64,000 nt of DNA from Candidatus Parcubacteria bacterium (GTDB lineage Bacteria; Patescibacteriota; Minisyncoccia; Phycocordibacterales; JAACPR01): NCBI GenBank assembly GCA_009995365.1, contig JAACPR010000003.1, positions 405-64,404 on the forward strand, read 5' to 3'. Made by a program: the position numbers and the translations under genes. How positions within the stretch are numbered: the stretch's first letter is position 1; each line of letters begins with the position of its first letter. The notes beneath the pieces were generated by a model, which had not been told where the DNA came from, searched no databases, and was given only the letters and a program-made list of their open reading frames with translations. This document shows, piece by piece, positions 1-64,000 of this stretch.

Positions 1-323
1 AGATCTTCTTCATGATGAAAAAAATGATATTTATTCATGCGAAGTTTGGATTCATCAGAGATCTCGTCCCAAAAGATTGTGTCACCGATAGCTTTGGTTT
101 TTACACCAGTATTCTGGTTGATCCAGCTGGAGAAATCTTTTCCGTCTGAAAAGACTTTCGCGTGGGCATCATATCCAGCAAAACTTTGCGCTTTGACCGG
201 AAAATCGGTTATTAGACACTCGCCATCATTTAAAGGGTTAAACCCTTTAACATCTCTCAAAAAAGCTTCTGCTTGAATTTGAGAAATGTGGGTTACTTCA
301 TTTTTTTTCATTGTTTTTGGCAT
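1..323 (-). CDS. Hypothetical protein, 5' part only. The gene runs off the window start. ATG at 323 with a GGAGGT ribosome-binding site 5 nt upstream.
   Basis: Reverse complement of 1-323 translates as MPKTMKKNEVTHISQIQAEAFLRDVKGFNPLNDGECLITDF... A strong Shine-Dalgarno sequence (ggaggt at 327-332) precedes the ATG. The listed plus-strand ORF 37..276 overlaps it and is less plausible. Confidence 0.4.
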   Translation of the reverse strand, partial: MPKTMKKNEVTHISQIQAEAFLRDVKGFNPLNDGECLITDFPVKAQSFAGYDAHAKVFSDGKDFSSWINQNTGVKTKAIGDTIFWDEISDESKLRMNKYHFFHHEED

Positions 324-469
324 TTTACCTCCTTATGGTTTATTGTTTTTGTTGTGTAGAAAGAACTTATCCTTAGAATTAAGGAAGTCAAGAATATAAC
401 ATAATTTGAAATAAAGTCAACCTTTTGCGTCGGACTTTAGATTTTATTTAGATTTTAGGTAAAAATGCT

Positions 470-1396
470 TTGATATTAAAAATGAAAAAAATATCTAAAA
501 TTTGCCTAGTTTCTCTGTTTGTATTTTTTGTTATTTCTACTTTTTTACTGATTCAAATTTTCTGGCACGAAAATCAGCAAAAGTTTCTAGAAATAGTTTT
601 TCTTGATGTTGGACAAGGTGATGCGATTTATATCGAAACACCAAATGGTTTTAAAACATTAATAGATACTGGCCCCAATTCGATGGTAGTTAGGTCCGTT
701 GCCAAGCACTTGCCATTTTATGATAAAAGTATTGATCTCTTATTGGTAACACATTCAGATTCAGATCATGTTGGCGGAGCAGTAGAAGTTTTAAAGCGAT
801 TTGAAATAAATTCTTTTGTTCAAAATTCTGTCGTTGATAATGATGCTCTTAATACAGAAATTCAGAAAATGATTGATGAAGAAAAAATTGATCAATATTT
901 TTTGAAATCAGGAGACAAAATAATCCTCGATCATGAAGAAGAAATTTATTTAGAAATTTTATGGCCTCCAGACGATCATGAAGAAAGTGATAATAATGAT
1001 AATTCAATAGTTGCGCGACTTGTTTATGGAGAAGTCCGCGTAATGCTAACCGGAGACGCTTCTCTAGAAATTGAAGAAAAAATAATTAACGCCTTGAAAA
1101 ATAAAAAATATTCCACCGAAAATGATTATTTACAATCAGATATTCTAAAAGCAGGACATCACGGATCAAAGACCTCGACTAGTTTGAATTTTTTGCAGGT
1201 AACTAATCCGGAATTTATTATTATTTCAGCAGGAAAAGATAATCGTTTCGGGCATCCTCATCAAGAAGTTTTGAATAATATAGAAGAATACAATAAAAAT
1301 AAGGAACAAGAAGAAAAAATAAAAACCCTAGAAACATCTGTTCTAGGGTCTATCCACTTTGAGAGTGATGGAGAATCAGTCTGGTTAGTTGATTAA
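470..1396 (+). CDS. ComEC/Rec2-like metallo-beta-lactamase-fold domain protein with an N-terminal membrane anchor
   Basis: Motifs VFLDVGQGDAIYIE, LLLVTHSDSDHVGG and AGHHGSKTSTS are typical of the ComEC C-terminal MBL domain. The true start may be 482 (MKKISK). Confidence 0.65.
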   Translation: MILKMKKISKICLVSLFVFFVISTFLLIQIFWHENQQKFLEIVFLDVGQGDAIYIETPNGFKTLIDTGPNSMVVRSVAKHLPFYDKSIDLLLVTHSDSDHVGGAVEVLKRFEINSFVQNSVVDNDALNTEIQKMIDEEKIDQYFLKSGDKIILDHEEEIYLEILWPPDDHEESDNNDNSIVARLVYGEVRVMLTGDASLEIEEKIINALKNKKYSTENDYLQSDILKAGHHGSKTSTSLNFLQVTNPEFIIISAGKDNRFGHPHQEVLNNIEEYNKNKEQEEKIKTLETSVLGSIHFESDGESVWLVD

Positions 1397-1413
1397 ATAA
1401 ACACTCAAAAGCC

Positions 1414-1659
1414 TTATTTTATAATTCCAGCTTTTTTAAGAGTTTTATAAGCACCATTTTTGTTAATTGTCTTGATTCCTTTTGTTGAAACATTTACTGT
1501 GACGTTTTTATTCATCTCAGGAACAAAAATAGTTTTCTTTTGGATATTTACCTGTCTTCTTTTTTTACCTCCAGGATTGAATTGAGTAGCACGCGTACGG
1601 TTTGAATATTGACCGCCGACTCGTGATTTCTTTCCTGTTATTGCGCATTCTTTTGCCAT
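1414..1659 (-). CDS. rpmB: 50S ribosomal protein L28
   Basis: N-terminus MAKECAITGKK...SNRTR, basic, about 80 aa, L28-like. Confidence 0.8.
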   Translation of the reverse strand: MAKECAITGKKSRVGGQYSNRTRATQFNPGGKKRRQVNIQKKTIFVPEMNKNVTVNVSTKGIKTINKNGAYKTLKKAGIIK

Positions 1660-1854
1660 AATTTTGTTGTTCGACTATCATAGCAGAACATTTTTGTTTG
1701 TCAAAGCACCTAACAAATTTGGCAAAGCCCTCTCTCAAATTGGTTTCGGACTCTGTTTTATTTTTAAAGGAAGTCCTGCAAAGATTTTCGATAGGACTTT
1801 GCCAAATTTGTTAACTTGTTAATAAACAGAGAAAAGTTTAGAATAGACTAACTT

Positions 1855-2478
1855 ATGGAAACAGTAGTAATATTTTCAATAGCTATTTTAATAATGTCCG
1901 TCGTGATTCACGAGGTGGCCCACGGCTATGCCGCACTTTGGCTTGGAGATGTGACGGCAAAATATGCGGGGCGTCTGACGCTTAACCCGATAAAACATAT
2001 TGATCCGGTTGGTTCTATTATATTGCCTGTGGTCATGGCTCTTTTACCAGGGAATCTTATTTTTGGATGGGCAAAGCCGGTTCCTTATAATCCTTATAAT
2101 TTAAAAAACCAGAGGTGGGGGGAGTTAATTGTGGCTGCGGCCGGGCCCCTTTCTAATATTATTCTTGCTTTGATTTTTGGTATTTTAATTAGATTTTCTC
2201 CTGTTTTAGGATTACCACAATCTTTTGTAGAGATATCTGTTACAGTTGTTCTTATTAATCTTATATTAGCAATCTTTAATTTAATACCAGTTGCTCCGCT
2301 TGATGGTTCAAAGATACTTTATTCATTATTGCCAGAAGACAAGGCCAGAGCGTTTGCAGATTTCACACAAAGATATGGTATTTTTCTTTTGATATTTTTC
2401 ATTTTCGTCTTGTGGCAATTTATCATATATATAGTATTTTTCTTGGCACAATTAATAACAGGATTGCCAATATTTTAA
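1855..2478 (+). CDS. Site-2 protease (M50) family membrane zinc metalloprotease
   Basis: HEVAHG (HExxH) in the first transmembrane segment, LNPIKHIDPVGS, and a multi-pass hydrophobic profile. Confidence 0.6.
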   Translation: METVVIFSIAILIMSVVIHEVAHGYAALWLGDVTAKYAGRLTLNPIKHIDPVGSIILPVVMALLPGNLIFGWAKPVPYNPYNLKNQRWGELIVAAAGPLSNIILALIFGILIRFSPVLGLPQSFVEISVTVVLINLILAIFNLIPVAPLDGSKILYSLLPEDKARAFADFTQRYGIFLLIFFIFVLWQFIIYIVFFLAQLITGLPIF

Positions 2479-2494
2479 TTTCTATCTAAAAACC

Positions 2495-2523
2495 TTGCAT
2501 TTTTAGAACAGTTCTGCTAAATT
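2495..2523 (+). promoter_or_regulatory. Putative sigma70 promoter of the rpsL-rpsG operon: TTGCAT, 17-nt spacer, (TGC)TAAATT
   Basis: The -35/-10 spacing lies just upstream of the rpsL start at 2535. Confidence 0.3.
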
Positions 2524-2534
2524 ATCGTCTACTT

Positions 2535-2948
2535 ATGCCAACAATAAATCAATTGGTTAAAAAAGGAAGAAATAAGACAGCCCGCAAATCAAAAGCGGTG
2601 GCTTTGACTCGTGGTTTCAATTCTGAAAAGAACAAACCAACTTTTTATAATTCTCCATTCAAAAGAGGTGTTTGTACAAAAGTTACAACAAAGACTCCTA
2701 GAAAACCTAACTCAGCTGTTCGTAAAGTTGCTCGTGTTCGTTTAACTAACGGAATGGAGGTTACTGCTTATATTCCAGGTATGGGACATAACCTACAAGA
2801 GCACTCAGTTGTTCTTCTTCGTGGAGGTCGTGTAAAGGACGTTAACATTCGTTATACAATTGTTCGTGGTGTTCTAGATGCCGAAGGTGTACAAAACAGA
2901 AATAATTCTCGTTCACGATATGGTGCTAAAAAACCCAAAGGGGAATAA
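2535..2948 (+). CDS. rpsL: 30S ribosomal protein S12
   Basis: [12 protein letters not shown]...[25 protein letters not shown] is a canonical S12 sequence. Confidence 0.95.
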
Positions 2949-2974
2949 TATAGAGAGATAAATAATTTTAAATT

Positions 2975-3445
2975 ATGCGAAGACAAGTAAAAAATAGAAA
3001 TATTGCAAAAGCAGATGATAAATACAATTCAGTAAAAATTGGTAAGTTTATTAATCATTTAATGATGGACGGTAAAAAATCTGTTGCTATAAGAGTTGTT
3101 TATGACGCTTTTGAAATCATTAAGGAAAAAGAAAAAGTAGAAAACCCACTAGAAGTTTTTGAAACAGCTTTAAAAAATATCTCTCCAATGGTCGAAGTTC
3201 GTTCTCGTAGAGTTGGTGGTGCTAACTACCAAGTTCCTCGTGAAGTTCGTCCAGAGCGTCGTCTATATCTAGGTATGACATGGTTGTTAAATGCAGCTAG
3301 AAGCGGGAAAGGTAAACCAATGGCTAATAGATTAGCTGATGAGATTATCCTTGCATCTAAAGGTGAAGGTGAATCAGTCAAGAAGAAAGAAAATATGCAT
3401 AAAATGGCTGAGGCCAACAAAGCTTTCGCTCACTTCGCTTGGTAG
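2975..3445 (+). CDS. rpsG: 30S ribosomal protein S7
   Basis: The segment VEVRSRRVGGANYQVPREVRPERR is a conserved S7 block. Confidence 0.95.
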   Translation: MRRQVKNRNIAKADDKYNSVKIGKFINHLMMDGKKSVAIRVVYDAFEIIKEKEKVENPLEVFETALKNISPMVEVRSRRVGGANYQVPREVRPERRLYLGMTWLLNAARSGKGKPMANRLADEIILASKGEGESVKKKENMHKMAEANKAFAHFAW

Positions 3446-3477
3446 TGATATCGAATTACAATACATTTTTTTAAAAA

Positions 3478-3503
3478 AGCGACTAACCTAAGTCGTTTTT
3501 TTT
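3478..3503 (+). terminator. Rho-independent terminator after rpsG (GCGACTaacctaAGTCG followed by T8)
   Basis: A hairpin plus a U-tract separates rpsG from the inserted pilin-like gene. Confidence 0.5.
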
Positions 3504-3524
3504 GTTATAATTACACTTTATTTT

Positions 3525-4052
3525 ATGCGCAATAAAGCCTTCACTTTAATAGAATTACTCGTTGTAATTTCAATAGTTAGCCTTCTTTCTAGTGTGGTTA
3601 TTTCTGAATTAAATAAGAGTAGAAATGAAGCTAAGATGAAAGTTTCTTTGGAGAAAGTCAGAATTTTAAGAGATAACATAATAATTGCTCAAGGTAATAC
3701 AGGAAATACTCTTAGGCAGATTACTGGTTCAGGATGTAGTAGGTGTCACAGTAGTTGTAGTAATACTGATTTAAAAAATGTTTCAACAGAATGTTATTCT
3801 AGATGGGTTAATGCTGTGGATGATATTTTTAATGTTTCTGGGGAGATTTATAGGAGTAGCAAAGAATCTCTGTATAGAGATGCTTGGGGTAGTCCTTTTA
3901 TATTAGATGAAAATGAAGGAGAAGTATCAACTGCCTACTGTAGAAGGGATACTTTAAATATTGTAGGACCTGATGGAGTTTACAACACATCTGATGATAT
4001 TAGAATAAATTTACCATACACAGGATATGGTCAAAAAATTTGTGATAATTAA
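3525..4052 (+). CDS. Type IV pilin-like protein with an N-terminal prepilin cleavage/methylation domain and a Cys-rich C-terminal part
   Basis: MRNKAFTLIELLVVISIVSLL is a class III signal with F+1 and E+5. The gene is inserted between rpsG and fusA, with a TATAAT -10 element at 3506-3511. Confidence 0.6.
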   Translation: MRNKAFTLIELLVVISIVSLLSSVVISELNKSRNEAKMKVSLEKVRILRDNIIIAQGNTGNTLRQITGSGCSRCHSSCSNTDLKNVSTECYSRWVNAVDDIFNVSGEIYRSSKESLYRDAWGSPFILDENEGEVSTAYCRRDTLNIVGPDGVYNTSDDIRINLPYTGYGQKICDN

Positions 4053-4201
4053 TTGAAAAATTTATATAGATCTTGCACAGTGTGGTCTTTTAATGTAATC
4101 TTTCCTCTAAGCGAGGATTTCTCAAGGATTTTCCCTTTGCTTTTATTATTACAAAGTCGACTGGAATAGTCGAAATTTAAATTTAATTAAAAATATATAT
4201 T

Positions 4202-6346
4202 ATGAATCGTGATTATCCACTAAATAAAGTTAGAAACTTCGGTATTATTGCCCACATTGATGCCGGAAAAACTACAACATCAGAAAGAATTCTTTTCTAT
4301 ACCGGTGTATCTCACAAAATCGGGGAAGTTCATGAAGGTGCTGCAGTTATGGACTGGATGGAACAAGAAAGAGAAAGAGGTATTACTATTACTTCTGCTG
4401 CTACAACAGCTTTTTGGGTTCCAACATACGAAGATGCAACTGATGAATCTAAAAAAAATCGTTTTAATATTATTGACACACCAGGACACGTTGACTTTAC
4501 AGCTGAAGTAGAACGTTCTCTAAAAGTTCTAGACGGTGGTGTTGTTGTGTTTGACGGTGTTGCTGGAGTTGAACCACAATCAGAAACAGTTTGGAGACAA
4601 GCTGATAAATATGGTGTTCCAAGAATTTGTTTTATTAACAAACTTGATAGAACTGGAGCTAGCTTTGAGAAATCATTCCAATCTATTATCAAAAGATTAA
4701 GTCCTAATGCTGTTCGTGCCCAACTACCATGGGGACATGAAGCAGATCTAAAAGGAGTTATTGATCTTCTTACAATGAAAGCTTACACATTTGAAGGTGA
4801 AATGGGTAATAAAGTAATTGAACAAGAAATTCCAGAAGAATTAAAAGCGGATGCTGAAAAATATCGTAGTGAATTTATTGAAAAAATCGTTGAACAAGAC
4901 GATGAATTGATGGAAAAATTCTTAGGTGGAGAAGAAATTGCTTTGGATAAACTAAAAGCAGCACTTAGAAAAGGTGTTATTGCTAATCAAATCATTCCAG
5001 TATTTACAGGTTCAGCACTTAAAAACGTCGGAGTTCAAAAAGTTCTAGATGCCGTTGTAGATTACCTACCAGCTCCAGACGATGTTCCCCCAATTAAAGG
5101 AGAAAATCCAGATACAGCAGAACCAATGGAAAGAAAATCATCAGATGATGAGCCATTTGCTGCTCTTGCTTTCAAATTACAGACTGACCCATTCGTAGGA
5201 CAGCTTACTTTCTTCCGTGTTTATTCGGGAACAGTATCAGCAGGTTCTTATGTATATAATTCATCAACAGGAAAAAAAGAAAGACTTGGTCGTATCGTTA
5301 GAATGCATGCAAACGATAGAGAAGAAGTGGATACAGTTTATGCTGGAGAAATCGCAGCTGCTGTAGGTCTAAAAGAAACTACAACTTCTGACACGCTTTG
5401 TGATGAAAATAATCCAATTATTCTAGAAAAAATTGAGTTCGCAGAACCAGTTATTTCTATGAGGATTGAGCCAAAGACAAAGGCTGATCAAGAAAAAATG
5501 GGTATGGCTCTTAGTCGTCTTTCATCAGAAGACCCAACTTTCCGTGTTCAAACTGATCAAGAAACTTTGGAAACTGTTATTTCAGGTATGGGTGAGCTTC
5601 ACCTTGATATTATTGTTGATCGTATGAAAAGAGAATTTAATGTCGAAGCAAATGTTGGTAAACCACAAGTTGCTTATCGTGAAACTATTCAAGGAAATGG
5701 TGAAGCAGAACATAAATACATCAAACAATCCGGAGGTAAAGGTCAATACGGTCATGTTAAGATTCGTGTTAAACCAATGGATATGACTGTTAACGCAGAA
5801 GAGCTTCCAAAGAATATTAAAAGAGATGGAGGATTTGAATTTGTTAACTCAATCAAAGGTGGTGTTATTCCAAACGAATTCATTCCAGCCTGTGAAAAAG
5901 GATTTAAAGAAGCTATGGAGCGCGGTATCGTTGCAGGATACAAGATGACAGATGTTTCAGTAGAGCTATACGATGGTTCTTACCATGATGTTGACTCTTC
6001 AGAAATTGCTTTCAAACTTGCGTCTTCAATGGCTTTCCAAGAAGCTGCTAGATCAGCTAGACCAGTTCTACTAGAACCTATTATGAAAGTAGAAGTTACT
6101 TCACCAGAGGAATTTACTGGAGATATTACAGGTAACCTTTCATCAAAGCGTGGACAAGTAGAAGGTATGGATGATCAAGGAAACGGAATCACTGTTATTC
6201 ACTCAAAAGTTCCTTTGTCAGAATTGTTCGGTTACACAACAACTCTTCGTTCTATGACACAAGGTCGTGCTTCAGCAACTATCGAACCGGATCATTATGA
6301 TGTTGTTCCAGCTAATGTTGCCGAAGAAATTAAAGCAGGGAAGTAA
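4202..6346 (+). CDS. fusA: Elongation factor G
   Basis: [26 protein letters not shown] and the full 714-aa EF-G architecture. Confidence 0.95.
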
Positions 6347-6354
6347 GCACACCA

Positions 6355-6490
6355 CCAACATTAACTTATAGAAAACACGAATCAGCGACCTACTCGGGTC
6401 GCTGTTCTCGTCTCGGACGAACTCTTAATTTTATCGACATAGTAGTTCGACCCGTTCGTCCTGTGACGGGTTTTCTATAAGTTAATGTTT
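6355..6490. repeat. About 135-nt palindromic structured element immediately downstream of fusA. A roughly 20-bp outer stem encloses nested hairpins.
   Basis: The outer arms are aacattaacttatagaaaac and gttttctataagttaatgtt. Inner hairpins are cagcgacc...ggtcgctg and cggacgaac...gttcgtcc. Confidence 0.5.
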
Positions 6491-6536
6491 AGTGGTTTAT
6501 TAAAGTTTTACAAGAAAATACTCAATCCAAAAAAGC

Positions 6537-6564
6537 TTGACAAAAGTTGTGAATATGTTATACT
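6537..6564 (+). promoter_or_regulatory. Strong sigma70-like promoter (TTGACA, 16-nt spacer, TATACT) upstream of the DGR target gene
   Basis: Near-consensus -35/-10 elements. About 190 nt of structured leader follow before the ATG at 6756. Confidence 0.4.
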
Positions 6565-6755
6565 ATAAATATAAGTTCATTAAGAAACAAATACTTGCGA
6601 AATTGTATTTATTCAATTAGTCACAGTTTCAGGTAGCTATATTTAATTATTAACAAACAACTAGCTATCTAAAACTGTGACTAATAAAGTCCAGTATTCT
6701 AATTTAATAGATTAGAATCCACACTAAACTAATAGTTATAGAAAAGGACAATAAA

Positions 6756-7349
6756 ATGCAAAATAAATACAAAGACATCTCGTTCGGCACAGCTGAAGCA
6801 GTTTTCAACAAGTTGGGCGGTAAAGAAGGGATTGAAAAATTCCTTCGTGACGAAACCAAGGTTGTTGAGGTTGAAGTTACTGAATTCCCAGAATTCATGA
6901 CAATCAAGATCGGCACCCACGATTCGGTCGACGAACTCCGCCAGTCCCTCAAAGACAAAGGAAATCGTATCTCCAGTTACGGAAACGATATCCTTGGTAA
7001 GATCGCCCTCGCCGAAACCGAGACGGAAGTTACGCTGCACTCTGCGACGGTCAAGGAATTGACCGGCAAAGATGTTGCCAGCAATCGCGAAATCAACGAA
7101 GCAATCCGCTCGAAGGGTTACGATCTCTGCCCCGCAGAGGTGGGACCGCAACTTCGGTTGCAGTACTCTGACCAACCTTCTGGCGAATACCTACGTGTTG
7201 CGATGGAGCCAATCGCCGATTCCGACGGCGACCTCTTCATCTTCGACGTCAATCACGCCTACGATGATCGTTGGCTCGATAGCGACGGCGGGCACCCTGA
7301 CGATCGGTGGAACGGTGGCTATCGTTTCGTCTTCGTTTCTCGCAAGTAG
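6756..7349 (+). CDS. DGR target protein (variable protein) with the variable repeat at its C-terminus
   Basis: The C-terminal 133 nt are homologous to a downstream template repeat, and all mismatches sit at template-repeat adenines. The ending ...GGYRFVFVSRK is weakly reminiscent of a C-type-lectin-fold terminus. Local GC content is elevated. Confidence 0.8.
   Translation: MQNKYKDISFGTAEAVFNKLGGKEGIEKFLRDETKVVEVEVTEFPEFMTIKIGTHDSVDELRQSLKDKGNRISSYGNDILGKIALAETETEVTLHSATVKELTGKDVASNREINEAIRSKGYDLCPAEVGPQLRLQYSDQPSGEYLRVAMEPIADSDGDLFIFDVNHAYDDRWLDSDGGHPDDRWNGGYRFVFVSRK
7215..7347 (+). repeat. DGR variable repeat (VR)
   Basis: Aligns over about 133 nt with 7712-7844. About 15 differences all correspond to A in the template repeat (A to G/T/C). 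The identical GC-rich 3' end gtttcgtcttcgtttctcgcaa is an IMH-like segment. Confidence 0.85.
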
Positions 7350-7404
7350 CTTAGTGCTTTGGACTTGGTCACTCTGACCTAGTCCTTAGATACTTAGACC
7401 TTAG

Positions 7405-7443
7405 TCCCGCCCAATCGTTAGATTGGTGCGGGGCTTTTTTTAT
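7405..7443 (+). terminator. GC-rich hairpin plus T-run downstream of the variable repeat. It is a terminator and possibly the DGR homing-enhancing hairpin.
   Basis: cccgcccaatcgttagattggtgcgggg followed by cttttttt. Confidence 0.5.
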
Positions 7444-7711
7444 TGTATAAAAATTTGTTAAAATATTTTTTGGTATTAGGTGAATATCAGTATATGATCA
7501 TGGTTGTATACCACTGAATCCAGCAATATGATAAATCGAGAATGTTTGCGACTACGGTTTCAAACAGAGTGGTTTATTTGAGCTTTTAAAAAAATAAAAA
7601 TACTTGGTGTGAGGTGTTATTGTATTTAAGATACAGAATTCGATACAACTTGTAGATAATAAATTTGATTATCGATAGGTAGTGGTATGGACGACGCTTC
7701 ATACAGAACGA

Positions 7712-7844
7712 ACCGATTCCGACGGCAACCTCAACATCTTCAACGTCAATCACGACAACGATGATCGTTGGCTCAATAGCAACAACGGGCACCCTGACAA
7801 TCAGTGGAACGGTGACAATCGTTTCGTCTTCGTTTCTCGCAAAT
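7712..7844 (+). repeat. DGR template repeat (TR)
   Basis: Near-identical to the variable repeat, with adenines at every variable position. It lies between the target gene and the reverse transcriptase. Confidence 0.85.
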
Positions 7845-7848
7845 CTTT

Positions 7849-8208
7849 TTATTTCTCTCCCGATTTATTGTTGGGAGAGTTTTGTTTTGTCAGTTGTCCA
7901 TTCCAGCCACCTAACATTTTTCCAATCTCTTCGATTTTTAGAGACAAAGCAATATACTTTTTATGATTTAAACTTTTGCTCTCCCATAAAATCATTAAAA
8001 GTATTTTGAGAGTGTCTATTTTTCTAATTCCAACACGAACATAAGGTTGTTTTTCTTTGGGACTTAAAAAACATGCTTGAGCAATCATTTCAATGCTTTC
8101 AATAAATAGTTTATCGATTTTTATACCTAGAGAATGACGATGTAGTTTTGGAATAGCTTGATAATAACTAAACCAGAGTAAATATAATTCTTTTAGTTTT
8201 TGAAGCAC
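7849..8208 (-). CDS. avd: Avd-like accessory variability determinant (four-helix-bundle, 23S rRNA intervening-sequence protein family) with a GTG start, encoded antisense to the TR-RT spacer
   Basis: 119 aa and basic. ...IPKLHRHSLG... and the C-terminal IEEIGKMLGGWNGQLTKQ resemble the bAvd/PF05635 C-terminus (…eeigkmL..). It sits between the template repeat and the reverse transcriptase. Confidence 0.65.
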   Translation of the reverse strand: MLQKLKELYLLWFSYYQAIPKLHRHSLGIKIDKLFIESIEMIAQACFLSPKEKQPYVRVGIRKIDTLKILLMILWESKSLNHKKYIALSLKIEEIGKMLGGWNGQLTKQNSPNNKSGEK

Positions 8209-8219
8209 TGGTAAAAGCT

Positions 8220-9269
8220 TTGCGGGGGGGGGGTAGACTGTTTATAGTGAGAAAAATTTTTAGACATGAATACAATGATATCATTTCTGTTGAGAATTTG
8301 TTATTAGCTTGGCAAGAATTTATTAGAGGGAAGAAAAATAGGAAAGATGTTCAAGAATTTCAATTATATCTGATGAAAAATATTTTTGAATTACATTTTG
8401 ATTTAAAAAATAAAACTTACCAACATTCGAAATATCAAAAATTCAATATTAGTGATCCAAAGCCAAGAGAAATTAATAAAGCATCTGTTAGAGATAGATT
8501 ACTTCATCATGCTATTTATCAAAAACTTTATCCATTTTTTGATAAGAAGTTTATTGGTGATTCTTATTCTTGTAGGAATGGAAAAGGAACGCATAAAGCC
8601 ATTAATCAATTTGAGAAATTTTATAGAAAAGTTTCTAAAAATCACACTAAAACTTGTTGGGTTTTAAAATGTGATATTAAAAAATTCTTTGCCAGTATTA
8701 ACCATCAGATTTTAAAGGATGTTTTAATTAAATATATTTCTGATAAAGATATTTTAAATTTATTGTCAGTGATAATTGATAGTTTTGAAACTAATAAACA
8801 TTTAATAGTTGGCAAAAATTCAAAAACTGGTCTTCCACTCGGAAATTTAACCTCTCAATTATTGGTTAATATTTACATGAATGAATTTGATCATTTTGTT
8901 AAAGGAAATTTGAAAATAAAATATTATGTTCGTTATGCTGATGATTTTGTTTTTCTATCTACAGACAAAAAATTTTTAGAAAAACTTATTCCTAAAATTG
9001 GATATTTTTTAGAAACTAATTTAAAATTAACTCTACACCCTAACAAAGTTTCAATCAAAAATTATTCATCAGGTGTCGATTTTCTTGGCTGGGTTCATTT
9101 TGATGATCATAAAATACTAAGAACTAATACTAAAAATCGGATGTTTAAGAAATTACAATTTCAGTTAGAAAAATTTGGAGAAATTAACGAAGATTCGAGA
9201 CAGTCTTATTTGGGATTATTGTCGCATGGTAATACTTATAAAATTCAACAAGAAATAAGAGGAAAATAA
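8220..9269 (+). CDS. DGR reverse transcriptase. The start is uncertain: TTG at 8220 or GTG at 8247.
   Basis: RT motifs are DIKKFFASINHQIL, the YVRYADDFVF (YADD) motif and the LGNLTSQ motif (the DGR-specific I/LGxxxSQ that replaces QGxxxSP of group II RTs). About 349 aa with no maturase or endonuclease domains. Confidence 0.85.
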   Translation: MRGGGRLFIVRKIFRHEYNDIISVENLLLAWQEFIRGKKNRKDVQEFQLYLMKNIFELHFDLKNKTYQHSKYQKFNISDPKPREINKASVRDRLLHHAIYQKLYPFFDKKFIGDSYSCRNGKGTHKAINQFEKFYRKVSKNHTKTCWVLKCDIKKFFASINHQILKDVLIKYISDKDILNLLSVIIDSFETNKHLIVGKNSKTGLPLGNLTSQLLVNIYMNEFDHFVKGNLKIKYYVRYADDFVFLSTDKKFLEKLIPKIGYFLETNLKLTLHPNKVSIKNYSSGVDFLGWVHFDDHKILRTNTKNRMFKKLQFQLEKFGEINEDSRQSYLGLLSHGNTYKIQQEIRGK

Positions 9270-9327
9270 AATCTTTCTAAAATAATAGTTTGACTAAAGT
9301 AATACAATGTATATACTTTGTATTATG

Positions 9328-9597
9328 AAAACAACAACCAGTATAAAACTAGATAAAGAGGTCAAAGAACAGGCTTCTGATTTAGCCAAGGAACTTGGAC
9401 TTTCTCTGAGTGGTGTTATTAATGCTACTCTAAAACAGTTTGTTAATGACAGGAGTGTTTTTCTGACTACTACCCCTCAATTCAATGAAAAAGCCGCCAA
9501 ACGAATGCTAAAATTAATGGATGATGCTAAAAAAGGTAAAAATCTATGTGGTCCTTTTAAAACAGATGAAGAATTATTTAAAGCATTAGAAATTTAA
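9328..9597 (+). CDS. dinJ: DinJ/RelB-family antitoxin. The ORF track starts at 9307.
   Basis: SIKLDKEVKEQASDLAKELGLSLSGVINATLKQF matches the DinJ RHH N-terminus. Confidence 0.7.
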   Translation, partial: KTTTSIKLDKEVKEQASDLAKELGLSLSGVINATLKQFVNDRSVFLTTTPQFNEKAAKRMLKLMDDAKKGKNLCGPFKTDEELFKALEI

Positions 9598-9604
9598 TTT
9601 TATT

Positions 9605-9859
9605 ATGCGGATAACTTTTCATAGGAAATTTAAGAAAAATATTAAAAAACAACCTAGAAAAGTTCAAATTAAATTTAAAAAAAGATATAAATTATTTAAA
9701 AAAGATCAATTTCATCATTCACTCAACAATCACGCTCTAAAAGGAAAATATTATGGAATTAGAAGTATTAATATAACTGGTGATATTAGGGCTCATTACC
9801 TAGAGGATGATGGAGGTGTTATTTTTCTGGATATCGGTGATCATTCTGACCTATATTAG
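9605..9859 (+). CDS. yafQ: YafQ/RelE-family toxin (mRNA interferase)
   Basis: HHSLNNHALKGKYYGIRSINITGDIRAHYL...DIGDHSDLY matches the YafQ C-terminal signature. It is adjacent to and just downstream of the antitoxin gene. Confidence 0.7.
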   Translation: MRITFHRKFKKNIKKQPRKVQIKFKKRYKLFKKDQFHHSLNNHALKGKYYGIRSINITGDIRAHYLEDDGGVIFLDIGDHSDLY

Positions 9860-9872
9860 TTTTGTCTTGATT

Positions 9873-9992
9873 AAAACCCTAACCCAAATACTATCGAGTT
9901 CCTCCGCAGACCTTCGTTGTCAATGACTTTATGTCTTGACATAAGAAGTGTCGAGGACGGGAACGAGAGAGTATTTGGGTTAGGGTTTTTTT
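9873..9992 (+). ncRNA. Terminator-embedded structured RNA element, copy 1. A conserved roughly 80-nt core sits inside a long outer stem followed by a T-run.
   Basis: The outer stem is aaaaccctaacccaaatac / gtatttgggttagggttttttt. The core ctatcgagttcctccgcagacc...gtcaatg.ctttA..cttgac.aag.agtgtcgaggacgggaacgagagag is shared with the copy at 23059-23175. Confidence 0.5.
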
Positions 9993-9993
9993 A

Positions 9994-10021
9994 TTGACAC
10001 AAAACTATCTTCTGTTAATAT
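9994..10021 (+). promoter_or_regulatory. Putative sigma70 promoter for tuf (TTGACA, 16-nt spacer, TAATAT)
   Basis: Sits immediately after the structured terminator and about 180 nt upstream of tuf. Confidence 0.35.
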
Positions 10022-10198
10022 ATTCATACGCAGATTTGCGCTTTTTTGTTATTTCGATAAGTTCGCAAAACAAAGACGTAAAAATGTGAGGACAACTTTT
10101 TTAGAGACCTTCTCGTGCTCTCTTAAAAGGTTATCCTGTATGATGCAAACGCATCTTTATTAAATTATTAAAAGTTAAAATTAATTAAAATTATTATT

Positions 10199-11386
10199 AT
10201 GGCAGATTTTGATAGAACAAAACCCCATGTAAACGTTGGAACAATTGGACACGTTGACCATGGTAAAACAACACTTACTGCTGCACTTCTAACAACATTG
10301 AACTCAGCAGGTGAAGGATACTCAGCTAACATGAAAGCTGTTGAAGACATCGACAAAGCCCCAGAAGAAAAGGCTCGTGGTATTACAATTTCACTTTCTC
10401 ACAACGAGTATGAAACTCCAGAGAGACACTATGCTCATATTGATGCTCCAGGTCACGCCGACTACATCAAAAACATGATTACTGGTGCTGCTCAGATGGA
10501 CGGTGCTATTATCGTTGTCGCAGCAACAGATGGTGTTATGCCACAAACTCGTGAACACATCCTACTTGCAAAACAAGTTGGTGTTCCAAAAATTATTATT
10601 TTCTTGAACAAATGTGACATGGTTGATGATGCAGAAATGATCGACCTAGTTGAAGAAGAAGTTCGTGAACTTCTTTCATCTCAAGGATTTGACGGGGAAA
10701 ATGCTCCAGTAGTTAGAGGATCAGCTCTAAAAGCCCTAGAAGGAGATGCTACATGGAAAGAAAAAATTATGGAACTTGCTGGACACATGGATTCTTATAT
10801 TCCAACACCAGAAAGAGAAACTGATAAACCTTTCCTAATGCCAGTTGAAGACGTGTTCTCAATCGAAGGTAGAGGAACTGTTGTAACAGGTAGAATTGAA
10901 AGAGGAAAAATCAAAGTTGGTGAAGAAGTTGAAATTGTTGGTATCAAAGATACTACAAAAACAACTATTACCGGAGTTGAAATGTTCAACAAATCTCTAC
11001 AAGAAGGTATGGCTGGAGACAACGCCGGTCTACTTGTAAGAGGTCTTAAAAAAGATGATATTCACAGAGGTCAAGTTCTAGCTGTGCCAGGGTCAATTAC
11101 TCCACACACAGAATTCGAAGCTGAAGTTTACATCCTAAAGAAAGAAGAAGGAGGACGTCACACACCATTCTTCTCAGGTTATAAACCACAATTCTACATG
11201 AGAACTACAGACGTAACTGGTGAAGTTACTCTAAACGAAGGTGTAGAAATGGTTATGCCAGGAGATACAGTTACTTTCAAAGTAAAACTATCTGCTCCTA
11301 TCGCGATGGAAGATCAACAAAGATTTGCTATCCGTGAAGGTGGTAAAACAGTTGGTGCTGGAGTTATTACAAAAGTTGTAGCTTAA
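10199..11386 (+). CDS. tuf: Elongation factor Tu
   Basis: [28 protein letters not shown] and the full EF-Tu sequence. Confidence 0.95.
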
Positions 11387-11488
11387 TCTAGCTATACTTT
11401 CAGAAGACAGGATATTAGTCAGCCTATTAATTATAAGGCTTATAAATAGAACTAAACCACTGGCTTCATGGGAGTTAATGAATAAAAT

Positions 11489-11824
11489 ATGTCAGATAAA
11501 AAAACTAAAAAAGATGAAGCTAACAGACTTAGAATCAGAGTTCGTGCTTATGAAAGCAAGATTCTAGATTCATCTGTAAAACAAATTATGGATACTGCTT
11601 TGCGTTTCGGCGCAGAAGTGTCAGGTCCTATTCCATTACCGACAGAAATTAAAAAGTATACTGTTAATCGATCTTCCTTTGTTTACAAGGATGCACGAGA
11701 ACAATTCGAAATGAGGGTTCACAAAAGATTGATTGACATTATTGATCCTGATAACAAAGTAATCGAATCTCTAACAAATTTGAGCTTACCATCAGGAGTG
11801 AACATCGACGTTAAAATGATTTAA
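11489..11824 (+). CDS. rpsJ: 30S ribosomal protein S10
   Basis: [13 protein letters not shown]...PIPLPT. Confidence 0.9.
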
Positions 11825-12005
11825 GGTCAAGGATGCTTAATCGAAAGATTAAAAAATCCCTCTGATCGCTCAGACCGTAAAAATTCTTGTATGAATTTTT
11901 ACGGCTTGAGTTTTAATTAAAACAGATAAGAGTTGACATATAGCTTAGATTAGATTAATCTCTATATCTATTGAAAGTCAATGATCTAGACTTAAAAAAA
12001 GTAAA

Positions 12006-12614
12006 ATGAAAGTATTATTAGGAACAAAAGAAAAAATGACACAAATCTTCTCAGACGAAGGTAAAGTGTTTCCGGTAACTGAAATTTCAGCTGGCCCAGT
12101 TGTGGTGACTCAAATCAAAACATCAGACAATGATGGTTATGACGGTATCCAAGTTGGCTACGGAGAGAAAAAGGCAAAGAACATCAACAAGGCGCAACTT
12201 TCTCAATTTAAAGATATGGGTAACTTTCGTTATCTAAAAGAATTTAAATTACCAATTTCAGATGAAATCAAGGTTGGTGAATCTGTAGATGTCGCTTCTT
12301 TTGAAGAGGGAGATAAAATAAGAATCTCATCTTTCTCAAAAGGTAAAGGTTTCCAAGGTGTTGTTAAAAGACACGGCTTCAAAGGAGGACCGAGAACTCA
12401 CGGACAAAAGCACTCAGAAAGAGAGCCTGGTTCAATTGGTTCAACAGGACCACAGAGAGTTTTCAAAGGAACTCGTATGGGAGGTAGAATGGGTAATGAC
12501 AGAGTTACCTTAAAAGATGTTGAAATTATTAAAATAGACAAAGAGAATAACAAAATCTTCGTCAAAGGAAGTATCCCTGGTCGTAGAGGAACTTTGATTG
12601 AAATTCAAGGATAA
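12006..12614 (+). CDS. rplC: 50S ribosomal protein L3
   Basis: Matches L3 blocks and sits in the operon position after rpsJ. Confidence 0.9.
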   Translation: MKVLLGTKEKMTQIFSDEGKVFPVTEISAGPVVVTQIKTSDNDGYDGIQVGYGEKKAKNINKAQLSQFKDMGNFRYLKEFKLPISDEIKVGESVDVASFEEGDKIRISSFSKGKGFQGVVKRHGFKGGPRTHGQKHSEREPGSIGSTGPQRVFKGTRMGGRMGNDRVTLKDVEIIKIDKENNKIFVKGSIPGRRGTLIEIQG

Positions 12615-12632
12615 GGAAATTAAAATAGTATT

Positions 12633-13322
12633 ATGAAATTAGCAATTTATGACAAAAAAGGAAAAGAGATTGAAAAGGTAGATTTACCTGCAGAAATCTT
12701 TGATGTTCCTTTCAATGCTGACTTGGTTCACCAAGTAGCTGTATCAATGGCTTCTTCTGCAAGATCAAATACTGCTCACGCAAAGGATAGAAGTGAAGTA
12801 TCTGGTGGAGGTAAAAAACCATGGAAACAAAAAGGAACAGGTCGTGCTCGTCACGGTTCAACAAGATCACCTATCTGGGTAGGTGGAGGTACTACACATG
12901 GACCAAGAAACGAAAGAAACTACGACAAAAAAATCAATAAAAAGGTAAAAGCAAAATCTCTTGCAATTATCCTTTCACAAAAAGCTCGTGATAATGAGAT
13001 TGTTTTAATAGATTCTTTATCACTAAATGAAATCAAAACAAAAGAAGCGGTTTCAATTATTAACTCACTTGCTAAAAATGATTCTCTAAAAGGGCTTAAA
13101 ACAAAGAAAAACAATGCAGGTATTATTTCTCTTTCAGAGAGAAATGAAAATACTGAGAAAAGTTTTAGAAATATCAGTAACCTAAAAATGGATCTTGTTC
13201 AAAACTTAAACATATCTGATTTGCTAAAATATAAATATCTTGTTTTAGTTAATCCAAAAGAGAGTTTTGAAATTTTAACTGGTCGTGTTAAAACTGGGAA
13301 AGTAACAGAAAATAACAAATAG
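12633..13322 (+). CDS. rplD: 50S ribosomal protein L4
   Basis: GGGKKPWKQKGTGRARHGS is an L4 block. Confidence 0.9.
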   Translation: MKLAIYDKKGKEIEKVDLPAEIFDVPFNADLVHQVAVSMASSARSNTAHAKDRSEVSGGGKKPWKQKGTGRARHGSTRSPIWVGGGTTHGPRNERNYDKKINKKVKAKSLAIILSQKARDNEIVLIDSLSLNEIKTKEAVSIINSLAKNDSLKGLKTKKNNAGIISLSERNENTEKSFRNISNLKMDLVQNLNISDLLKYKYLVLVNPKESFEILTGRVKTGKVTENNK

Positions 13323-13326
13323 TATT

Positions 13327-13716
13327 ATGGCTTTATTTGGTAAAAAGAAAGATAAAGAAGAAAAGAAAGTAGAAAAAACTACAGAAAAGAAATCTTCTAA
13401 TAAAAAAGAATCAGCTGTTAATACAGCACAAGATTTAACTTGGGTTTTAAAAGGGCCAAGAATTACAGAAAAAGGTGCTATAGTTGCAGAATCAAACAAT
13501 GTTTACACTTTTAATATTGATAAAGGTGCTAACAAAAATGATGTCTCAAAAGCTATCGAAGCAATTTACAAGGTAAACCCAGTCAAAGTTGCAATTTCAA
13601 AAATTCCAACTAAAAAAGTTCAAGTTCGTGGTCAAAGAGGAAAATTTGGTAACAAAGGTGGAGGTAAGAAAGCTTTTGTTTATCTTAAAAAGGGAGACAA
13701 AATCGAATTTGTATAA
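13327..13716 (+). CDS. rplW: 50S ribosomal protein L23 with an N-terminal K-rich extension
   Basis: An L23 core lies in the C-terminal two thirds and the gene is in operon order. Confidence 0.85.
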   Translation: MALFGKKKDKEEKKVEKTTEKKSSNKKESAVNTAQDLTWVLKGPRITEKGAIVAESNNVYTFNIDKGANKNDVSKAIEAIYKVNPVKVAISKIPTKKVQVRGQRGKFGNKGGGKKAFVYLKKGDKIEFV

Positions 13717-13739
13717 AAATTTAATTAATTAATAGTATT

Positions 13740-14576
13740 ATGAAGAAATTTAAACCAACATCACCAGGAAGAAGAAACATGAGTGCTATCGAGCACAAAA
13801 AGGTTATTACTGCTACAAAACCAGAAAAATCACTAACAAGAGGTCGCAAGAGGGCTGTTGGTCGTAACTCTGCTGGTCGTATAACAACTCGTCACAAAGG
13901 TGGTGGTGTAAAGAGAAGATACAGAGAAATTGACTTTAAATATAACAAGCATGATATTCCTGCAAAAATTGCTACTATCGAATATGATCCAAACAGAAAT
14001 GGGTATATCGGACTTTTGAATTATGCCGATGGTGAAAAAAGATACATTCTACTACCACAAAAAGTCAAAGTTGGTGATGAGATAATTGTTTCTGAAAAAG
14101 CTAAAGTAAAGCCAGCTAATAGACTACCTCTTTCAAAAATGCCGGTTGGAACTTTCGTTTATAATGTTGAACTTAAAAGAAATAATGGTGCCAAATTAAT
14201 TCGTTCAGCTGGTAATTATGCTGAGGTTGTCGCACAAGACGATGATATGACTCATCTAAAGATGCCATCAACTGAAATCAGAAGAGTTCCATCTACTGCG
14301 TGGGCATCAGTTGGAGAAGTTTCTAATCCAGAATACAGATTGCGTAACTGGGGTAAGGCTGGTCTAAAGAGAAAGAAGGGTATCAGACCAACAGTTCGTG
14401 GTTCTGTTATGAACCCTGTAGACCACCCTCATGGTGGTGGTGAAGGTAAACAAGGAATCGGTCTGCGTCGTGGGCCTAAAACTCGCCAAGGTAAGCTTGC
14501 ATACGGAGTCAAGACTAGAAAACCAAAGAAATACTCAAATCGTAATATTCTTAAGAGAAGAAAGACAAAGCGATAA
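13740..14576 (+). CDS. rplB: 50S ribosomal protein L2
   Basis: VMNPVDHPHGGGEGK is a conserved L2 motif. Confidence 0.95.
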   Translation: MKKFKPTSPGRRNMSAIEHKKVITATKPEKSLTRGRKRAVGRNSAGRITTRHKGGGVKRRYREIDFKYNKHDIPAKIATIEYDPNRNGYIGLLNYADGEKRYILLPQKVKVGDEIIVSEKAKVKPANRLPLSKMPVGTFVYNVELKRNNGAKLIRSAGNYAEVVAQDDDMTHLKMPSTEIRRVPSTAWASVGEVSNPEYRLRNWGKAGLKRKKGIRPTVRGSVMNPVDHPHGGGEGKQGIGLRRGPKTRQGKLAYGVKTRKPKKYSNRNILKRRKTKR

Positions 14577-14582
14577 AAACAA

Positions 14583-14610
14583 AAAACCAGCAATACGCTG
14601 GTTTTTTGTT
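14583..14610 (+). terminator. Rho-independent terminator after rplB (CCAGCaatacGCTGG followed by T6)
   Basis: A hairpin plus a U-tract lies inside the S10 operon. Confidence 0.5.
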
Positions 14611-14626
14611 ATAATGTAGTTTACAA

Positions 14627-15274
14627 ATGAATACTTTAATTATTTTATTATCAAACGGGTTATTTGGTTATTATGCAATAATCAATGAGGTAGGAATTGG
14701 CTATGTATTGTTAACCTTTTTAATTGAAGGATTATTTTTTGCTTTTTTTAGTCATCGCAGAATTAAGAAAATTAAGAATTTTTCAGTTAAAGATATGAAA
14801 GTTAATGGCCAAAATCTTGAGAAAGAAGATACATCCCCTGAAAATCAGGCCCATTTTTTCTTGTTTTTGTCGGTTTTTTCATTCGGTATTGTTTCTATGT
14901 TTTTGTTCGTAGCTCTATTTACGGAGCAAGGTTCAGAATTGGGCCTAGTATATAAACATGATAATTATATTTACCTATTTATTTTAATGTTCTTTTTATC
15001 TTCATATTTCAAATATAAACAAGATATAGAAAAAGATAAAAAAAGAGAAATTTTACTTTCCACTATGTTTTCTCTAGGAATAATTAGAGCTTTCGTTTTT
15101 GTCCCAATTATAATTTTTGGTCCTATGATATTTCAATCTCAAGGAGGTGAAATGAATACAGATAGTGTTTTGATTATTTTCTTCATTTTTATAAAGGTTT
15201 TTCTAGTAGATTTCCCATCTCAAGGCATGAATGTTTATACTGAAAACGAAATAAAAACTGATAATAATATATAA
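14627..15274 (+). CDS. Hypothetical polytopic membrane protein inserted between rplB and rpsS
   Basis: Five or six hydrophobic helices. It is flanked upstream by a terminator and downstream by a consensus promoter. Confidence 0.45.
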   Translation: MNTLIILLSNGLFGYYAIINEVGIGYVLLTFLIEGLFFAFFSHRRIKKIKNFSVKDMKVNGQNLEKEDTSPENQAHFFLFLSVFSFGIVSMFLFVALFTEQGSELGLVYKHDNYIYLFILMFFLSSYFKYKQDIEKDKKREILLSTMFSLGIIRAFVFVPIIIFGPMIFQSQGGEMNTDSVLIIFFIFIKVFLVDFPSQGMNVYTENEIKTDNNI

Positions 15275-15278
15275 AACA

Positions 15279-15306
15279 TTGACAACTTTCTAAGTTTTGC
15301 TAGTAT
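15279..15306 (+). promoter_or_regulatory. Near-consensus sigma70 promoter (TTGACA, 16-nt spacer, TGCTAGTAT) that restarts the rpsS-to-secY operon
   Basis: The same TTGACA...TGCTAGTAT architecture recurs upstream of rpsZ at 19027. Confidence 0.45.
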
Positions 15307-15362
15307 GATGCGCAAGCTCTAAGGCGAGCATTTTTATTTCTGACTCAATAAACGCGACAGAG

Positions 15363-15728
15363 ATGTCTGACGGGGTCAGAGGTAAGCAAAAAATAATTAT
15401 GACAAGATCACTAAAGAAAGGTCCATATGTGGACGAAAAACTGTTAAAGAAAATCGAAGGAAAAAAACCAGCAGAAACTGGGTCTATTAAAACATGGGCA
15501 AGAAATTCACAAATCTCACCAGAGATGGTTGGTTTCACTTTCGGAGTCCACAATGGGAAAACTCATGTGGATGTTTTAGTAACAGAAGAAATGGTCGGTC
15601 ATAGATTAGGAGAATTCTCTCCTACAAAGAAATTCGTTAGACACGGAGGTAAGATGCAAAAAGAACTTGAACAAGCTAAAAGAGAATCTGAAATTGCTGC
15701 TGCAAAAGCCGCTAAAGCAAACGATTAA
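15363..15728 (+). CDS. rpsS: 30S ribosomal protein S19. The likely true start is 15396 ([11 protein letters not shown]). It has a C-terminal Ala/Lys extension.
   Basis: [16 protein letters not shown]...[21 protein letters not shown]. Confidence 0.9.
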
Positions 15729-15733
15729 TTATT

Positions 15734-16213
15734 ATGGTTAAAGCAGAACTAAAAAATTATAGACAATCTCCAAGAAAAGTTAGACTAGTTGCTGACTTGA
15801 TTAGAGGAAAGAAAGCAGAAGATGCTTTGACTCTTTTAGATTTCACAGTAAAAAGATCATCAGATCCTTTGAGAAAGCTTTTGGAATCTGCTATTGCTAA
15901 TGCAAAGCATAATTTTGATATTCCAGTCAACGAATTATTCGTCAAAGAAATTCGTGTTGATGAAGGTCCAACTCTAAAAAGATTTAGAGCAAGAGCATTT
16001 GGTCGTGCCTCAGGCATCAAAAAAAGAACTTCAAGAGTTTTAATAAACTTGGATAAAATAGTATCTAATACAAAAAAAGAAGTTTCAAAGAAAGATTCAG
16101 TTGATTCAAAAGAATCTAAAGAGTTTACAAAAGAAACTGCAAAAGACTCGTCAAATAAAACTACAGCTAAAAAAACTACAAAAAAAGCTGTAACTAAAAC
16201 AAGTAAAAAATAA
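15734..16213 (+). CDS. rplV: 50S ribosomal protein L22 with a C-terminal K/T-rich tail
   Basis: An L22 core and in operon order. Confidence 0.85.
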   Translation: MVKAELKNYRQSPRKVRLVADLIRGKKAEDALTLLDFTVKRSSDPLRKLLESAIANAKHNFDIPVNELFVKEIRVDEGPTLKRFRARAFGRASGIKKRTSRVLINLDKIVSNTKKEVSKKDSVDSKESKEFTKETAKDSSNKTTAKKTTKKAVTKTSKK

Positions 16214-16215
16214 TT

Positions 16216-16875
16216 ATGTCACACACAGTTCACCCATATTCACATAGGCTAGGAATACTAAGAGATTGGAAATCTCGCTGGTTTGGTGATGGTAAAAAAT
16301 ATCGTCAAAATCTAAAAGCAGACACTTTGATTAGAAAATTTGTTATTGATCGATTAGAAGGAATGTATGTTGCTTCTGTTGAAATGGAAAGGAACAAAAA
16401 AACTTTTAGAATAGTTATTCAATCATCACGCCCAGGACTTATTATTGGTCGTAGTGGAGAAGGTGCAGAAAAACTTCGTAAAGATGTTGAAAAATTCATG
16501 AGAAAACATGATATCCAAGAAAAAGACGGTGAATTAAAAATCGATATCGAAGAAGTTAAATCTCCAGAATCAAACGCTATGATCGTTGCGTTACAAGTAA
16601 AAGAAATGCTTGAAAAGAGAATGGCGTTTCGTCGTGTAATGAAACAAACTGTCGAAAAGGTAATGGCTAACCGCGATGCAAAGGGAGTTAGAATTAGAAT
16701 CGCAGGTCGTCTGAATGGAGCTGATATGGCTAGAACTGAAGAGTTAATGAAGGGAAGAGTTCCACTACAAACTTTTCGTGCAGATATTGATTTTGCTAAT
16801 GTTAGAGCTAAAATTCCACAGGGAGATCTTGGGGTTAAAATTTGGATCTATAGAGGTGAAGTATTTGATAAATAA
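16216..16875 (+). CDS. rpsC: 30S ribosomal protein S3
   Basis: KH domain and S3 C-terminal blocks. Confidence 0.9.
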   Translation: MSHTVHPYSHRLGILRDWKSRWFGDGKKYRQNLKADTLIRKFVIDRLEGMYVASVEMERNKKTFRIVIQSSRPGLIIGRSGEGAEKLRKDVEKFMRKHDIQEKDGELKIDIEEVKSPESNAMIVALQVKEMLEKRMAFRRVMKQTVEKVMANRDAKGVRIRIAGRLNGADMARTEELMKGRVPLQTFRADIDFANVRAKIPQGDLGVKIWIYRGEVFDK

Positions 16876-16881
16876 AACAAT

Positions 16882-17307
16882 ATGTCGTTATTTCCTAAAA
16901 AAGTAAAACACAGAAAATGGCAAACTGGTCGTCAACACCCAGAAAAGCTTTCTCGTCCTGCAACAAGAGGAGTTGAGATTAACTTTGGTTCACATGCCCT
17001 AAAGGCAACAACACCTGCAAGGGTTAAATCAAATCAAATCGAAGCTGCTCGTCGTGCAATGAGTCGTCATATGGGTAAAACTGGACGTTCATGGATTAGA
17101 ATTTTTCCAGATAGACCTTTCACTAAAAAACCATCAGAAGTAAAGATGGGTAAGGGTAAAGGAGACCTTCAAGGATATGAAGCGGTTGTAAAACCTGGAA
17201 GAATTATTTTTGAAATTGACGGTGTCACAGAAGAAGTAGCAAAAGAAGCTTTGAGAAAAGCTGGAACAAAACTTCCACTAAAAACTAAAATAGTTGCCAG
17301 AGATTAA
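16882..17307 (+). CDS. rplP: 50S ribosomal protein L16
   Basis: L16 blocks, in operon order. Confidence 0.9.
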
Positions 17308-17337
17308 AAATTTGTTAAAGTATTTTCCTAAAATAAC

Positions 17338-17517
17338 ATGTCAAAAGAACTAAAAACAAAATCAGATAAAGAATTGCAAAAGATGCTAAAAGAGGCTCGT
17401 GAAGAGTTGCGTAAATTTAGATTTTCTCAAGTTGGTTCAAGCACAAGGAATGTTAAAGAAGGACAAAAAAATCGTAAACAAATCGCTAGAATTTTAACTG
17501 AAATTAATAATAGATAA
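17338..17517 (+). CDS. rpmC: 50S ribosomal protein L29 (59 aa). It is not in the ORF track because it is shorter than 60 aa.
   Basis: MSKELKTKSDKELQKMLKEAREELRKFRFSQ..., positioned between rplP and rpsQ. Confidence 0.8.
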   Translation: MSKELKTKSDKELQKMLKEAREELRKFRFSQVGSSTRNVKEGQKNRKQIARILTEINNR

Positions 17518-17519
17518 TT

Positions 17520-17819
17520 ATGGATAATAAAACAGAACAAAAAAATACAGAAAACAAAGGAAAAGTTCTAGTTGGAATAGTGACTTCTAACAAGATGGAT
17601 AAAACAGCTGTTGTTAGAGTTGACCAATACAAAAAACATCCAAAATATCAAAAATATGTTTCTTCAAAAAAGAGCTATAAAATACATGATGAAGATAATT
17701 CTTTAAATATTGGTGATAAAGTAGAAATTGTAGAAACAAAACCTATCTCAAAAGACAAAAGATTTAAACTTTCAAATATAATTGAAAAAGCAGTTATAAT
17801 TGACCTTAACGAAGAATAA
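17520..17819 (+). CDS. rpsQ: 30S ribosomal protein S17
   Basis: GIVTSNKMDKTAVVRV is an S17 OB-fold block. Confidence 0.9.
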   Translation: MDNKTEQKNTENKGKVLVGIVTSNKMDKTAVVRVDQYKKHPKYQKYVSSKKSYKIHDEDNSLNIGDKVEIVETKPISKDKRFKLSNIIEKAVIIDLNEE

Positions 17820-17828
17820 AAAAGTAAT

Positions 17829-18200
17829 ATGATTCAACCACAAACATTAGTAACAGTAACAGATAACTCAGGAGCAAAAATTGCTAGAGTATTCAAAGTG
17901 CTTGGAGCTTCAAAGAAAAGATACGCCGAGATCGGTGAAAAGGTTGTTATTGCTATTCAAAAAGCAGAACCTAGAAAACAAGTTAAAAAGAAAGATGTTT
18001 TGCACGCAGTTGTTGTTAGACAAAAGAAACCTTTCCGTAGAAAAGATGGTTCTTATATTAGATTCGATGAGAATTCAGTGGTTATTGTTAACAAAGAAAC
18101 TGGTGAACCTATTGCAAACCGTGTTTTCGGTCCGGTTCCAAGAGAATTAACAGAAAAAGGTTACCAACAAGTAACTTCATTAGCACCAGAAGTAATTTAA
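17829..18200 (+). CDS. rplN: 50S ribosomal protein L14
   Basis: MIQPQT...DNSGAK is the L14 N-terminus. Confidence 0.9.
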
Positions 18201-18205
18201 TTATT

Positions 18206-18448
18206 ATGAAAATCAAAAAAGACGACAACATCATAGTTATCACTGGAAAAGATAAAGGTAAGAAAGGAAAAGTTATCAAGGCTATTCCTAGTGAAGACAA
18301 GGTAATCGTAGAAGGTGTTAATATTGTAAAGAGACACAGAAAATCTAACCAAAGAGATAAAAAAGGGGAGATAGTAGAAGTTGCTGCACCTATTCATGTT
18401 TCTAATGTTAAATTAGAAAAAGAAACTAAAAAAGAAGCTAAGAAATAA
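18206..18448 (+). CDS. rplX: 50S ribosomal protein L24
   Basis: [22 protein letters not shown] is a KOW motif. Confidence 0.9.
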
Positions 18449-18459
18449 TAAAAATTATT

Positions 18460-18999
18460 ATGTTTAAGACAGTATCACAAAAACAAAAACAGGCATTTGA
18501 ATCATTGAAAGAAAAATTCAATTATAAAAATCCTAATGAAGCACCTAGAATTGAAAAGGTTGTTGTTTCAACTGGTGTGGGTTCAACAACTGACAAACAA
18601 AAATTGAAATTAGTTCCTGAAAAACTAGCTCTAATCACAGGACAAAAACCTCGTGAGATTAAAGCTAAAAAATCAATTGCACAATTCAAAGTGCGAGAAG
18701 GACAACTTTCAGCTTATAAAGTTACACTTCGTGGAGAAAAGGCTCTTGGTTTCTTGGATAAAGTAATAGATATCGCTCTTCCAAGAACTAGAGACTTTAG
18801 AGGTCTATCTGCTGATTCAGTAGATGAAATGGGTAATTATACATTTGGTGTTAAGGAAAATACTATTTTCCCAGAAACATCTGATGAAGAGTTGAGAAAT
18901 GTGTTTGGAATGTCGGTAACAATAGTTGTTTCAAATACAGATTCAAAGGAAGAGACAATTTCTTTCTTGGAATTAATAGGATTGCCTTTTAAAAAATAA
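18460..18999 (+). CDS. rplE: 50S ribosomal protein L5
   Basis: L5 blocks, in operon order. Confidence 0.9.
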   Translation: MFKTVSQKQKQAFESLKEKFNYKNPNEAPRIEKVVVSTGVGSTTDKQKLKLVPEKLALITGQKPREIKAKKSIAQFKVREGQLSAYKVTLRGEKALGFLDKVIDIALPRTRDFRGLSADSVDEMGNYTFGVKENTIFPETSDEELRNVFGMSVTIVVSNTDSKEETISFLELIGLPFKK

Positions 19000-19026
19000 A
19001 TATAGCCCTTTAATTAAAGATTATCG

Positions 19027-19055
19027 TTGACATATGCAAGCCTTATTGCTAGTAT
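19027..19055 (+). promoter_or_regulatory. Putative internal sigma70 promoter (TTGACA, 17-nt spacer, TGCTAGTAT)
   Basis: Same architecture as the promoter at 15279. Confidence 0.4.
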
Positions 19056-19109
19056 ATGGCAACCTTATCTAAAGAGGCTTTTTTATTAAGAAAAAGGCAA
19101 GATTTAAAT

Positions 19110-19304
19110 GTTAAAAATATGGCAAAAAAATCAGTAATCGCAAGATCACAAAAAGAACCAAAATTTAAAAGTCGTGTCGTAAGACGCTGTTTTAAATGTG
19201 GAAGAAAACACGGTTATATGCGTGATTTCGATATGTGTCGTATTTGTTTTAGAGAATTATCTAACAAAGGCGAAATTCCTGGTATTAAAAAATCATCATG
19301 GTAA
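19110..19304 (+). CDS. rpsZ: 30S ribosomal protein S14 type Z (zinc-binding). The track ORF starts at 19056, but the likely start is MAKKS at 19110.
   Basis: [23 protein letters not shown] is a Cys4 zinc ribbon. Length is about 61 aa. Confidence 0.85.
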
Positions 19305-19690
19305 AAGATTCAATTTCAAACTTAATAACATCACTAAAGAATGCTTCAATGGCAGGCAAGGATTCTGTTTCTGTTCCTGCTACAAAAATGATAGTTTCAG
19401 TATTGGATGTTTTGAAAAAGAAAAATTATATTGATAGTTATTCTCTAGAAGGACAAGATCCTAAAAAGGTAGCAAATATTTCAATAAAATATGAAAACGG
19501 AAACCCAGCTATTCATGATGTAAAAAGAGTTTCAAAGTTTTCACAAAGAATTTATAAAAATGTTAAGAATATAAAACCAGTTAAAAATGGTTACGGAATG
19601 CTTATCTTAACAACTCCACAAGGTATTCTAACTGACAAAGAAGCGGTCGATAAAAAAGTCGGTGGAGAAGCATTATTCAAGATTTGGTAA
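19298..19690 (+). CDS. rpsH: 30S ribosomal protein S8
   Basis: S8 blocks, in operon order. Confidence 0.9.
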
Positions 19691-19701
19691 TAAAATATAT
19701 A

Positions 19702-20234
19702 TGTCACGCTTAGGTCAAAAACCAATACAAATACCAGAAAAGACTGAATTAAAGATTGAGGGTAATCTTGTTACAGCAAAAGGTCCATTAGGTGAACTAA
19801 AAGTTGAATTAGTTGATGGCTTTGAATTAAAACAAGAAGGTAATGAACTTACTATAAACCCAACAAAGAAAGGTATAGAATTTAATGCGCTTTGGGGAAC
19901 ATATGTTTCTTTGATTAAAAATGCTATCGAGGGTGTAAACCAAGAGTTTGAGAAAAAACTTATTATAGAAGGTGTTGGATATCGTGCAGCGGTCCAAGGT
20001 AATAAATTAGTATTAAATGTTGGTTTCTCTCACCAAGTTGAATTAGAAATATTAGAAGGTCTAAAAGTTGAAGTAGAAAAAGATACTATTTCTGTCAAAG
20101 GAATCGATAAGCAAAAAGTTGGTCACTTTGCTTCTGTGATCAGATCTACAAAGAAACCTGAACCTTACAAAGGAAAAGGAATTAGATATCACGATGAAAT
20201 TATTAGAAGAAAAGAAGGTAAAAAGACAGTATAG
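19702..20234 (+). CDS. rplF: 50S ribosomal protein L6. The track ORF starts at 19662.
   Basis: MSRLGQKPIQIP is the L6 N-terminus. Confidence 0.9.
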
Positions 20235-20247
20235 TAAATAATTTATT

Positions 20248-20592
20248 ATGTTTAAGAAAATGCTAGAAAAAAGAATAAGAAGACATGCTAGAATCAGATC
20301 AAAGGTTTCAGGAACTGCTGTAAAACCAAGATTTTCTGTTAGTAAATCTAACAAGAACTTGATTGCGCAATTGATTGATGATCAAAAAGCAGAAACTCTT
20401 GCTTATGTGTGGACTCAAAAAATGGATGGTAAAAGTCTGAGAGAAAAATCTATCGCAGCTGGAAAAGAAATTGCTAAACTTGCTGAAGCAAAGAAAATAA
20501 AAGAAGTTGCCTTTGACAGAGGAGGATTTATTTATACTGGAAACATAAAAGCTCTTGCGGACGCAGCTCGTGAAGCGGGGCTTAAATTTTAA
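20248..20592 (+). CDS. rplR: 50S ribosomal protein L18
   Basis: L18 blocks, in operon order. Confidence 0.85.
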   Translation: MFKKMLEKRIRRHARIRSKVSGTAVKPRFSVSKSNKNLIAQLIDDQKAETLAYVWTQKMDGKSLREKSIAAGKEIAKLAEAKKIKEVAFDRGGFIYTGNIKALADAAREAGLKF

Positions 20593-20606
20593 TTTGAATA
20601 TTATTT

Positions 20607-21317
20607 ATGACTGATACAAAAGATACAAAAGAAAACAAAGTAGAAGAAACAAAAGTTGAAGAAGTAAAAACAACTGAAGCTGTTTCTGATGAAAAGAAAA
20701 CTCCAAAAGAATCTAACAAGAGAGAATTCACTAAAAACAGAAGACAACCAAGAAGAGGAAGAGGACAAAGAGGTCCAAGATCAGAATTCGAACAAAAAAT
20801 TCTAGATATTAGACGTGTTACTAGAGTTTCAAAGGGAGGTAGAAAATTTACTTTCTCAGTATCTATTGTTGTTGGTAACAAAAGAGGAAAGATTGGTATC
20901 GGAACAGGAAAAGCAGGAGACACTTCATTTGCAATTCAAAAAGCTGTAAAGGATGCAGAAAAGAATGCGATCCAAATCAAGATGACTAAAAATAGCTCAA
21001 TTCCACATGAGGTTTCAGCAAAATACAACAGTGCTAGAGTATTAATTATTCCAGCCAAAGGGCGTGGTGTTATTGCTGGATCTGCTCTTCGTGATATTAT
21101 CGAACTTGGTGGATTGAAAGATATTAATGGCAAGATTATTTCAGGTTCAAAAAACAAACTTAATATTGCCAAAGCAACAATGAAAGCATTCGCTGAAATT
21201 GATAAAACAGTCAAAGAAGACGACAAGAGCTTGAAAGAAATTAGAAAAGAAACAAAGAAAGTCTTCTCAGAAAGAGGTAGAGATTCTAGACGAAATAATT
21301 ACAGTAATAGAAAATAA
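20607..21317 (+). CDS. rpsE: 30S ribosomal protein S5 with a long acidic/basic N-terminal extension
   Basis: An S5 dsRBD and C-terminal domain core. It is followed directly by rplO with no rpmD between them. Confidence 0.9.
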   Translation: MTDTKDTKENKVEETKVEEVKTTEAVSDEKKTPKESNKREFTKNRRQPRRGRGQRGPRSEFEQKILDIRRVTRVSKGGRKFTFSVSIVVGNKRGKIGIGTGKAGDTSFAIQKAVKDAEKNAIQIKMTKNSSIPHEVSAKYNSARVLIIPAKGRGVIAGSALRDIIELGGLKDINGKIISGSKNKLNIAKATMKAFAEIDKTVKEDDKSLKEIRKETKKVFSERGRDSRRNNYSNRK

Positions 21318-21334
21318 TTTTTAATAAAAGTATT

Positions 21335-21775
21335 ATGCAGTATCATCAAGTAAAAAGAAAAACAAAGAGAATAAAAAGCGTCCAAGTAGGTCGTGGTGGA
21401 AAGCGTGGTAAAACTTCTGGTAGAGGACACAAAGGGCAAAAAGCTCGCGCAGGTACTAGAATTCGCCCAGAGTTTCGTGATGTAATTAAATCTGTACCAA
21501 AACTTCGTGGTAGAGGTGTTAATTACAACAAACCAACTAAGGCAAGCGCAAAAACAGTAGCTCTTGGTGATTTGAACGATCTATTCAAAAAAGGTGATAA
21601 AATAACACCAAATGTTCTATTTGAAAAAGGTTTAGTTAGAAAAGTTAGTGGTAAAATGCCAAAAATCAAGATTGTTTTAGTGGGTGAAATTAAAATCCCA
21701 CTTGTATTTAGAAACTGTCTATTTTCAGAAACTGCTAAAAAAGCAGTAATCGAAGCAGGAGGAGAAATTAAATAA
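21335..21775 (+). CDS. rplO: 50S ribosomal protein L15
   Basis: GRGGKRGKTSGRGHKGQKAR. Confidence 0.9.
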   Translation: MQYHQVKRKTKRIKSVQVGRGGKRGKTSGRGHKGQKARAGTRIRPEFRDVIKSVPKLRGRGVNYNKPTKASAKTVALGDLNDLFKKGDKITPNVLFEKGLVRKVSGKMPKIKIVLVGEIKIPLVFRNCLFSETAKKAVIEAGGEIK

Positions 21776-21777
21776 TT

Positions 21778-23052
21778 ATGATAAAGGAATTTTTTGCAAA
21801 AATTAAATTAATCTACAAAGATAAAAATCTTTTTAGAAAGATATTATTCGTTCTGGCGGCTTTGCTAGTATTTAGATTTATGGCAAATATTCCTATTCCA
21901 GGAGTTGACCACGCTGCACTTAGCAATTTTTTAAATAATAACCAATTCTTTGGGCTTATCAACATTTTCTCTGGCGGTGGGCTATCTAGTCTATCTATTG
22001 TGATGCTTGGTGTTGGACCTTATATTACGGCGTCAATTATTATGCAACTTATGACAATGATGTCTGAAAAGCTAAAAGCTCTCTATCATGAAGAGGGTGG
22101 TGCTGGTCGTAAAAAGTTCATGCAATACTCTCGTCTATTAACTGTGCCTTTGGCTACAATCCAAGGTTTCGGTTTCTTACTGTTGCTTCAACAGCAAGGA
22201 GTTCTACCCGGTTTTTCAAGTTTTGAGTTGATAACAAATATAATAATCATTACTGCCGGTTCAGTTCTATTGATGTGGATTGGTGAATTAATTTCAGAAT
22301 TCGGTATTGGTAATGGTGTTTCTTTGATAATCTTCGCTGGTATCGTCGCTAGTCTTCCTGGTTCAATTCAACAAGCTATTTTCACTTATGATCCATCAAT
22401 GATTCCTACATATATTGCATTTGCAGTTATGGGTATAATTATCTTGCTTGGAGTTGTAACAATTACAGAGGCCGAAAGACCTGTCCCTGTAACTTATGCA
22501 AAACAACAGAGAGGAAATTCTTCAACAAAAGGAGTTTCTACATACATTCCACTTCGTCTAAATATGTCAGGTGTTATGCCGATTATTTTCGGTCTTTCTA
22601 TTTTGTTGTTGCCACAAATGTTATTTCAGTTTTTAGGTACAATCGATAATGCGACTATTCAATCAGTCTCAGTTAGTGTTAATGCTTTTCTAGCTAATCA
22701 ACTATATTACGGAATAACTTATTTCCTACTAGTATTCCTGTTTACATATTTCTACACTGCAGTCACTTTTGATCCAGATTCAATGGCTAAAAACCTCCAA
22801 AAGAGTGGTGCTTTCGTTCCAGGTGTTAGACCAGGAGAACCAACCGCAAAACATATCGGGAACATTTTATCTCGTATCACTCTGGTGGGTGCTTTATTCC
22901 TTGGTATTATTGCTGTTTTGCCGGTCATCGTAACAAGCCTTTCAGGTCTCTCTTCACTTACTATCGGTGGAACTGCTCTATTGATTGCCGTTTCTGTTGT
23001 TATTGATTTGATCAAGAAAGTTGATTCTCAGATTTCAATGAGGGAATACTAA
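21778..23052 (+). CDS. secY: Preprotein translocase subunit SecY
   Basis: 10-TM profile with SecY blocks (GIGNGVSLIIFAGI...). Confidence 0.95.
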   Translation: MIKEFFAKIKLIYKDKNLFRKILFVLAALLVFRFMANIPIPGVDHAALSNFLNNNQFFGLINIFSGGGLSSLSIVMLGVGPYITASIIMQLMTMMSEKLKALYHEEGGAGRKKFMQYSRLLTVPLATIQGFGFLLLLQQQGVLPGFSSFELITNIIIITAGSVLLMWIGELISEFGIGNGVSLIIFAGIVASLPGSIQQAIFTYDPSMIPTYIAFAVMGIIILLGVVTITEAERPVPVTYAKQQRGNSSTKGVSTYIPLRLNMSGVMPIIFGLSILLLPQMLFQFLGTIDNATIQSVSVSVNAFLANQLYYGITYFLLVFLFTYFYTAVTFDPDSMAKNLQKSGAFVPGVRPGEPTAKHIGNILSRITLVGALFLGIIAVLPVIVTSLSGLSSLTIGGTALLIAVSVVIDLIKKVDSQISMREY

Positions 23053-23058
23053 GGTCAT

Positions 23059-23175
23059 AAAAACCACACAACCACTATCGAGTTCCTCCGCAGACCTGCG
23101 GTGTCAATGGCTTTACGCCTTGACGCAAGCAGTGTCGAGGACGGGAACGAGAGAGAGGTTGTGTGGTTTTTGTGT
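23059..23175 (+). ncRNA. Terminator-embedded structured RNA element, copy 2
   Basis: Same conserved core as 9873-9992. It has a different but self-complementary outer stem (aaaaaccacacaaccact / gaggttgtgtggtttttg) followed by a T-run. Confidence 0.5.
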
Positions 23176-23223
23176 TTATAGCTTTTCTATCTTCACCAAA
23201 TTCTGATAGAATAATAATAAACC

Positions 23224-23499
23224 ATGGTAAAATTAGAACTTAAAAAAGTCGTACCTTTCATTGTAGTAATTCTGGTTATTATAATACTCACTTTCTATTT
23301 TTTAAATACAAAACAACAAGAACAGCAAAAAAATATTGATTTAATTGTACCAAACGGTGTTATTCCAGATTATATAAATGTTTTTTATACTAATGGTGGT
23401 TTCCACACATCAAATTTAAAGATTAATAAACAAAAGATTGTCTTTAGAAATATGTCTGATTATGCGATTATTCTAAAAGAAGTTTCAGATAATTTTTGA
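23224..23499 (+). CDS. Small membrane-anchored hypothetical protein. An in-frame TGA at 23497 is followed by 42 more sense codons to 23628.
   Basis: N-terminal transmembrane helix. The downstream in-frame continuation EGTRVESGSHFLYEFEGEGSYIIEEQKSGLKLDVSINNIDYE looks coding. Confidence 0.4.
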   Translation: MVKLELKKVVPFIVVILVIIILTFYFLNTKQQEQQKNIDLIVPNGVIPDYINVFYTNGGFHTSNLKINKQKIVFRNMSDYAIILKEVSDNF

Positions 23500-23620
23500 G
23501 AGGGAACTAGAGTAGAATCTGGGAGTCATTTTCTGTATGAATTCGAAGGTGAAGGTAGCTATATCATCGAAGAACAAAAGTCTGGGCTTAAGTTAGATGT
23601 TTCTATAAATAACATAGATT

Positions 23621-26600
23621 ATGAATAAGATTAAAAATAATAGAAAAATAGTTGGTCCGCTGCTACTATTGTTTTTTTTAGTCGGCTCAGTTTTTGGGTA
23701 TCGGGTTGTGTTAGCGGCTATTGATATTGTAGATGAATGGGGAGAAACAATTGTTCGTGATCCAAGATATGTTGGTAGTGACACTGTATATAGTGAAAGT
23801 GCTAGTGCTAATAAAATAAGTGGAGGAGCTTGTAAAATTGATTATAATAGTAGTAGTTCTTGGAGAGATAATCGTGATTTGTCTGGTCGGGCTGAAATTT
23901 TGTCAAGGGAAATTTCTAATAGTGGTTGGGGTTTAGTTTGTGATTCTTCTGGTAGTGATAATGTTTGGGCCGATATACTTGCTTGTGGCAGTTACACGAA
24001 ATCAGGATTTTATTACCAACTTAGTCAAAGACTTCACGTTGACTTAGGTGCAGGATATACAGGTGATGAGGGTATGAGTTTAAGAATTAACCAAAATCAT
24101 GATAGCACTAATAGTGGTAGAGATGTTTTAATCAAATCTGATGAAGATGCTTTTGTTTTTGAACTTGAAAATTACCATTCTAATCCTGATGAAATAAAAA
24201 GAGTAGAGATATATGTTAATGATGTATATTTAAAAACTTTATTTCCTGATCCTGCGACGTCTGTTGGTTTAAAATTGAGTAAAATTGAATTATTAAATAT
24301 AGAGTTATATGATAGTTATAGTGGTTTCGATAGATTGGATGTTAGAATCAATGCTTATGGAGAAAATTCATCTTATTCTATAGCTGAACAAGTGGTAATT
24401 GAACCAAATATTAATTATATACCAGAAGGGATAGATATAACTGTTTATGGTAATTCTTATAAAAAGCAACCATATTCTTTTATTGTAAATTCAATAAATC
24501 AACCTATATATATAAATGATAAGTACATTGATCCAGCAAAAACTCCTATAGAAATTAAGGCATCAGGGGATATCTTGAGAGGAAATGGTTGGTTTGTTAA
24601 ATTTGATGAAAATACAATTTTTGATGATTTTATAGCTGTTGATGGAACTGGAGCTGATTATGATGTTTGGAAGAGTGATGTTTTTTATGATGAAGAAGAA
24701 GATATAAATGGCGGTATATTAAGGGCTCCAAGCGGTGTCACACTTAGTTTAGAATCGGTCAGATTAGATGGTGTCGAAATTGATAGTAGTCGTTATTATT
24801 TAGGTGGTACATATAGTAATAATCTCATGTTAATAAATCAAGATCTAGAATCTGGACCCAGAAGGTTAGAATATGATTACAGCTATGTTTATAACGGGTA
24901 TACATATGAAAGAAATAATACTACGGATTTTCTTATTGTTAAAAATGATTTAAATAAAATTCGTAGTAGTTTTTGGAATGATAATAAATTTTATTTAGAA
25001 ATAGATTTTAAAAACTTTTCAGAAGAAGATGCACCCCTTATTGAGTATGAAACTTCATGGGGTGAATCAGGTTCTTATTTTTGGGGAAAGGAATCTTATA
25101 CTAACGGTGAATATAATCAGGGTATGAGATTTAATGAATTGTTAGATAATTTATTAAATGATTCAACAACAAGGTGGGAGCTTGTTCGTGACGGTGTAGT
25201 CGAAGATCCTAATAAACCATATTATTCCTCTGGGTGGGTTCCTAAATGGGCACCTTCTGATGAAGGAGGGTACGCCATACCGTATGATGGTGATATTGAT
25301 ATAAGAGTAACTTTTTTTGATGGTCAAGTTCTTAACAAAAATGTAAAAATCAGTGATATTGTTAGTGTTTCAAAGATTCAAGATATAGAAGGTGTTGGTA
25401 CTTATTTCAAGATAAAAAATTCAGAAGAATATAGTTTCGTTAATAAATGGAGAGCTTCTCAAGACTCTTCTGATAGTTATTTTAATGTTTCTTCTAGACA
25501 AATTATTAGTAGTACAGATGAAGGTGGTGACTATCATTGGAGTATTGAAAATTCAGTTGGTAATTATAAACTACTTGGTAATAATCAGTATGGAATATTA
25601 GAGCAACCGGATTATCAATTTGATTATTATTCTGATGCCGGAGGTTATGATTCTCTAGGTAGAGACCAATATAAAGTCAATAGAACTAGATTTGATAACC
25701 CAATAGGAAGCTTAAATAGAAGTTATGGTTATAATATTGTAAATATACCTTTTAATGTCCCTTACTATTATTTGCATGATCCATACTCTGATGAGATAAG
25801 AGGTATAAATCCTTCTTGTGTTGATTATACAGATCCAGAACCAATACCACCAGATGATCCACTGGAACCTCCAGTTTATCCACCAACAGAACCACCACCA
25901 CCAAAACCAGAAAATTTTGTTCTAGACGCAGCAGCGATGTCCAATGATGGTTGTTATTACCAAGAAGAACCATATAATGTTGAATTAGTCTGGGGTAATG
26001 TTGATACTGCGTCAGGTTATTCGGTATACATTGATTACGATAACAATGGTTTATTTGAAGATTCAGAAAAAATAGCTGATCCTGCACAAAATTCAACTAC
26101 AACAAATCCTCATAATCTAAAAGAAGCACCCAATTTTGCAGAAGGTAATACTTATACTTATCAAGTAAAAGCTTGGTATGAATTTGACGGTCAGCTCAGA
26201 AGTTATACAGCAGAAGATTCTGTAACAGTTCCTGCTGAATGTGTGGTCTTGGAACCTTTATCATGTGGGACATTAACCGAAACATCAAATAGGCCATCAG
26301 AATCTAATACAAATCTATGTTCTGTCGATGCTAATGTTGTATCTTCAAGTATAGTTGAGACCTATGATAATCTTGGGTGGTCATGGCAGTGTTCACAAGA
26401 TTCTAATACTGTCCCTTGTACTGCCTATTGTCCTTATGAAAAACGCGTATGTGGTGATGTTTGTATATCTGATGATCAACCCTGTGGTAACGAATGTCCA
26501 GATGATAGATGGTTATGTGGTTCCGAGTGTATTCCGTTAAATCAACCTTGTGGTCTTAGCTGTGAAGAACCATATGTGTTAAGTCCGGATGAGACTGAAT

Positions 26601-26944
26601 GTATTATTAGTGACAATAGCGATGTTACCATAAGTGTTTTTAATTCAAACCCAAGACTGATTAATGAAGGTGAAAATTGTAAATTAGATTGGCTTATTAC
26701 AACAGAGAATACTAATTTAATAGATTGTGAAATTACTTCTGATAATAATCAATCTCAATCTTTAGGTCTTACACCAAACACTAGTGGTACTATAGCGAGC
26801 TACAATATTTTTGAAAATGTTAACTCTCAAACAAATTACACTTTGACTTGTAGGGCTTATAATCCAGATACTGGTGCTATGGGTTCTATTATAGACTCAA
26901 AACAAACAAGATGTATGATAAATCCTTATTACATTGAATTTTAA
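23621..26944 (+). CDS. Large (1107 aa) secreted/surface protein with an N-terminal signal anchor, a Pro-rich linker and a C-terminal Cys-rich repeat region
   Basis: MNKIKNNRKIVGPLLLLFFLVGSVFG, DPEPIPPDDPLEPPVYPPTEPPPPKPE, and repeated C..CG..CI..QPCG modules. It is inserted between secY and adk. Confidence 0.5.
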   Translation: MNKIKNNRKIVGPLLLLFFLVGSVFGYRVVLAAIDIVDEWGETIVRDPRYVGSDTVYSESASANKISGGACKIDYNSSSSWRDNRDLSGRAEILSREISNSGWGLVCDSSGSDNVWADILACGSYTKSGFYYQLSQRLHVDLGAGYTGDEGMSLRINQNHDSTNSGRDVLIKSDEDAFVFELENYHSNPDEIKRVEIYVNDVYLKTLFPDPATSVGLKLSKIELLNIELYDSYSGFDRLDVRINAYGENSSYSIAEQVVIEPNINYIPEGIDITVYGNSYKKQPYSFIVNSINQPIYINDKYIDPAKTPIEIKASGDILRGNGWFVKFDENTIFDDFIAVDGTGADYDVWKSDVFYDEEEDINGGILRAPSGVTLSLESVRLDGVEIDSSRYYLGGTYSNNLMLINQDLESGPRRLEYDYSYVYNGYTYERNNTTDFLIVKNDLNKIRSSFWNDNKFYLEIDFKNFSEEDAPLIEYETSWGESGSYFWGKESYTNGEYNQGMRFNELLDNLLNDSTTRWELVRDGVVEDPNKPYYSSGWVPKWAPSDEGGYAIPYDGDIDIRVTFFDGQVLNKNVKISDIVSVSKIQDIEGVGTYFKIKNSEEYSFVNKWRASQDSSDSYFNVSSRQIISSTDEGGDYHWSIENSVGNYKLLGNNQYGILEQPDYQFDYYSDAGGYDSLGRDQYKVNRTRFDNPIGSLNRSYGYNIVNIPFNVPYYYLHDPYSDEIRGINPSCVDYTDPEPIPPDDPLEPPVYPPTEPPPPKPENFVLDAAAMSNDGCYYQEEPYNVELVWGNVDTASGYSVYIDYDNNGLFEDSEKIADPAQNSTTTNPHNLKEAPNFAEGNTYTYQVKAWYEFDGQLRSYTAEDSVTVPAECVVLEPLSCGTLTETSNRPSESNTNLCSVDANVVSSSIVETYDNLGWSWQCSQDSNTVPCTAYCPYEKRVCGDVCISDDQPCGNECPDDRWLCGSECIPLNQPCGLSCEEPYVLSPDETECIISDNSDVTISVFNSNPRLINEGENCKLDWLITTENTNLIDCEITSDNNQSQSLGLTPNTSGTIASYNIFENVNSQTNYTLTCRAYNPDTGAMGSIIDSKQTRCMINPYYIEF

Positions 26945-27110
26945 AAAAATATTTTTCCACAGTATAAAAGCTTATTATAAATTTAAACTGTTATAATAAA
27001 GGACATAAAAGGACATGTTTAAATTTATTAAAACAATTTTATTATTTTCATTTTTAATATTTGTCCTTTTCTCTATCTCTGTTGTTTCAGCTAGTGGCTC
27101 GTTTTAAATT

Positions 27111-27701
27111 ATGAATAACCAAGCATACATTTTTATAGGTAGATCTGCTAGTGGTAAAGGAACGCAGGTCAATAAAATGATTGATTTTTTAAAACAAAAA
27201 GGTGAATCAGACTTTTTTCATTTAGAAGCCGGAAATAGTTTTAGAGATTTTATTTCAGGAGATGGGTATTCAGAAAAAATTGCCAGAGAAATTTCTGAGA
27301 AAGGTGAATTACAACCTGAATTTCTATCTGTATGGGCATGGGGGAATGAAATGGTAACAAAATTTAAAGGGAATAAATTTATTTTTATAGATGGCACACC
27401 CAGAAGAGTGATAGAAGCCAAAATATTAGAGTCAGCACTTGATTTTTACGGTTTAGATAATATTAATGTTATTTATATAAAAACTTCTAGGCAATGTTCA
27501 ATTGACAGAATGAAAGAGCGAAAAAGAGATGACGATGTTAAAGAGGAAAGCATTCAAGAAAGAATGAATTGGTTTGAAAAAGAAGTTTCAGAAGTTATCG
27601 ATTATTATAGGTCTCACAAGAATCATAATTTTATTGAAATAGATGGCGAACAATCAATAGAAAAAGTTCATCAAGATATCATCAATGTGCTAGATTTTTA
27701 G
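27111..27701 (+). CDS. adk: Adenylate kinase-like nucleotide kinase
   Basis: GRSASGKGTQ is a P-loop and IDGTPRRVIEA resembles the LDGFPRT motif. It sits in the expected secY-adk-map position. Confidence 0.65.
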   Translation: MNNQAYIFIGRSASGKGTQVNKMIDFLKQKGESDFFHLEAGNSFRDFISGDGYSEKIAREISEKGELQPEFLSVWAWGNEMVTKFKGNKFIFIDGTPRRVIEAKILESALDFYGLDNINVIYIKTSRQCSIDRMKERKRDDDVKEESIQERMNWFEKEVSEVIDYYRSHKNHNFIEIDGEQSIEKVHQDIINVLDF

Positions 27702-27725
27702 TTATTTTTAAGTTAAATTTAATTA

Positions 27726-28517
27726 GTGATAAAACTAAAAACAAAAGAAGAAATAGAAAATTTAAAAAGAGGAGGTCAAAAATTAGCTACTATTGTTGAT
27801 GAAGTCGCGCAAAACATCAAACCGGGTATTTCTACTCTGGAATTAGATGATATTGCTGGAAAACTTTTTGAATTACACGGCGTTAGATCTTCTTTCAAGG
27901 GTTATACTCCTGTTGGTGCCGATAGGCCTTATCCGGCAAATATTTGTATTTCAATGAATAATGAAATAGTTCACGGGATACCAAATGAAGAACCTAAAAT
28001 GTTAAAGGCTGGCGATCTAATTACTATTGATGCTGGGTTAATTTATGAAGGTCTTTATACTGATCATGCTAGAACTTTTATTGTCAAATCAAATGACGGT
28101 CAGGAAATAGAAATACCAAAAGAAGTCAAAAAATTGTTAGCTAAAACTGAAGAGGCGATGTATGCCGGAATTAAACAAGCAAAAGTTGGAAATAGAATAG
28201 GAGATATCGGAGCTGTGATTTCTGAAATTGCAAAAGACGCAGGACTTTTCGTAATAAAAGATCTAACTGGGCACGGTGTTGGTTATGGTGTTCACGAGGA
28301 TCCTTTTGTCCCTAATTGGGGTAATAAAGGTGAAGGAGAGTTAATAGAAGAAGGACTAGTTATTGCAATTGAACCAATGTTTTCTTTGGGGACCTCTTAT
28401 ATAAAAACTGCTAACGACGGGTATACTTATTTAACGGATGATGATTCGCTGTCTGCACAATTTGAACATACAATTGCTGTCACCGCAGACGGGCCTATAA
28501 TATTGACTAAAAAATAG
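27726..28517 (+). CDS. map: Type I methionine aminopeptidase (GTG start)
   Basis: Pita-bread fold metal ligands D...D...H...E...E. GHGVGYGVHEDP. Confidence 0.9.
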   Translation: MIKLKTKEEIENLKRGGQKLATIVDEVAQNIKPGISTLELDDIAGKLFELHGVRSSFKGYTPVGADRPYPANICISMNNEIVHGIPNEEPKMLKAGDLITIDAGLIYEGLYTDHARTFIVKSNDGQEIEIPKEVKKLLAKTEEAMYAGIKQAKVGNRIGDIGAVISEIAKDAGLFVIKDLTGHGVGYGVHEDPFVPNWGNKGEGELIEEGLVIAIEPMFSLGTSYIKTANDGYTYLTDDDSLSAQFEHTIAVTADGPIILTKK

Positions 28518-28554
28518 TTTTTCTAAAACATATTAAAACTGTTATAATTGCTAC

Positions 28555-28956
28555 ATGGAAAAAACACCCCAAGAAAATTTTGAATACAATAATCAAAATT
28601 CTGAAAAACAGGATGAAGAAAATTTTGTTCGTGTAACGCCAGAAAATTCTGATATTCCTATCGATAAAGAAGGTTTGTCTCAAAAAGTTTCAGAAGAGGA
28701 GATAGACGTTTCTCCGGAGGCTTTGTATAAGTTAAAAATAGAATTTATCAAGCAGACTCTTTCTGAAAAAATAGTTAGTGTAAATGTGGTTAGGGAAATA
28801 CAGAATTTTGCTATTGGTTTAAAAGAAAAATATGGACCAAGTGTTTACGATAAGGGTCTATATCATGTCTTGATTGGTGGGTCGCTGGAAGGAGACGAAG
28901 ACTTTGAAGATTTCGAAGGAGGAGATTCTATCGTTAAATTTGTTAAAGAACTTTAA
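28555..28956 (+). CDS. Hypothetical acidic protein
   Basis: An ORF with a ribosome-binding site immediately upstream of the TraG-like ATPase gene. Confidence 0.35.
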   Translation: MEKTPQENFEYNNQNSEKQDEENFVRVTPENSDIPIDKEGLSQKVSEEEIDVSPEALYKLKIEFIKQTLSEKIVSVNVVREIQNFAIGLKEKYGPSVYDKGLYHVLIGGSLEGDEDFEDFEGGDSIVKFVKEL

Positions 28957-28967
28957 ATAAAATAAAA

Positions 28968-31766
28968 ATGGAAAAAATTGGACTTAATAATCAAATAGAG
29001 AAAAAATTTCAAGACCCTCAAGAGGAGATTGAGTATCTGCGTAAACAAATTCAAGAGAGAGAGCGACAGATTGAAAGCGCAGGTAGTCAGCCTGATAGAG
29101 AAAAAGTAATCGAACATGCTATTTCTGATTATAAACAAAATAAACCAGAAGAGGTTTTAGAAAAAGGTCACATTGTTCCAGAGAAAAATCGTGAAGAAAT
29201 TGTTTTACAACTTCAGCCAGAAGAGCATGATGATAAAATTTCAGAGTTATATGGAATGTTGGAGGAAAAGGGGGTTCTTAACACTATTGATATAGTTGAA
29301 AAGATGAACGATCCACACATTAGTGATGATTTTCATCGTTTCTTGGTTCAATATATTCGTGAAGGCTATACTGTCAAAGGTTTGAAAGATAAATCTCCAC
29401 TAGCAAAATCACTGAAGAGAATTTTATTTGAAATTACTTTGCCTGATCGTGGGGGCGAAGATCGTGAACAAAATCTGCAGCAGTTAATTTCTATGATGGA
29501 GCAATTTTATTATGGAATGCTTCATATTAGTGAAGAAGATAAGGACGATTATTTAACGCTGGAAATTGCTAATTCTGTGGGAAGTCGTCAATTTGTTTTT
29601 TACATTTCAGTTTCACTAAAAAGACGAGGTTTATTTGAAAAGCAATTTTTGTCATTTTTTCCGAACGCTAGAATTCTAGAGCAAAAAGATGATTTCAATG
29701 TCTTTAATCCAAAAGGTGTATCGGTCGGTTCTTATGCTATTTTGGAAAAAACACCTGCCAAGCCACTTAGAAGTTATGATGAATTTCAAAATGATCCATT
29801 GAAAGTTTTGTTAAATGTCTTTTCAAAATTAGATACAACAAAAGAAGGGGCTGGAATTCAGTTGGTATTTAAACCATCTGGAAGTTTTTATCAAAAAAAT
29901 TATTCAAAAGTCTTGTCTAGATTAGAGAAAGGGGAAAAACCCGGAGACGAGCTTTATATGAGGAATACAACTGCGGACAAGTTCATGAACACAGTCTCTG
30001 GGCTTTTTAGTGGCGGTTTTAGTTCAAAAAAAGATGATAAGGAAAAAGAGGAAGCACCTAAAATTGATTCTTCTCTGGTTGAATTAATTAAAAAGAAAAT
30101 AGATAAACCTATTATTTCAACAAATATTAGGATAGTTTCTTCTGGGGAGACACTAGAGAGAGCAAAATCTATTTTGTCTGATATTGAGTCGGCGTTTAAC
30201 CAATTCGACGACCCTACCTCAAATCAAATCAATTTTGCAAATCTAAAGGATCGCCATATGAAAAAACTTTTCAAGGATTTTACCTTTAGAAGTTATACTC
30301 CTTCAATCGAATTGCCTCTAAATTTGGCTGAGGTGGCAACTATTATGCACTTCCCACAGGAAAAGACTTCTATTTCATCACAATTGAAATCTAATAATTT
30401 TGCTACCGCTGCTGCACCTGTTAACTTGGCAGAAGAGGGTATTTTGTTAGGTATTAATGAACACCAAGGTACTGAAACAGATGTTTATTTATCAAAGGAA
30501 GATCGTCTCCGCCACTTGTATACGATTGGGCAAACTGGAACCGGTAAGACTAACTTTTTGAAAAGTTTAATTATTCAAGATATTCAAAACGGAGAAGGGG
30601 TTTGTATGATTGATCCGCACGGGAATGATATTCAGGATGTGTTAGCTAACATTCCGCCAGAGCGATACGATGATGTTATCTATTTTGATCCAGCTAATAC
30701 TGAAAACCCGATGGCTTTGAATATGTTGGAATATGACAAGAATTTTCCTGAGCAGAAAATTTTCGTTGTTAATGAATTGTTCGGTATTTTTATGAAATTG
30801 TATGGTTCAAATCCTGAGTCAATGGGGCCAATGTTCGAGCAATATTTTAGGAATGCCGCTGGCTTGGTAGTAGAAGATCCTGAATCAGGAAATACTTTGC
30901 TAGATATTTCCCGTGTCTTGGCTGACGAAAAATATCGTAAATTAAAATTATCTCGTTGTAATAACCCTATCATTAAACAATTTTGGGAAGAGGTTGCTGG
31001 TAAAGCAGGCGGGGAAGCATCACTTGCAAATATTGTTCCTTATATTACTTCTAAATTTGATGTTTTCTTGGCTAATGACATTATGCGTCCGATTGTTGCT
31101 CAGGAGAAGTCGTCATTTAATTTCCGTGATGTGATGGATAACAAAAAAATATTGCTGGTTAACCTTTCAAAGGGACGTCTTGGTGATATCAACTCTAATC
31201 TGATCGGTCTTATTATTGTAGGAAAGATCTTGATGGCGGCACTTTCTCGTGCTGATTCATACGGAAAAGATTTTCCGCCGTTCTATTTATATATTGATGA
31301 ATTCCAAAACATTACAACTGATTCAATTTCTACAATCTTGTCAGAGGCTAGAAAATATAAACTTTCTTTAAATGTCGCTCATCAGTTTATCGCACAATTA
31401 GATGAAAAGATTAGCGATGCGGTTTTTGGTAACGTTGGGTCCATGACTGTATTTCGTGTCGGTTCTGAAGATGCTCAATTTTTTGAAAAGCAATACGAGC
31501 CTACTTTTGGTGCTAGCGATATAATGAACATTGATAATTTTAATTGTTATGCAAAGATTTTGGCTAATGGTGTTCCAGTTAAGCCATTTAGTTTTAAAGC
31601 CTTAAAATCACCAGATGGAAATCCTGAAATAGTTGAACAACTTAAGCAGTTATCTTATCAGAAATATGGAAAACCTCGTTCTGAAATCGAAGCTGAAATA
31701 GCAAAAAAATATAAAAAAGAAGAACCAAAAGAGAACGAAGAGAACCCTTTTAAAAGTTTAAGATAA
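28968..31766 (+). CDS. TraG/VirD4 (type IV coupling protein)-like P-loop ATPase with a roughly 450-aa N-terminal domain of unknown function
   Basis: Walker A TIGQTGTGKTNFL, Walker B LYIDEFQN, and a TraG-D_C-like block EARKYKLSLNVAHQFIAQL. Confidence 0.55.
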   Translation: MEKIGLNNQIEKKFQDPQEEIEYLRKQIQERERQIESAGSQPDREKVIEHAISDYKQNKPEEVLEKGHIVPEKNREEIVLQLQPEEHDDKISELYGMLEEKGVLNTIDIVEKMNDPHISDDFHRFLVQYIREGYTVKGLKDKSPLAKSLKRILFEITLPDRGGEDREQNLQQLISMMEQFYYGMLHISEEDKDDYLTLEIANSVGSRQFVFYISVSLKRRGLFEKQFLSFFPNARILEQKDDFNVFNPKGVSVGSYAILEKTPAKPLRSYDEFQNDPLKVLLNVFSKLDTTKEGAGIQLVFKPSGSFYQKNYSKVLSRLEKGEKPGDELYMRNTTADKFMNTVSGLFSGGFSSKKDDKEKEEAPKIDSSLVELIKKKIDKPIISTNIRIVSSGETLERAKSILSDIESAFNQFDDPTSNQINFANLKDRHMKKLFKDFTFRSYTPSIELPLNLAEVATIMHFPQEKTSISSQLKSNNFATAAAPVNLAEEGILLGINEHQGTETDVYLSKEDRLRHLYTIGQTGTGKTNFLKSLIIQDIQNGEGVCMIDPHGNDIQDVLANIPPERYDDVIYFDPANTENPMALNMLEYDKNFPEQKIFVVNELFGIFMKLYGSNPESMGPMFEQYFRNAAGLVVEDPESGNTLLDISRVLADEKYRKLKLSRCNNPIIKQFWEEVAGKAGGEASLANIVPYITSKFDVFLANDIMRPIVAQEKSSFNFRDVMDNKKILLVNLSKGRLGDINSNLIGLIIVGKILMAALSRADSYGKDFPPFYLYIDEFQNITTDSISTILSEARKYKLSLNVAHQFIAQLDEKISDAVFGNVGSMTVFRVGSEDAQFFEKQYEPTFGASDIMNIDNFNCYAKILANGVPVKPFSFKALKSPDGNPEIVEQLKQLSYQKYGKPRSEIEAEIAKKYKKEEPKENEENPFKSLR

Positions 31767-31778
31767 TAAAAATAATAA

Positions 31779-32375
31779 ATGAAAAAAGAACAAACACTGG
31801 TTGTAATAAAACCTGACGGAATACAAAGAACTTTAATAGGAGAAATAATTAAAAGATTCGAAAGAACTGGTTTGAAATTAGTAGGCATTAAAATGCTTAT
31901 TCCAGACAGTGATCACATTAAAAAACATTACACTATTGATCCTGATTGGATTGAAAAGGTGGGGCAAAAGTCAATCGACTCTCTTGCTGAGAAAGGTGAA
32001 GAATTAAAAACAGATGACCCAATTGAGGCGGGCAATAAAATATTAGATGTTTTGGTTAAATATATGTCATCTGGTCCGGTTGTTGCTATGGTGTGGCAAG
32101 GGGTAAATTCTGTTGGCGTCGTTAGAAAAATTGTCGGATCAACTGAACCGCTTTCTTCTGATATTGGAACAATACGCGGAGACTTTGTTTTAGATTCTTA
32201 TAAAATTGCTGATACTGACGGTAGGGCTGTTCGTAATTTGATTCATGCCTCAGGTTCGGTAGATGAAGCCGAAAAAGAAATTGCACTTTGGTTTAATCAA
32301 AATGAGATAGTAAATTACAGGCTAATTCAGGAGCAAATCATCTACGATGTTAATTTAGATGGCATTTTAGAGTAG
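31779..32375 (+). CDS. ndk: Nucleoside diphosphate kinase with a C-terminal extension
   Basis: VVIKPDGIQRTLIGEIIKRFERTGLKLVGIK and the active-site NLIHASGSVDEAEKEIALWF. Confidence 0.85.
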   Translation: MKKEQTLVVIKPDGIQRTLIGEIIKRFERTGLKLVGIKMLIPDSDHIKKHYTIDPDWIEKVGQKSIDSLAEKGEELKTDDPIEAGNKILDVLVKYMSSGPVVAMVWQGVNSVGVVRKIVGSTEPLSSDIGTIRGDFVLDSYKIADTDGRAVRNLIHASGSVDEAEKEIALWFNQNEIVNYRLIQEQIIYDVNLDGILE

Positions 32376-32411
32376 CTATATTTCGATAATAAAATATGTT
32401 AATATGTAATA

Positions 32412-32565
32412 GGGTCATAGAATGAATACTAGATTAAGTGGATCCTAAGGGAGTTCAAATCGTTTTCGAACTGTGGTTTGAGAACTGCGAGCACCCACTT
32501 GCTAATAGCTAGGATCTCATTCATGGCCCCAGTTAAAACACCGAGCATTCGCTCGGTGTTTTTGC
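32412..32565 (+). ncRNA. Candidate small structured RNA (about 150 nt) with its own -10 element and intrinsic terminator. It could be a cis-regulatory leader or riboswitch of the downstream membrane protein.
   Basis: A rod-like fold. 5' gggtcat..atgaat pairs with 3' attcatggccc, and gatcctaag pairs with ctaggatc. The apical segment is agttcaaatcgttttcgaact. Terminator caccgagcattcgctcggtg followed by T4 at 32538-32563. Confidence 0.4.
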
Positions 32566-32583
32566 TATAATTATTTAATAAAT

Positions 32584-32985
32584 ATGTTTTACAAAAAGCC
32601 TTTTTTCAAAGAATCTCTCTATCTCTCTATTTTGATTGCTATTCTTCATTATATATCGCTCGAATTGTATCTTTACTGGACAATTAGTTGGTTTGATATT
32701 CTGATGCATTTCTTGGGAGGTTTTCTGATTGCAATTTTTGTCATCCTCGTTCTTTATTCTTATAGTGATTTTGAAAGCTTGAAAAAGCACAAGATATTTT
32801 TGTTTAGTCTGATTGTGGGTATGACATTGGTGGTCGGCCTAGGTTGGGAATTGTGGGAAATTTTTGTTGGCTTTACTGATGCTATTAATGATCTAGGTGA
32901 TACAATATTAGATATAGTTATGGATGTTATCGGAGCATTTTCAGCAATTTATTATTCTAAAAATAAATTATGGGAGAAAAAATAA
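32584..32985 (+). CDS. Hypothetical 4-TM membrane protein
   Basis: Hydrophobic profile. It lies downstream of the structured RNA and its stop overlaps the next gene. Confidence 0.4.
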   Translation: MFYKKPFFKESLYLSILIAILHYISLELYLYWTISWFDILMHFLGGFLIAIFVILVLYSYSDFESLKKHKIFLFSLIVGMTLVVGLGWELWEIFVGFTDAINDLGDTILDIVMDVIGAFSAIYYSKNKLWEKK

Positions 32986-34370
32986 AATCAAAAAGCGGGG
33001 AAGTTAAATTACATTTCTACGGCGGTGCAGAGTCGGTTACTGGTTCTAATTTTGTCATCGAATATGATGATAAAAAAATAATGGTAGACTGCGGACTTAC
33101 CCAAGGCGCTTATTACAAGAATCCAAAAGATGATCCAAATAGACAACCTTTTGATTATGATCCTGCCGGTATAGATTATTTGTTGGTGACTCATGCACAC
33201 GCAGACCATATTGGACGCATCCCTAAATTGGTAAAAGATGGATTTAGAGGGAAAATTTATTCAACTCCATCGACGCGCGATTTAACAGAAATCATGTTTG
33301 ATGACGCCTTGTCGGTGGTTTCAAATTACGCTAGGGAGCACAATGTAGAGCCAACTTATCAGAAAGAGGATGTCGAGCTGGCAATGTCTCTATGGCAAAC
33401 TATTCCATACCATCAGGATTTTGAATTAACTGATAGATTTAGTATTTATTTCAAGGATGCTGGTCATATCTTGGGTTCAGCAATGATTTACTTGAAAGAC
33501 AAAAAAACTGACAAAAATATTGTCTTTACCGGAGATCTTGGAAACACTCCGACTCCTTTGATTCGTGATACTGAAAAAGTTGATGATGCTAACTTTTTAA
33601 TAATGGAAAGTGTCTACGGCGATAGAAATCACGAGGGTAGAGCAGAAAGGAAAGAAAAACTCAAACAAACATTAAATAGGATAATCGATAGAAAGGGGAC
33701 TTTGTTAATTCCGGTTTTCTCGCTAGAGAAGACTCAAGTTCTATTGCATGAAATGAATGATTTGATTGAAGGTGGCGAAGTTCCGTCTGTTCCAGTTTTC
33801 TTCGATTCTCCACTTGGGATTCGTTTGACCGAAGTCTATGCAAAACAGTTTCAAAATTTTAATGAAAAAGTTCAAGAGCGCATAAAAAGAGGTGATGATA
33901 TTTTTGACTTTCCTAAACTTAAAAAAACTTACGATAGAAAAGAATCGCAATCTATTCACAGAACCAAGGGGCCAAAGATAATCGTTGCTAGTTCTGGAAT
34001 GAGTATCGGCGGTAGGATTATGGATCATGAAAAGCGTTATCTAGAGGATCCTAAAAATGCAATTTTGTTCATTGGCTATCAGGTTCCTGGGACACTTGGG
34101 CGTGCGATTAAAGAGGGAAATAAGAGTGTAAAAATTGATAATAAAAAAGTAGCAATCAAGGCTGAGATTGGGGTTGTAAATGGTTATTCTTCACATAAAG
34201 ATTCTGATAATTTGTTGCAATTTGCATTGGACAATGAAGGAATTGTCGAAAAAGTTTTTGTGGTATTAGGGGAATCAAAGTCAGCCATGTATTTAACACA
34301 GAAAATTAGAGATAACTCTACAATTAACGCAGTTCACCCAAGTGATGGGGAAACAGTGGTTTTGTATTAA
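32970..34370 (+). CDS. Beta-CASP family MBL-fold ribonuclease (RNase J/CPSF-like)
   Basis: VTHAHADHIG, ...DAGHILGS and a C-terminal GYSSHKD (beta-CASP motif C). Confidence 0.75.
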   Translation: MGEKIKSKSGEVKLHFYGGAESVTGSNFVIEYDDKKIMVDCGLTQGAYYKNPKDDPNRQPFDYDPAGIDYLLVTHAHADHIGRIPKLVKDGFRGKIYSTPSTRDLTEIMFDDALSVVSNYAREHNVEPTYQKEDVELAMSLWQTIPYHQDFELTDRFSIYFKDAGHILGSAMIYLKDKKTDKNIVFTGDLGNTPTPLIRDTEKVDDANFLIMESVYGDRNHEGRAERKEKLKQTLNRIIDRKGTLLIPVFSLEKTQVLLHEMNDLIEGGEVPSVPVFFDSPLGIRLTEVYAKQFQNFNEKVQERIKRGDDIFDFPKLKKTYDRKESQSIHRTKGPKIIVASSGMSIGGRIMDHEKRYLEDPKNAILFIGYQVPGTLGRAIKEGNKSVKIDNKKVAIKAEIGVVNGYSSHKDSDNLLQFALDNEGIVEKVFVVLGESKSAMYLTQKIRDNSTINAVHPSDGETVVLY

Positions 34371-34435
34371 ACTAATATGCTAAAATATTAGTATTAATAA
34401 AAGTTGTTAAAATTATAAAATAAATCTTATTTACC

Positions 34436-34933
34436 ATGAAAACATTAATCCAAACATCAAAAGTTTTAATATTATCGTTAGCTGTATTAACTACAGCATC
34501 ATATGCACAATCTGCATGGAATAATCCAGAACAATCTCCAACAGGAGGAAACACACCAACACCTATTAATGTATCAAGCTCTGATCAAGATAAAGATGGT
34601 GGATTCTCTGCAGCTGCATTAGTTGCTGATAATATTACCGCAGCTTTCAAGGTGTCATCACCAGAGTATTGTTTGAGTGGTGATTGTATTAAAGAGTGGC
34701 CTAGGGGAGGAGATGGTTCAGGTGGGGATGATGGCGTTACTCCAACTGTAGATTATAATTCTTGTGTGACTCAAGAAGGAGGTCACCCTTTACCATCAGA
34801 AGTGATGTGTCCGGATAATCATATTTTAAATGGTATAGAATTGCGTCAACAGTGTATTCGTGTTAACAGAGGAATATGCCAACAATATTCACCTGTTCCT
34901 ACTGTTGTTGGTACTTGCTGCCCTTTTAATTAA
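34436..34933 (+). CDS. Secreted Cys-containing hypothetical protein
   Basis: Signal peptide MKTLIQTSKVLILSLAVLTTASYAQS. Confidence 0.45.
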   Translation: MKTLIQTSKVLILSLAVLTTASYAQSAWNNPEQSPTGGNTPTPINVSSSDQDKDGGFSAAALVADNITAAFKVSSPEYCLSGDCIKEWPRGGDGSGGDDGVTPTVDYNSCVTQEGGHPLPSEVMCPDNHILNGIELRQQCIRVNRGICQQYSPVPTVVGTCCPFN

Positions 34934-34969
34934 TATTCTTTATTAAATTCTAAAGCGCTACATTAAAAC

Positions 34970-35000
34970 AAAAACGACCAAAAATTTTGGTCGTTTTTTT
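34970..35000. terminator. Bidirectional rho-independent terminator between convergent genes
   Basis: aaacgaccaaaaattttggtcgttttttt is a perfect palindrome flanked by A- and T-runs. Confidence 0.55.
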
Positions 35001-35017
35001 AGTTCAAATTAAATAGT

Positions 35018-35362
35018 TTACTTAACCTCTTCTACAATCTTATCAAACACCGCTGGTTCATTTTCTGCTATTTCAGCTAAAATTTTTCTATCAATTTCTA
35101 CATTGTTTTTCTTTAGAGAGCCGATGAATTTTGAGTAAGATAATCCTTTTTCATTCAAGGTAGCATTAATTTTTGTAGTCCAAAGACGACGGAAAGTTCT
35201 TTTTTTTGTGCGACGGTCACGAAAAGCATTACGTCCTGCGTGTGCGATTGCCTCGTTAGCTAGTTTTTCTTTGTTTTTACGACCAAAACGAAAACCTTTT
35301 ACTCTTGATAGAATATTTCTTCTTCTTTTTATTGCATTTGTTGCTCCTTTTACTCTAGGCAT
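35018..35362 (-). CDS. rplT: 50S ribosomal protein L20
   Basis: MPRVKGATNAIKRRRNILSRVKGFRFGRKNKEKLANEAIAHAGRNAFRDRR. Confidence 0.9.
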   Translation of the reverse strand: MPRVKGATNAIKRRRNILSRVKGFRFGRKNKEKLANEAIAHAGRNAFRDRRTKKRTFRRLWTTKINATLNEKGLSYSKFIGSLKKNNVEIDRKILAEIAENEPAVFDKIVEEVK

Positions 35363-35372
35363 AGTATTAAAA

Positions 35373-35564
35373 TTATTTAGTTATGTTAGCTAAAAAGCGT
35401 CTTTTTTGGCGATTAGTCATTTGAAAATCACGACCAGATTTTTTATCTAGTCTTTCGACTCCTGATTGTTTAGCGTTAAAGTGGCTTTGTCCAGCTTTTC
35501 TGGCTACAACTTTACCATTTCTAGTAACTTTCAATCTTTTTTTGTATGATTTGTTAGTTTTCAT
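35373..35564 (-). CDS. rpmI: 50S ribosomal protein L35
   Basis: MKTNKSYKKRLKVTRNGKVVARKAGQSH. Confidence 0.85.
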   Translation of the reverse strand: MKTNKSYKKRLKVTRNGKVVARKAGQSHFNAKQSGVERLDKKSGRDFQMTNRQKRRFLANITK

Positions 35565-36082
35565 TATTTACTATTCTCTATAATTAAGGCTAATCCTTTA
35601 GGGTTCTTTTTGATCGGGTCTGCCACTTTGAAATCAGTAGTTATAAGTTTTAATACACGGTTAAGTCTCTCTTCTAAGAAGCTTTTATCCATGTATTTAG
35701 TTCTCCCTGGTAGGAAAAGTTCTACTTTAACTCTGTGACCCTCAGAAAGCCATTTAGAAGCTTTTTTAGCTTTAACAGATAGGTCGTTCTCGTCCGTTCC
35801 AATTTTTACTTGGATAGATTTGACTTCAACGGTGTGTGCTTTCTGTTTAGCTTGCTTCTGTTTTTTCTTCTGATCATACAAGAATTTACCATAATCAGTT
35901 ATTTTTGCAATAGGGGGTCTAGCGTTTGGTGATATTTCTACCAAGTCCAATTGCATTTCCTCAGCTTTTTTCAAAGCCTCCCTAACCGGTATGACACCGA
36001 TATTCTCACCTGAGTCAGTGATTACTCGCAATTCTTTTGCACGAATTTGATTATTTATTCTAATTTGTTGTTGTCTTGCCAA
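35564..36082 (-). CDS. infC: Translation initiation factor IF-3 with a probable non-ATG start (TTG at 36082 or a nearby AUU/AUA). The track ORF extends to 36151.
   Basis: RINNQIRAKELRVITDSGENIGVIPVREALKKAEEMQLDLVEISPNARPPIAKITDYGKF. Confidence 0.85.
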   Translation of the reverse strand: MARQQQIRINNQIRAKELRVITDSGENIGVIPVREALKKAEEMQLDLVEISPNARPPIAKITDYGKFLYDQKKKQKQAKQKAHTVEVKSIQVKIGTDENDLSVKAKKASKWLSEGHRVKVELFLPGRTKYMDKSFLEERLNRVLKLITTDFKVADPIKKNPKGLALIIENSK

Positions 36083-36246
36083 TTTTTGTATGTTTATTAA
36101 AAAATGTTGCCCTATAATCAAGATGGGCAACTTGGGGAAAATATACCACATCTTATATTAAATTACAATGATATAAGCCTGTTTCTAGGTAAATAATACT
36201 TTACTATGTTTATCGGTTAAGTTATGATATCTAAATCGAAAATAAT

Positions 36247-36441
36247 ATGGAATTAAAAAACAATCTTCAAAAAATTAGAAAAGAAAAAGGAGTAACTCAA
36301 GAAGAGTTGGCTAAGAAGGTCGGTGTAACTAGACAGACCATTATTTGCATCGAGCACGGAAATTGTTCACCGTCTATTTCTGTAGCGTTAAAAATCGGTA
36401 AAACGCTAGGTGTTTGCGTTGACGATATTTTTGAAATATAA
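36247..36441 (+). CDS. XRE-family helix-turn-helix transcriptional regulator
   Basis: LQKIRKEKGVTQEELAKKVGVTRQTIICIEHG. Confidence 0.75.
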   Translation: MELKNNLQKIRKEKGVTQEELAKKVGVTRQTIICIEHGNCSPSISVALKIGKTLGVCVDDIFEI

Positions 36442-36484
36442 CTAAATTCTTTAAAAGACAAAAAAAAAGGGGGGGGTAAATAAA

Positions 36485-36510
36485 AGACCCGTCAATATTT
36501 TGGCGGGTCT
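36485..36510. terminator. Hairpin terminator (AGACCCGtcaatattttggCGGGTCT) preceded by an A9G8 homopolymer pair
   Basis: 7-bp GC stem between convergent genes. Confidence 0.4.
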
Positions 36511-36526
36511 TTGTTGAAAAACTCTG

Positions 36527-36895
36527 TCAGGCCACTAATTGAGCATTTTCAGTTTCTTCGGTTGATTCTTCAGAATATTCGTATTCTATTTTAATACGTC
36601 CACCCCATACTAATTCGGGGTGTTTTTCTTTGAATTCGAAGAAAACCTTTGATACTCTTCCAGTTTTTAGATAGTATAGAAGTCTTTCACCAGGGTGATT
36701 GCTGGGATCATTATGAAAATGTTCTCCAGCATACCATTGATTTTCAGGACTTTTTATTTCATCTAAGACAGTTTTTAATGCACCATATAACAGAGAATTT
36801 CTGAATGTGCTATTTTGGGTAGTTTTTTCAGACATTGCAGGTTCCTCCATATATAATTCTACACCCGTTATGCACAGTTTTATATAGTTATCCAC
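36527..36895 (-). CDS. Hypothetical protein
   Basis: ORF. The true start is probably at MEEPAMSEKTT or MSEKTT. Confidence 0.35.
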   Translation of the reverse strand: MDNYIKLCITGVELYMEEPAMSEKTTQNSTFRNSLLYGALKTVLDEIKSPENQWYAGEHFHNDPSNHPGERLLYYLKTGRVSKVFFEFKEKHPELVWGGRIKIEYEYSEESTEETENAQLVA

Positions 36896-36940
36896 AGTTG
36901 TTGATGATTTATCAACAGTTTATTCATTCTAAATAAAAAA

Positions 36941-36965
36941 ACTCCACGAATTTGTGGAGTTTTTT
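36941..36965. terminator. Bidirectional hairpin terminator (ACTCCACgaatttGTGGAGT) with flanking A- and T-runs
   Basis: Perfect 7-bp stem with T5 downstream and A6 upstream. Confidence 0.45.
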
Positions 36966-36985
36966 AGAAAAACACTAAAGAGGCT

Positions 36986-37141
36986 TTATGCTTCTCCTTC
37001 TGTTTTAGTTTCTTCTGCAACTTCAGGAGCTGCTTCTTCTGCTGGAGCTTCAGTTGTAGAAGCTTCTTCATTTGAGGCTGTTTCTTCTACAGTAGTGTCG
37101 TCATTTGTTGCTACTGCGTCATTTTGTGTATTTTCATCCAT
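36986..37141 (-). CDS. Possible small acidic protein (51 aa, MDENTQNDAVATNDD...). This is an alternative to the low-complexity plus-strand ORF 36954..37154.
   Basis: The minus-strand ORF ends at the bidirectional terminator, whereas the plus-strand ORF starts inside the terminator hairpin. Confidence 0.2.
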   Translation of the reverse strand: MDENTQNDAVATNDDTTVEETASNEEASTTEAPAEEAAPEVAEETKTEGEA

Positions 37142-37238
37142 AATTTTAGATTAATCTAATAAGTCTCAAATATGAGAGACGATTGATATTATAGCACGCT
37201 TTACGATAAAAAGAGGCTAACTGTTGTATTATCAATAG

Positions 37239-37451
37239 TTAGCCTCTTGTATATTCGGATTGTATGTCTGGACCTAGTTTTTCTCTGTAGTGTTCAGTGC
37301 TTTCATTTTTTATTTGATTGCAAGAACATTCACAGATATTAGAGATCTTTATGTTTCGGTATCCCATCATAAAAGACCTTTTTTCTATTTTTAAGATAAG
37401 CCCGTTGCATTCTGAATGTCTACCTTTCCCGCATAAACTACATATTTTCAT
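37239..37451 (-). CDS. Small Cys-rich (zinc-ribbon-like) hypothetical protein
   Basis: CSLCGKGRHSEC...CECSCNQ. Confidence 0.3.
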   Translation of the reverse strand: MKICSLCGKGRHSECNGLILKIEKRSFMMGYRNIKISNICECSCNQIKNESTEHYREKLGPDIQSEYTRG

Positions 37452-37571
37452 AATGAACCTTTAGATTTAGTATAAGGTAAAAATTATTAAAATGAAAATT
37501 AGTTTAATTTAAATAAATTATAGGGATAAAAATTGTATATCTGTATTTAAATAAGTTATACTTTTGTTTAT

Positions 37572-37979
37572 ATGAAAAAAGGGTTCACATTAATTGAATT
37601 GTTGGTTGTTATCTCCATTAATAAAACAGATAGACATAATATAGCATTTGATAGTTGTGGGGAGTCTGATGCGAGTGGTTTAGGTTGTAATGAAGGTACA
37701 ACTTGGAAAGAAGCAAAAGATCTTTGTGAAAGCGTTGGGGCAAGATTATGTACTATTGAAGAAACTGAAAATAATATCCCGCGAGGAACAGGGTGCGGTT
37801 TCGATTCTGATATGGTTTGGACTATGAGTCCATGTGAAAGCGGAATGTATATAAGAGAAGGAAATTATGATTCTAATTGGGATAGATATTGCCAAAAGGA
37901 TTTGAATGATACAACTGCAAATGGTGGTAAATATTCTGGTAATAATATCGCAGTCCGTTGTTGCGCCGATGATTATTAA
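37572..37979 (+). CDS. Type IV pilin-like N-terminus fused to a C-type lectin-like domain
   Basis: MKKGFTLIELLVVISI (G-1/F+1/E+5). TWKEAKDLCESVGARLCTIEETE is a C-type-lectin-domain WxxAxxxCxxxGxxL pattern. The protein ends ...AVRCCADDY. Confidence 0.55.
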   Translation: MKKGFTLIELLVVISINKTDRHNIAFDSCGESDASGLGCNEGTTWKEAKDLCESVGARLCTIEETENNIPRGTGCGFDSDMVWTMSPCESGMYIREGNYDSNWDRYCQKDLNDTTANGGKYSGNNIAVRCCADDY

Positions 37980-37980
37980 T

Positions 37981-38135
37981 GTGGACATCTTGCATAATTA
38001 TTGGAAACATCTAGAATATTGGGTTTATGTGAGTTATGACAAGATATTAGAGCTGGAGGGGGGAAATATTAACCTTATAAATAAAAGATAAGTTGTGGTG
38101 ATAAGTATCACATAGTGGTAATTAAATAAGATATA
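37981..38135 (+). repeat. Island repeat family, copy 1 (about 150 bp). It has a GTG-initiated mini-ORF (36 codons) and a GTGATAAGTATCAC palindrome box.
   Basis: gtggacatcttgcataattattggaaacatctagaatattgggtttatg...ggtgataagtatcacatagtggtaattaaataag. Confidence 0.7.
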
Positions 38136-38143
38136 ATATTTTT

Positions 38144-38440
38144 ATGAGTAATCTCACAAAAATATTAACTGCTTTCATTGTCCCTAATGTCATGTTGTTT
38201 CTTTTAGGCTCTGGAATAGTTGATGAGTTTATATATTCAATAAATAAAAATGTAGGAGAATCTTTTTCAAGCATCATTTGGATTATTATTGTTGCTTTTT
38301 ATATAGCGGGCTTCTCAATTTTAACTAGTCTGGAATATTCTAAAAAAATAAAAATAGTTTATTATCTACTGTATCTGGTCGGTGTACCGATCTTATTTAT
38401 TTTTATTGCTCTATTTCTATTTACAATACAATTTGGTTAA
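38144..38440 (+). CDS. Hypothetical small membrane protein (3 TM)
   Basis: ORF with a hydrophobic profile following repeat copy 1. Confidence 0.4.
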   Translation: MSNLTKILTAFIVPNVMLFLLGSGIVDEFIYSINKNVGESFSSIIWIIIVAFYIAGFSILTSLEYSKKIKIVYYLLYLVGVPILFIFIALFLFTIQFG

Positions 38441-38516
38441 TAAAATTAACTAATTATTTTTTCTAAACCCTGTTATACATTAAAAATACCCTTACAAAAT
38501 AAGAGTATTTTTTCTT

Positions 38517-38680
38517 GTGGACATCGTGCTTAATTATTGGAACCACCTAGAATGCTGGGTGTATGAGAGTTATGACAAAGTAATTGAGTTAGAGGAGGGG
38601 AATTGAGCCTTGCAAATAAAGAATAGGTTACGGTGATAAGTATCACATATAGGTAATTAAATAATATAAAAGAAAACACC
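38517..38680 (+). repeat. Island repeat family, copy 2
   Basis: gtggacatcgtgcttaattattggaaccacctagaatgctgggtgtatgagagttatgacaaag...ggtgataagtatcacatataggtaattaaataat. Confidence 0.7.
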
Positions 38681-38718
38681 CTATCGAAGATAAAATGTCT
38701 TCAGTAGGGTGTTGATAT

Positions 38719-39132
38719 TTACATAAACCCATCAAATGGTCTACATCTCATACCATACGGGTCAGTATTAGGAAGGTGGACTTCATCAGGTAGTTTCTGA
38801 GGTTCTTCATCGGATTCGTTTAATTCAAGTCCAAGAAGAGCTTCTATTGCTGGGAGTATTTCATCCCAATCAAATACTTCACCTTTAGTAACGGATATTT
38901 CATGGTTGTGTGTATGAACACCTTCCACTCCGTCTAAATAATTGATTCTTTCAATGATGACAGGTTTCTCCGCTTCTTCACCAAGTAATCCAAATAAGTC
39001 ACCACCTACAGATATAAAATCTTTTCCAAAGTATATGCTTGTTTGAATACAAACAATATTTTGATTGGGTGGAAACTTGAATTTGTAACGAAGTCTCTTT
39101 CCCTTCTTTTTGTTTAAGGGCTCTTCAGCCAT
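38719..39132 (-). CDS. Hypothetical protein
   Basis: ORF of 137 aa with a terminator hairpin downstream at 38685-38715. Confidence 0.4.
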   Translation of the reverse strand: MAEEPLNKKKGKRLRYKFKFPPNQNIVCIQTSIYFGKDFISVGGDLFGLLGEEAEKPVIIERINYLDGVEGVHTHNHEISVTKGEVFDWDEILPAIEALLGLELNESDEEPQKLPDEVHLPNTDPYGMRCRPFDGFM

Positions 39133-39231
39133 AGTAAACCTCTTTCTAAGAATTTTAATTGAATGTGCTCAACGTCAGAATTGACGAAGTAATTGAATAA
39201 TAACACTAAAACACTAAAAGTCAAGCGATGT

Positions 39232-40286
39232 GACTTTGTAAATTGTCTATCGAAATGCAATCGCTTTTGATAATGATTGCTTCGGAACTCTCTTTATAAT
39301 ACCACGCTCACAAGCCACCTCATGAGCACTTCTATAACCTAGTGACTTTCTATACTTATGATTAAGCAGGTGTAGCTGTGATTGAAATACATCGTCTGAT
39401 ATTTTCGATAGATTAGTTCCTTTAGGAATAAACCATCTTCTGATTAAACCTATACCACCTTCAACATGTGGTTTTTGCCAAGGAGATCCTAAATCACAAA
39501 AATAACTAGGTATGGGTAGTTTATTATGATGAACATTTTCAATTCCATTGTCTGCTAAAAATGTATCTATATTCAAATAGTTTAATTTAGTGTTTATAGA
39601 ATCATCAACAACTCTAGCTTGTCTATTTGGGATTATAGAACCTGAAAATAATTTTGCTTCGGGAACAACGATTAATAACCCACTTGCCTTAGAGTGACAA
39701 TTTTTAGGTGATACAAATAAATCACGTTCTGCATGGATACCTATATTAGGTCTATCCTTAAAGGATATTCTGTTTGGTATTAAAACCTTTTTCCCTAGTT
39801 TAGATTGTTTCTTGCTTCTTGTTCTCTTTGTACATAAATACTGACAATATTGTTGACCATATGAAGAATATAACCATTTATAAATAGCATTAGTGCCAAC
39901 CCTTGATTCTATATTCATTCTCTTCAATCTTCCTGCAATTTCATCAGGAGAACGCAATTTCTTTAATTGTTTTATAATGTATTGTTTTAATTCAGGATAT
40001 GATTCAATTTTGATACCAATTCTTTTTGAATTAAGTCTTTTAACATCAGCATCCTTTTGAGCTGTGGTTGCAGAATATTTATATGTTTTCCTGGGGTATC
40101 TATTGATTTCTCTGGAAACAGTACTTGGGTGTATTCCAAGTATTAGAGCCATATCTTTCTGACTATGTCCGTTCATAAATAAAGCATGAATTCTATCTCT
40201 ATCCCTTTGTTTTAAATGTCTAAAATTTCTTATTTTCTTCATACAATTTAATATTACATAAATTGCATTTCAAAAGAGAATTTTCA
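39232..40286 (-). mobile_element. IS30-family insertion sequence (about 1.05 kb) with 25-bp imperfect terminal inverted repeats
   Basis: Right inverted repeat TGTAAATTGTCTATCGAAATGCAAT and left inverted repeat (reverse complement) TGAAAATTCTCTTTTGAAATGCAAT, matching 20 of 25. They enclose a single transposase gene. Confidence 0.7.
39247..40242 (-). CDS. IS30-family DDE transposase
   Basis: N-terminal HTH (GHSQKDMALILGIHPSTVSREINRY). C-terminal DLGSPWQKPHVEGGIGLIRRWFPKGTNLSKIS...LNHKYRKSLGYRSAHEV is typical of IS30. Confidence 0.85.
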   Translation of the reverse strand: MKKIRNFRHLKQRDRDRIHALFMNGHSQKDMALILGIHPSTVSREINRYPRKTYKYSATTAQKDADVKRLNSKRIGIKIESYPELKQYIIKQLKKLRSPDEIAGRLKRMNIESRVGTNAIYKWLYSSYGQQYCQYLCTKRTRSKKQSKLGKKVLIPNRISFKDRPNIGIHAERDLFVSPKNCHSKASGLLIVVPEAKLFSGSIIPNRQARVVDDSINTKLNYLNIDTFLADNGIENVHHNKLPIPSYFCDLGSPWQKPHVEGGIGLIRRWFIPKGTNLSKISDDVFQSQLHLLNHKYRKSLGYRSAHEVACERGIIKRVPKQSLSKAIAFR

Positions 40287-40332
40287 GACATCGTGTAAAT
40301 ACTTACCATATATAGTTAATTAAATAATATAA
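40287..40332 (+). repeat. Truncated island repeat (5' gacatcgtg joined directly to the 3' box ...atatagttaattaaataat) abutting the IS30 left end
   Basis: Shares the first 9 nt and the last roughly 25 nt of the repeat consensus. Confidence 0.45.
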
Positions 40333-40378
40333 AGAAAAAAGCACCTTTGATATTATCTCCGGTGCCTCGTTGGTTATT

Positions 40379-40552
40379 TTATTCCTGTTCGAGTTTTTCA
40401 AACTTCTCGTCTTTTGGGTCGGGATCATAACCACCTTTTTCAAGACAATCTTTAAGAAGTTGAACTCCTTCTGGTCCAAGAAGTTGCTCGTTTCCTACAT
40501 AGTGTGATGTTTCTGTGTGGCCACAGTTTCTACATCTTATATCATTTGCCAT
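40379..40552 (-). CDS. Small zinc-ribbon-like protein (57 aa)
   Basis: MANDIRCRNCGHTETSHYVGNEQLLGPEGVQLL... It is not in the ORF track because it is shorter than 60 aa. Confidence 0.3.
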   Translation of the reverse strand: MANDIRCRNCGHTETSHYVGNEQLLGPEGVQLLKDCLEKGGYDPDPKDEKFEKLEQE

Positions 40553-40632
40553 ATTTTTCCTTTCTAAAAAAAGATTATCATATTTTTATAAAATAAAAAG
40601 AAAACACCCTATCCAAAGACGGGGTGTCTTTG

Positions 40633-40974
40633 TTATAGGATGTTAATGAAAGCATCCCCGTCTAAAGTGCTATGGCCATATTTAGCCTCACACAGATTTA
40701 TACATTCAAGAACGTATTCTTTGAATGTGTTTTGATTGATTGAAACATCTTCGTCCATCAACAATATGTTGTTAATTTCGTTGATCCAAGACATTACATT
40801 TTCAATTCTCATAGAAGCGTATTCGATACTTGTTCGGTCCATTGACTCTCCGTTCTTATCAAATACCTCGATTGAAGTATTGCGACGATTTTCAGAGCAA
40901 AACTTGATTTTGATTTGCTCTTTGATACCGACTTTAATTATTTTTTCGGTAGTTTCTTCTACTAGGGATTTCAT
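40633..40974 (-). CDS. Hypothetical protein
   Basis: ORF of 113 aa with a downstream terminator hairpin (acaccc...gggtgt) at 40603-40628. Confidence 0.4.
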   Translation of the reverse strand: MKSLVEETTEKIIKVGIKEQIKIKFCSENRRNTSIEVFDKNGESMDRTSIEYASMRIENVMSWINEINNILLMDEDVSINQNTFKEYVLECINLCEAKYGHSTLDGDAFINIL

Positions 40975-41083
40975 TCCGAGTCTCTCCTAAGACTATGGGT
41001 TTAATTTAAATAACTGTTACATTTATAAATATAGCATATTAATACCAAAAATGAGCCTATAAATATAGACTTACTAAAGATGT

Positions 41084-41240
41084 GGACATCGTGCGTAATT
41101 ATTGGAACCACCTAGGACATTGGGTTTATGAGAAGTATGATTTGATTTGTGAGGTGGAGAGCGGGGAATACAGCCTTATAAATTAAGAAACGTGGTGTTT
41201 ATAAGTATCACATATAGTTAATTAAATAAGAAAAACCCCA
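41084..41240 (+). repeat. Island repeat family, copy 3
   Basis: gtggacatcgtgcgtaattattggaaccacctaggacattgggtttatgagaagtatga...tataagtatcacatatagttaattaaataag. Confidence 0.7.
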
Positions 41241-41262
41241 CCAATGTGGTGGGGTTCGAATA

Positions 41263-41667
41263 TTATCCTTCCCAATAAAGAATAATCATTGTTTTGGGAT
41301 CTAAGCTATCCAAAAAAGATTTTATCGCCATGTTAATTTGGCTGGTGTCTTCAGGAAAAATGATTTTCATGAAATCACCAGCTTCTAAGTAACACAATTC
41401 ATTTCCGAATAGGTCATCTTTTTTGACTTCTGTTAACCCTTCGTCTTCGTAAGTCGTCAATGAGATTCCTGCCGGTAAAGGTTTGGGCGAAACCTTTTGT
41501 TCAAATTTCTCTTTTTCGTATTCAGACAAATCTATTATTTGTCTGAAAATTCTACGATCACTTTGAAACCTTAATCTATTAAAACCAATGATGCCGTTCA
41601 TCGTCTCGATGACTTCCGGCAAGTTAAAGTTTCCAATTACAGGATAAATAGTTAATGATATTTGCAT
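41263..41667 (-). CDS. Hypothetical protein
   Basis: ORF of 134 aa with the terminator hairpin ccccaccaatgtggtgggg just downstream. Confidence 0.4.
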   Translation of the reverse strand: MQISLTIYPVIGNFNLPEVIETMNGIIGFNRLRFQSDRRIFRQIIDLSEYEKEKFEQKVSPKPLPAGISLTTYEDEGLTEVKKDDLFGNELCYLEAGDFMKIIFPEDTSQINMAIKSFLDSLDPKTMIILYWEG

Positions 41668-41790
41668 AATTCAATCTTTCTTGTTGAGTTTTTTGAAAAG
41701 AATTTTTCTGCTGATCAATATATAACAAAAAATAATATAAGTCAAACTTATGCCATAAAATATCCTTACAAATAAAGATATTCTCATGAT

Positions 41791-41945
41791 GTGGACATCG
41801 TGCTGAATTATTGGAACCATCTAGAATGTTGGGTTTTTGAGAGTTATGACAAGATAATAGAGCTAGAAGAGGGGAATATGGGGTTTCTAAACAAAGGATA
41901 GTGTATAGTAATATATATCACATACAGTTAATTAAATAGGAAAAT
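41791..41945 (+). repeat. Island repeat family, copy 4
   Basis: gtggacatcgtgctgaattattggaaccatctagaatgttgggtttttgagagttatgacaagataatagagctagaagaggggaatat...atatatcacatacagttaattaaatagg. Confidence 0.7.
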
Positions 41946-41997
41946 AAAAAAGAACCGCGTCCATAAACACACGGTTCTCGAAGTCTGAGATTTTTTG

Positions 41998-42171
41998 CTA
42001 TTGTAAATATATAGCAATAGACCCCACACTGTAAAAAAAAGAGTAAGCCACCATATTCGCCACTTGCCACTTACTGTAGCCACCATCTATCTTCCGCCCA
42101 ATTGCAATGAGGAGGAAAAAGAGGCTTAAAATTGCGAAGGAGACTACGATTATTTTTTCTAGCGTTTCCAT
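41998..42171 (-). CDS. Small membrane protein (57 aa)
   Basis: METLEKIIVVSFAILSLFFLLIAIGRKIDGGYSKW... A hairpin terminator (agaaccg...cggttct) lies downstream at 41955-41982. Confidence 0.3.
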   Translation of the reverse strand: METLEKIIVVSFAILSLFFLLIAIGRKIDGGYSKWQVANMVAYSFFYSVGSIAIYLQ

Positions 42172-42261
42172 TTTATAAATAACTGATTTTTTATGAAGTC
42201 AGGATGACGTCATTTCTGCTTTCTAATATAACATACTTATACAAAAAAGTCAAGAAATTGT

Positions 42262-42345
42262 GGTTGTAAATTGTCTATCGAAATGCAATCGCTTTTAATA
42301 ATGATTGCTTCGGAACTCTCTTTATAATACAACGCTCACAAGTCA
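42262..42345 (+). mobile_element. Remnant of an IS30 right end (inverted repeat plus the 3' end of the transposase gene). It is a solo fragment.
   Basis: About 85 bp nearly identical to 39229-39320. It includes TGTAAATTGTCTATCGAAATGCAAT and then diverges. Confidence 0.55.
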
Positions 42346-42441
42346 CTTCATCGTGAATGATGATATAACTCATTTATGACTAAGTATACACTCTACTGTA
42401 TACTGTATACTTTTTTCTAAAATATGTTATATTATATAGAC

Positions 42442-43413
42442 ATGATTAAAAATAGAGACAAAATAATTGAATATTTGAAAAATAATAAACAGGCAACTCC
42501 TGGTGATATTTCTAGATATTTAAAGATTAATCGATCTGCCACTCATAGACAAATCAAAAGGCTATTAGAAGATGGTGTGCTTGATAAAATTGGTAAATCT
42601 CCAAAAGTTTTTTACATGTTGAAAAATGAAAGTGAAGTGTTGGCTAAATCCAATATTGACGGCAAGTTAAAAGAAACTATAGATGAAAATTTCATGATTA
42701 TAACAGCTGATGGTAATAGAAAAGAGGGAGTAGAAGCTTTTGTTGATTGGTGTAAAGATAGAAACGAAAATGTTGAGAAGTCTGCGATTGAGTATGTGAA
42801 AACATTTGATAAATATTCTGCCTACAAAAAAGATGGCATCATTAATGGTAATTATAAAATTAAAAAAGCATTCGAATCTGTGTATTTGGATGATGTTTTT
42901 TATCTTGATTTTTATGCAATAGAAAGATTTGGGAAAACCAAGCTTGGTCAATTGCTATTGTATGCAAAACAAAGTCAGGATCTTCAGATGATAGAAGAAT
43001 TAAATCAAAAAATTAAACCAGAAATTGTTTCTTTGATAAAAAAACAGAGTGTCGATGCTGTTGGTTTTATTCCACCAACTGTCAAAAGAGAAACTCAGCT
43101 AATGAGAGAAATAAAAAAAGGCCTTAATCTCTCTCTGCCCGAGCTTAATTTAGTTAAAGTCAAGACAAATGTGACAGTGCCACAAAAAACATTGAATAAG
43201 TTATCTCACCGTATTAAAAATGCTGAAAAAACTATTTTTGTTGATGATAATCGGAAATTTAATAAAGTATTGTTGATTGATGATGCTGTTGGTTCTGGAT
43301 CTACACTAAATGAGACTGCTAAAAAAATTAAAGAGCAGGGAATTTCCGATAATGTCATAGGTTTGGCCGTTGTCGGTAGTTTTAGTGGTTTTGAAGTTAT
43401 TAGTGAGGTTTAA
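42442..43413 (+). CDS. Winged-HTH plus phosphoribosyltransferase-domain protein (ComF/PurR-like architecture). The track ORF starts at 42424.
   Basis: N-terminal HTH (ATPGDISRYLKINRSATHRQIKRLLEDG). C-terminal PRPP-binding motif VLLIDDAVGSGSTLNE. Confidence 0.55.
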   Translation: MIKNRDKIIEYLKNNKQATPGDISRYLKINRSATHRQIKRLLEDGVLDKIGKSPKVFYMLKNESEVLAKSNIDGKLKETIDENFMIITADGNRKEGVEAFVDWCKDRNENVEKSAIEYVKTFDKYSAYKKDGIINGNYKIKKAFESVYLDDVFYLDFYAIERFGKTKLGQLLLYAKQSQDLQMIEELNQKIKPEIVSLIKKQSVDAVGFIPPTVKRETQLMREIKKGLNLSLPELNLVKVKTNVTVPQKTLNKLSHRIKNAEKTIFVDDNRKFNKVLLIDDAVGSGSTLNETAKKIKEQGISDNVIGLAVVGSFSGFEVISEV

Positions 43414-43417
43414 GATG

Positions 43418-43792
43418 TGGAAACGGTGGGAATCGAACCCACGTCCAAACAAGGTAAACATATGACTCTACAAAGCTTAGTTTATCTTTTGATCTCGATT
43501 ACTGTTCTGAAAGATAAACAGAACAAACAATAATCCAGCTCGTGATTTCGGATAAGAACGCGAGCAGCGAACTTAACCTATCCTGATTTGCGTCGCCTTA
43601 GTCATCCAATCAGGATTCAGATGGTAAGACGTCGCTAGCTTATTAAGATAAAGCGAATGCAAAGTCTCCAACCTTGTAAGGTGAAGCAATTGAATTGTTT
43701 TTTGCATTTGGTTTTTCTGACAGTTTAAAGATTTATCAGAGATCTGCTTTGCACATATGTTTACGATTTGTTCGTCTAAACCGATCGTCCCC
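43418..43792 (-). ncRNA. ssrA: tmRNA (SsrA)
   Basis: 3' tRNA-like domain GTGGGTTCGATTCCCAC plus acceptor CGTTTCC-A. The 5' end GGGGACGAUCGGUUUAGACGAAC forms the acceptor with a G3:U70 pair and an A73 discriminator (Ala identity). The candidate tag ORF ends ...GDFAFALS with UAAUAA. It lies directly downstream of smpB. Confidence 0.7.
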
Positions 43793-43941
43793 TAGAAAGA
43801 AACGACAGAGTCGCACCCTTGTAGGGAAACAGTTATGACAGGGAAACAGACAAAAACATTTTTTATGGAATCTTTGCAGGCTTCATTTTGATATAACAGA
43901 AGCCGAAACCAATTCCATAAAAATTGTTTTTGGGAGTTTCC

Positions 43942-44391
43942 TTATCGTAATTTTTTCAAAGTTCTATGAATCTCACGGTCAGATTCGCGGCGTTTGATTG
44001 TCTCTCGTTTATCTCGAGTCTTTTTCCCGCGCCCGACAGCGAACTTAACCTTTACCTTATTTCCTTTATTATACAACGACATAGGTATCAATGTCAAACC
44101 CTTCTGATTCTCGATTTCAGCCAACTCCCTCAACTCCTTTTTAGTCAAAAGTAGGCGACGAGGACGCATTTGATCATAGTTATCAGGGGTATTATTTGCT
44201 TGGTAAGGAGGAATATCCAGCCCAATCAGAAAAGCTTCGTTCCCACGGATAACAACATAAGAACCAGAAAGATTCCCTCTGTTATTTTTAAGGGATTTCA
44301 CTTCAAAACCGAATAATTCAATACCGGCTTCGTATTTATCTTGCACCTCATAACTGAAGGTTGCTTTCTTGTTGTTGACTAAAGTTGCCAT
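43942..44391 (-). CDS. smpB: SsrA-binding protein SmpB
   Basis: KATFSYEV...FGFEVKSLK...GNLSGSYVVIRGNEAFL... Confidence 0.9.
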   Translation of the reverse strand: MATLVNNKKATFSYEVQDKYEAGIELFGFEVKSLKNNRGNLSGSYVVIRGNEAFLIGLDIPPYQANNTPDNYDQMRPRRLLLTKKELRELAEIENQKGLTLIPMSLYNKGNKVKVKFAVGRGKKTRDKRETIKRRESDREIHRTLKKLR

Positions 44392-44414
44392 AGGCTTATC
44401 TTATCATAATTTTT

Positions 44415-46391
44415 ATGTATAATGAGGGGACTATGAGTGATAAAAAAGACCAAATAAAAAAACAAAACAAGGCAAAAAAGCCAGCAAATAAAAAAAATAT
44501 CAGAACAATTTATAAACTTAAAAAAGGTGATAAGAAAAAAACTCCAAAAACTTTCTGGAATAATTTCTTTACTACAATTTTAATAATTTTAACTATAACT
44601 CTTCTGTACTCTTTTATAGTCGAAGATCAAAAGAACGAAGAGGAAATTGCTATTTCTCAATTAGCTCAAGATGTTAAAGAGCAGAAAGTCGAATCTATCG
44701 TTATTCGCGGTGAAGATATAGAAGCGGGTTATGTCGATTCTGAAGTGGCTTTTGTTTCTAAGAAAGAGGCGGGAACTTCTATTTCTGAGACTTTCACAAA
44801 TTACGGTGTCACACCTGAACAGTTAGCTGGTGTAACTATTGATATACAAAATCAAACAGGTTTTGGTTATTGGCTATTGGTGGCTGGTCCATTTTTAATT
44901 CCTCTTTTCTTTATCATTTTCTTGATTTGGTATTTATCACGACAAGTTAAAGGTGCAGGAATGCAGGCTTTCACTTTTGGTCAATCAAACGCAAGGATGA
45001 TGAATCCAAAAGACAAGTCTAAAGTGACTTTTGCTGATGTCGCAGGTTCCGAAGAGGCAAAGCAAGAGTTGAGTGAGATTGTTGAATTCTTGAAAAGTCC
45101 AAAGAAATTCATCGAGATTGGAGCGCAAATTCCAAAAGGAATTTTGATGATGGGTGCGCCTGGAACAGGAAAAACATTGCTGGCTCGTGCTACGGCTGGT
45201 GAGGCAAATGTTTCGTTCTTTTCAATTTCTGGTTCTGAATTCGTAGAGATGTTCGTCGGAGTTGGTGCTAGTCGTGTTCGCGATTTGTTCAAAATTGCCA
45301 AGCAATCAGCGCCTGCGATTATCTTTATCGACGAGATTGATGCTGTCGGTCGTGCTCGTGGAGTCGGCGTTGGTGGTGGAAATGATGAAAGAGAGCAGAC
45401 CCTTAATCAAATTCTGGTTGAAATGGATGGTTTTGAACCAACTGACAAGGTAATTATTATGGCTGCTACAAACAGACCAGATGTTCTAGACCCAGCTATT
45501 ATGCGACCAGGTCGTTTCGATCGTCGTGTAACTATTGATTTGCCTGATAGAAAAGATCGCGAACAAATTCTAAAAGTTCAATCTCGCAAAATTCCTCTAG
45601 CAGAAGATGTTAATTTCAAAGTCCTTTCTGAGAGGACTCCTGGATTCTCTGGAGCTGACTTGTATTCTCTAGTAAATGAAGCCGCAATTCTAGCTGCTCG
45701 TGAAGACCGTAAAAAAGTTTCTCAATTTGATTTGGTTCGCTCTATTGAAAAAGTTATGCTTGGTCCAGAACGCAAGAATCACTTGCTTTCACCAAAAGAG
45801 AAAAAAATTACCGCTTATCATGAGGCGGGGCATGCTCTTGTTGCTTCAATTTTGCCGAATGCTGATCCAGTTCACAAAATCTCTATTATATCTCGCGGAC
45901 GCGCCGGAGGTTACACCTTGAAACTTCCAACAGAAGATCGAAAGCTACAATCAAGACAGGAATTCTTGGATGATTTAGCAATGACTCTAGGTGGATATGT
46001 TACGGAAAAAATGATTTTCGGTGATATTACAACTGGTCCTTCAAATGATTTACAAGTAGCAACAGCAACAGCCCGAGACATGGTTACAAGATACGGAATG
46101 AGTGATGAGTTTGGTCCAATCGCACTTGAATCAGGTTCAGGTAAGACTTTGTTTGGGCAAGGCGTTGATGACAAGGATTATTCTGAAAAGGTTGGTGATA
46201 AAATCGATGCAGAAGTTTCTCGTTTATTATCTGAGGCACGAGCTAAAGCAGAAGAAATTTTGACTGCTAACAGGAATATCTTAGAGATAATTGCCAAAAA
46301 ACTACTTGAAGTTGAAACACTTGAAAGAGAACAATACGAAGCAATTTTAGATGCACACGGTATTGATTATAAAAATCGTGACGATAAATAA
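44415..46391 (+). CDS. ftsH: ATP-dependent zinc metalloprotease FtsH
   Basis: AAA module ([14 protein letters not shown]), second region of homology, and HEAGHALV zinc site. Confidence 0.95.
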
Positions 46392-46518
46392 TTCTGTTGT
46401 TTTTCAGAATTATAGATTAAAAAAACTTCAAAAATTGACTTAGATTGAAAAAATTGTATTGTTGTAAATAGACCTTGGTCTTAGACTAACAACAAAAACA
46501 AAACAACAGGAGGTGTAA

Positions 46519-47034
46519 ATGAAAAATATTGTAAATAAAATACTTGTCTTTATCGATAATGTTCTTAATCTTTTTCTAAAGATTTTTATGGTGAATAGAT
46601 TTCAGAGGCTTATCTTTAGACTTAAGATCTATAAAAATATAAGTAAAAATCTATATGAAATAGTTTGGGATCAAGTAGTTAATTATTTAAACTTTTGTCA
46701 TCATCAATTTGAATTTACAATCGAAAATGATGAAAATAGGATTAATTTTAAAACTATAGATTTATCTAAATTTTCAAATAATAAAGGATGGAAAATTTCT
46801 TTTATTAATCTCAAGAAGACACCTGAGAGAAGGCGTATTTTAATGACCTTTGCAAAGGATGGTATTGAGAAATTCAAAGAAGACATCGGGTATTGTGTTG
46901 GTGGAAAAAATATTTTTGTAAAAAAAGATGATCCGCTGTCACGATTTACTGTGAAATCTATTATCGATTTAATTTCTATGATAGAAGATGATTCTCCTGA
47001 TTACAGAATTAGAAAATTAGAAATGGAGGCTTGA
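46519..47034 (+). CDS. Hypothetical protein, first gene of a two-gene operon of unknown function
   Basis: Strong ribosome-binding site AGGAGGT. Stop and start overlap with the next ORF. Confidence 0.45.
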   Translation: MKNIVNKILVFIDNVLNLFLKIFMVNRFQRLIFRLKIYKNISKNLYEIVWDQVVNYLNFCHHQFEFTIENDENRINFKTIDLSKFSNNKGWKISFINLKKTPERRRILMTFAKDGIEKFKEDIGYCVGGKNIFVKKDDPLSRFTVKSIIDLISMIEDDSPDYRIRKLEMEA

Positions 47035-47035
47035 T

Positions 47036-47500
47036 TTGGAAACAGAACATGCAAAATTTATTTACCTAGTTCAAGATCTTGGTGATAAAAAACTTACTGG
47101 GAAAAAAGAAAATCTATCTAAATATTATAAAAAGGTAGATGATTTTTTTCAGCTTTTATTTCAAGTTTCAACTGAATTTGAATGGAAAAGGAGATTTGAG
47201 AGACAAGAGAGAAAGTGCGACATTGATACTGAAACAGAAACTTTCTTTACTTTTATTGGTTCAAGACGGCTTGAAGTCGTTGCAATAAAAGATATTAAGC
47301 CAGATTTAACCGAAGTCCTGAGAATCAGGATTTTGGTTAGAGACATGGCGATAACTGTTTTATTTAGTTTATGTTGCACTTATGATTTTGAGCATATCGC
47401 TTATGTTCCTAGAATCAATAGTTCTTTAACTTCTCGATACAGATTTTCTTTCTTTAAACTCTATGAGTATTTGAAAGAAAATACTACAAAGGCGCAATAG
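47036..47500 (+). CDS. Hypothetical protein, second gene of the two-gene operon
   Basis: Translationally coupled (TGATTTGGAAACAGAACATG). Terminator GGCGCaatagCGCC followed by T7 at its end. Confidence 0.45.
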   Translation: METEHAKFIYLVQDLGDKKLTGKKENLSKYYKKVDDFFQLLFQVSTEFEWKRRFERQERKCDIDTETETFFTFIGSRRLEVVAIKDIKPDLTEVLRIRILVRDMAITVLFSLCCTYDFEHIAYVPRINSSLTSRYRFSFFKLYEYLKENTTKAQ

Positions 47501-47538
47501 CGCCTTTTTTTCTTTGACTTTTTTACTTATAAAATTTG

Positions 47539-47612
47539 TGCACCCAGCAGGACTCGAACCTGCGACCGCGGAGATATAAGCTCCGTGCTACTACCAACTG
47601 AGCTATGGGTGC
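47539..47612 (-). tRNA. tRNA with anticodon UAU (reads AUA, presumptive tRNA-Ile)
   Basis: Cloverleaf: acceptor GCACCCA/TGGGTGC, T-arm GCAGG-TTCGAGT-CCTGC, anticodon stem CGGAG/CTCCG with loop CUUAUAU. No encoded CCA. Confidence 0.75.
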
Positions 47613-47728
47613 TGTAGTTTTTTTGCGAACCGATTTTAAAAAACATTCGCCTAGATGAAATACTAATCTGAAATGGAATAAAAATCAATTCTTAATTTTG
47701 TAAAAATGTGGCAATATTTTTACAAAAT

Positions 47729-49933
47729 TTATTCAAAATGTATTTCTCTTTTGTTTTTAAGTTTATTTTGTAGAGTAGGGTATTTATCAAGAGGTTTTTT
47801 CTTTTTAAATTCTTTCTTAATTAACTTGCCCGCTTCATCTCTAGCGGCCTCAACCATTTTGATATTTTTGATAGCTTCCATACCTAAATCGCTGATACCC
47901 CACTGTTTGTTGCCAGAGAGCTCACCAGAGCCACGCAATTGTAGATCATGTTCTGATAGCTCAAAGCCATTTTTTGAGGTTTTAAGAGCTAATAGGCGGT
48001 CGATAGTTTTCTGGGTATTTGATTCCGTGAAAATATAACAATACGCCTGATGATTACTACGAATAACACGACCTCTCAATTGGTGAAGTTGCGCCAAGCC
48101 AAACCTTTCGGCGCCTTCGATGATAATCATTGTGGCATTTGGAACATTGACTCCGACTTCGATAACAGAAGTAGAAACTAAGATATCTATTTTCCCATCT
48201 TCAAATTCTTTCATTACAGAATCTTTCTCTGTCGGCTTCATTTTCCCATGGATTATCCCGATTTTGAATTCTGGAAAAATCTTTTCTTGGAGATACTTCG
48301 CCTCTGTTTTGACGGACTTAACATTTAGGGTGTTTTGCTTGTCAGGATCTGGCTCATCAATGCGAGGACAAATCACATAAGCTTGTCGACCGTTATTAAT
48401 TTCTTTTCGAATGTTGTCGTATGTTTTCTCTCTTTCATTTTTTAAAACTATATCAGTGATAACCGGCTTTCTCCCAAGAGGCATTTGATCAATCAAGGTC
48501 AAATCGAGGTCTCCGTAAATTGTCAGAGCAAGAGTTCGAGGAATTGGAGTAGCGGTCATAGAAAGCAGGTGTGGTGCAAAATTATCTTTTTTGGCAAGTT
48601 TTTTCCTTTGTTCTGTCCCAAAGCGATGTTGCTCGTCGATTATGACAAGCGCCAAATTTTTAAACTTAACAGTTTTTTGAATCAGAGAATGAGTTCCAAT
48701 TAGAATTGGAATTTGCCCGTCTTCAATCCATTTCAATAATTGTGCACGAGAAATTTTAGTAGCCTCGGTCGGGGAGACTTTTGAAGGAAATTTGTAGCAG
48801 CCAGAGCTTGTCATTAAACCGATTTGAACACCGGTGTATTCAAAATATTTAACAAAGTTTTCGAAATGTTGTTTAGCTAAAATTTCTGTTGGTACCATAT
48901 AAGCCGTCTGGAGTTTGCCATGTTTATGGTCCTTTGGGTTGGTTTTTGTTACCGCATAAACTGCAGACGCAGCAACGGCAGTTTTTCCAGAACCCACGTC
49001 TCCTTCGAGCAGGCGAGACATTGGTTCGGGAGTTTGGATATCTTTTAAAATCGCATCAACGGCTTCTTGTTGTGAATCAGTCAGTTGAAAAGGAAATCGG
49101 CCGATAAAATCATTAATTGATTCTTTGGCGTCGCTGATAATGTATGAATCCAGTTTTTTAGCTTGTTGTCTTTGAATTTGTTTTTTAAGTTGAATGTAGA
49201 AAATTTCCTCAAAGGCGAATCTTTTTCTAGCAGACAAGGCATCTCTCTCTTTTCTGGGGGAATGAATCCAAATCAATGCAGTTTTTAGATGTGGCAAGTG
49301 ATACTTTTCCAATATTTCTTCTGGGATTGGATCCTTCAAATTTTCAAATAAATTTTCTTCACCACTAGAGCCTTTGATAATTTTTTGAATTGTGTGGTAA
49401 ATCCAATTTGAACTAATACCTTTTGATTCTTTGTAAACAGGGGAAAGAAAATCATCATCAATCTCTGATGAGAAAAGCGAATCAGAAGAGCCGACCTGAA
49501 TAGAATCAACCTTTTCAATTTTAGGATTATTGATGGTTATGTTGCCAGATTTTGTTTCGCCAATTTCACCAGTGACGCAAACTAGATCTTCTGGTGAAAA
49601 CATTTTGGCGATATAGGGTTGGTTAAACCAAATAGCTTTGATTTTTCCTGTGTCGTCCTCGATGATTGCTTCTGAGATTGCGACTTTGCTGTGGTAAGTT
49701 TTTTTGAGGTCGATTTTTTGAATTTTTCCGTAAACAGTTGCACCGGTTTTTGGAACTAGATTTTTAATTTTAACAACATCAAATTTTTCTCCGTAGCGTG
49801 TAGGGAAATGATAGAGTAAGTCTTCGATAGTTTCTATTTTTAGCCGCTCGAGTGCCTTTCTTTGCGATTCTGCGGTGCGAAATTTCTCTGTTACTTTGTC
49901 AGTTAGTTTCATAACATGATTATAGCATTTCAT
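47729..49933 (-). CDS. recG: ATP-dependent DNA helicase RecG. The likely start is MKLTDKV at 49912.
   Basis: N-terminal wedge/OB domain, helicase motifs GDVGSGKT and DEQHRFG, and a C-terminal helicase domain. Confidence 0.9.
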   Translation of the reverse strand: MKCYNHVMKLTDKVTEKFRTAESQRKALERLKIETIEDLLYHFPTRYGEKFDVVKIKNLVPKTGATVYGKIQKIDLKKTYHSKVAISEAIIEDDTGKIKAIWFNQPYIAKMFSPEDLVCVTGEIGETKSGNITINNPKIEKVDSIQVGSSDSLFSSEIDDDFLSPVYKESKGISSNWIYHTIQKIIKGSSGEENLFENLKDPIPEEILEKYHLPHLKTALIWIHSPRKERDALSARKRFAFEEIFYIQLKKQIQRQQAKKLDSYIISDAKESINDFIGRFPFQLTDSQQEAVDAILKDIQTPEPMSRLLEGDVGSGKTAVAASAVYAVTKTNPKDHKHGKLQTAYMVPTEILAKQHFENFVKYFEYTGVQIGLMTSSGCYKFPSKVSPTEATKISRAQLLKWIEDGQIPILIGTHSLIQKTVKFKNLALVIIDEQHRFGTEQRKKLAKKDNFAPHLLSMTATPIPRTLALTIYGDLDLTLIDQMPLGRKPVITDIVLKNEREKTYDNIRKEINNGRQAYVICPRIDEPDPDKQNTLNVKSVKTEAKYLQEKIFPEFKIGIIHGKMKPTEKDSVMKEFEDGKIDILVSTSVIEVGVNVPNATMIIIEGAERFGLAQLHQLRGRVIRSNHQAYCYIFTESNTQKTIDRLLALKTSKNGFELSEHDLQLRGSGELSGNKQWGISDLGMEAIKNIKMVEAARDEAGKLIKKEFKKKKPLDKYPTLQNKLKNKREIHFE

Positions 49934-50029
49934 TAATCTTGCACAGAATTAGTTGATTTATATTAAAAATTGACTAATATCAAATATAGACTAATTCTGG
50001 TCTTTTTAATTTAAAAAGAAAGGAAATCA

Positions 50030-50749
50030 ATGAAAATACTATTATTTGGATGCGGGCCGATGGCTGATGCTGTGGCTGATTTATGCTCTAAAAAAGAAGT
50101 TACCTGTATCAGAAATTTCTTTGATAAAGAAAATCATGATTCAGTCAATGTTCATGATACGGTCGCTATTTATTTTGGTAGCGGACGTGAACTTCCTAGA
50201 CTTATTGAATTTTCTCAAAAGTCTAAGATACCGATTATTCAAGGTTCCAGTTACCCTGACGCTATTAAACACATGAACGAAGCAAAAGGGGTTGCAATTG
50301 TGCATGCTCCGAATCTTTCGATTCCTGTTGTAAAGTTTATGTCGTTGTTTCGTGAACAGGTAAAAGTTTTGAGTGATTTCATGGATCTATCAATCTTGGA
50401 ATCACATCAAAAAGCTAAAAAGGATGTTTCCAAAACCGCTCGGGAAATGGCCGATATGGCTGGACTGAATCATGAATACATCGAATCAATTCGTGATCCT
50501 GAAGAGCAAGTCGAATTGCTCGGTGTTCCAAAAGAGCATCTGGGCGGACACGCCTACCACTTCTTCAATTTTGAAGGAATGGGGGTCAAGATTCAGACTT
50601 CAATCATGATTCATGGTCGAGAAACTTACGCTCTCGGGTCGTTATTGTTAGCTGCCGGGCTTCTCGAAAGAGGAATCTTGCTAGATTTTCAAGATGGCCC
50701 TGTAAAGTTTGTAGATATTCCTGATTCATTTTATTTGAATCGTGGATAA
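50030..50749 (+). CDS. DapB (4-hydroxy-tetrahydrodipicolinate reductase)-family oxidoreductase
   Basis: N-terminal Rossmann fold MKILLFGCGPMA. ESHQKAKKDVSKTA resembles the DapB signature E.HH..K.DAPSGTA. Confidence 0.55.
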   Translation: MKILLFGCGPMADAVADLCSKKEVTCIRNFFDKENHDSVNVHDTVAIYFGSGRELPRLIEFSQKSKIPIIQGSSYPDAIKHMNEAKGVAIVHAPNLSIPVVKFMSLFREQVKVLSDFMDLSILESHQKAKKDVSKTAREMADMAGLNHEYIESIRDPEEQVELLGVPKEHLGGHAYHFFNFEGMGVKIQTSIMIHGRETYALGSLLLAAGLLERGILLDFQDGPVKFVDIPDSFYLNRG

Positions 50750-50771
50750 TCAAAAAAACTTTTCTTTAAAC

Positions 50772-50803
50772 AAAATCGCGCATTTCGGTGCGCGATTTTT
50801 TGT
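50772..50803. terminator. Hairpin terminator (AATCGCGCAtttcggTGCGCGATT followed by T6)
   Basis: Perfect GC-rich stem between convergent genes. Confidence 0.55.
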
Positions 50804-50831
50804 ATATTTTCTCTTGCTAGTATAATTAATT

Positions 50832-51440
50832 CTATTTATTTTTCAGAATTTCAGTTGCTGGTATAAGCAGATTAGAAGTATCAACACTAGATATTTTTTG
50901 CGCCGGTATTCCTGCTATGGCGATATTTTCCTCATCAAAAGATTTATTTACCACTGAATTTGCACCGATTGCTATACCGTTAGCAATTGATATATCTCCA
51001 TACATTTTTACTCCTGGTCCGATGTAACAATTATCGCCAATAATTGGTGCTCGGTCTTTGTATCCTGCTTCGGTTCCAATATTTACACATGTGTGCAATC
51101 TGCAATTCGATCCAATTTTTGTGCCTTCATTTATTATAATAGTTCCGTAGTGAGCAATAGACAAGCCAGGGCCAATTGTATTAGTTGGAATTGTAAAACC
51201 TAATTTAAGCGACAACCTCTTGAATCTTTTATAGGTAATAAATTTTTGTATAAGTGATATTTTTCCTTTTTTACAATTTTTATAATATTCTAGTTTTCTT
51301 AAAGTCTTTTGAAATTCCCAAACATGATTAGGTAAGAAAAAATCTTTTAATGCAGACTTAATACCGGACTTTTTTGGAAGTGCATTAGCAATCCTATCCG
51401 CCTCTAAATAATATTTGTAATCTTCTTTGGAATTTATCAT
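50832..51440 (-). CDS. Hexapeptide-repeat (left-handed beta-helix) acyl/acetyltransferase
   Basis: GDNCYIGPGVKMYGDISIANGIAIGANSVV hexapeptide repeats. Confidence 0.7.
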   Translation of the reverse strand: MINSKEDYKYYLEADRIANALPKKSGIKSALKDFFLPNHVWEFQKTLRKLEYYKNCKKGKISLIQKFITYKRFKRLSLKLGFTIPTNTIGPGLSIAHYGTIIINEGTKIGSNCRLHTCVNIGTEAGYKDRAPIIGDNCYIGPGVKMYGDISIANGIAIGANSVVNKSFDEENIAIAGIPAQKISSVDTSNLLIPATEILKNK

Positions 51441-51557
51441 GTCTATATTTTAACTTAAATTAATCAATTCAAAAGCGCTCTAATTTTTTAACTTAAGTCC
51501 AATTATTAAATTTGCAAAAAAACGCAGAAGAAATAATATAATGATTGGATTATAAAA

Positions 51558-53096
51558 ATGATACAAATCAAAAATATCTCAAAAGAATACGGAACAAAAG
51601 AAGTTTTCTCAGGTATTTCATTCACAATCGACAAAAGAGAGAAGATTGCACTGGTTGGTAGAAACGGATCAGGGAAGACAACTCTTATGAAAATTATAGC
51701 TGGAATTGAAGAACAGGATTCCGGCGATGTTTCTATTCCTAAAAATATTAAATTAGCATACTCATCTCAAGTTATAGAACTAAAAAATAAAAATCAAAAA
51801 ACTATAGATTATATAAAAGAAAACATAAATGATGTTCAAGAAAATGAAATATATAAGCTCATTAAGATATTTAAATTGGAAGACAATATTTTAAATTTTT
51901 CTCTTTCAAAATTGAGCGGTGGCCAAAAAACAAAAGTTTCACTATTAAAGATTCTCTTGAGTGATACCGATTTCATTTTAATGGATGAACCAACAAACAA
52001 TTTAGATTTAGATTCGTTAATATGTTTAGAAAATTTTGTTAAGAAAAGTAATGCTGGCTTTCTAATAATTTCACACGATAGAAGATTTTTAGATAATACA
52101 GTTTCAAAAGTTATGGAATTAAAAGACGGGGAAATAAATATAGAAAAAGGTTCATATAGTGATTACTTGAAAAGATCGGAAGAAAAAATAAATCGACATA
52201 AATTAGAATATGAATCTCAACAGGAAAAAATAGAAGAACTTCAAAATACAGCAGATCAGAAAAAAGTTGATGCAACAAAGGGCGCTAAATACGCAGGAAC
52301 AGATAATGATAAAATGCTGAGAAATTTTAAAAGAGAACAGTCAAAAGGATCTGCAAAAGAAGCAAAGAGAATTGAGAAAAGAATTGATAAAATGGATTTG
52401 GTTGATGAGCCAGAAAAACAGTCTAGTTTAAAAATAGAAATAGATAGTAGCGATTATAATGGAAATAATTCTATAGTCGCTAGAGATTTATTTGTTGGGT
52501 ATGAAGATTTCAAAGCTGGACCTTTTAATTTTGATATTAATTTTGGAGATAAAATCTGTTTTATAGGAGATAATGGAACAGGAAAAACGACATTACTTAG
52601 AACAATTATAGGTGAGATAAAGCCAGTCGAAGGTGAAATTAATGTTGGCTCTAAAATTAAGTTTGGGAACTTGACTCAAGAACATGAAAACTTACCAGGT
52701 GATAAAACTTTATTTGATTTTATTAAAGAAAAAACTGACAAAGATGACAGCTTGATTTTCAATGTTTTAAAAAAGTTTAATTTTTCTGAAGATCAGATTA
52801 AAAAGAAAATCGAAACTTTAAGTCCGGGAGAGAAAACTAGGTTATTGCTAGCTTTGTTTACCGAGCAATCTGTAAATACATTGATTTTGGATGAGCCATC
52901 TAACCATTTAGATTTAGAAGCGTTGTCTGCGGTAGAAGAAGCCGTGATTAATTATGAAGGGACAGTAATAATTGTTTCTCATGATAGATATTTAATTGAG
53001 AAGATTAATCCAGAAAATATTTACAAAGTTTCAAAAAGCGGATTGAGTAGGGTTTTAGATTATCAGGGATATATTAACGATTTGAAAATAATTTAA
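51558..53096 (+). CDS. ABC-F family ATPase (two tandem ABC domains, no transmembrane region)
   Basis: Two Walker A sites (GRNGSGKTT, GDNGTGKTT) and two LSGG signatures. Confidence 0.85.
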   Translation: MIQIKNISKEYGTKEVFSGISFTIDKREKIALVGRNGSGKTTLMKIIAGIEEQDSGDVSIPKNIKLAYSSQVIELKNKNQKTIDYIKENINDVQENEIYKLIKIFKLEDNILNFSLSKLSGGQKTKVSLLKILLSDTDFILMDEPTNNLDLDSLICLENFVKKSNAGFLIISHDRRFLDNTVSKVMELKDGEINIEKGSYSDYLKRSEEKINRHKLEYESQQEKIEELQNTADQKKVDATKGAKYAGTDNDKMLRNFKREQSKGSAKEAKRIEKRIDKMDLVDEPEKQSSLKIEIDSSDYNGNNSIVARDLFVGYEDFKAGPFNFDINFGDKICFIGDNGTGKTTLLRTIIGEIKPVEGEINVGSKIKFGNLTQEHENLPGDKTLFDFIKEKTDKDDSLIFNVLKKFNFSEDQIKKKIETLSPGEKTRLLLALFTEQSVNTLILDEPSNHLDLEALSAVEEAVINYEGTVIIVSHDRYLIEKINPENIYKVSKSGLSRVLDYQGYINDLKII

Positions 53097-53275
53097 AATA
53101 TATTTTTTTATATTTGAGTGGTTAGGGTCACTCCGATATTAAATTTTCACTGCGGTGTACTCGGGTATGGTACCCCACACTCCAAGCCTTGTAAGGGTAT
53201 TTTAGCATATTTCTGAAAGTGAAAATAAGGTTTGTGGGTCGGGAGTATATTTTTGTAAATGCTACAAATGAGACA

Positions 53276-54025
53276 CTAAAGAGGCTTCCCAGACACTGTC
53301 TCATTTACATCAAATTTCATTACAGTCATACGCTCAAGCTTTGTGCCTGCTTCTGGCAAGGCTTCTCTACGCTCCATATCAAAGATGAATCGTACGAACA
53401 GGTATACAAAGTCGAATGCCATAAACTCTCTCCCTTGCTCGTCCTTGAGCGGATAATAGCTGACTCGTGGGTTTTCTGATTTTTCGTTACTGCCCATGAG
53501 TATATAACCACTGAAATCTTTTTTACCGAGGATAATATCTCGCACCTCATCAAACCGTGGCGACAGGACAAAATCTCGTCCGTGATCAAGACACACTAAT
53601 TCATACCCAATTTTATACAAAGACCTCGCAAGAAGTTTTAATCGTTTCGCATCCATTTTTCTTGTACCACGAAAATCTAGTTTGAAACCTGTATCACTTT
53701 GATCTCGTACATGCTTCATAGTTTGAAGATGTATTTGGACGTGATCCTTGTCAGGGTTTTCTATTTTTAGATTTGGGAAATTGGCGACAGGAACTTTCCC
53801 TGATTTGCTTTCAATGCCATTCATGGTTCTCATGAATTTAATTCCCTCAAAATCAAGAAGTTCTGCATCAAGTTTTGATAATGTCTCGTTATTACAAGTA
53901 TCACAAACAAATCCTTTATCTAAAATCTTCTCTTTGTTACCGAGTGATTCAGGAAAAATATGCTCAACACTATTGAATGAGTTGGTTGTGCTTTTACAAA
54001 AGATACATTCTTGAATCGTTCCCAT
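53276..54025 (-). CDS. HNH endonuclease family protein
   Basis: CIFCKS...VEHIFPESLGN...CDTCNN (His-Me finger with zinc ligands). Confidence 0.7.
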   Translation of the reverse strand: MGTIQECIFCKSTTNSFNSVEHIFPESLGNKEKILDKGFVCDTCNNETLSKLDAELLDFEGIKFMRTMNGIESKSGKVPVANFPNLKIENPDKDHVQIHLQTMKHVRDQSDTGFKLDFRGTRKMDAKRLKLLARSLYKIGYELVCLDHGRDFVLSPRFDEVRDIILGKKDFSGYILMGSNEKSENPRVSYYPLKDEQGREFMAFDFVYLFVRFIFDMERREALPEAGTKLERMTVMKFDVNETVSGKPL

Positions 54026-54057
54026 ACGTACATTATATCTCGTATTTAAGGTAAAAT

Positions 54058-54669
54058 ATGCATATGAAGCGTAAGAAGCCAGAATTCATATATCCATTTA
54101 AAGACAAGGAACATGAGGAGTCATGTAAATTTATTGATATACGAAGAATGAATATGGTTTCTGACCGTAACTCAAAAGTTGAGCTTACCGAAACGGTATA
54201 CACTGGCGGATATCGAAAGGTTGAGTTGAAAGAAACAATCTACATCAAAAAAGGTAACGGTCAAAAACTTGGAGAATTACTTTACCTGCGACCCTACGAC
54301 CAGATGCGTATAAAAAAGTTAATTGATTTTGTGGTGTACATAAACAAGGATGGTGAAATGTTCCTAACGAGAAAAGATTACGCAAAAGAACCTCTCGATT
54401 TCACACCTGACCAACGAGCAATCATTAGATTATTTTACGAAAGAAAAAATGTAACTCTTGAAGATGCAGTATCTATTTTAGGGACTTACAAAAATACAGA
54501 GTCGCTAAGAGTAACCATACGAAAAATAAATCGTCGTGTTGTTGGACATTTTAAACTTACCGAACGAGATGAATTTATTAAAGGAGATTTTGATAGAAAA
54601 AGAAAAGGATACGCTTTCAACCCAGACATTAGACTTGAATTCATAGACGACAGAGTGCTCGGCGAATAA
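54058..54669 (+). CDS. Hypothetical protein, divergent from the HNH gene
   Basis: ORF of 203 aa with a downstream terminator. Confidence 0.4.
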   Translation: MHMKRKKPEFIYPFKDKEHEESCKFIDIRRMNMVSDRNSKVELTETVYTGGYRKVELKETIYIKKGNGQKLGELLYLRPYDQMRIKKLIDFVVYINKDGEMFLTRKDYAKEPLDFTPDQRAIIRLFYERKNVTLEDAVSILGTYKNTESLRVTIRKINRRVVGHFKLTERDEFIKGDFDRKRKGYAFNPDIRLEFIDDRVLGE

Positions 54670-54693
54670 GTGGAGTGGAAAAGTTTATAAAAA

Positions 54694-54716
54694 AGCCCGC
54701 AAATACGGGCTTTTTT
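54694..54716 (+). terminator. Rho-independent terminator (AGCCCGcaaataCGGGCT followed by T6)
   Basis: Canonical hairpin plus U-tract. Confidence 0.6.
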
Positions 54717-54773
54717 AGTATTTATATCCCTCAAAGTTACAGATTACAGCTTCTTTTTTAAGATCTATGCTCA

Positions 54774-56096
54774 ATGCAGATATACACATATCTACATTAT
54801 CAACTAACCAATATAACTATGAGTAAAAAATTAGTTTGGCATACGGAGAAACGTAAAGTGAAGGATTTGATTCGATACGAAAAGAATCCTCGAATACTAT
54901 CCCCGACACAACTTGAAGGACTCAAGCGGAGTCTTAAAAAGTTTGATCTGGCAGAATTGCCCTGCATCAACACAGATGGCACTTTAGTCGCTGGTAACCA
55001 GCGAGTGATGGTTCTGTCTCTTCTTGGTCGAGAGGATGAGGAGATTGAAGTGAGAGTCCCAAATAGACCACTTTCGGAAAAGGAATTTAAAGACTACCTA
55101 CTTACCTCAAATCGAAGTGGTGCATCTTGGGATTTTGAAAAACTTGCAAGAGATTTTGATCTCGATGAACTCCTTACTGCGGGTTTTGATTCATTTGATC
55201 TTTCAAATATTTTTGATGACAACCTCGAAGTAGATGACGATGATATTGATCTTGAAAAAGAACTCAAAGAAGCTCAAAAAACAGACATAAAATTGGGTGA
55301 CAAATTTTCACTCGGCAATCACGTTTTAATCTGTGGAGATAGTACTAAAAAAGAAACGGTTACTGAGCTAGTAGGTTCTGAGCGGATAGATCTAATCAAT
55401 ATAGATTTTCCATACAACATAGGCGTAGATTACTCGGCAGGATTAGGGGGTAAGCAAAATTACGGAGGAACTATTAATGATAAAAAATCAGATGCTGAAT
55501 ATAAGGAGTTTCTTGCAAGCATCTTAAAAAATGCACTAGAGATATCGAAGAACGACTGCCACGCTTTTGCATGGCTTGATGAAAAATATCTTGGAACGAT
55601 GCAAGATGTTTTCAAGACGGTCGGTATTGATTTCAAACGACTTTGCCTATGGGCAAAATCACAGCATAACCCAACTCCAAAAATTGCCTTTAATCGTGCT
55701 GTGGAACTATGTATGTATGGCGTGCGAGGAAAGCCTTATCTTTCCGACAAGATAAAGAATCTCACTGAGTTTCAAAACAAAGAGATATCTTCAGGAAATA
55801 GACTGATTGAAGATGTGTTGGACATGTTCCAGATATGGCTTGTGAAAAGATTACCGAGTTCCCAATACCTTCACCCTACTATGAAGCCTCCGACCCTATA
55901 CGAAAAAAGTATCAGGCGATGCAGTAAGCCCGGCGATGCAATTCTTGACCTGACAGCAGGGTCAGGGAGTCTTCTCGTGGCTTGTGAATCCCTCAAACGT
56001 CGAGCATTCCTTGCAGAGATCGAGCCAGTTTTTTGTCAGGTAATTATTAATAGATTTAAGAATATATCCGATGAAAAAGTCACCAAACTCAATTAA
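54774..56096 (+). CDS. ParB-like nuclease domain fused to a beta-class N6-adenine/N4-cytosine DNA methyltransferase
   Basis: N-terminal ParB/Srx-like (YEKNPRILSP...LVAGNQRV). Motif IV-like DFPY and motif I ILDLTAGSGSLLVACESLKR in beta-class order. Confidence 0.65.
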   Translation: MQIYTYLHYQLTNITMSKKLVWHTEKRKVKDLIRYEKNPRILSPTQLEGLKRSLKKFDLAELPCINTDGTLVAGNQRVMVLSLLGREDEEIEVRVPNRPLSEKEFKDYLLTSNRSGASWDFEKLARDFDLDELLTAGFDSFDLSNIFDDNLEVDDDDIDLEKELKEAQKTDIKLGDKFSLGNHVLICGDSTKKETVTELVGSERIDLINIDFPYNIGVDYSAGLGGKQNYGGTINDKKSDAEYKEFLASILKNALEISKNDCHAFAWLDEKYLGTMQDVFKTVGIDFKRLCLWAKSQHNPTPKIAFNRAVELCMYGVRGKPYLSDKIKNLTEFQNKEISSGNRLIEDVLDMFQIWLVKRLPSSQYLHPTMKPPTLYEKSIRRCSKPGDAILDLTAGSGSLLVACESLKRRAFLAEIEPVFCQVIINRFKNISDEKVTKLN

Positions 56097-56829
56097 ATAC
56101 GGGGATACATTTCAATTAGGATCGCACCTCTTGTTATGTGCAGACTCTCGCAACAAAGACATGGTCGCAAAGCTTGTTGGCAAGCATAAGATAAAGGCAG
56201 TGATATCAGACCCTCCCTACGGAGTGGCAGTAACTGAAAGCAAAGAAGGATTCAAAACACTCGCCAAGAATAAGCCAATCTTAAATGACCACCTACAAAG
56301 TGATCAGGAGTATAAAACTTTTTCTCGTGACTGGGTTGAAGCAATTCGACCACATCTTGATCGTAAGAATAGTTTTTATATCTTCAATTCAGACAAGATG
56401 ATATTTGCTCTTCGTGACGGAATGCACGATGCAGGATTAAAATTTGCACAACTACTTATCTGGGTAAAAACACATGCTGTTATTGGTCGAATGGATTACG
56501 CACCACAACACGAACTTATTGCTTATGGGTGGCATGGGACACATGAGTTCTTGAAATCAAAAGACAAGAGTGTTTTAGTCTGCCCAAGACCAAACAAAAG
56601 CAAGATGCACCCTTCGACAAAGCCGATTGAGCTTATTCGTAGACTCGTACTAAACAGCACCCGAATCGGAGATGTGGTGTTTGATGGATTTCTTGGATCA
56701 GGCACGACACTACTAGCATGTGAGCAAACAAAGCGTATGTGCATCGGAGTCGAGATGGATACTGAGTACTGTCAAACAATCATTGATCGTTTTGAAAAAC
56801 TCACCAACATCAAAGCGAAAAAACTATGA
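56071..56829 (+). CDS. DNA methyltransferase (beta-class N6A/N4C), paralog of the C-terminal half of the preceding gene
   Basis: DPPYG (motif IV) then FDGFLGSGTTLLACEQTKR (motif I). Its N-terminus IKYGDTFQLGSHLLLCADS parallels IKLGDKFSLGNHVLICGDS of the ParB-MTase. Confidence 0.75.
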   Translation: MKKSPNSIKYGDTFQLGSHLLLCADSRNKDMVAKLVGKHKIKAVISDPPYGVAVTESKEGFKTLAKNKPILNDHLQSDQEYKTFSRDWVEAIRPHLDRKNSFYIFNSDKMIFALRDGMHDAGLKFAQLLIWVKTHAVIGRMDYAPQHELIAYGWHGTHEFLKSKDKSVLVCPRPNKSKMHPSTKPIELIRRLVLNSTRIGDVVFDGFLGSGTTLLACEQTKRMCIGVEMDTEYCQTIIDRFEKLTNIKAKKL

Positions 56830-57257
56830 GTAGAAAAGATTCAATCAATGAGCGTCAAAGCAAAATCAGGGATGCACTTCTTGATCAGTTAAGGCGTACG
56901 CCAACGCTTGAAACCTCTTGTCAGAAGGTTGGTATTTCTCGTGCGAGCGTGTATAGGTGGATTGCAGGCAGTAAGAAGTTTGAGCGACAAGTTGATGAAG
57001 CATTAAATGACGGACGGAAATTCATGTCTGATATCGCTGAAAACCAACTCTTCTCTCTCATTGGTGACAAAAAAATAGAAGCTATCCGTTTGTATCTCTC
57101 AACTCATAATCCTCGATACAGCAACAAGCTTGAACTATCAGGAAGTGTTGAGACAAAAGAGAAACCACTTACGAAAGAAGAGAAAAAGCACATCCGTGCC
57201 GCCCTCAAACTTTCATCACTACGCAAACATGCCAAGTTTAAAGATACAAAGGAATAG
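56826..57257 (+). CDS. Terminase small subunit-like HTH protein
   Basis: HTH (TSCQKVGISRASVYRWIAGSKKF) immediately upstream of and overlapping the large terminase. Confidence 0.5.
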   Translation: MSRKDSINERQSKIRDALLDQLRRTPTLETSCQKVGISRASVYRWIAGSKKFERQVDEALNDGRKFMSDIAENQLFSLIGDKKIEAIRLYLSTHNPRYSNKLELSGSVETKEKPLTKEEKKHIRAALKLSSLRKHAKFKDTKE

Positions 57258-58689
57258 TGATGAGGATATCTTTGAGAAAATTCTTACAGATCAGGTCGTA
57301 AGAAAGCATACTGTACAAAATAGTTTTGAATTCTTCTTCCCGATATATTTTCATCAATACATGGAATATGAGACAGCACCCTTTCATGAGGAGATGTTTC
57401 GTATTCTTGAAGACGAGCAAATCAAGCTTGCGGTTTTTGTTGCATTCCGTGGATCAGCAAAATCAACCATCATCTCAACGGCATATGTCCTGTGGTCTAT
57501 TCTCGGAATTCAGCAACGAAAACTTATTGTCATTTGTGGTCAGACTGAACAGAAAGCACGGCAGTATCTTTTGAACATCAAGAGTCAACTTTTAAATAAC
57601 GAACTACTGAGAAAAGACCTCGGACCATTTGAAGAAGAAAAGAATAATCTCGGTAATGCCACTGCTCTTATTATCAAGCGACTCAATGTGAAGATAATGA
57701 TTAGCTCGGTTGAGCAAAGTATCCGTGGTATGCGACACGATCAATACAGACCAGACCTTATTATTCTTGATGACATCGAAGATACTAATTCAGTAAAAAC
57801 ACGAGCTGGGCGTGACAAGACATTTAATTGGCTTGTGAGTGAGGTTATTCCCGCAGGAACAAAGAAAACTCGCATTATTGCTGTGGGTAATCTTCTACAT
57901 GAAGATTCTGTATTGAAACGTCTGCAAAAGCGTATTGAAGGCGATGAAATGAGGCGTATCAAATCAGTCTATCGAGAATACCCAATCGTAGATGGAAAAG
58001 GTAATCCTTTGTGGCCCGGCAAGTATCCGACCATTGAAGACGTTGAGGCTGAAAGAGAAAAGACCATGAATGAGGTCGCATGGTTTCGTGAGTATATGCT
58101 CCAGATTATTACTACAGACGAGCAAATCGTATCTCCTGAATGGATCACATTTTATGACAAGATGCCTGCGGATGGATTCAGAAGTATCTGTATCGGTATT
58201 GATTTGGCGGTAAGTGAAAAAGATTCTGCTGATTGTACTGCTATTGTTGTTGCATATGTATACGGCACAGGAAAAAACATGAAAATCTATATTCAAAAAC
58301 ATCCCTACAACAAGAGAAGTTCATTTCCTGTACATGCAGAATTTATTAAAGCATTAGTAGCAACTGAAAAGTTAAAGCATAACCGAGTAAAGTTGTATGT
58401 TGAAGATGTTGGATATCAAAAGGCATTGATTCAATTCTTTGAAAGCCAAAAATATGACATTGAAGGGGTACCTACTGGTAGAAATGACAAAGGTGCACGA
58501 TTGCGACTTACAACTCCACTATTAAAGGATGGGAGGATTCTATTCCCTGAAAGTGGGTGTGAGGAATTAATTGATCAACTCCTTGGATTTGGAAAGGAAA
58601 AACACGATGATCTAGCTGACGCTTTTTCTATCGTGGTTCTTAAAATCATTGAGAACAATCCAGTTGCGGGTGGAATATTATTTGGTTAG
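57229..58689 (+). CDS. Phage terminase large subunit. The track ORF starts at 57130, but the likely start is MPSLK at 57229.
   Basis: ATPase Walker A VAFRGSAKST, Walker B LIILDD, and a C-terminal RNase-H-like nuclease region (ICIGIDLAVSEKDSADCTA...). Typical TerL. Confidence 0.7.
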   Translation: MPSLKIQRNSDEDIFEKILTDQVVRKHTVQNSFEFFFPIYFHQYMEYETAPFHEEMFRILEDEQIKLAVFVAFRGSAKSTIISTAYVLWSILGIQQRKLIVICGQTEQKARQYLLNIKSQLLNNELLRKDLGPFEEEKNNLGNATALIIKRLNVKIMISSVEQSIRGMRHDQYRPDLIILDDIEDTNSVKTRAGRDKTFNWLVSEVIPAGTKKTRIIAVGNLLHEDSVLKRLQKRIEGDEMRRIKSVYREYPIVDGKGNPLWPGKYPTIEDVEAEREKTMNEVAWFREYMLQIITTDEQIVSPEWITFYDKMPADGFRSICIGIDLAVSEKDSADCTAIVVAYVYGTGKNMKIYIQKHPYNKRSSFPVHAEFIKALVATEKLKHNRVKLYVEDVGYQKALIQFFESQKYDIEGVPTGRNDKGARLRLTTPLLKDGRILFPESGCEELIDQLLGFGKEKHDDLADAFSIVVLKIIENNPVAGGILFG

Positions 58690-58931
58690 TTCTCGGTACT
58701 TTTATTTTGACTATCTTGAGTTTTGTTTAAAGCTCTATCAAACATCTTTTCCATACGGTTTTGCATCTTATTTATGATGGGGGTCATAATGAATTTAACT
58801 TCTTTCATATAGAATTCTGCACCTTTCTTTGAGTCACCGTTAAAAACTCCGTAGATAACAGCAAGTATTACTGCACCAATCAATAATGCTCTTAAAATCT
58901 TTTTAGGTATGTTAAAGCTCCAATCATCCAT
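58686..58931 (-). CDS. Small membrane protein, hypothetical
   Basis: ORF of 81 aa with one transmembrane helix. Confidence 0.35.
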   Translation of the reverse strand: MDDWSFNIPKKILRALLIGAVILAVIYGVFNGDSKKGAEFYMKEVKFIMTPIINKMQNRMEKMFDRALNKTQDSQNKSTEN

Positions 58932-58932
58932 G

Positions 58933-59502
58933 TTAGTGAAATCTTAAACCACTCCTTTTTAGTTCTTCCTTAATCTCTAGATAATCAGGCATGGCTTTGG
59001 CTACCAGATTCCAAAACTTCTGAGAGTGGTTAAATTGTCCGAGATGACAGAGTTCGTGTACGACTATGTACTCAGCGAGACGTTCAGGTAGCAACGCAAT
59101 CTTATAGTTGAAATTGAGATTACCTTTTTTAGAACAGCTACCCCAGCGAGTCTTCTGGTTTTTGATATTAATTTTATTAAAGGAAAACTTGTATATCTTG
59201 TTGAATTTTTTGACCTTTTCCTCAGCCAAGACCAGAGCCTGTTCTTTATATTTTTGATACTCAACATTGGTATTTTTCTTTTTGAATACATCAGCAAACT
59301 GACTAAAGTAATCTAATTTATCGATGACCCATTGAGATCGCTGTATGATGAATTTCTCAATAACAGAAACATCAACATTTCTAGGGGTGGTCACAATAAA
59401 AGCACCGTCACAATAAATTGCGAGGCGGAGTCTTTTTGCTCGCTTACTTACCTTGAGCGTATATGGAACTTTTCTTTTGTGAAGTTCTATATGCTTTTTC
59501 AT
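58933..59502 (-). CDS. YgjP-like (DUF45/M48-family) metal-dependent hydrolase
   Basis: HELCHLGQFNHSQKFW motif. This family is commonly encoded next to type I hsdR. Confidence 0.7.
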   Translation of the reverse strand: MKKHIELHKRKVPYTLKVSKRAKRLRLAIYCDGAFIVTTPRNVDVSVIEKFIIQRSQWVIDKLDYFSQFADVFKKKNTNVEYQKYKEQALVLAEEKVKKFNKIYKFSFNKINIKNQKTRWGSCSKKGNLNFNYKIALLPERLAEYIVVHELCHLGQFNHSQKFWNLVAKAMPDYLEIKEELKRSGLRFH

Positions 59503-59504
59503 AA

Positions 59505-62417
59505 TTAGAATTTTTTAATTACCACATCAATGAGTCGGTTTAGGTATTTGTGGAAGTCAGAAATCTGAATCTTGCCTTTGTAATCCTTGAGGATTAATTC
59601 TTGTAGTGTTCTCTTTGCTTCTTTGATAAATTCTTCACGCTTTGAAGAATCTTGCCATCCTTCATCGAGCACATCTTCTAGTCGAGATGACATTTCCTTG
59701 ATGAATTCTTTGATAACAGTTTTATCAGATTCACCAATAAACTCCTCAGAAATAACAAACAGTCCGTATTCGTGAAGTGAGTATCCTAGTTCCTTAGCTT
59801 CTTCTGTCTTTGTCTTAATGTCATTAAGCAACTCGTAATATCGCTTGATACGCTCAGCGAGATCAATCTGATGTTTTTCAAATTCTTGTCTGATAGAAGT
59901 TAGTCGTTCCCCAAAACCTTTAAATGCAGGGTGAGTATCTATGTTAATAGATATTTCACGCTTAAGCATTTTCTCAAGGTTGAGAGCCTTGTCTTCTTCA
60001 GGAAGCTTGTCCAACTTATTAAGTGTTGCAAGGTCATGAACTGACAACTCACGGAAGTTTTTAGTGATTCCTTCGTAATCGATTTTGTCTTGAATAAGGT
60101 TTTTGATCTTCTCTCCATATTCGGCAAGAGAAAACGCATCAACTCCTTCTGGTTGAAATTCCTTACTAAAAGCAAGGTAGAAGCTAGTGATCCATTCAAA
60201 CTTTCGCAAGTACTCAATAAGGAATGGGTCAGGAGAAAGTATCTCAAACAACATCTTTAGGCGACTGTACTTATCTTTAAAGAATTGTTGTTTGCTCTGA
60301 TTGTCGATAAATATCTTTAGACATCGACGAAGATTATCGATTGAAGGGTCTTCGATATTAACTCCTTCAAATAGACTCATGACTTCATCGAGTACTTTTT
60401 TGAAGTCCTCCTTCAGTCTCTCGATGTTTATCATTGCACTATCAACAACACTCTCATCAAAGTTGAGTGCGTCATAAAGGTTTTTTGTCACACCATAATA
60501 ATCAATAATCTTTCCACATCCTTTATTTGGATAGACTCGATTAGTACGAGCAATAGCCTGAAGAAGATTATGATCTCGTAATGGCTTATCGAGATACATA
60601 ACCTGTTCAACAGGTGCATCAAAACCAGTCAAAAGCATGTCACAGACCAATAGGAATTTTAGAGGATGAGATGGGTCTTTGAATTGCTCAATGATTTTCT
60701 CTCTCTTCTGTTTATTAGTGTTGTATTTCTTAAGATCATCACTATCACTATTTGGATCCGCCGGAGAATACACTACCTCAGACCATTCAGACGGCACAAG
60801 CTTGTCTAGTAGGTCTTTATACTTTGCTGTCGCTTCACGGTCATAACATACAATCTGTGCTTTAAATCCATTAGGCATGACGTAGAGCTTGTAATGTTCA
60901 ACAATATCTTGTATGACAGCCTCCATTCGCTTCTCTAACTTTACAAGTGCTTCTTTCTTTCCGTATCTCTTTGTAAGAAGTTCTTTTTGTTCCTTACTAA
61001 GTTCAGCGGTCAGTTCATTAAATTTCTTATCTACGGTTTCCTCATCAATAAAGAATTTTGATAGCCGTGCCTCGTATGTAACAGGTAAAGTAGCACCATC
61101 ATCAATGGCTTGCTGAATTGAATAGTAGTCTAGATATCGCTCTCCCTCTTCACCAAAGTTACGATGAGTGTTGATCGTCAACTTATCAATAGGAGTTCCT
61201 GTAAATCCAAAGAAGAACGCATCCTTGAATGCATTACGCATTTTGATAGCAGATATACCTTCGTTGTCTCGATGGGCTTCATCAGATAAAACAATCACAT
61301 TGCCATCGATACTTTCTATTTCCTCAAGCTCTGTAAATTTCTGAATAGTTGAAATGAAGATACCTCGGTCAGCCCCTTTGATTTTCTTTTCAAGGTCTTT
61401 GCGAGACTCAACACGAATAAGATTTTGACCACCCCATGCTTCAAACTCTTCAAATACCTGATCATCAAGATCAATACGGTCGATAAGGATAAATACTTTT
61501 GGGTTCTTTAGTTCAGGAGCATAGCGAAGCTTCCATGCAGTGAAAAACATAGTAAGGGTCTTTCCTGATCCTTGTGTATGCCAAATCAGACCTTTCTTAT
61601 AGTCGCCATCTTCAACTCGCTGAACAATTTTATTGGTTGCATAAAGTTGCTGATAGCGAGCAATCTTTTTTGTGATTCCGTCCTTTTTCTTTTCAAAAAC
61701 AATAAAGTTCTTCAGGATATCGAGAAGCTGTTCTTTTCCAAATAGGAAGTAGAGGGTTGAATCTAATTCATCCTCAAACATCTTTGGCTCATTATGTGGA
61801 TCTTCTCGCCAAGTCAAAAAGTATTGCTTTGGAGAATAGGTTGCTCCGTAGACAGTCTTAAGTCCATCGGTCGCAATGTTGAAACAGTTTGGCAAGAATA
61901 GCTTGGAGGCAACTTTTTCGTATCGCTTAATCTGATCAATAGCATTCTCAAAACTTACTGAGCTAGAAGCGGTAGGGCTTTTAGCCTCAATATCAGATAC
62001 TGGTAAGCCGTTAAGGAATATCATTACATCAGGACGGATGTTCTCTGTCGTACCTTCAAAATAGAACTGGCTTGTTACAACAAATCGATTGTTGTCAGGG
62101 TTTGTAAAATCAACAATTTGAAAATCACGGTTCTTGCCAGTGGCAGGATCCTTGAGGTTAACCCCGTTTCGCATTGCAAAAAGAAATGCTTCGTTGGTAT
62201 CCAGTTTCTTTATTTCTCGAACAACACTTAAAGCCAAATTTTCATCAATGCCGTTTATTTTCTGAACAGACTCTAGTAAATGAGAAGTAATTATGAACTC
62301 GTTTTCAAAAGTACGAAGCTTTGAAAATTCTTCGGCAGGAATAAATTCATAGCCAAGATTTTCTTGGATGAATTTAATGATATGTTTTTCTATTGTATAT
62401 AATTCGTTGAATTTCAT
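59505..62417 (-). CDS. hsdR: Type I restriction enzyme R subunit
   Basis: 970 aa. Helicase motifs HTQGSGKTLTMF and VLSDEAHR, with N-terminal nuclease and C-terminal helical domains. Confidence 0.9.
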   Translation of the reverse strand: MKFNELYTIEKHIIKFIQENLGYEFIPAEEFSKLRTFENEFIITSHLLESVQKINGIDENLALSVVREIKKLDTNEAFLFAMRNGVNLKDPATGKNRDFQIVDFTNPDNNRFVVTSQFYFEGTTENIRPDVMIFLNGLPVSDIEAKSPTASSSVSFENAIDQIKRYEKVASKLFLPNCFNIATDGLKTVYGATYSPKQYFLTWREDPHNEPKMFEDELDSTLYFLFGKEQLLDILKNFIVFEKKKDGITKKIARYQQLYATNKIVQRVEDGDYKKGLIWHTQGSGKTLTMFFTAWKLRYAPELKNPKVFILIDRIDLDDQVFEEFEAWGGQNLIRVESRKDLEKKIKGADRGIFISTIQKFTELEEIESIDGNVIVLSDEAHRDNEGISAIKMRNAFKDAFFFGFTGTPIDKLTINTHRNFGEEGERYLDYYSIQQAIDDGATLPVTYEARLSKFFIDEETVDKKFNELTAELSKEQKELLTKRYGKKEALVKLEKRMEAVIQDIVEHYKLYVMPNGFKAQIVCYDREATAKYKDLLDKLVPSEWSEVVYSPADPNSDSDDLKKYNTNKQKREKIIEQFKDPSHPLKFLLVCDMLLTGFDAPVEQVMYLDKPLRDHNLLQAIARTNRVYPNKGCGKIIDYYGVTKNLYDALNFDESVVDSAMINIERLKEDFKKVLDEVMSLFEGVNIEDPSIDNLRRCLKIFIDNQSKQQFFKDKYSRLKMLFEILSPDPFLIEYLRKFEWITSFYLAFSKEFQPEGVDAFSLAEYGEKIKNLIQDKIDYEGITKNFRELSVHDLATLNKLDKLPEEDKALNLEKMLKREISINIDTHPAFKGFGERLTSIRQEFEKHQIDLAERIKRYYELLNDIKTKTEEAKELGYSLHEYGLFVISEEFIGESDKTVIKEFIKEMSSRLEDVLDEGWQDSSKREEFIKEAKRTLQELILKDYKGKIQISDFHKYLNRLIDVVIKKF

Positions 62418-62418
62418 G

Positions 62419-63561
62419 TTATTTGGTTCTTACTTTTCCACTCAAGAGATCTGCCATTAACCCTTGCTTAAGCTCTGATAATTTAAATTTTAAGTTTTCG
62501 CTAATTAATATCTTGTTATCAATAGAAGAAATAATCTCGGCTATTTTATGTTGTTTTTCTAAATCAGGAACTGGGATAAAGGTATCTCTGATAACAGCTT
62601 GCGATATATTCGGTTGAGCAGCACCAGTTGCTTGATTAACAAAATCTTTTGTTATCGTCAGTAAAAATTGATACAAAAATTCTGGATAAAATTTGTCATT
62701 CGGCAAAACTCCACAAATTGCTTGATTCGTTGAGGATTCAAAATCTAATAAACCAACCTGTCCTGCGGTTGCACCATACATTGCAATAAGAATTGTATTA
62801 CGAGGAAATACTTTTGCTGATGAGTCTTCCAAAGCCTGTTTTGTAATAAATTGTTTTGATGTGCTTACATGACCCTGACGAACTTCACCGCTTGTTAACC
62901 AAGGGATTGTTCCATTTTCGTAGTATTCTCGCTTACTTTTTAGCGGAGTCCCTCCAGAACTAGTTACGCAAACATCTCCGAGTCTTACCCATTTCTCATT
63001 TTTCTCATTTATATACTCAGAAAAAATCTTATGAGTAAGGGATGTCTTGAGTCTTTTGGTTGCATTAATAATTTCACTAATTTTAGTAATATTGTCATCA
63101 ACCGCACTCAAAATATCTGCTATCTTCCTCTGTTCTTTAATTGAAGGAATGACGATATCTAGTTCTTGGTATTGCGAAATGTAATGTCGCTTATGGTTAG
63201 CGATTGGGAAAGTAAAAGATTTCATGATCTCATAAACAAATTTGAGGTCTGTGTTCTGGTCTCGGTTCGTGAGAATTTTTATTGCGGAAGATTTTACCTT
63301 AAATGGGAAATCGACATATTTACTATCAGTAGTAAAATCATCAAAAATAATTGCGGGAGTATCCGTATACACACCATCAGTTTCGTTTGTGTAACCTAAA
63401 ACAAAAGACTTGTTAGCTGTGAGTACAGCCGTCTTTCCTGTAGTGGTGTAACTTGAGCTTTCAACAATATATTTTGTTGGTTGCTCAAAATCCAAAAGAT
63501 CCTTAATCTTCTTTACGCTCCAATCCTTAGGAATATTCTTTTGTAATAAGTTAGTCTTCAT
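62419..63561 (-). CDS. hsdS: Type I restriction-modification specificity subunit (two target-recognition domains)
   Basis: Duplicated target-recognition-domain architecture with conserved central and C-terminal helices (LSELKQGLMADLLSGKVR). Confidence 0.85.
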   Translation of the reverse strand: MKTNLLQKNIPKDWSVKKIKDLLDFEQPTKYIVESSSYTTTGKTAVLTANKSFVLGYTNETDGVYTDTPAIIFDDFTTDSKYVDFPFKVKSSAIKILTNRDQNTDLKFVYEIMKSFTFPIANHKRHYISQYQELDIVIPSIKEQRKIADILSAVDDNITKISEIINATKRLKTSLTHKIFSEYINEKNEKWVRLGDVCVTSSGGTPLKSKREYYENGTIPWLTSGEVRQGHVSTSKQFITKQALEDSSAKVFPRNTILIAMYGATAGQVGLLDFESSTNQAICGVLPNDKFYPEFLYQFLLTITKDFVNQATGAAQPNISQAVIRDTFIPVPDLEKQHKIAEIISSIDNKILISENLKFKLSELKQGLMADLLSGKVRTK

Positions 63562-63563
63562 AA

Positions 63564-63998
63564 TTAGTCATGTGTTTTTACTACCTCAAAATCGTGTATC
63601 GCATCTTTTAGGGCCACAGCACGGTCAATGTATGTATTGTGGTTGGCGATAAAATCTTCCCATTTAACTGGATGTGCATAGGAATGGTCCCACCCATGGT
63701 GGTGATATCCGTAGCAGGTATCACACAGTGAATGATTCTTATCTTTCCTGTTGAACATATTATTCTTTATGATGTTAAAGAAGTTTTGAGTTTGCCAACT
63801 TCGAACACCACAAGGTCTATCGATTACCGCATGATCGTAACTACCGTTACTATCTGGTAATGCGACTAAAATTAGACCATTTGTCCAACTTGTTTTTTCT
63901 CCACGTTGTTGAACTCGCAAAGAATAAGAAATCTCATTTGGAATCCATTGTTCTTCTTGAGGTTCGTAAGCATCAATCATGTTTGGAGAGAGAAGCAC
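63564..63998 (-). CDS. Hypothetical Cys/His-rich protein immediately upstream of hsdS. It may continue beyond the window edge.
   Basis: ...DRPCGVRSW...CDTCYGYHHHGWDHSYAHP... The start at 63998 is 2 nt from the window end. It does not look like HsdM. Confidence 0.3.
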   Translation of the reverse strand: MLLSPNMIDAYEPQEEQWIPNEISYSLRVQQRGEKTSWTNGLILVALPDSNGSYDHAVIDRPCGVRSWQTQNFFNIIKNNMFNRKDKNHSLCDTCYGYHHHGWDHSYAHPVKWEDFIANHNTYIDRAVALKDAIHDFEVVKTHD

Positions 63999-64000
63999 GA

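What the first reader, a model, noticed from the sequence alone, without database searches (positions are those of the whole stretch)
37981..41945. Novel 150-bp repeat family punctuating a small-gene island, with a conserved mini-ORF under apparent purifying selection and a palindromic box
Four full copies (37981, 38517, 41084, 41791) and at least one truncated copy (40287) share the consensus GTGGACATCGTGC.TAATTATTGGAACCACCTAGAATG.TGGGT.TATGAGAGTTATGACAAGATAATAGAGCTAGAGGAGGGGAATAT. A 3' box ...GTGATAAGTATCACATATAGTTAATTAAATAA follows. Read from the GTG, each copy encodes a 29-36 codon peptide (VDIVLNYWNHLECWVYESYDKVIELEEGN...). Between copies 2 and 4 there are about 7 synonymous versus 2 conservative changes (CTT/CTG, CAC/CAT, TGC/TGT, GTG/GTT, AAA/AAG, ATT/ATA, TTA/CTA). 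This implies a translated micro-protein rather than neutral repeat drift. The 3' box contains a perfect palindrome GTGATA-AG-TATCAC, a plausible dimeric-regulator operator. Each copy flanks a different small gene (membrane proteins, zinc-ribbon proteins, hypotheticals). The layout resembles a cassette array or recombination hotspot.
Basis: seen in the sequence. Interest (0 to 1): 0.8.

Follow-up and report, generated by a model that had tools for sequence, protein, structure and literature searches.

The report
Island integration scars beside tmRNA gene
The 150-base repeats are most likely the junction sequences left each time a small mobile gene island inserted next to the tmRNA gene of this tiny-genome (Patescibacteria) bacterium, and the "mini-gene" inside them is probably the detached tail end of the inserting enzyme's gene, not a free-standing micro-protein.

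Summary
The repeat family is real: four full copies, one internally deleted copy and possibly one more. All lie on the + strand, in a 7.2-kb insertion between infC and the 3' end of ssrA (tmRNA). The reading frame is also real: 0 stops in 11 related copies against 28 in each other frame, and pN/pS about 0.5. It does not look like a stand-alone gene. All 23 copies found in about 16 Paceibacteria genomes begin at GTG-GA(C/G). Part of that is imposed by the search pattern, but those bases match the tmRNA gene's last bases and homology starts there. No conserved ribosome-binding site was noticed.

Nearly all placeable copies lie 0.5-8.7 kb downstream of ssrA, one marking the far edge of variable DNA. 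In relative L080, a complete large serine recombinase (LSR) gene sits at the ssrA-proximal end. It has no stop before the core and reads in frame GTG-GAG. The repeat's first 30 nt match the tmRNA end under the LSR attP/attB rule.

Best reading: att-site modules from serial LSR-mediated island insertion, each carrying the LSR gene's alternative 3' tail. The closest precedent is the Dehalococcoides ssrA islands. No LSR+tail fusion and no LSR in the window were found, so the tail link is inferred.

The parts
36152..43416 (.). Whole inserted region (about 7.2 kb) between infC and the 3' end of ssrA. It holds all repeat copies and the small cargo genes.
   Evidence: In relatives, infC lies about 1 kb from ssrA. 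None of the window genes from 36247 to 43413 has a homolog in the smpB loci of 80 relatives. The syntenic relative L104 has a different insertion, with its own repeat array, at the same place.
37980..38135 (+). Copy c1. Core TGTGGA 37980-37985; tail frame 37981-38091 (36 codons plus stop); box 38106-38129. A + strand 98-aa membrane-protein gene (38144-38440) starts 15 nt after the box.
38516..38670 (+). Copy c2. Core 38516-38521; tail frame 38517-38606 (29 codons plus stop); box 38641-38664. About 34 nt to its left resemble the left flank of c4.
   Evidence: (family D1)
39226..39235 (+). Left stump of copy c5 (GATGTGAC), cut off by the IS insertion. A predicted leftward promoter (39224-39197) lies just to its left.
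   Evidence: sequence reading
39236..40286 (-). IS30-like insertion sequence. Its transposase is 39247-40242 (331 aa, HTH_38 domain). It has imperfect terminal inverted repeats of about 25 nt and is inserted at the core of copy c5 (GAC duplicated).
   Evidence: (D5)
40287..40333 (+). Copy c5, right part: GACATCGTG joined directly to the box (40304-40327). The tail region (about 105 nt) is deleted.
   Evidence: (D4)
41036..41235 (+). Copy c3 with its left arm. Left arm 41036-41080 is shared with the copy in L100. Core 41081-41086; tail frame 41082-41186 (34 codons plus stop); box 41206-41229.
41757..41945 (+). Copy c4 with its left arm. Left arm 41757-41789; core 41790-41795; tail frame 41791-41901 (36 codons plus stop); box 41916-41939. 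A predicted leftward promoter (41745-41717) lies just outside the left arm.
42260..42400 (+). Probable degenerate copy c6. GTGG (42260-42263), then an 86-nt remnant of the same IS (42264-42349, 95% identical to 39236-39323), then ATCGTG (42350-42355) and a box-like TAAGTATACACTCTACTG (42382-42399).
   Evidence: (D5) and sequence reading. Not detected by nhmmer, so low confidence.
43380..43445 (+). Junction next to ssrA (attR-like). The end of the HTH-PRTase gene (stop 43411-43413) is followed by GAT and the core TGTGGA (43416-43421). The core coincides with the tmRNA 3' end. The tmRNA half-site follows: GTGGAAACGGTGGGAATCGAACCCAC.
43415..43792 (-). tmRNA gene (ssrA), the integration target. 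smpB follows at 43942-44391.
38144..43413 (.). Cargo genes between the copies: 38144-38440 (+, 98 aa, membrane); 38719-39132 (-, 137 aa, Nfu_N-like); 40379-40552 (-, 57 aa); 40633-40974 (-, 113 aa); 41263-41667 (-, 134 aa); 41998-42171 (-, 57 aa, membrane); 42424-43413 (+, wHTH + phosphoribosyltransferase-like). Most minus-strand genes have a predicted terminator. Promoters were predicted for only some of them.

Best explanation
The repeats are attachment-site modules. They were left by, or carried on, small genomic islands that a large serine recombinase (LSR) inserts at the very 3' end of the tmRNA gene.

Each module has four parts:
(i) a 6-bp crossover core, TGTGGA, identical to the tmRNA terminus;
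(ii) an element-type (P') half-site of about 28 nt;
(iii) a coding stretch of about 25-40 codons that continues the LSR reading frame, so in the excised circle (or behind a neighbouring island) the LSR gene would end in this tail, whereas in the integrated state it runs into the antisense of the tmRNA;
(iv) a conserved 25-nt box at a fixed distance of about 125 nt from the core, function unknown (candidate promoter or accessory site).

Repeated insertion at ssrA, followed by loss of the recombinase genes, deletions and an IS30-like insertion, would produce the present array of 4-6 modules separating one- or two-gene cargo units.

Shown here: the location, the shared core, the half-site relationship, the coding-type constraint, and LSR genes reading through the core in relatives.

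Inferred: that the tail is translated as part of the LSR, that an LSR built this particular array, and the order of events.
For: 1. Position. All window copies lie in DNA inserted between infC and ssrA. In relatives, copies lie 0.5-8.7 kb downstream of ssrA in the same relative orientation: L101, L103, L104, L019, L025, L028, L035, L080, L086, L092. Arrays recur, with 3-4 copies in L104 and 2 in L102/L103.

2. Boundary. L080 and L092 share the flanking gene (62% identity) up to the copy, but the DNA between the copy and ssrA differs (6.2 vs 1.6 kb). Read by eye in L101, the left junction is ..TTATTAA|TGTGGACATCG and the ssrA junction is ..GTAGTT|TGTGGAGATGG. In L013 the same upstream element abuts TGTGGAGATGG of ssrA directly.

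3. Recombinase. L080 carries a complete LSR (Resolvase + Recombinase + Zn_ribbon_recom, 518 aa) convergent with ssrA at the proximal end of the island. The repeat sits at the distal end. L025 has an LSR fragment in the same arrangement. LSR genes or fragments adjoin ssrA in 8 of 80 loci.

4. Frame. The eleven LSR ORFs of this clade (L080, L089, L016, L025, L036, P0001-4, P0006, P0007) have no stop before the core and cross it as V-[E/D], GTG GAx. This is the same frame that is open and constrained in the repeat: 0 stops vs 28 and 28, pN/pS 0.48 vs 1.1-1.3.

5. Site architecture. The consensus of 23 repeat starts aligns with the consensus of 46 tmRNA ends at shift 0 for the inner 12 nt (0.63). 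The outer motif aligns best at a shift of +5 (0.47 vs about 0.2-0.3). This is the published attB/attP rule for LSRs (PMC11722253).

6. All 23 copies start at GTGGA[C/G] with a fixed 15-nt spacing to TGGAA[A/C]C. The collecting pattern required both features, so their invariance is not independent evidence. What counts is that homology begins at this point, with unrelated sequence to the left.

7. Precedent. In Dehalococcoides, tandem ssrA islands have an LSR gene (dsiB) that always overlaps the att site with its stop outside the island. Fifteen of those islands lack any integrase (PMC3146451).
Against: No LSR gene exists in the 64-kb window or in the other array-bearing relatives L102-L104.

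No protein with an LSR body fused to this tail was found. Three searches returned only stand-alone ORF calls of 30-107 aa: the 1.84-billion representative library, the 5.8-billion library and viral contigs.

Co-occurrence of this LSR clade with the tail could be checked in only two loci, L080 and L025.

The dyad symmetry expected of reconstructed attP/attB sites is not significant (p about 0.2-0.3). The left half-sites look like plain T-rich terminator tails.

Canonical LSRs do not recombine attP with attL or attR, so serial insertion needs an extra assumption.

One window-type copy (L105) lies in a locus with no tmRNA within 8.7 kb and starts with ATG. One (L099) has a Shine-Dalgarno-like GGAGAG upstream.

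In the window, the gene next to ssrA ends with its own stop 3 nt before the core.
Confidence: 0.6

Rival explanations
1. Stand-alone micro-protein gene. Each copy expresses a 29-36-aa acidic, Trp/Tyr-rich peptide from its GTG, possibly regulated through the downstream box.
For: The frame is open in all intact copies and shows pN/pS of about 0.5, while the other frames show more than 1. Gene callers have called it in many metagenomes (P0008-P0028). L105 has ATG as its first codon. L099 has a GGAGAG 6 nt before an upstream GTG. No LSR+tail fusion was found.
Against: The first two codons are GTG-GA(C/G) in all 23 copies. That was a search criterion, but these bases equal the tmRNA terminus and the crossover core, and homology starts there. 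No conserved RBS or promoter was noticed, though the upstream regions were read by eye, not scored. Outermost copies follow a terminator T-run by 5-15 nt. Stop positions wander from codon 20 to 40. Deleted and frame-shifted copies are tolerated (c5, L019, L086, L104:8763). There is no match in Pfam or PDB.
Confidence: 0.15
2. Attachment or recombination sites of an ssrA-targeting system that is not an LSR (an unknown or tyrosine recombinase, or homologous recombination between modules). The coding signal would come from some other element gene that crosses the junction.
For: The arrays contain no LSR. The left half-sites and dyad symmetry are unconvincing. The modules are 150-200 nt, far longer than an LSR site, with a box phased about 125 nt from the core, which recalls arm or accessory sites.
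Against: No tyrosine integrase or other recombinase was seen in the Pfam domain listings or ORF lists of the islands looked at, though no targeted search for one was run. The only recombinase found at the proximal end of such islands is an LSR reading through the core. The 5-bp half-site shift is LSR-specific. Identity with ssrA is only 6-8 bp, unlike the 20-50-bp tDNA repeats of tyrosine integrases.
Confidence: 0.1
3. Miniature inverted-repeat transposable element (MITE) with short terminal inverted repeats (ATGTGGAC ... GTATCACAT).
For: The ends are partly complementary. The short copy c5 keeps both ends and lacks the middle. There are several copies per genome.
Against: All copies have one orientation and are confined to the ssrA-proximal insertion; none occurs elsewhere in 64 kb. 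No target-site duplications were seen. The inverted repeat is only 5-7 bp. The coding-type constraint would be unexplained. There is no similarity to the resident IS or to phage or plasmid records.
Confidence: 0.05
4. Structured small RNA or cis-regulatory RNA.
For: Conserved intergenic position. The four window copies can pair their ends.
Against: RNAalifold on 17 diverse copies predicts no conserved pair at all. There was no covariation in the four-copy fold. No Rfam match overlaps any repeat copy even at E <= 1. The variation has three-base periodicity.
Confidence: 0.03

Closest known systems
Dehalococcoides ssrA-specific genomic islands (ssrA-GIs) with the serine recombinase DsiB (McMurdie et al. 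2011, PMC3146451)
   Same: Tandem islands lie directly downstream of ssrA. The integrase is a large serine recombinase placed at the island edge and convergent with ssrA. Its ORF always crosses the att site and has its stop outside the island. Many islands lack any integrase ('cis-mobilisable', accretion). The authors already speculated that the integrase is complete only in the circle or next to an island supplying the 3' gene fragment.
   Different: The phylum and the LSR clade differ. There the repeats are 20-bp copies of the ssrA end; here identity with ssrA is 6-8 bp and the repeated unit is a 150-200-nt element-derived module. There the crossed region was reported as divergent and probably non-functional; here the tail is conserved with pN/pS of about 0.5. 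The DsiA/ParB/Mom integration module was not seen among the genes of the islands inspected. The cargo units here are one or two small genes.
Large serine integrase attP/attB architecture (Rutherford and Van Duyne model; SPbeta structures, PMC11722253)
   Same: The inner half-site motif sits at the same distance from the centre in both sites, and the outer (DBD2) motif is 5 bp closer in attB. This is the relationship seen between tmRNA ends and repeat starts. The identical core is short.
   Different: No detectable dyad symmetry or second half-site. There is an extra conserved box about 125 nt away, which LSR sites are not known to need. No biochemical data exist.
Tandem arrays or accretion of integrative elements at tRNA/tmRNA genes (TIGER/Islander work, PMC7192596; tycheposons of Prochlorococcus, 10.1101/2020.12.28.424599)
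   Same: Serial site-specific insertion at one tDNA builds arrays of unrelated cargo separated by att repeats, including in streamlined genomes.
   Different: Those arrays are mostly built by tyrosine integrases that regenerate a reusable core of 20-100 bp. Here the units are far smaller (0.4-2.4 kb) and lack integrases.
Integron gene-cassette arrays
   Same: Short promoter-poor or single-gene units separated by a repeated recombination site of about 60-150 bp, next to a fixed platform.
   Different: No IntI tyrosine recombinase. No attC-like conserved hairpin. The cassettes are in both orientations, and several have predicted promoters or terminators of their own. The platform is ssrA.
attP inside the integrase gene, e.g. 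myxophage Mx8 intP (recalled from memory, not checked here)
   Same: Integration changes the 3' end of the integrase gene, giving different C-termini in the free and integrated states.
   Different: Mx8 Int is a tyrosine recombinase. No array and no tmRNA target.

Membership tests
LSR attachment site (attL / P'-type half-site) | An LSR gene belongs to the element that the site bounds | tested here: not met
   No LSR in the window or in L102-L104 (tblastn). Met in relative L080 (complete LSR) and partly in L025 (fragment).
LSR attachment site (attL / P'-type half-site) | A short identical core is shared by both junctions of the element | tested here: met
   TGTGGA occurs at every copy and at the tmRNA terminus in the window, L080 and L101; L025 and L019 share only GTGGA.
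LSR attachment site (attL / P'-type half-site) | The outer (DBD2) motif is about 5 bp farther from the centre in the P-type than in the B-type half-site, with the inner motif in register | tested here: met
   Column similarity is 0.63 for the inner part at shift 0. The outer part is best at shift +5 (0.47) against about 0.2-0.3 at other shifts. The rule is from PMC11722253.
LSR attachment site (attL / P'-type half-site) | Imperfect dyad symmetry of the reconstructed attP and attB | tested here: inconclusive
   Best centres fall at -1/0 relative to the core, but 15/32 and 13/32 matches are reached by 20-32% of shuffles.
LSR attachment site (attL / P'-type half-site) | Recombination by the cognate enzyme | not testable with these tools
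   Needs an assay or junction reads.
ssrA-specific genomic island array (Dehalococcoides type) | Islands lie immediately downstream of ssrA and disrupt local synteny | tested here: met
ssrA-specific genomic island array (Dehalococcoides type) | Islands are bounded by about 20-bp direct repeats of the ssrA 3' end | tested here: not met
   Only 6-8 bp are identical to ssrA. The rest of the repeat is not ssrA-like, and nhmmer does not hit the tmRNA end.
ssrA-specific genomic island array (Dehalococcoides type) | The integrase ORF overlaps the att site and has no stop inside the island | tested here: met
   Eleven LSR ORFs of this clade in relatives and databases. Not applicable in the window, which has no LSR.
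Integron cassette array | IntI integrase plus attC sites with a conserved imperfect hairpin | tested here: not met
   No tyrosine recombinase among the ten largest island ORFs scanned. No conserved pairing in 17 copies.
MITE | Terminal inverted repeats, target-site duplications, dispersed copies in both orientations | tested here: not met
   Weak 5-7-bp inverted ends only. One orientation and one locus.
Small protein-coding gene | A start codon with a ribosome-binding site or leaderless promoter, varying among homologs | tested here: not met
   All 23 copies start with GTG, though the collecting pattern required it. No SD was seen by eye apart from L099. Terminators lie directly upstream of outermost copies.
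Small protein-coding gene | Purifying selection in one frame | tested here: met
   pN/pS 0.48 in frame 0 against 1.14 and 1.30 in the other frames. Stops 0 / 28 / 28.

The most novel reading that the evidence does not exclude
Integration physically splits the recombinase gene. A conserved ~30-residue C-terminal tail is joined to the large serine recombinase only in the excised circle, or when another island lands behind it. In the chromosome the enzyme instead ends in a tmRNA-antisense tail. The C-terminus would therefore act as a built-in sensor of recombination state that tunes activity or directionality. Integrase-less mini-cassettes carrying the same module would pile up as an integron-like, LSR-based gene array in ultra-small Patescibacteria genomes.
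Probability: 0.3. Interest if true: 0.65.

Novelty: new variant of a known kind. Interest (0 to 1): 0.45.

Why it matters
Patescibacteria have tiny genomes and few recognised routes for gene gain. This locus shows that the tmRNA gene is a recurrent landing pad there. LSR genes or fragments adjoin it in 8 of 80 sampled relatives, and arrays are seen in at least three genomes.

It also gives a sequence signature that delimits such islands: TGTGGA, then the TGGAACC motif, then a box at about 125 nt.

The conserved tail is, to my knowledge, the first sequence-level hint that the 3' gene fragment stored at the far junction is functional. The Dehalococcoides work could only speculate about this. If it holds, it would be a simple natural switch on a serine integrase, an enzyme class widely used in genome engineering.

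For annotation, it warns that the many 30-60-aa 'hypothetical proteins' called on these repeats are probably not genes.

Tried and rejected
1. Fragment of a known longer protein found by direct search. Concatenated peptides against 5.8 billion proteins gave nothing. A profile against 1.84 billion representatives and a 19-sequence profile gave only short stand-alone calls. So the link to the LSR rests on context, not on a found fusion.

2. Degenerate DNA pattern scans. Genome representatives: 0 hits. Viral contigs: 0. Metagenome contigs: 2 short contigs.

3. LSR relatives in viral contigs, which might have shown the excised form: none. One alignment was too divergent for the tool.

4. Displaced tmRNA 3' fragment, as for a classic tyrosine-integrase island. 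Rejected because only 6-8 nt match and the T-arm is not preserved.

5. Structured RNA. Rejected.

6. Known MITE, IS, phage or plasmid sequence. No matches.

7. Dyad symmetry of reconstructed att sites. Not significant.

8. The box as a sigma-70 promoter (ATCACA-17-TAnnnT, with leaderless genes 6 nt after the -10). This fits c1, c2, c5 and L001 but not c3, c4, L080 or L101. The generic scan did not call it. Left open.

9. Strain variation. Ten contigs carrying the identical neighbour gene all show the same array or break inside it, so there is no polymorphism to exploit.

10. Pfam and PDB for the peptide: nothing.

Full report
OBSERVATION

The repeat family exists as described. Exact-seed repeat finding, mismatch-tolerant motif searches and an nhmmer profile find four full + strand copies. 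A short copy lies at 40287-40333. Nothing similar occurs elsewhere in the 64 kb, and no matches are expected by chance.

Each full copy is open for 29-36 codons from GTG, while the other two frames are full of stops. Copies 2 and 4 differ by 8 synonymous and 2 non-synonymous codons.

The 3' box TATCACATA..TTAATTAAATAA is in all five copies. The 'perfect palindrome' is only in copies 1 and 2.

Two additions. The short copy is the right-hand stump of a copy into whose first bases an IS30-like element (39236-40286) inserted. A second stump with an 86-nt remnant of the same IS probably lies at 42260-42400.

CONTEXT

The window comes from a low-GC (about 33%) Patescibacteria genome of the Paceibacteria/Parcubacteria group. 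The best SmpB identity to any of 185,579 species representatives is 63-64%.

[quoted passage not shown] In relatives, infC-rpmI-rplT lies about 1 kb from ssrA. Here infC is 7.3 kb away. None of the genes from 36247 to 43413 has a homolog in the 80 relatives' loci. The whole 36.2-43.4-kb stretch is therefore inserted DNA, and the repeats punctuate it.

THE READING FRAME IS REAL

I collected 23 copies from about 16 genomes through metagenome pattern hits, smpB-anchored loci and look-ups of called small ORFs.

For the 11 window-type copies, frame 0 has no stop in the first 84 nt, against 28 stops in each other frame. Pooled pN/pS is 0.48, and 0.50 when the first 30 nt are excluded. The other frames give 1.14 and 1.30. 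There are no indels in the first 22 codons.

A structured-RNA explanation fails. RNAalifold predicts no conserved pair in 17 copies. No Rfam match overlaps a repeat copy even at E <= 1.

IT DOES NOT BEHAVE LIKE A FREE-STANDING GENE

All 23 copies begin GTG-GA(C/G), with homology starting there. The pattern used to collect them required those bases, so the invariance alone proves little. L105, found through a protein look-up instead, reads ATG-GAC.

Outermost copies follow the terminator hairpin and T-run of the upstream gene by a few bases. I saw no Shine-Dalgarno sequence upstream, with L099 as the only possible exception; this was read by eye and not scored.

Those first bases, (GA)TGTGGA, are identical to the + strand reading of the tmRNA gene's own 3' terminus: 43414-43421 in the window, and likewise in relatives.

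LINK TO A RECOMBINASE

In relative L080, a complete large serine recombinase lies convergent with ssrA. It is 518 aa and has Resolvase, Recombinase and Zn_ribbon_recom domains. Its ORF has no stop of its own. It crosses the tmRNA terminus as ..Q-D-V-E and ends 11 codons into the antisense of the tmRNA.

The island it heads has four further ORFs (65, 530, 596 and 119 aa), among them an OLD-family ATPase-nuclease. It ends 6.2 kb away at a copy of the repeat. L025 shows the same arrangement with an LSR fragment.

Eleven LSR ORFs of this clade all cross a tRNA or tmRNA terminus as V-[E/D] (GTG GAx) without a prior stop. They are L080, L089, L016, L025, L036 and P0001-4, P0006, P0007. That is the frame which is open and constrained in the repeats.

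If recombination occurs in TGTGGA, the excised element would encode LSR..QD-VDxxxxxWN(H/Q)Lxx(W/Y)(V/I)(F/Y)E... The 'mini-ORF' would then be the recombinase gene's alternative 3' end, parked at the distal junction (attL) while the element is integrated.

INDEPENDENT SUPPORT FOR AN LSR SITE

The consensus of the 23 repeat starts is GTGGACATcGTGcgaAAaaaTTGGAACCA. The consensus of 46 tmRNA ends is GTGGAGATGGgGGGAATcGAACCC.

They align in register over the inner 12 nt (similarity 0.63). The outer motif aligns best when shifted by 5 bp (0.47, against about 0.2-0.3 at other shifts).

This matches the published distinction between attB and attP half-sites of large serine integrases (PMC11722253).

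BOUNDARIES

L080 and L092 share the flanking gene up to the repeat, but differ completely between the repeat and ssrA.

In L101, a GC-rich upstream element and its terminator are followed by TGTGGAC-tail-box, then one membrane-protein gene, then TGTGGAG-ssrA. In L013, the same element and terminator abut TGTGGAG-ssrA directly.

So the tail and box belong to the inserted DNA, not to the chromosome.

ARRAYS

The syntenic relative L104 has 3-4 copies between infC and ssrA, and L102/L103 has two.

In the window, the internal copies c2, c3 and c4 also share 35-55 nt to their left. The copy in L100 shares c3's left flank in a different gene context. This would fit internal junctions made of the right end of one unit plus the left end of the next.

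The units carry one or two small genes. Most minus-strand genes have a predicted terminator, and some have predicted leftward promoters: TTGACT-17-TATATT at 41745-41717 and 42253-42225, and TTGACT-16-TATTAT at 39224-39197.

CLOSEST PRECEDENT

The closest precedent is the Dehalococcoides ssrA genomic islands. They are tandem islands downstream of ssrA. Their serine recombinase gene (dsiB) always overlaps the att site with its stop outside the island. Fifteen of the islands have no integrase.

The authors suggested that dsiB might be complete only in the circle, or next to an island supplying 'the requisite 3' gene fragment' (PMC3146451). Tandem accretion at tDNAs is well known in general (PMC7192596).

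Differences here:
- a different phylum and LSR clade;
- only 6-8 bp shared with ssrA instead of 20 bp;
- a 150-200-nt conserved element-side module;
- a tail under coding constraint, where the Dehalococcoides authors saw divergence;
- very small, integrase-less units.

WEAK POINTS

I found no LSR in the window or in the other array-bearing contigs.

No protein in any library has an LSR body fused to this tail. There are no viral-contig relatives.

Only two loci allow the LSR-plus-tail co-occurrence to be checked.

Dyad symmetry of the reconstructed sites is not significant, and the left half-sites look like plain terminator tails.

Canonical LSRs do not use attL or attR as substrates. Serial insertion therefore requires either tolerance for the left half-site or intervening deletions.

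One copy (L105) sits away from any tmRNA and starts with ATG.

THE BOX

The box (CACAT..GT.AATT.AAT) is unexplained. It lies 124-126 nt from the core in most copies and 114-116 nt in three, that is, about one helical turn less.

In 6 of the 14 copies with a canonical box, a + strand gene starts 35-65 nt after it. It is therefore a candidate promoter or accessory site.

VERDICT

It is partly wrong: this is probably not a free micro-protein, and the palindrome is not conserved.

Most likely these are att-site modules of LSR-mobilised ssrA islands that carry the recombinase gene's detachable tail. That makes it a new variant of a known kind. I hold the att-site part with fair confidence and the tail-fusion part with moderate confidence.

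Noticed in passing
L013:10912-11121, L097:577-815, L098:63-296, L101:17-249 (also L032, L047, L060, L082, L083, L022, L027, L017): A conserved GC-rich element of about 215-235 nt sits next to ssrA in many Paceibacteria, with extra copies elsewhere. Its left end is an antisense copy of the last ~19 nt of the tmRNA. Its right end holds a sense copy of the tmRNA T-loop and acceptor end with an inserted hairpin, followed by a terminator. No Rfam family matches it at gathering score. It is not present in the window.
   Followed up: partly
window 39236-40286 and 42264-42349: An IS30-like element (331-aa transposase with an HTH_38 domain and imperfect inverted repeats of about 25 nt) is inserted in the core of one repeat copy. 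An 86-nt remnant of the same IS (95% identical) sits at the equivalent position of another stump. Both have the same AAAAGTCAAG promoter-like flank, which suggests a duplication followed by an internal deletion.
   Followed up: partly
L105:3808-3918 (JGI Ga0611986_0003007): A near-identical relative of copy c4 starts with ATG instead of GTG. It lies between an acidic 67-aa gene and a methyltransferase gene, with no tRNA or tmRNA anywhere on the 8.7-kb contig. The family is therefore not strictly tied to ssrA.
   Followed up: partly
window 38131-38146, 42430-42444; L001:530-551; L002:~960-945: Several + strand cargo genes start 6 nt after a TATAAT-like hexamer with no Shine-Dalgarno sequence (e.g. 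GATATAAT-ATTTTT-ATG). This suggests leaderless mRNAs. The true start of the HTH-PRTase gene may be the ATG at 42442 and not the one at 42424.
   Followed up: no
window 47538-47612: A tRNA-Ile with anticodon UAU lies a few kb from smpB. It is conserved in the same neighbourhood in relatives (L019, L025, L028, L035, L080, L092, L104).
   Followed up: no
window 37572-37979: A 135-aa protein with a type IV pilin-like N-terminal methylation motif and a Cys-rich C-terminal part. Its stop codon lies immediately before, and one base into, the core of copy c1.
   Followed up: no
window ~36460-36477: A homopolymer tract, A9 followed by G8, in the intergenic region after the 64-aa HTH gene. It could be prone to slippage.
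   Followed up: no
L080:11181-14588 and L107:656-3768: The cargo of the LSR-bearing island type includes an OLD-family protein (AAA_15 + OLD-like TOPRIM) and AAA_15/AAA_21 ATPases. These islands may therefore carry anti-phage defence genes in Patescibacteria.
   Followed up: no

Follow-up and report, generated by a model that had tools for sequence, protein, structure and literature searches.

The phage-derived genes and the neighbouring type I restriction-modification (R-M) locus close to the right end of the window (the whole stretch of 64,000 nucleotides analysed here) are the left half to two-thirds of an element of approximately 15.2 kb in the chromosome of a Candidatus Parcubacteria bacterium. 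The gene set, which combines DNA methylases with a phage enzyme for DNA packaging and a serine integrase but includes no virus-shell genes, is very probably a discrete integrative mobile element without capsid genes and one member of a large, conserved family in the ultra-small CPR bacteria. The interpretation favoured here is a satellite-like element whose own terminase gives it access to the capsids of a helper phage, at a probability of roughly 0.55 for the statement as a whole.

Boundaries and gene content of the element

The element extends from window position 53152 to approximately 68365 (15.2 kb), its right end lying some 4.4 kb past the window end in coordinates extended from L005. 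Together with L179 and L180, L005 carries the window's contig 8.4 kb further, through ThsB/PDC-M50, hsdM, and two serine recombinases to the genes for DUF5652, a ComF-like protein, and PilM. The left junction was placed at 53151|53152 by the alignment of sister contigs because three different left flanks join the same sequence there, the element-bearing contigs all being homologous from 53152 onward. The window has its flank (53122..53151) in common with L011 and L012; an arm of 30 nt in L003 is similar but lies in another genomic context, and the flank of L052 is unrelated. Three contigs with different left flanks (the window, L003, and L052) all contain the adjoining 53152..53275; an Rfam search of this segment gave no match and fold analysis no significant structure. 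The right junction coincides with the stop codon of the large serine recombinase, since L006 and L005 are 99.95% identical up to that codon and unrelated beyond it. Past this point, L005 carries a second serine recombinase split into two ORFs, followed by the host genes; on the other side, the element is preceded by ABC-F, a hexapeptide-repeat gene, DapB, and RecG. The cassette has a GC content of 0.39-0.41 against approximately 0.33 for the genome. The downstream search for an integrase and attachment sites that the first-pass annotation had proposed yielded a terminal serine recombinase and the right junction. The features are as follows.

53122..53151, unstranded: left attachment junction, chromosomal half (attB-type arm), ending ...TTTTCACT, just past the ABC-F terminator hairpin
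53152..53275, unstranded: element left end (GCGGTGTACTCGGGTATGGTACCCCACAC...), about 125 nt of conserved non-coding sequence, presumed attP-derived arm
53276-54025, minus: HNH_5 endonuclease, 249 aa (Pfam PF14279, E 2.6e-11; weak PtuB-like PADLOC matches)
54058-54669, plus: orf203, accessory gene for a 203-aa protein (no family match)
54688..54717, plus: intrinsic terminator (12-bp stem and T run), separating orf203 from the core operon
54819-56096 (alternative start 54774, giving 440 aa), plus: first core gene, fusion of a ParB-N nuclease-like domain and an N6_N4_Mtase, beta-class (PF01555, E 1e-24; phrog_498, E 1e-79; phrog_620, ParB-like, E 2e-21)
56071-56829, plus: optional core gene, second N6_N4_Mtase, beta-class (PF01555, E 1e-31)
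56826-57257, plus: TerS-like HTH protein, 143 aa (PF13022, E 8e-8; phrog_24579 "terminase small subunit", E 3e-8)
57229-58689, plus: TerL, 486 aa (phrog_38, E 7e-83; Terminase_6C; TIGR01630 above cut-off)
58686..58931, minus: first cargo gene, 81-aa predicted membrane protein (ORF call)
58933..59502, minus: YgjP-like metallopeptidase, cargo accompanying the type I R-M system (PF01863, E 7e-44)
59505..62417, minus: HsdR, type I restriction subunit, 970 aa, cargo (HSDR_N, SWI2_SNF2, ResIII, and T1R_D3 domains)
62419..63561, minus: HsdS, type I specificity subunit, cargo (PF01420, E 1e-43)
63564..64000, minus: ThsB-like TIR protein (231 aa), C-terminal two-thirds in the window (PADLOC ThsB, E 2.6e-64)
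64263-64685 (extended, L005): PDC-M50A (PADLOC, E 5e-41)
64690-65181 (extended, L005): ThsB/PDC-M50B (PADLOC PDC-M50B, E 1e-61)
65186-66928 (extended, L005): MerR-HsdM
66989-68365 (extended, L005): serine recombinase, element right end (recombinase domains)

The conserved core consists of the genes that open a late operon of siphovirus type, namely the ParB-methyltransferase (ParB-MTase), the second MTase, TerS, and TerL, plus the large serine recombinase at the extreme right end. The initial identification of HNH, ParB-MTase, second MTase, TerS, and TerL genes over 53276-58689, followed by YgjP-hsdR-hsdS, was borne out by Pfam, PHROG, and NCBIfam. The two MTases are indeed paralogues of the beta class (30% identity, E 6e-33; DxPY before FxGxG), the fusion protein having the minority variant DFPY as motif IV and the second enzyme, whose gene overlaps its neighbours on both sides, having DPPY ... 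FLGSGT (dN/dS 0.04). Homologues of the ParB-N part were found in 105 loci. TerS also matches phrog_4044, phrog_4102, and phrog_1482, all "terminase small subunit". The ATPase and RNase-H-like nuclease motifs of TerL are intact (Walker A AFRGSAKST, Walker B RPDLIILDDIED, and the nuclease Asp residues) and invariant in 19 sequences, and the best PDB fold matches to its AF2 model are all large terminases (PhiV-1, T7, T4, and D6E). With a dN/dS of 0.025 for TerL and 0.02-0.06 for every gene, all are under strong purifying selection.

Two accessory genes lie left of the core. The HNH gene had been read, beside the terminase genes, as the hallmark of cos-type packaging, an assignment that is not supported: the gene is encoded on the other strand, is separated from terS by 2.8 kb, lies behind an intrinsic terminator, and has homologues in just 4-5 of approximately 160 related loci (L003, L005, L052, and L102 only, plus a weak one in L041). 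It is a rare accessory of this sub-lineage (dN/dS 0.05) and not a cos-packaging partner. The protein encoded by orf203 (dN/dS 0.02) had no match in Pfam, PHROG, or NCBIfam, and only 32 homologue clusters among 5.8 billion; its AF2 model (pLDDT 80), for which a PDB fold search returned no match at E<0.001, suggests that a beta-sheet domain precedes a C-terminal part of three helices, possibly a winged helix.

All genes between TerL and the recombinase are exchangeable cargo. The type I R-M system, at first regarded as a separate neighbour merely abutting the phage genes, is part of the element, being situated between TerL and its serine recombinase. The 81-aa membrane protein has homologues only in L003, L005, and L052, and HsdS is the variable part between sister elements, the homology gap relative to L003 and L052 falling here. 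The last ORF of the window is not hsdM but encodes the ThsB-like TIR protein; with it begins an insert of PDC-M50 type within the R-M operon, a candidate defence system embedded in the cargo that runs past the window end. Across the family, nucleases and components of type I, type III, and type IIG R-M systems make up most of the 84 proteins encoded in this interval; family cargo is mostly R-M and defence genes, and it is always found downstream of TerL.

Distribution and mobility in the Patescibacteria

Of 8000 candidates scored in a search for TerL homologues, 3062 proteins passed E<=1e-5; the best 120 are 65-99% identical, and those with a named source originate from Patescibacteria. In species-representative genomes, at least 542 stretches were confirmed as TerL relatives by tblastn, and the 80 of these examined bore many CPR class labels. 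The core order of ParB-MTase, optional MTase, TerS, TerL, variable cargo, and recombinase recurs in 109 loci examined from many Patescibacteria classes; the median core span is 5.6 kb. Just four families proved recurrent when ORFs were clustered (TerL, MTase, TerS, and serine recombinase), and HMMs matched them in 109, 105, 108, and 86 of the 109 loci, respectively; the other 23 have no recombinase within reach, some (L016, for example) truly lacking one in 10 kb. In one sub-clade, a pair of TerL paralogues has stayed intact under selection.

No capsid or portal genes follow TerL in the window, as had been noted at the outset, or in the extension of the same contig in L005, and no structural genes were found within 10 kb on either side of TerL in the 109 loci. 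Portal and capsid HMMs matched 0 ORFs in these loci versus 44 ORFs in 41 phage loci. A TerL phylogeny had been suggested; in a neighbour-joining tree, all recombinase-linked TerLs fall in a clade of 121 leaves with 0 portal-linked members, all 24 portal-linked phage TerLs lying outside it. The capsid-less cassettes are a monophyletic family spread over the Patescibacteria. No published description of this family, nor of any phage satellite in Patescibacteria, was found in the open-access text searched.

The family spreads horizontally. TerL of the window and of L016 are 72-73% identical, against 36% for RecG; a 100%-identical 2.9-kb block occurs in different contexts, and L016 and L023 share an identical MTase-TerS-TerL block with differing downstream cargo. 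One MAG contains two copies, as does one contig, and the P0005 TerL looks recombinant. The identities of TerL and recombinase co-vary (Mantel p 0.001). A divergent LexA-like S24 repressor is located upstream in 14 of 83 loci and was duplicated along with the element in one MAG. The short contigs showed no sign of terminal repeats or of excised circular forms, and in the element itself neither a pac/cos site nor an excisionase or a replication module could be identified.

Relationship to phages and other mobile elements

The proposed phage origin of the genes is upheld by real phages whose late operon opens with the same order of (ParB-)MTase, small HTH terminase, and TerL, the proteins being homologous. 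In Streptococcus phage Javan213 (MK448704), the order is ParB-MTase-TerS-TerL-portal, with a ParB-MTase approximately 30% identical; in L135 (IMGVR_UViG_3300029288_007077), it is MTase-TerS-TerL-portal-HK97 capsid, with a TerL 41% identical to that of the cassette and an MTase and TerS that cluster with its own. In these temperate siphoviruses, the genes behind TerL encode portal, scaffold or protease, HK97 capsid, and tail proteins, whereas cargo and the serine recombinase follow it in the cassette.

Among the options listed by the first-pass annotation, a satellite or phage-inducible island fits best. Phage satellites (PICI, cf-PICI, P4-like, PICMI, and the marine VEIME types) likewise are integrated and of small size, encode an integrase and phage-derived packaging proteins (TerS in PICIs), have a repressor in some members and hot spots loaded with defence systems, and lack a complete virion gene set. 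The cassette differs in having a large serine rather than a tyrosine integrase, in its invariant core of both TerS and TerL with one or two MTases, in its host phylum (Patescibacteria), and in that no primase/replicase or capsid-remodelling genes were found in it. SCC-type cassettes, with their Ccr large serine recombinases, resemble it in cargo bounded by site-specific junctions, a recombinase at the element end, the absence of their own transfer apparatus, and tandem accretion at the same site; they have no terminase or ParB-MTase core, however, and insert in rlmH. The best NCBIfam match of the cassette recombinase is CcrB (E 1e-32), at 113 bits far under the CcrB cut-off (900). Gene transfer agents and defective prophage packaging systems (RcGTA, PBSX) also keep a phage-derived terminase under selection in a cellular genome, but they occupy a fixed place in the chromosome and retain the complete structural cluster for head and tail; the cassette has no such cluster and is mobile and multi-copy.

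Alternative roles

A mainly anti-phage role is unlikely, though it has several points in its favour. TerS and TerL would here be an ATP-driven, sequence-directed nuclease-translocase that cuts or mis-packages phage DNA, the MTases marking self and the recombinase conferring only mobility, as in other defence islands. The tight translational coupling of the MTases to the nuclease-ATPase, the defence genes both around and carried within the cassette, and the two TerL paralogues of one sub-clade, which fit a non-packaging role more easily, are consistent with such a module, as is the scarcity of CRISPR in CPR bacteria (PMC6509639). The MTase-TerS-TerL order is, however, inherited from real phages, making an R-M explanation unnecessary, and MTases serving as a constitutive self-mark are hard to square with the LexA/CI-like repressor before the operon in 14 of 83 loci, since the genome would then go unmethylated. 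PADLOC gave no match for TerL or TerS, and no terminase-based defence was found in the open-access literature searched.

It is distinctly improbable that the cassette drives gene transfer in CPR populations instead of moving itself as a unit, starting in-situ packaging while integrated (lateral-transduction-like) or otherwise exporting adjacent chromosomal or cargo DNA. The very small core without replication genes, the constant position of cargo downstream of TerL, and the differing cargo behind the block shared by L016 and L023 agree with this idea; against it, the sharp junctions and the serine recombinase at its end show that the cassette integrates as a unit, TerL and recombinase co-vary, and helper capsids would still be needed, so that it overlaps with the satellite model. 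A decaying prophage remnant, as first considered, would explain phage-derived genes without portal, capsid, and tail genes and the neighbouring split recombinase, but is made very doubtful by the low dN/dS of every gene, the intact catalytic motifs, the defined junctions, and the 109 capsid-less loci with their monophyletic TerL clade. That the genes are the packaging module of a complete prophage continuing past the window, the case that the first-pass annotation had named as refuting its reading and for which only the presence of TerS and TerL speaks, can be discounted almost entirely, given ABC-F, the hexapeptide-repeat gene, DapB, and RecG upstream and an extension that holds the R-M remainder and candidate defence cargo, two serine recombinases, and host genes.

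Proposed mechanism of the satellite-like element

Several observations count against a satellite: neither excised circles or terminal repeats nor a replication module, excisionase, or pac/cos site came to light; 23 of 109 loci have no recombinase within reach; an element of 4-6 kb would need packaging as multimers or together with flanking DNA; two TerL paralogues are not predicted by a homo-oligomeric packaging motor; and the high conservation of TerL across CPR classes would require similarly conserved helper portals or a very recent spread. The hijacking of helper capsids is a tentative step of the satellite model, with odds that are even at best.

In this model, the serine recombinase would integrate the element and, with a putative directionality factor, excise it, the predicted circular junction being recombinase stop | GCGGTGTAC. 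The operon, which in some relatives sits behind a LexA/CI-like cleavable repressor, would be switched on when a helper phage infects the cell or is induced; this helper probably belongs to the related clade with portal genes (TerL 33-41% identical). TerS may then recognise a site on the element at which TerL would cut, before docking onto the portal of the helper procapsid and packaging the element DNA and its cargo, in competition with the helper's own packaging. Methylation of the element DNA by the two MTases would allow it to survive the R-M-dominated defences of the next host.

Gene content of the element and its contig extension

The sequence under study is a low-GC (~33%) chromosome segment with a ribosomal-protein operon, tmRNA, RecG and DapB, and the exact matches of its proteins are NCBI NCS98766-NCS98826, named "Candidatus Parcubacteria bacterium". 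The usual decoder of AUA in bacteria is a CAU anticodon modified to lysidine; the tRNA-Ile that ARAGORN calls at window 47538-47612 has UAU (written "tat") as its anticodon instead. The contig is present in many public assemblies, of which L005, a sister contig, adds 8.4 kb past the window end. Gene calls were crude (longest ORFs, table 11); with profile searches, they recovered all genes named in the first-pass annotation, including, correctly, the two paralogous β-class methyltransferases (MTases), one fused to ParB.

Features of the element and its right flank
53276-54025, minus strand: HNH_5 endonuclease
54058-54669, plus strand: orf203, function-unassigned ORF of 203 aa
54688-54717: strong intrinsic terminator after orf203
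54819-56096, plus strand: ParB-N/N6_N4-MTase fusion
56071-56829, plus strand: second β-class MTase, paralogue of the fusion (30% identical)
56826-57257, plus strand: TerS-like HTH protein
57229-58689, plus strand: TerL
After TerL, minus strand, in this order: 81-aa membrane ORF, YgjP, HsdR, HsdS
63564-64000, extreme window end and running past it: ThsB-like TIR protein
Beyond HsdS on L005, first: the ThsB-like protein just listed, in full 231 aa
Second: PDC-M50A membrane protein, 140 aa
Third: ThsB/PDC-M50B TIR protein, 163 aa
Fourth: MerR-fused HsdM
Fifth, strand as TerL: large serine recombinase (Resolvase + Recombinase + Zn ribbon)
Sixth: second, convergent recombinase, in two ORFs
Seventh: host genes DUF5652, ComF-like phosphoribosyltransferase and PilM

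A full prophage continuing beyond the window, as the first-pass annotation had allowed, was not encountered: the contig extension carries restriction-modification (R-M)/TIR genes, recombinases and host genes instead, and the gene tables with Pfam and the contig extensions hold no portal, major capsid, tail or lysis genes contiguous with the terminase or on either side of the element. The pairing of HNH with terminase genes had also been taken as the mark of a cos packaging module. This was not borne out, as the HNH_5 gene lies on the strand opposite to terS/terL, is separated from terS by orf203, the terminator and the two MTases, and has homologues in only 4-5 related loci, being nearly unique to this sub-lineage.

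Boundaries and integration

The left junction was located at 53151|53152. Three assemblies begin to share homology there, at GCGGTGTACTCGGG, and each has a left flank of its own: the window has ABC-F, comparison locus L003 a nucleoside deoxyribosyltransferase-like gene and locus L052 an unrelated terminator. On the right, contigs L006 and L005 agree at 99.95% identity as far as the recombinase stop codon, past which they are unrelated; the element therefore runs from 53152 to 68365 (extended coordinates), a length of 15.2 kb, with the end of the recombinase gene coinciding exactly with the right junction. A junction inside the recombinase ORF was considered and discarded, since the fading of nucleotide homology among related elements ~40 nt before the stop reflects divergence of a C-terminal motif conserved at the protein level. 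The HNH gene, orf203 and the whole R-M/TIR block lie inside the element, and the YgjP and HsdR of L003 differ from those of the window. With a Resolvase, Recombinase and Zn-ribbon protein at one end, discrete junctions and differing flanks, the unit is a discrete integrative element of the large-serine-recombinase type.

The attB x attP reaction is predicted from these junctions. The 30 nt of chromosome preceding the left junction are similar in the window and L003 despite different surrounding genes, as would be expected of an attB arm that the recombinase recognises. The predicted attP junction would join the final ~30 nt of the recombinase ORF to GCGGTGTACTCGGGTATGG, and the empty attB would read ...GATATTAAATTTTCACT joined to the right flank. 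In L011 (11591-11734), the left flank is that of the window up to ...TTTTCACT, followed by unrelated TGATGTGTACCCC... until the contig end; the tail matches neither right-flank variant, so the locus was rejected as an empty site, and an empty attB was not recovered. In L011, a different element may occupy this attB, or the strain may be rearranged.

A tRNA or tmRNA target was likewise dismissed, none being at the junction (the nearest are the tmRNA at 43.4 kb and tRNA-Ile at 47.5 kb), as was recG as a preferred insertion neighbourhood, seen in only 3 loci. A structured RNA in the conserved 125-nt left end was also rejected, with no Rfam match and fold z-scores of -0.3 and -1.4. Searches for inverted-repeat symmetry of the element ends or for a B' arm near the second recombinase returned weak matches only, and terminal repeats indicative of circular or excised forms were not found in short contigs. 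The second large serine recombinase (extended 68346-69725; L005 2693-4072) lies tail-to-tail with that of the element, with a 20-nt overlap, and is split into ORFs of 171 aa and 276-279 aa, a probable remnant of another element using the same site. The right flank of L006 has another, uncharacterised ORF in its place.

A capsid-less family in Patescibacteria

Relatives of the TerL number in the thousands, the best 120 being 65-99% identical and ~480-495 aa long; those named by source belong to Patescibacteria (Nomurabacteria, Parcubacteria and others), on contigs of up to 1 Mb. At one genome per species, at least 542 genome stretches were confirmed by tblastn as carrying TerL relatives, and the best 80 of these alone span at least 15 named CPR lineages. 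Calling and clustering of ORFs in 82, then 163, loci returned only four recurrent families: the MTases, TerS, TerL and a ~445-aa recombinase. Every other family was confined to at most 17-20 loci. Their order is fixed, with the ParB-MTase, an optional short MTase, TerS, TerL, cargo and recombinase succeeding one another, the core genes on one strand, over a median span of 5.6 kb; between TerL and recombinase, 32 of 73 loci lack any called gene and others have up to 10. Profile searches of unfiltered ORFs in the clade loci detected TerL in 109/109, TerS in 108/109, an MTase in 105/109 and the recombinase in 86/109, most missing genes being accounted for by contig ends.

About 30 IMG/VR "viral" contigs (L100-L128, L133, L134) consist of the same capsid-less cassette, sometimes in two copies per contig; the terminase is presumably what led to their listing as viral. 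Some carrier genomes bear the titles Gammaproteobacteria, Bdellovibrionales or Lentisphaerae. Contigs labelled "uncultured Gammaproteobacteria" or "Bdellovibrionales" match Magasanikbacteria/Patescibacteria contigs in the pairs L066/L067, L074/L078 and L065/L086 (the last 84% identical). The non-CPR labels are doubtful because L067 is identical over ~10 kb to L066 of Magasanikbacteria; where CPR genomes are concerned, the taxonomic labelling of this TPA MAG series seems unreliable, and occurrence is claimed in Patescibacteria only. Open-access full text yielded no account of a cassette combining terminase, MTase and serine recombinase, whether from CPR bacteria or from other organisms.

Relation to phages

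The closest deposited phage TerL is only 22-28% identical to that of the window. IMG/VR contigs divide by the identity of their TerL to that of the window. At 42% or more they carry the same cassette; at 33-41% they are true phages, with a portal (Phage_portal + Mu F, E 3e-64) and an HK97 capsid encoded after TerL. One such phage, L135, keeps the order MTase-TerS-TerL-portal-capsid, and Streptococcus phage Javan213 has the layout ParB-MTase-TerS-TerL-portal; the core therefore corresponds to the beginning of a phage late operon, three or four genes in length. In a distance (neighbour-joining) tree of 162 TerLs, built without support values, the smallest clade containing all recombinase-linked TerLs comprised 121 leaves, none of them portal-linked, and all 24 portal-linked TerLs fell outside it. 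HMMs for portal and capsid, made from sister-phage sequences, gave 0 matches in the 109 cassette loci, and no portal or capsid ORF, and hence no portal-containing procapsid from the element's own genome, was found there or around the window element. The start of a phage late operon was captured once, and has spread since then with a serine recombinase where the structural genes had been.

Terminase and methyltransferase proteins

The N-terminal ASCE ATPase of TerL (phrog_38, E 7e-83) contains a Walker A motif, AFRGSAKST, and a Walker B motif with the catalytic Glu, RPDLIILDDIED, both invariant in 19/19 sequences. Its C-terminal RNase-H-like nuclease domain was recognised by Terminase_6C (E 5e-7) and TIGR01630 (44.6 bits against a cut-off of 41.65), and the acidic residues D325, E392 and D460/D461/D464 are invariant in the same 19 sequences. 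The top PDB fold matches of an AF2 model, whose mean pLDDT is only 69, are exclusively large terminases, the best being those of PhiV-1, T7, T4 and D6E (E 5e-15 to 3e-9). Directly upstream, with a 29-nt overlap, lies the predicted small terminase, a protein of 143 aa with an N-terminal HTH that matches PF13022 (E 8e-8) and four PHROG TerS families (E 3e-8 to 4e-5).

Both MTases exceed the Pfam PF01555 cut-off of 26.7 bits (87.7 and 110.8 bits) and have motif IV before motif I (FxGxG), the β-class arrangement. Motif IV reads DPPY in the short MTase vs DFPY in the ParB fusion. Across the family, the fusion protein has DPPY, DPPF, DLPF or DFPY and the short MTase mostly DPPY; DFPY is a minority variant (7 of 98). 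The activity of the window fusion is uncertain because of this motif and may be altered or reduced. When the window was compared with L003 or L052, dN/dS came to 0.025 (TerL), 0.058 (TerS), 0.02-0.045 (MTases), 0.05 (HNH) and 0.02 (orf203).

A sub-clade from Peribacteria/Peribacteraceae, one Saccharimonadia genome and several IMG/VR contigs possesses two tandem TerL paralogues (L069 9911-13104; L076 9929-13106; L081 9944-13060; L095 9926-13048; L105 3809-6938). They share 53-57% identity, with ATPase and nuclease motifs intact and purifying selection acting on both (omega 0.015-0.05).

Mobility, cargo, and regulation

Horizontal spread is evident from TerL being 72-73% identical between the window and comparison locus L016 while RecG is 36% identical. 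A 2.9-kb MTase-TerS-TerL block is 100% identical between L016 (8737-11632) and L023 (717-3612), from two Patescibacteria genomes, with unrelated DNA on both sides, which points to an exchange of modules that is very recent and whose break points are fixed, one lying ~170 nt after terL; in L016, the ParB-MTase is truncated and there is no recombinase within 10 kb. One MAG harbours two cassette copies, one 25-kb contig carries two different members, and the related TerL protein P0005 is chimeric, its final third being identical to the window TerL. The cassette has a higher GC content than its host, and TerL identities co-vary with those of the recombinase (Spearman 0.34, Mantel p 0.001).

The 84 non-redundant proteins encoded between TerL and recombinase are dominated by R-M parts and nucleases, including ResIII helicases (8), type I N6_Mtase (4), type III MTases (4), MmeI-type IIG enzymes (3), and PLD/NgoFVII and SNase nucleases; Hachiman (HamA + helicase), reverse transcriptase, SAVED and Mrr genes also occur in cassette flanks. 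The window element, with its R-M genes and embedded PDC-M50/TIR genes, is one instance of this defence-rich pattern. Its R-M system is of type I, with hsdR and hsdS in the window and hsdM 1.2 kb past the window end, the HsdM bearing an N-terminal MerR domain. The operon is split between hsdS and hsdM by three TIR/PDC-M50 genes (63564-64000 and beyond; L005 7237-8854), and this ThsB/PDC-M50 insert is a candidate defence system nested within it. A LexA/CI-like S24 repressor gene is found divergent and upstream of the ParB-MTase in 14/83 loci, and was duplicated along with the element in the two-copy MAG.

A proposed satellite-like element

The element is discrete and integrative, its phage-derived core is conserved and without capsid genes, its genes are under purifying selection, it has spread horizontally and it carries defence cargo. 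Among the options of the first-pass annotation, a "satellite or phage-inducible island" comes closest to it. Its own TerS and TerL would load the element into helper-phage procapsids, the MTases would pre-protect its DNA against R-M systems of the recipient, and the serine recombinase would integrate it, with interference against the helper as a by-product. Defined satellites of the PICI type combine an integrase, a regulatory module, a replication module (primase/rep + ori) and packaging-redirection genes. The cassette has the serine integrase and packaging genes, with the LexA-like repressor in a subset, but no recurrent replication family emerged among the clustered ORFs of the 82, then 163, loci; being without this defining module, the element is not filed as a PICI. 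Neither an excisionase nor a pac site was identified in the element. The weak points of the satellite-like reading are the missing replication genes, excisionase, pac site and circular forms, together with the two selected TerL paralogues of one sub-clade, which a classical homo-oligomeric packaging motor does not predict.

The main rival, a terminase-based, methylation-gated defence, is less likely, and is disfavoured given that the gene order of the core is inherited from phages and that some members lie behind a cleavable repressor. In a more far-reaching reading, considered improbable, the ParB-MTase/MTase-TerS-TerL set would be a terminase turned to new use in CPR bacteria, a self-sufficient, methylation-gated, ATP-driven nuclease-translocase rather than a capsid hitch-hiker, serving as a new defence or addiction class or as a DNA pump at the episymbiont-host interface, with the recombinase merely spreading the cassette. 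The TerL paralogues, an old, selected duplication, hint at such a hetero-oligomeric, non-packaging motor. A decayed prophage is rejected by dN/dS values of 0.02-0.058, intact TerL motifs and the 109-locus capsid-less clade, and a full prophage by the gene content of the contig extension.

Significance

The CPR/Patescibacteria account for a large share of bacterial diversity; to our knowledge, they mostly lack CRISPR, and we are aware of very few mobile elements or phages in them. The present element constitutes a compact, easily recognised and conserved type, combining terminase, MTase and serine integrase without capsid genes, present in more than 100 examined loci from many CPR classes and with hundreds of further genome and protein matches. 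It gives rise to false calls of a "prophage" or "viral contig", affecting dozens of IMG/VR contigs, and supplies compact serine integrases with mapped junctions. The family also offers a natural experiment on the role of a terminase once parted from capsid genes. Last of all, it would be a first candidate satellite family for the CPR radiation, and a vehicle that could explain the movement of R-M and defence genes between these tiny genomes.
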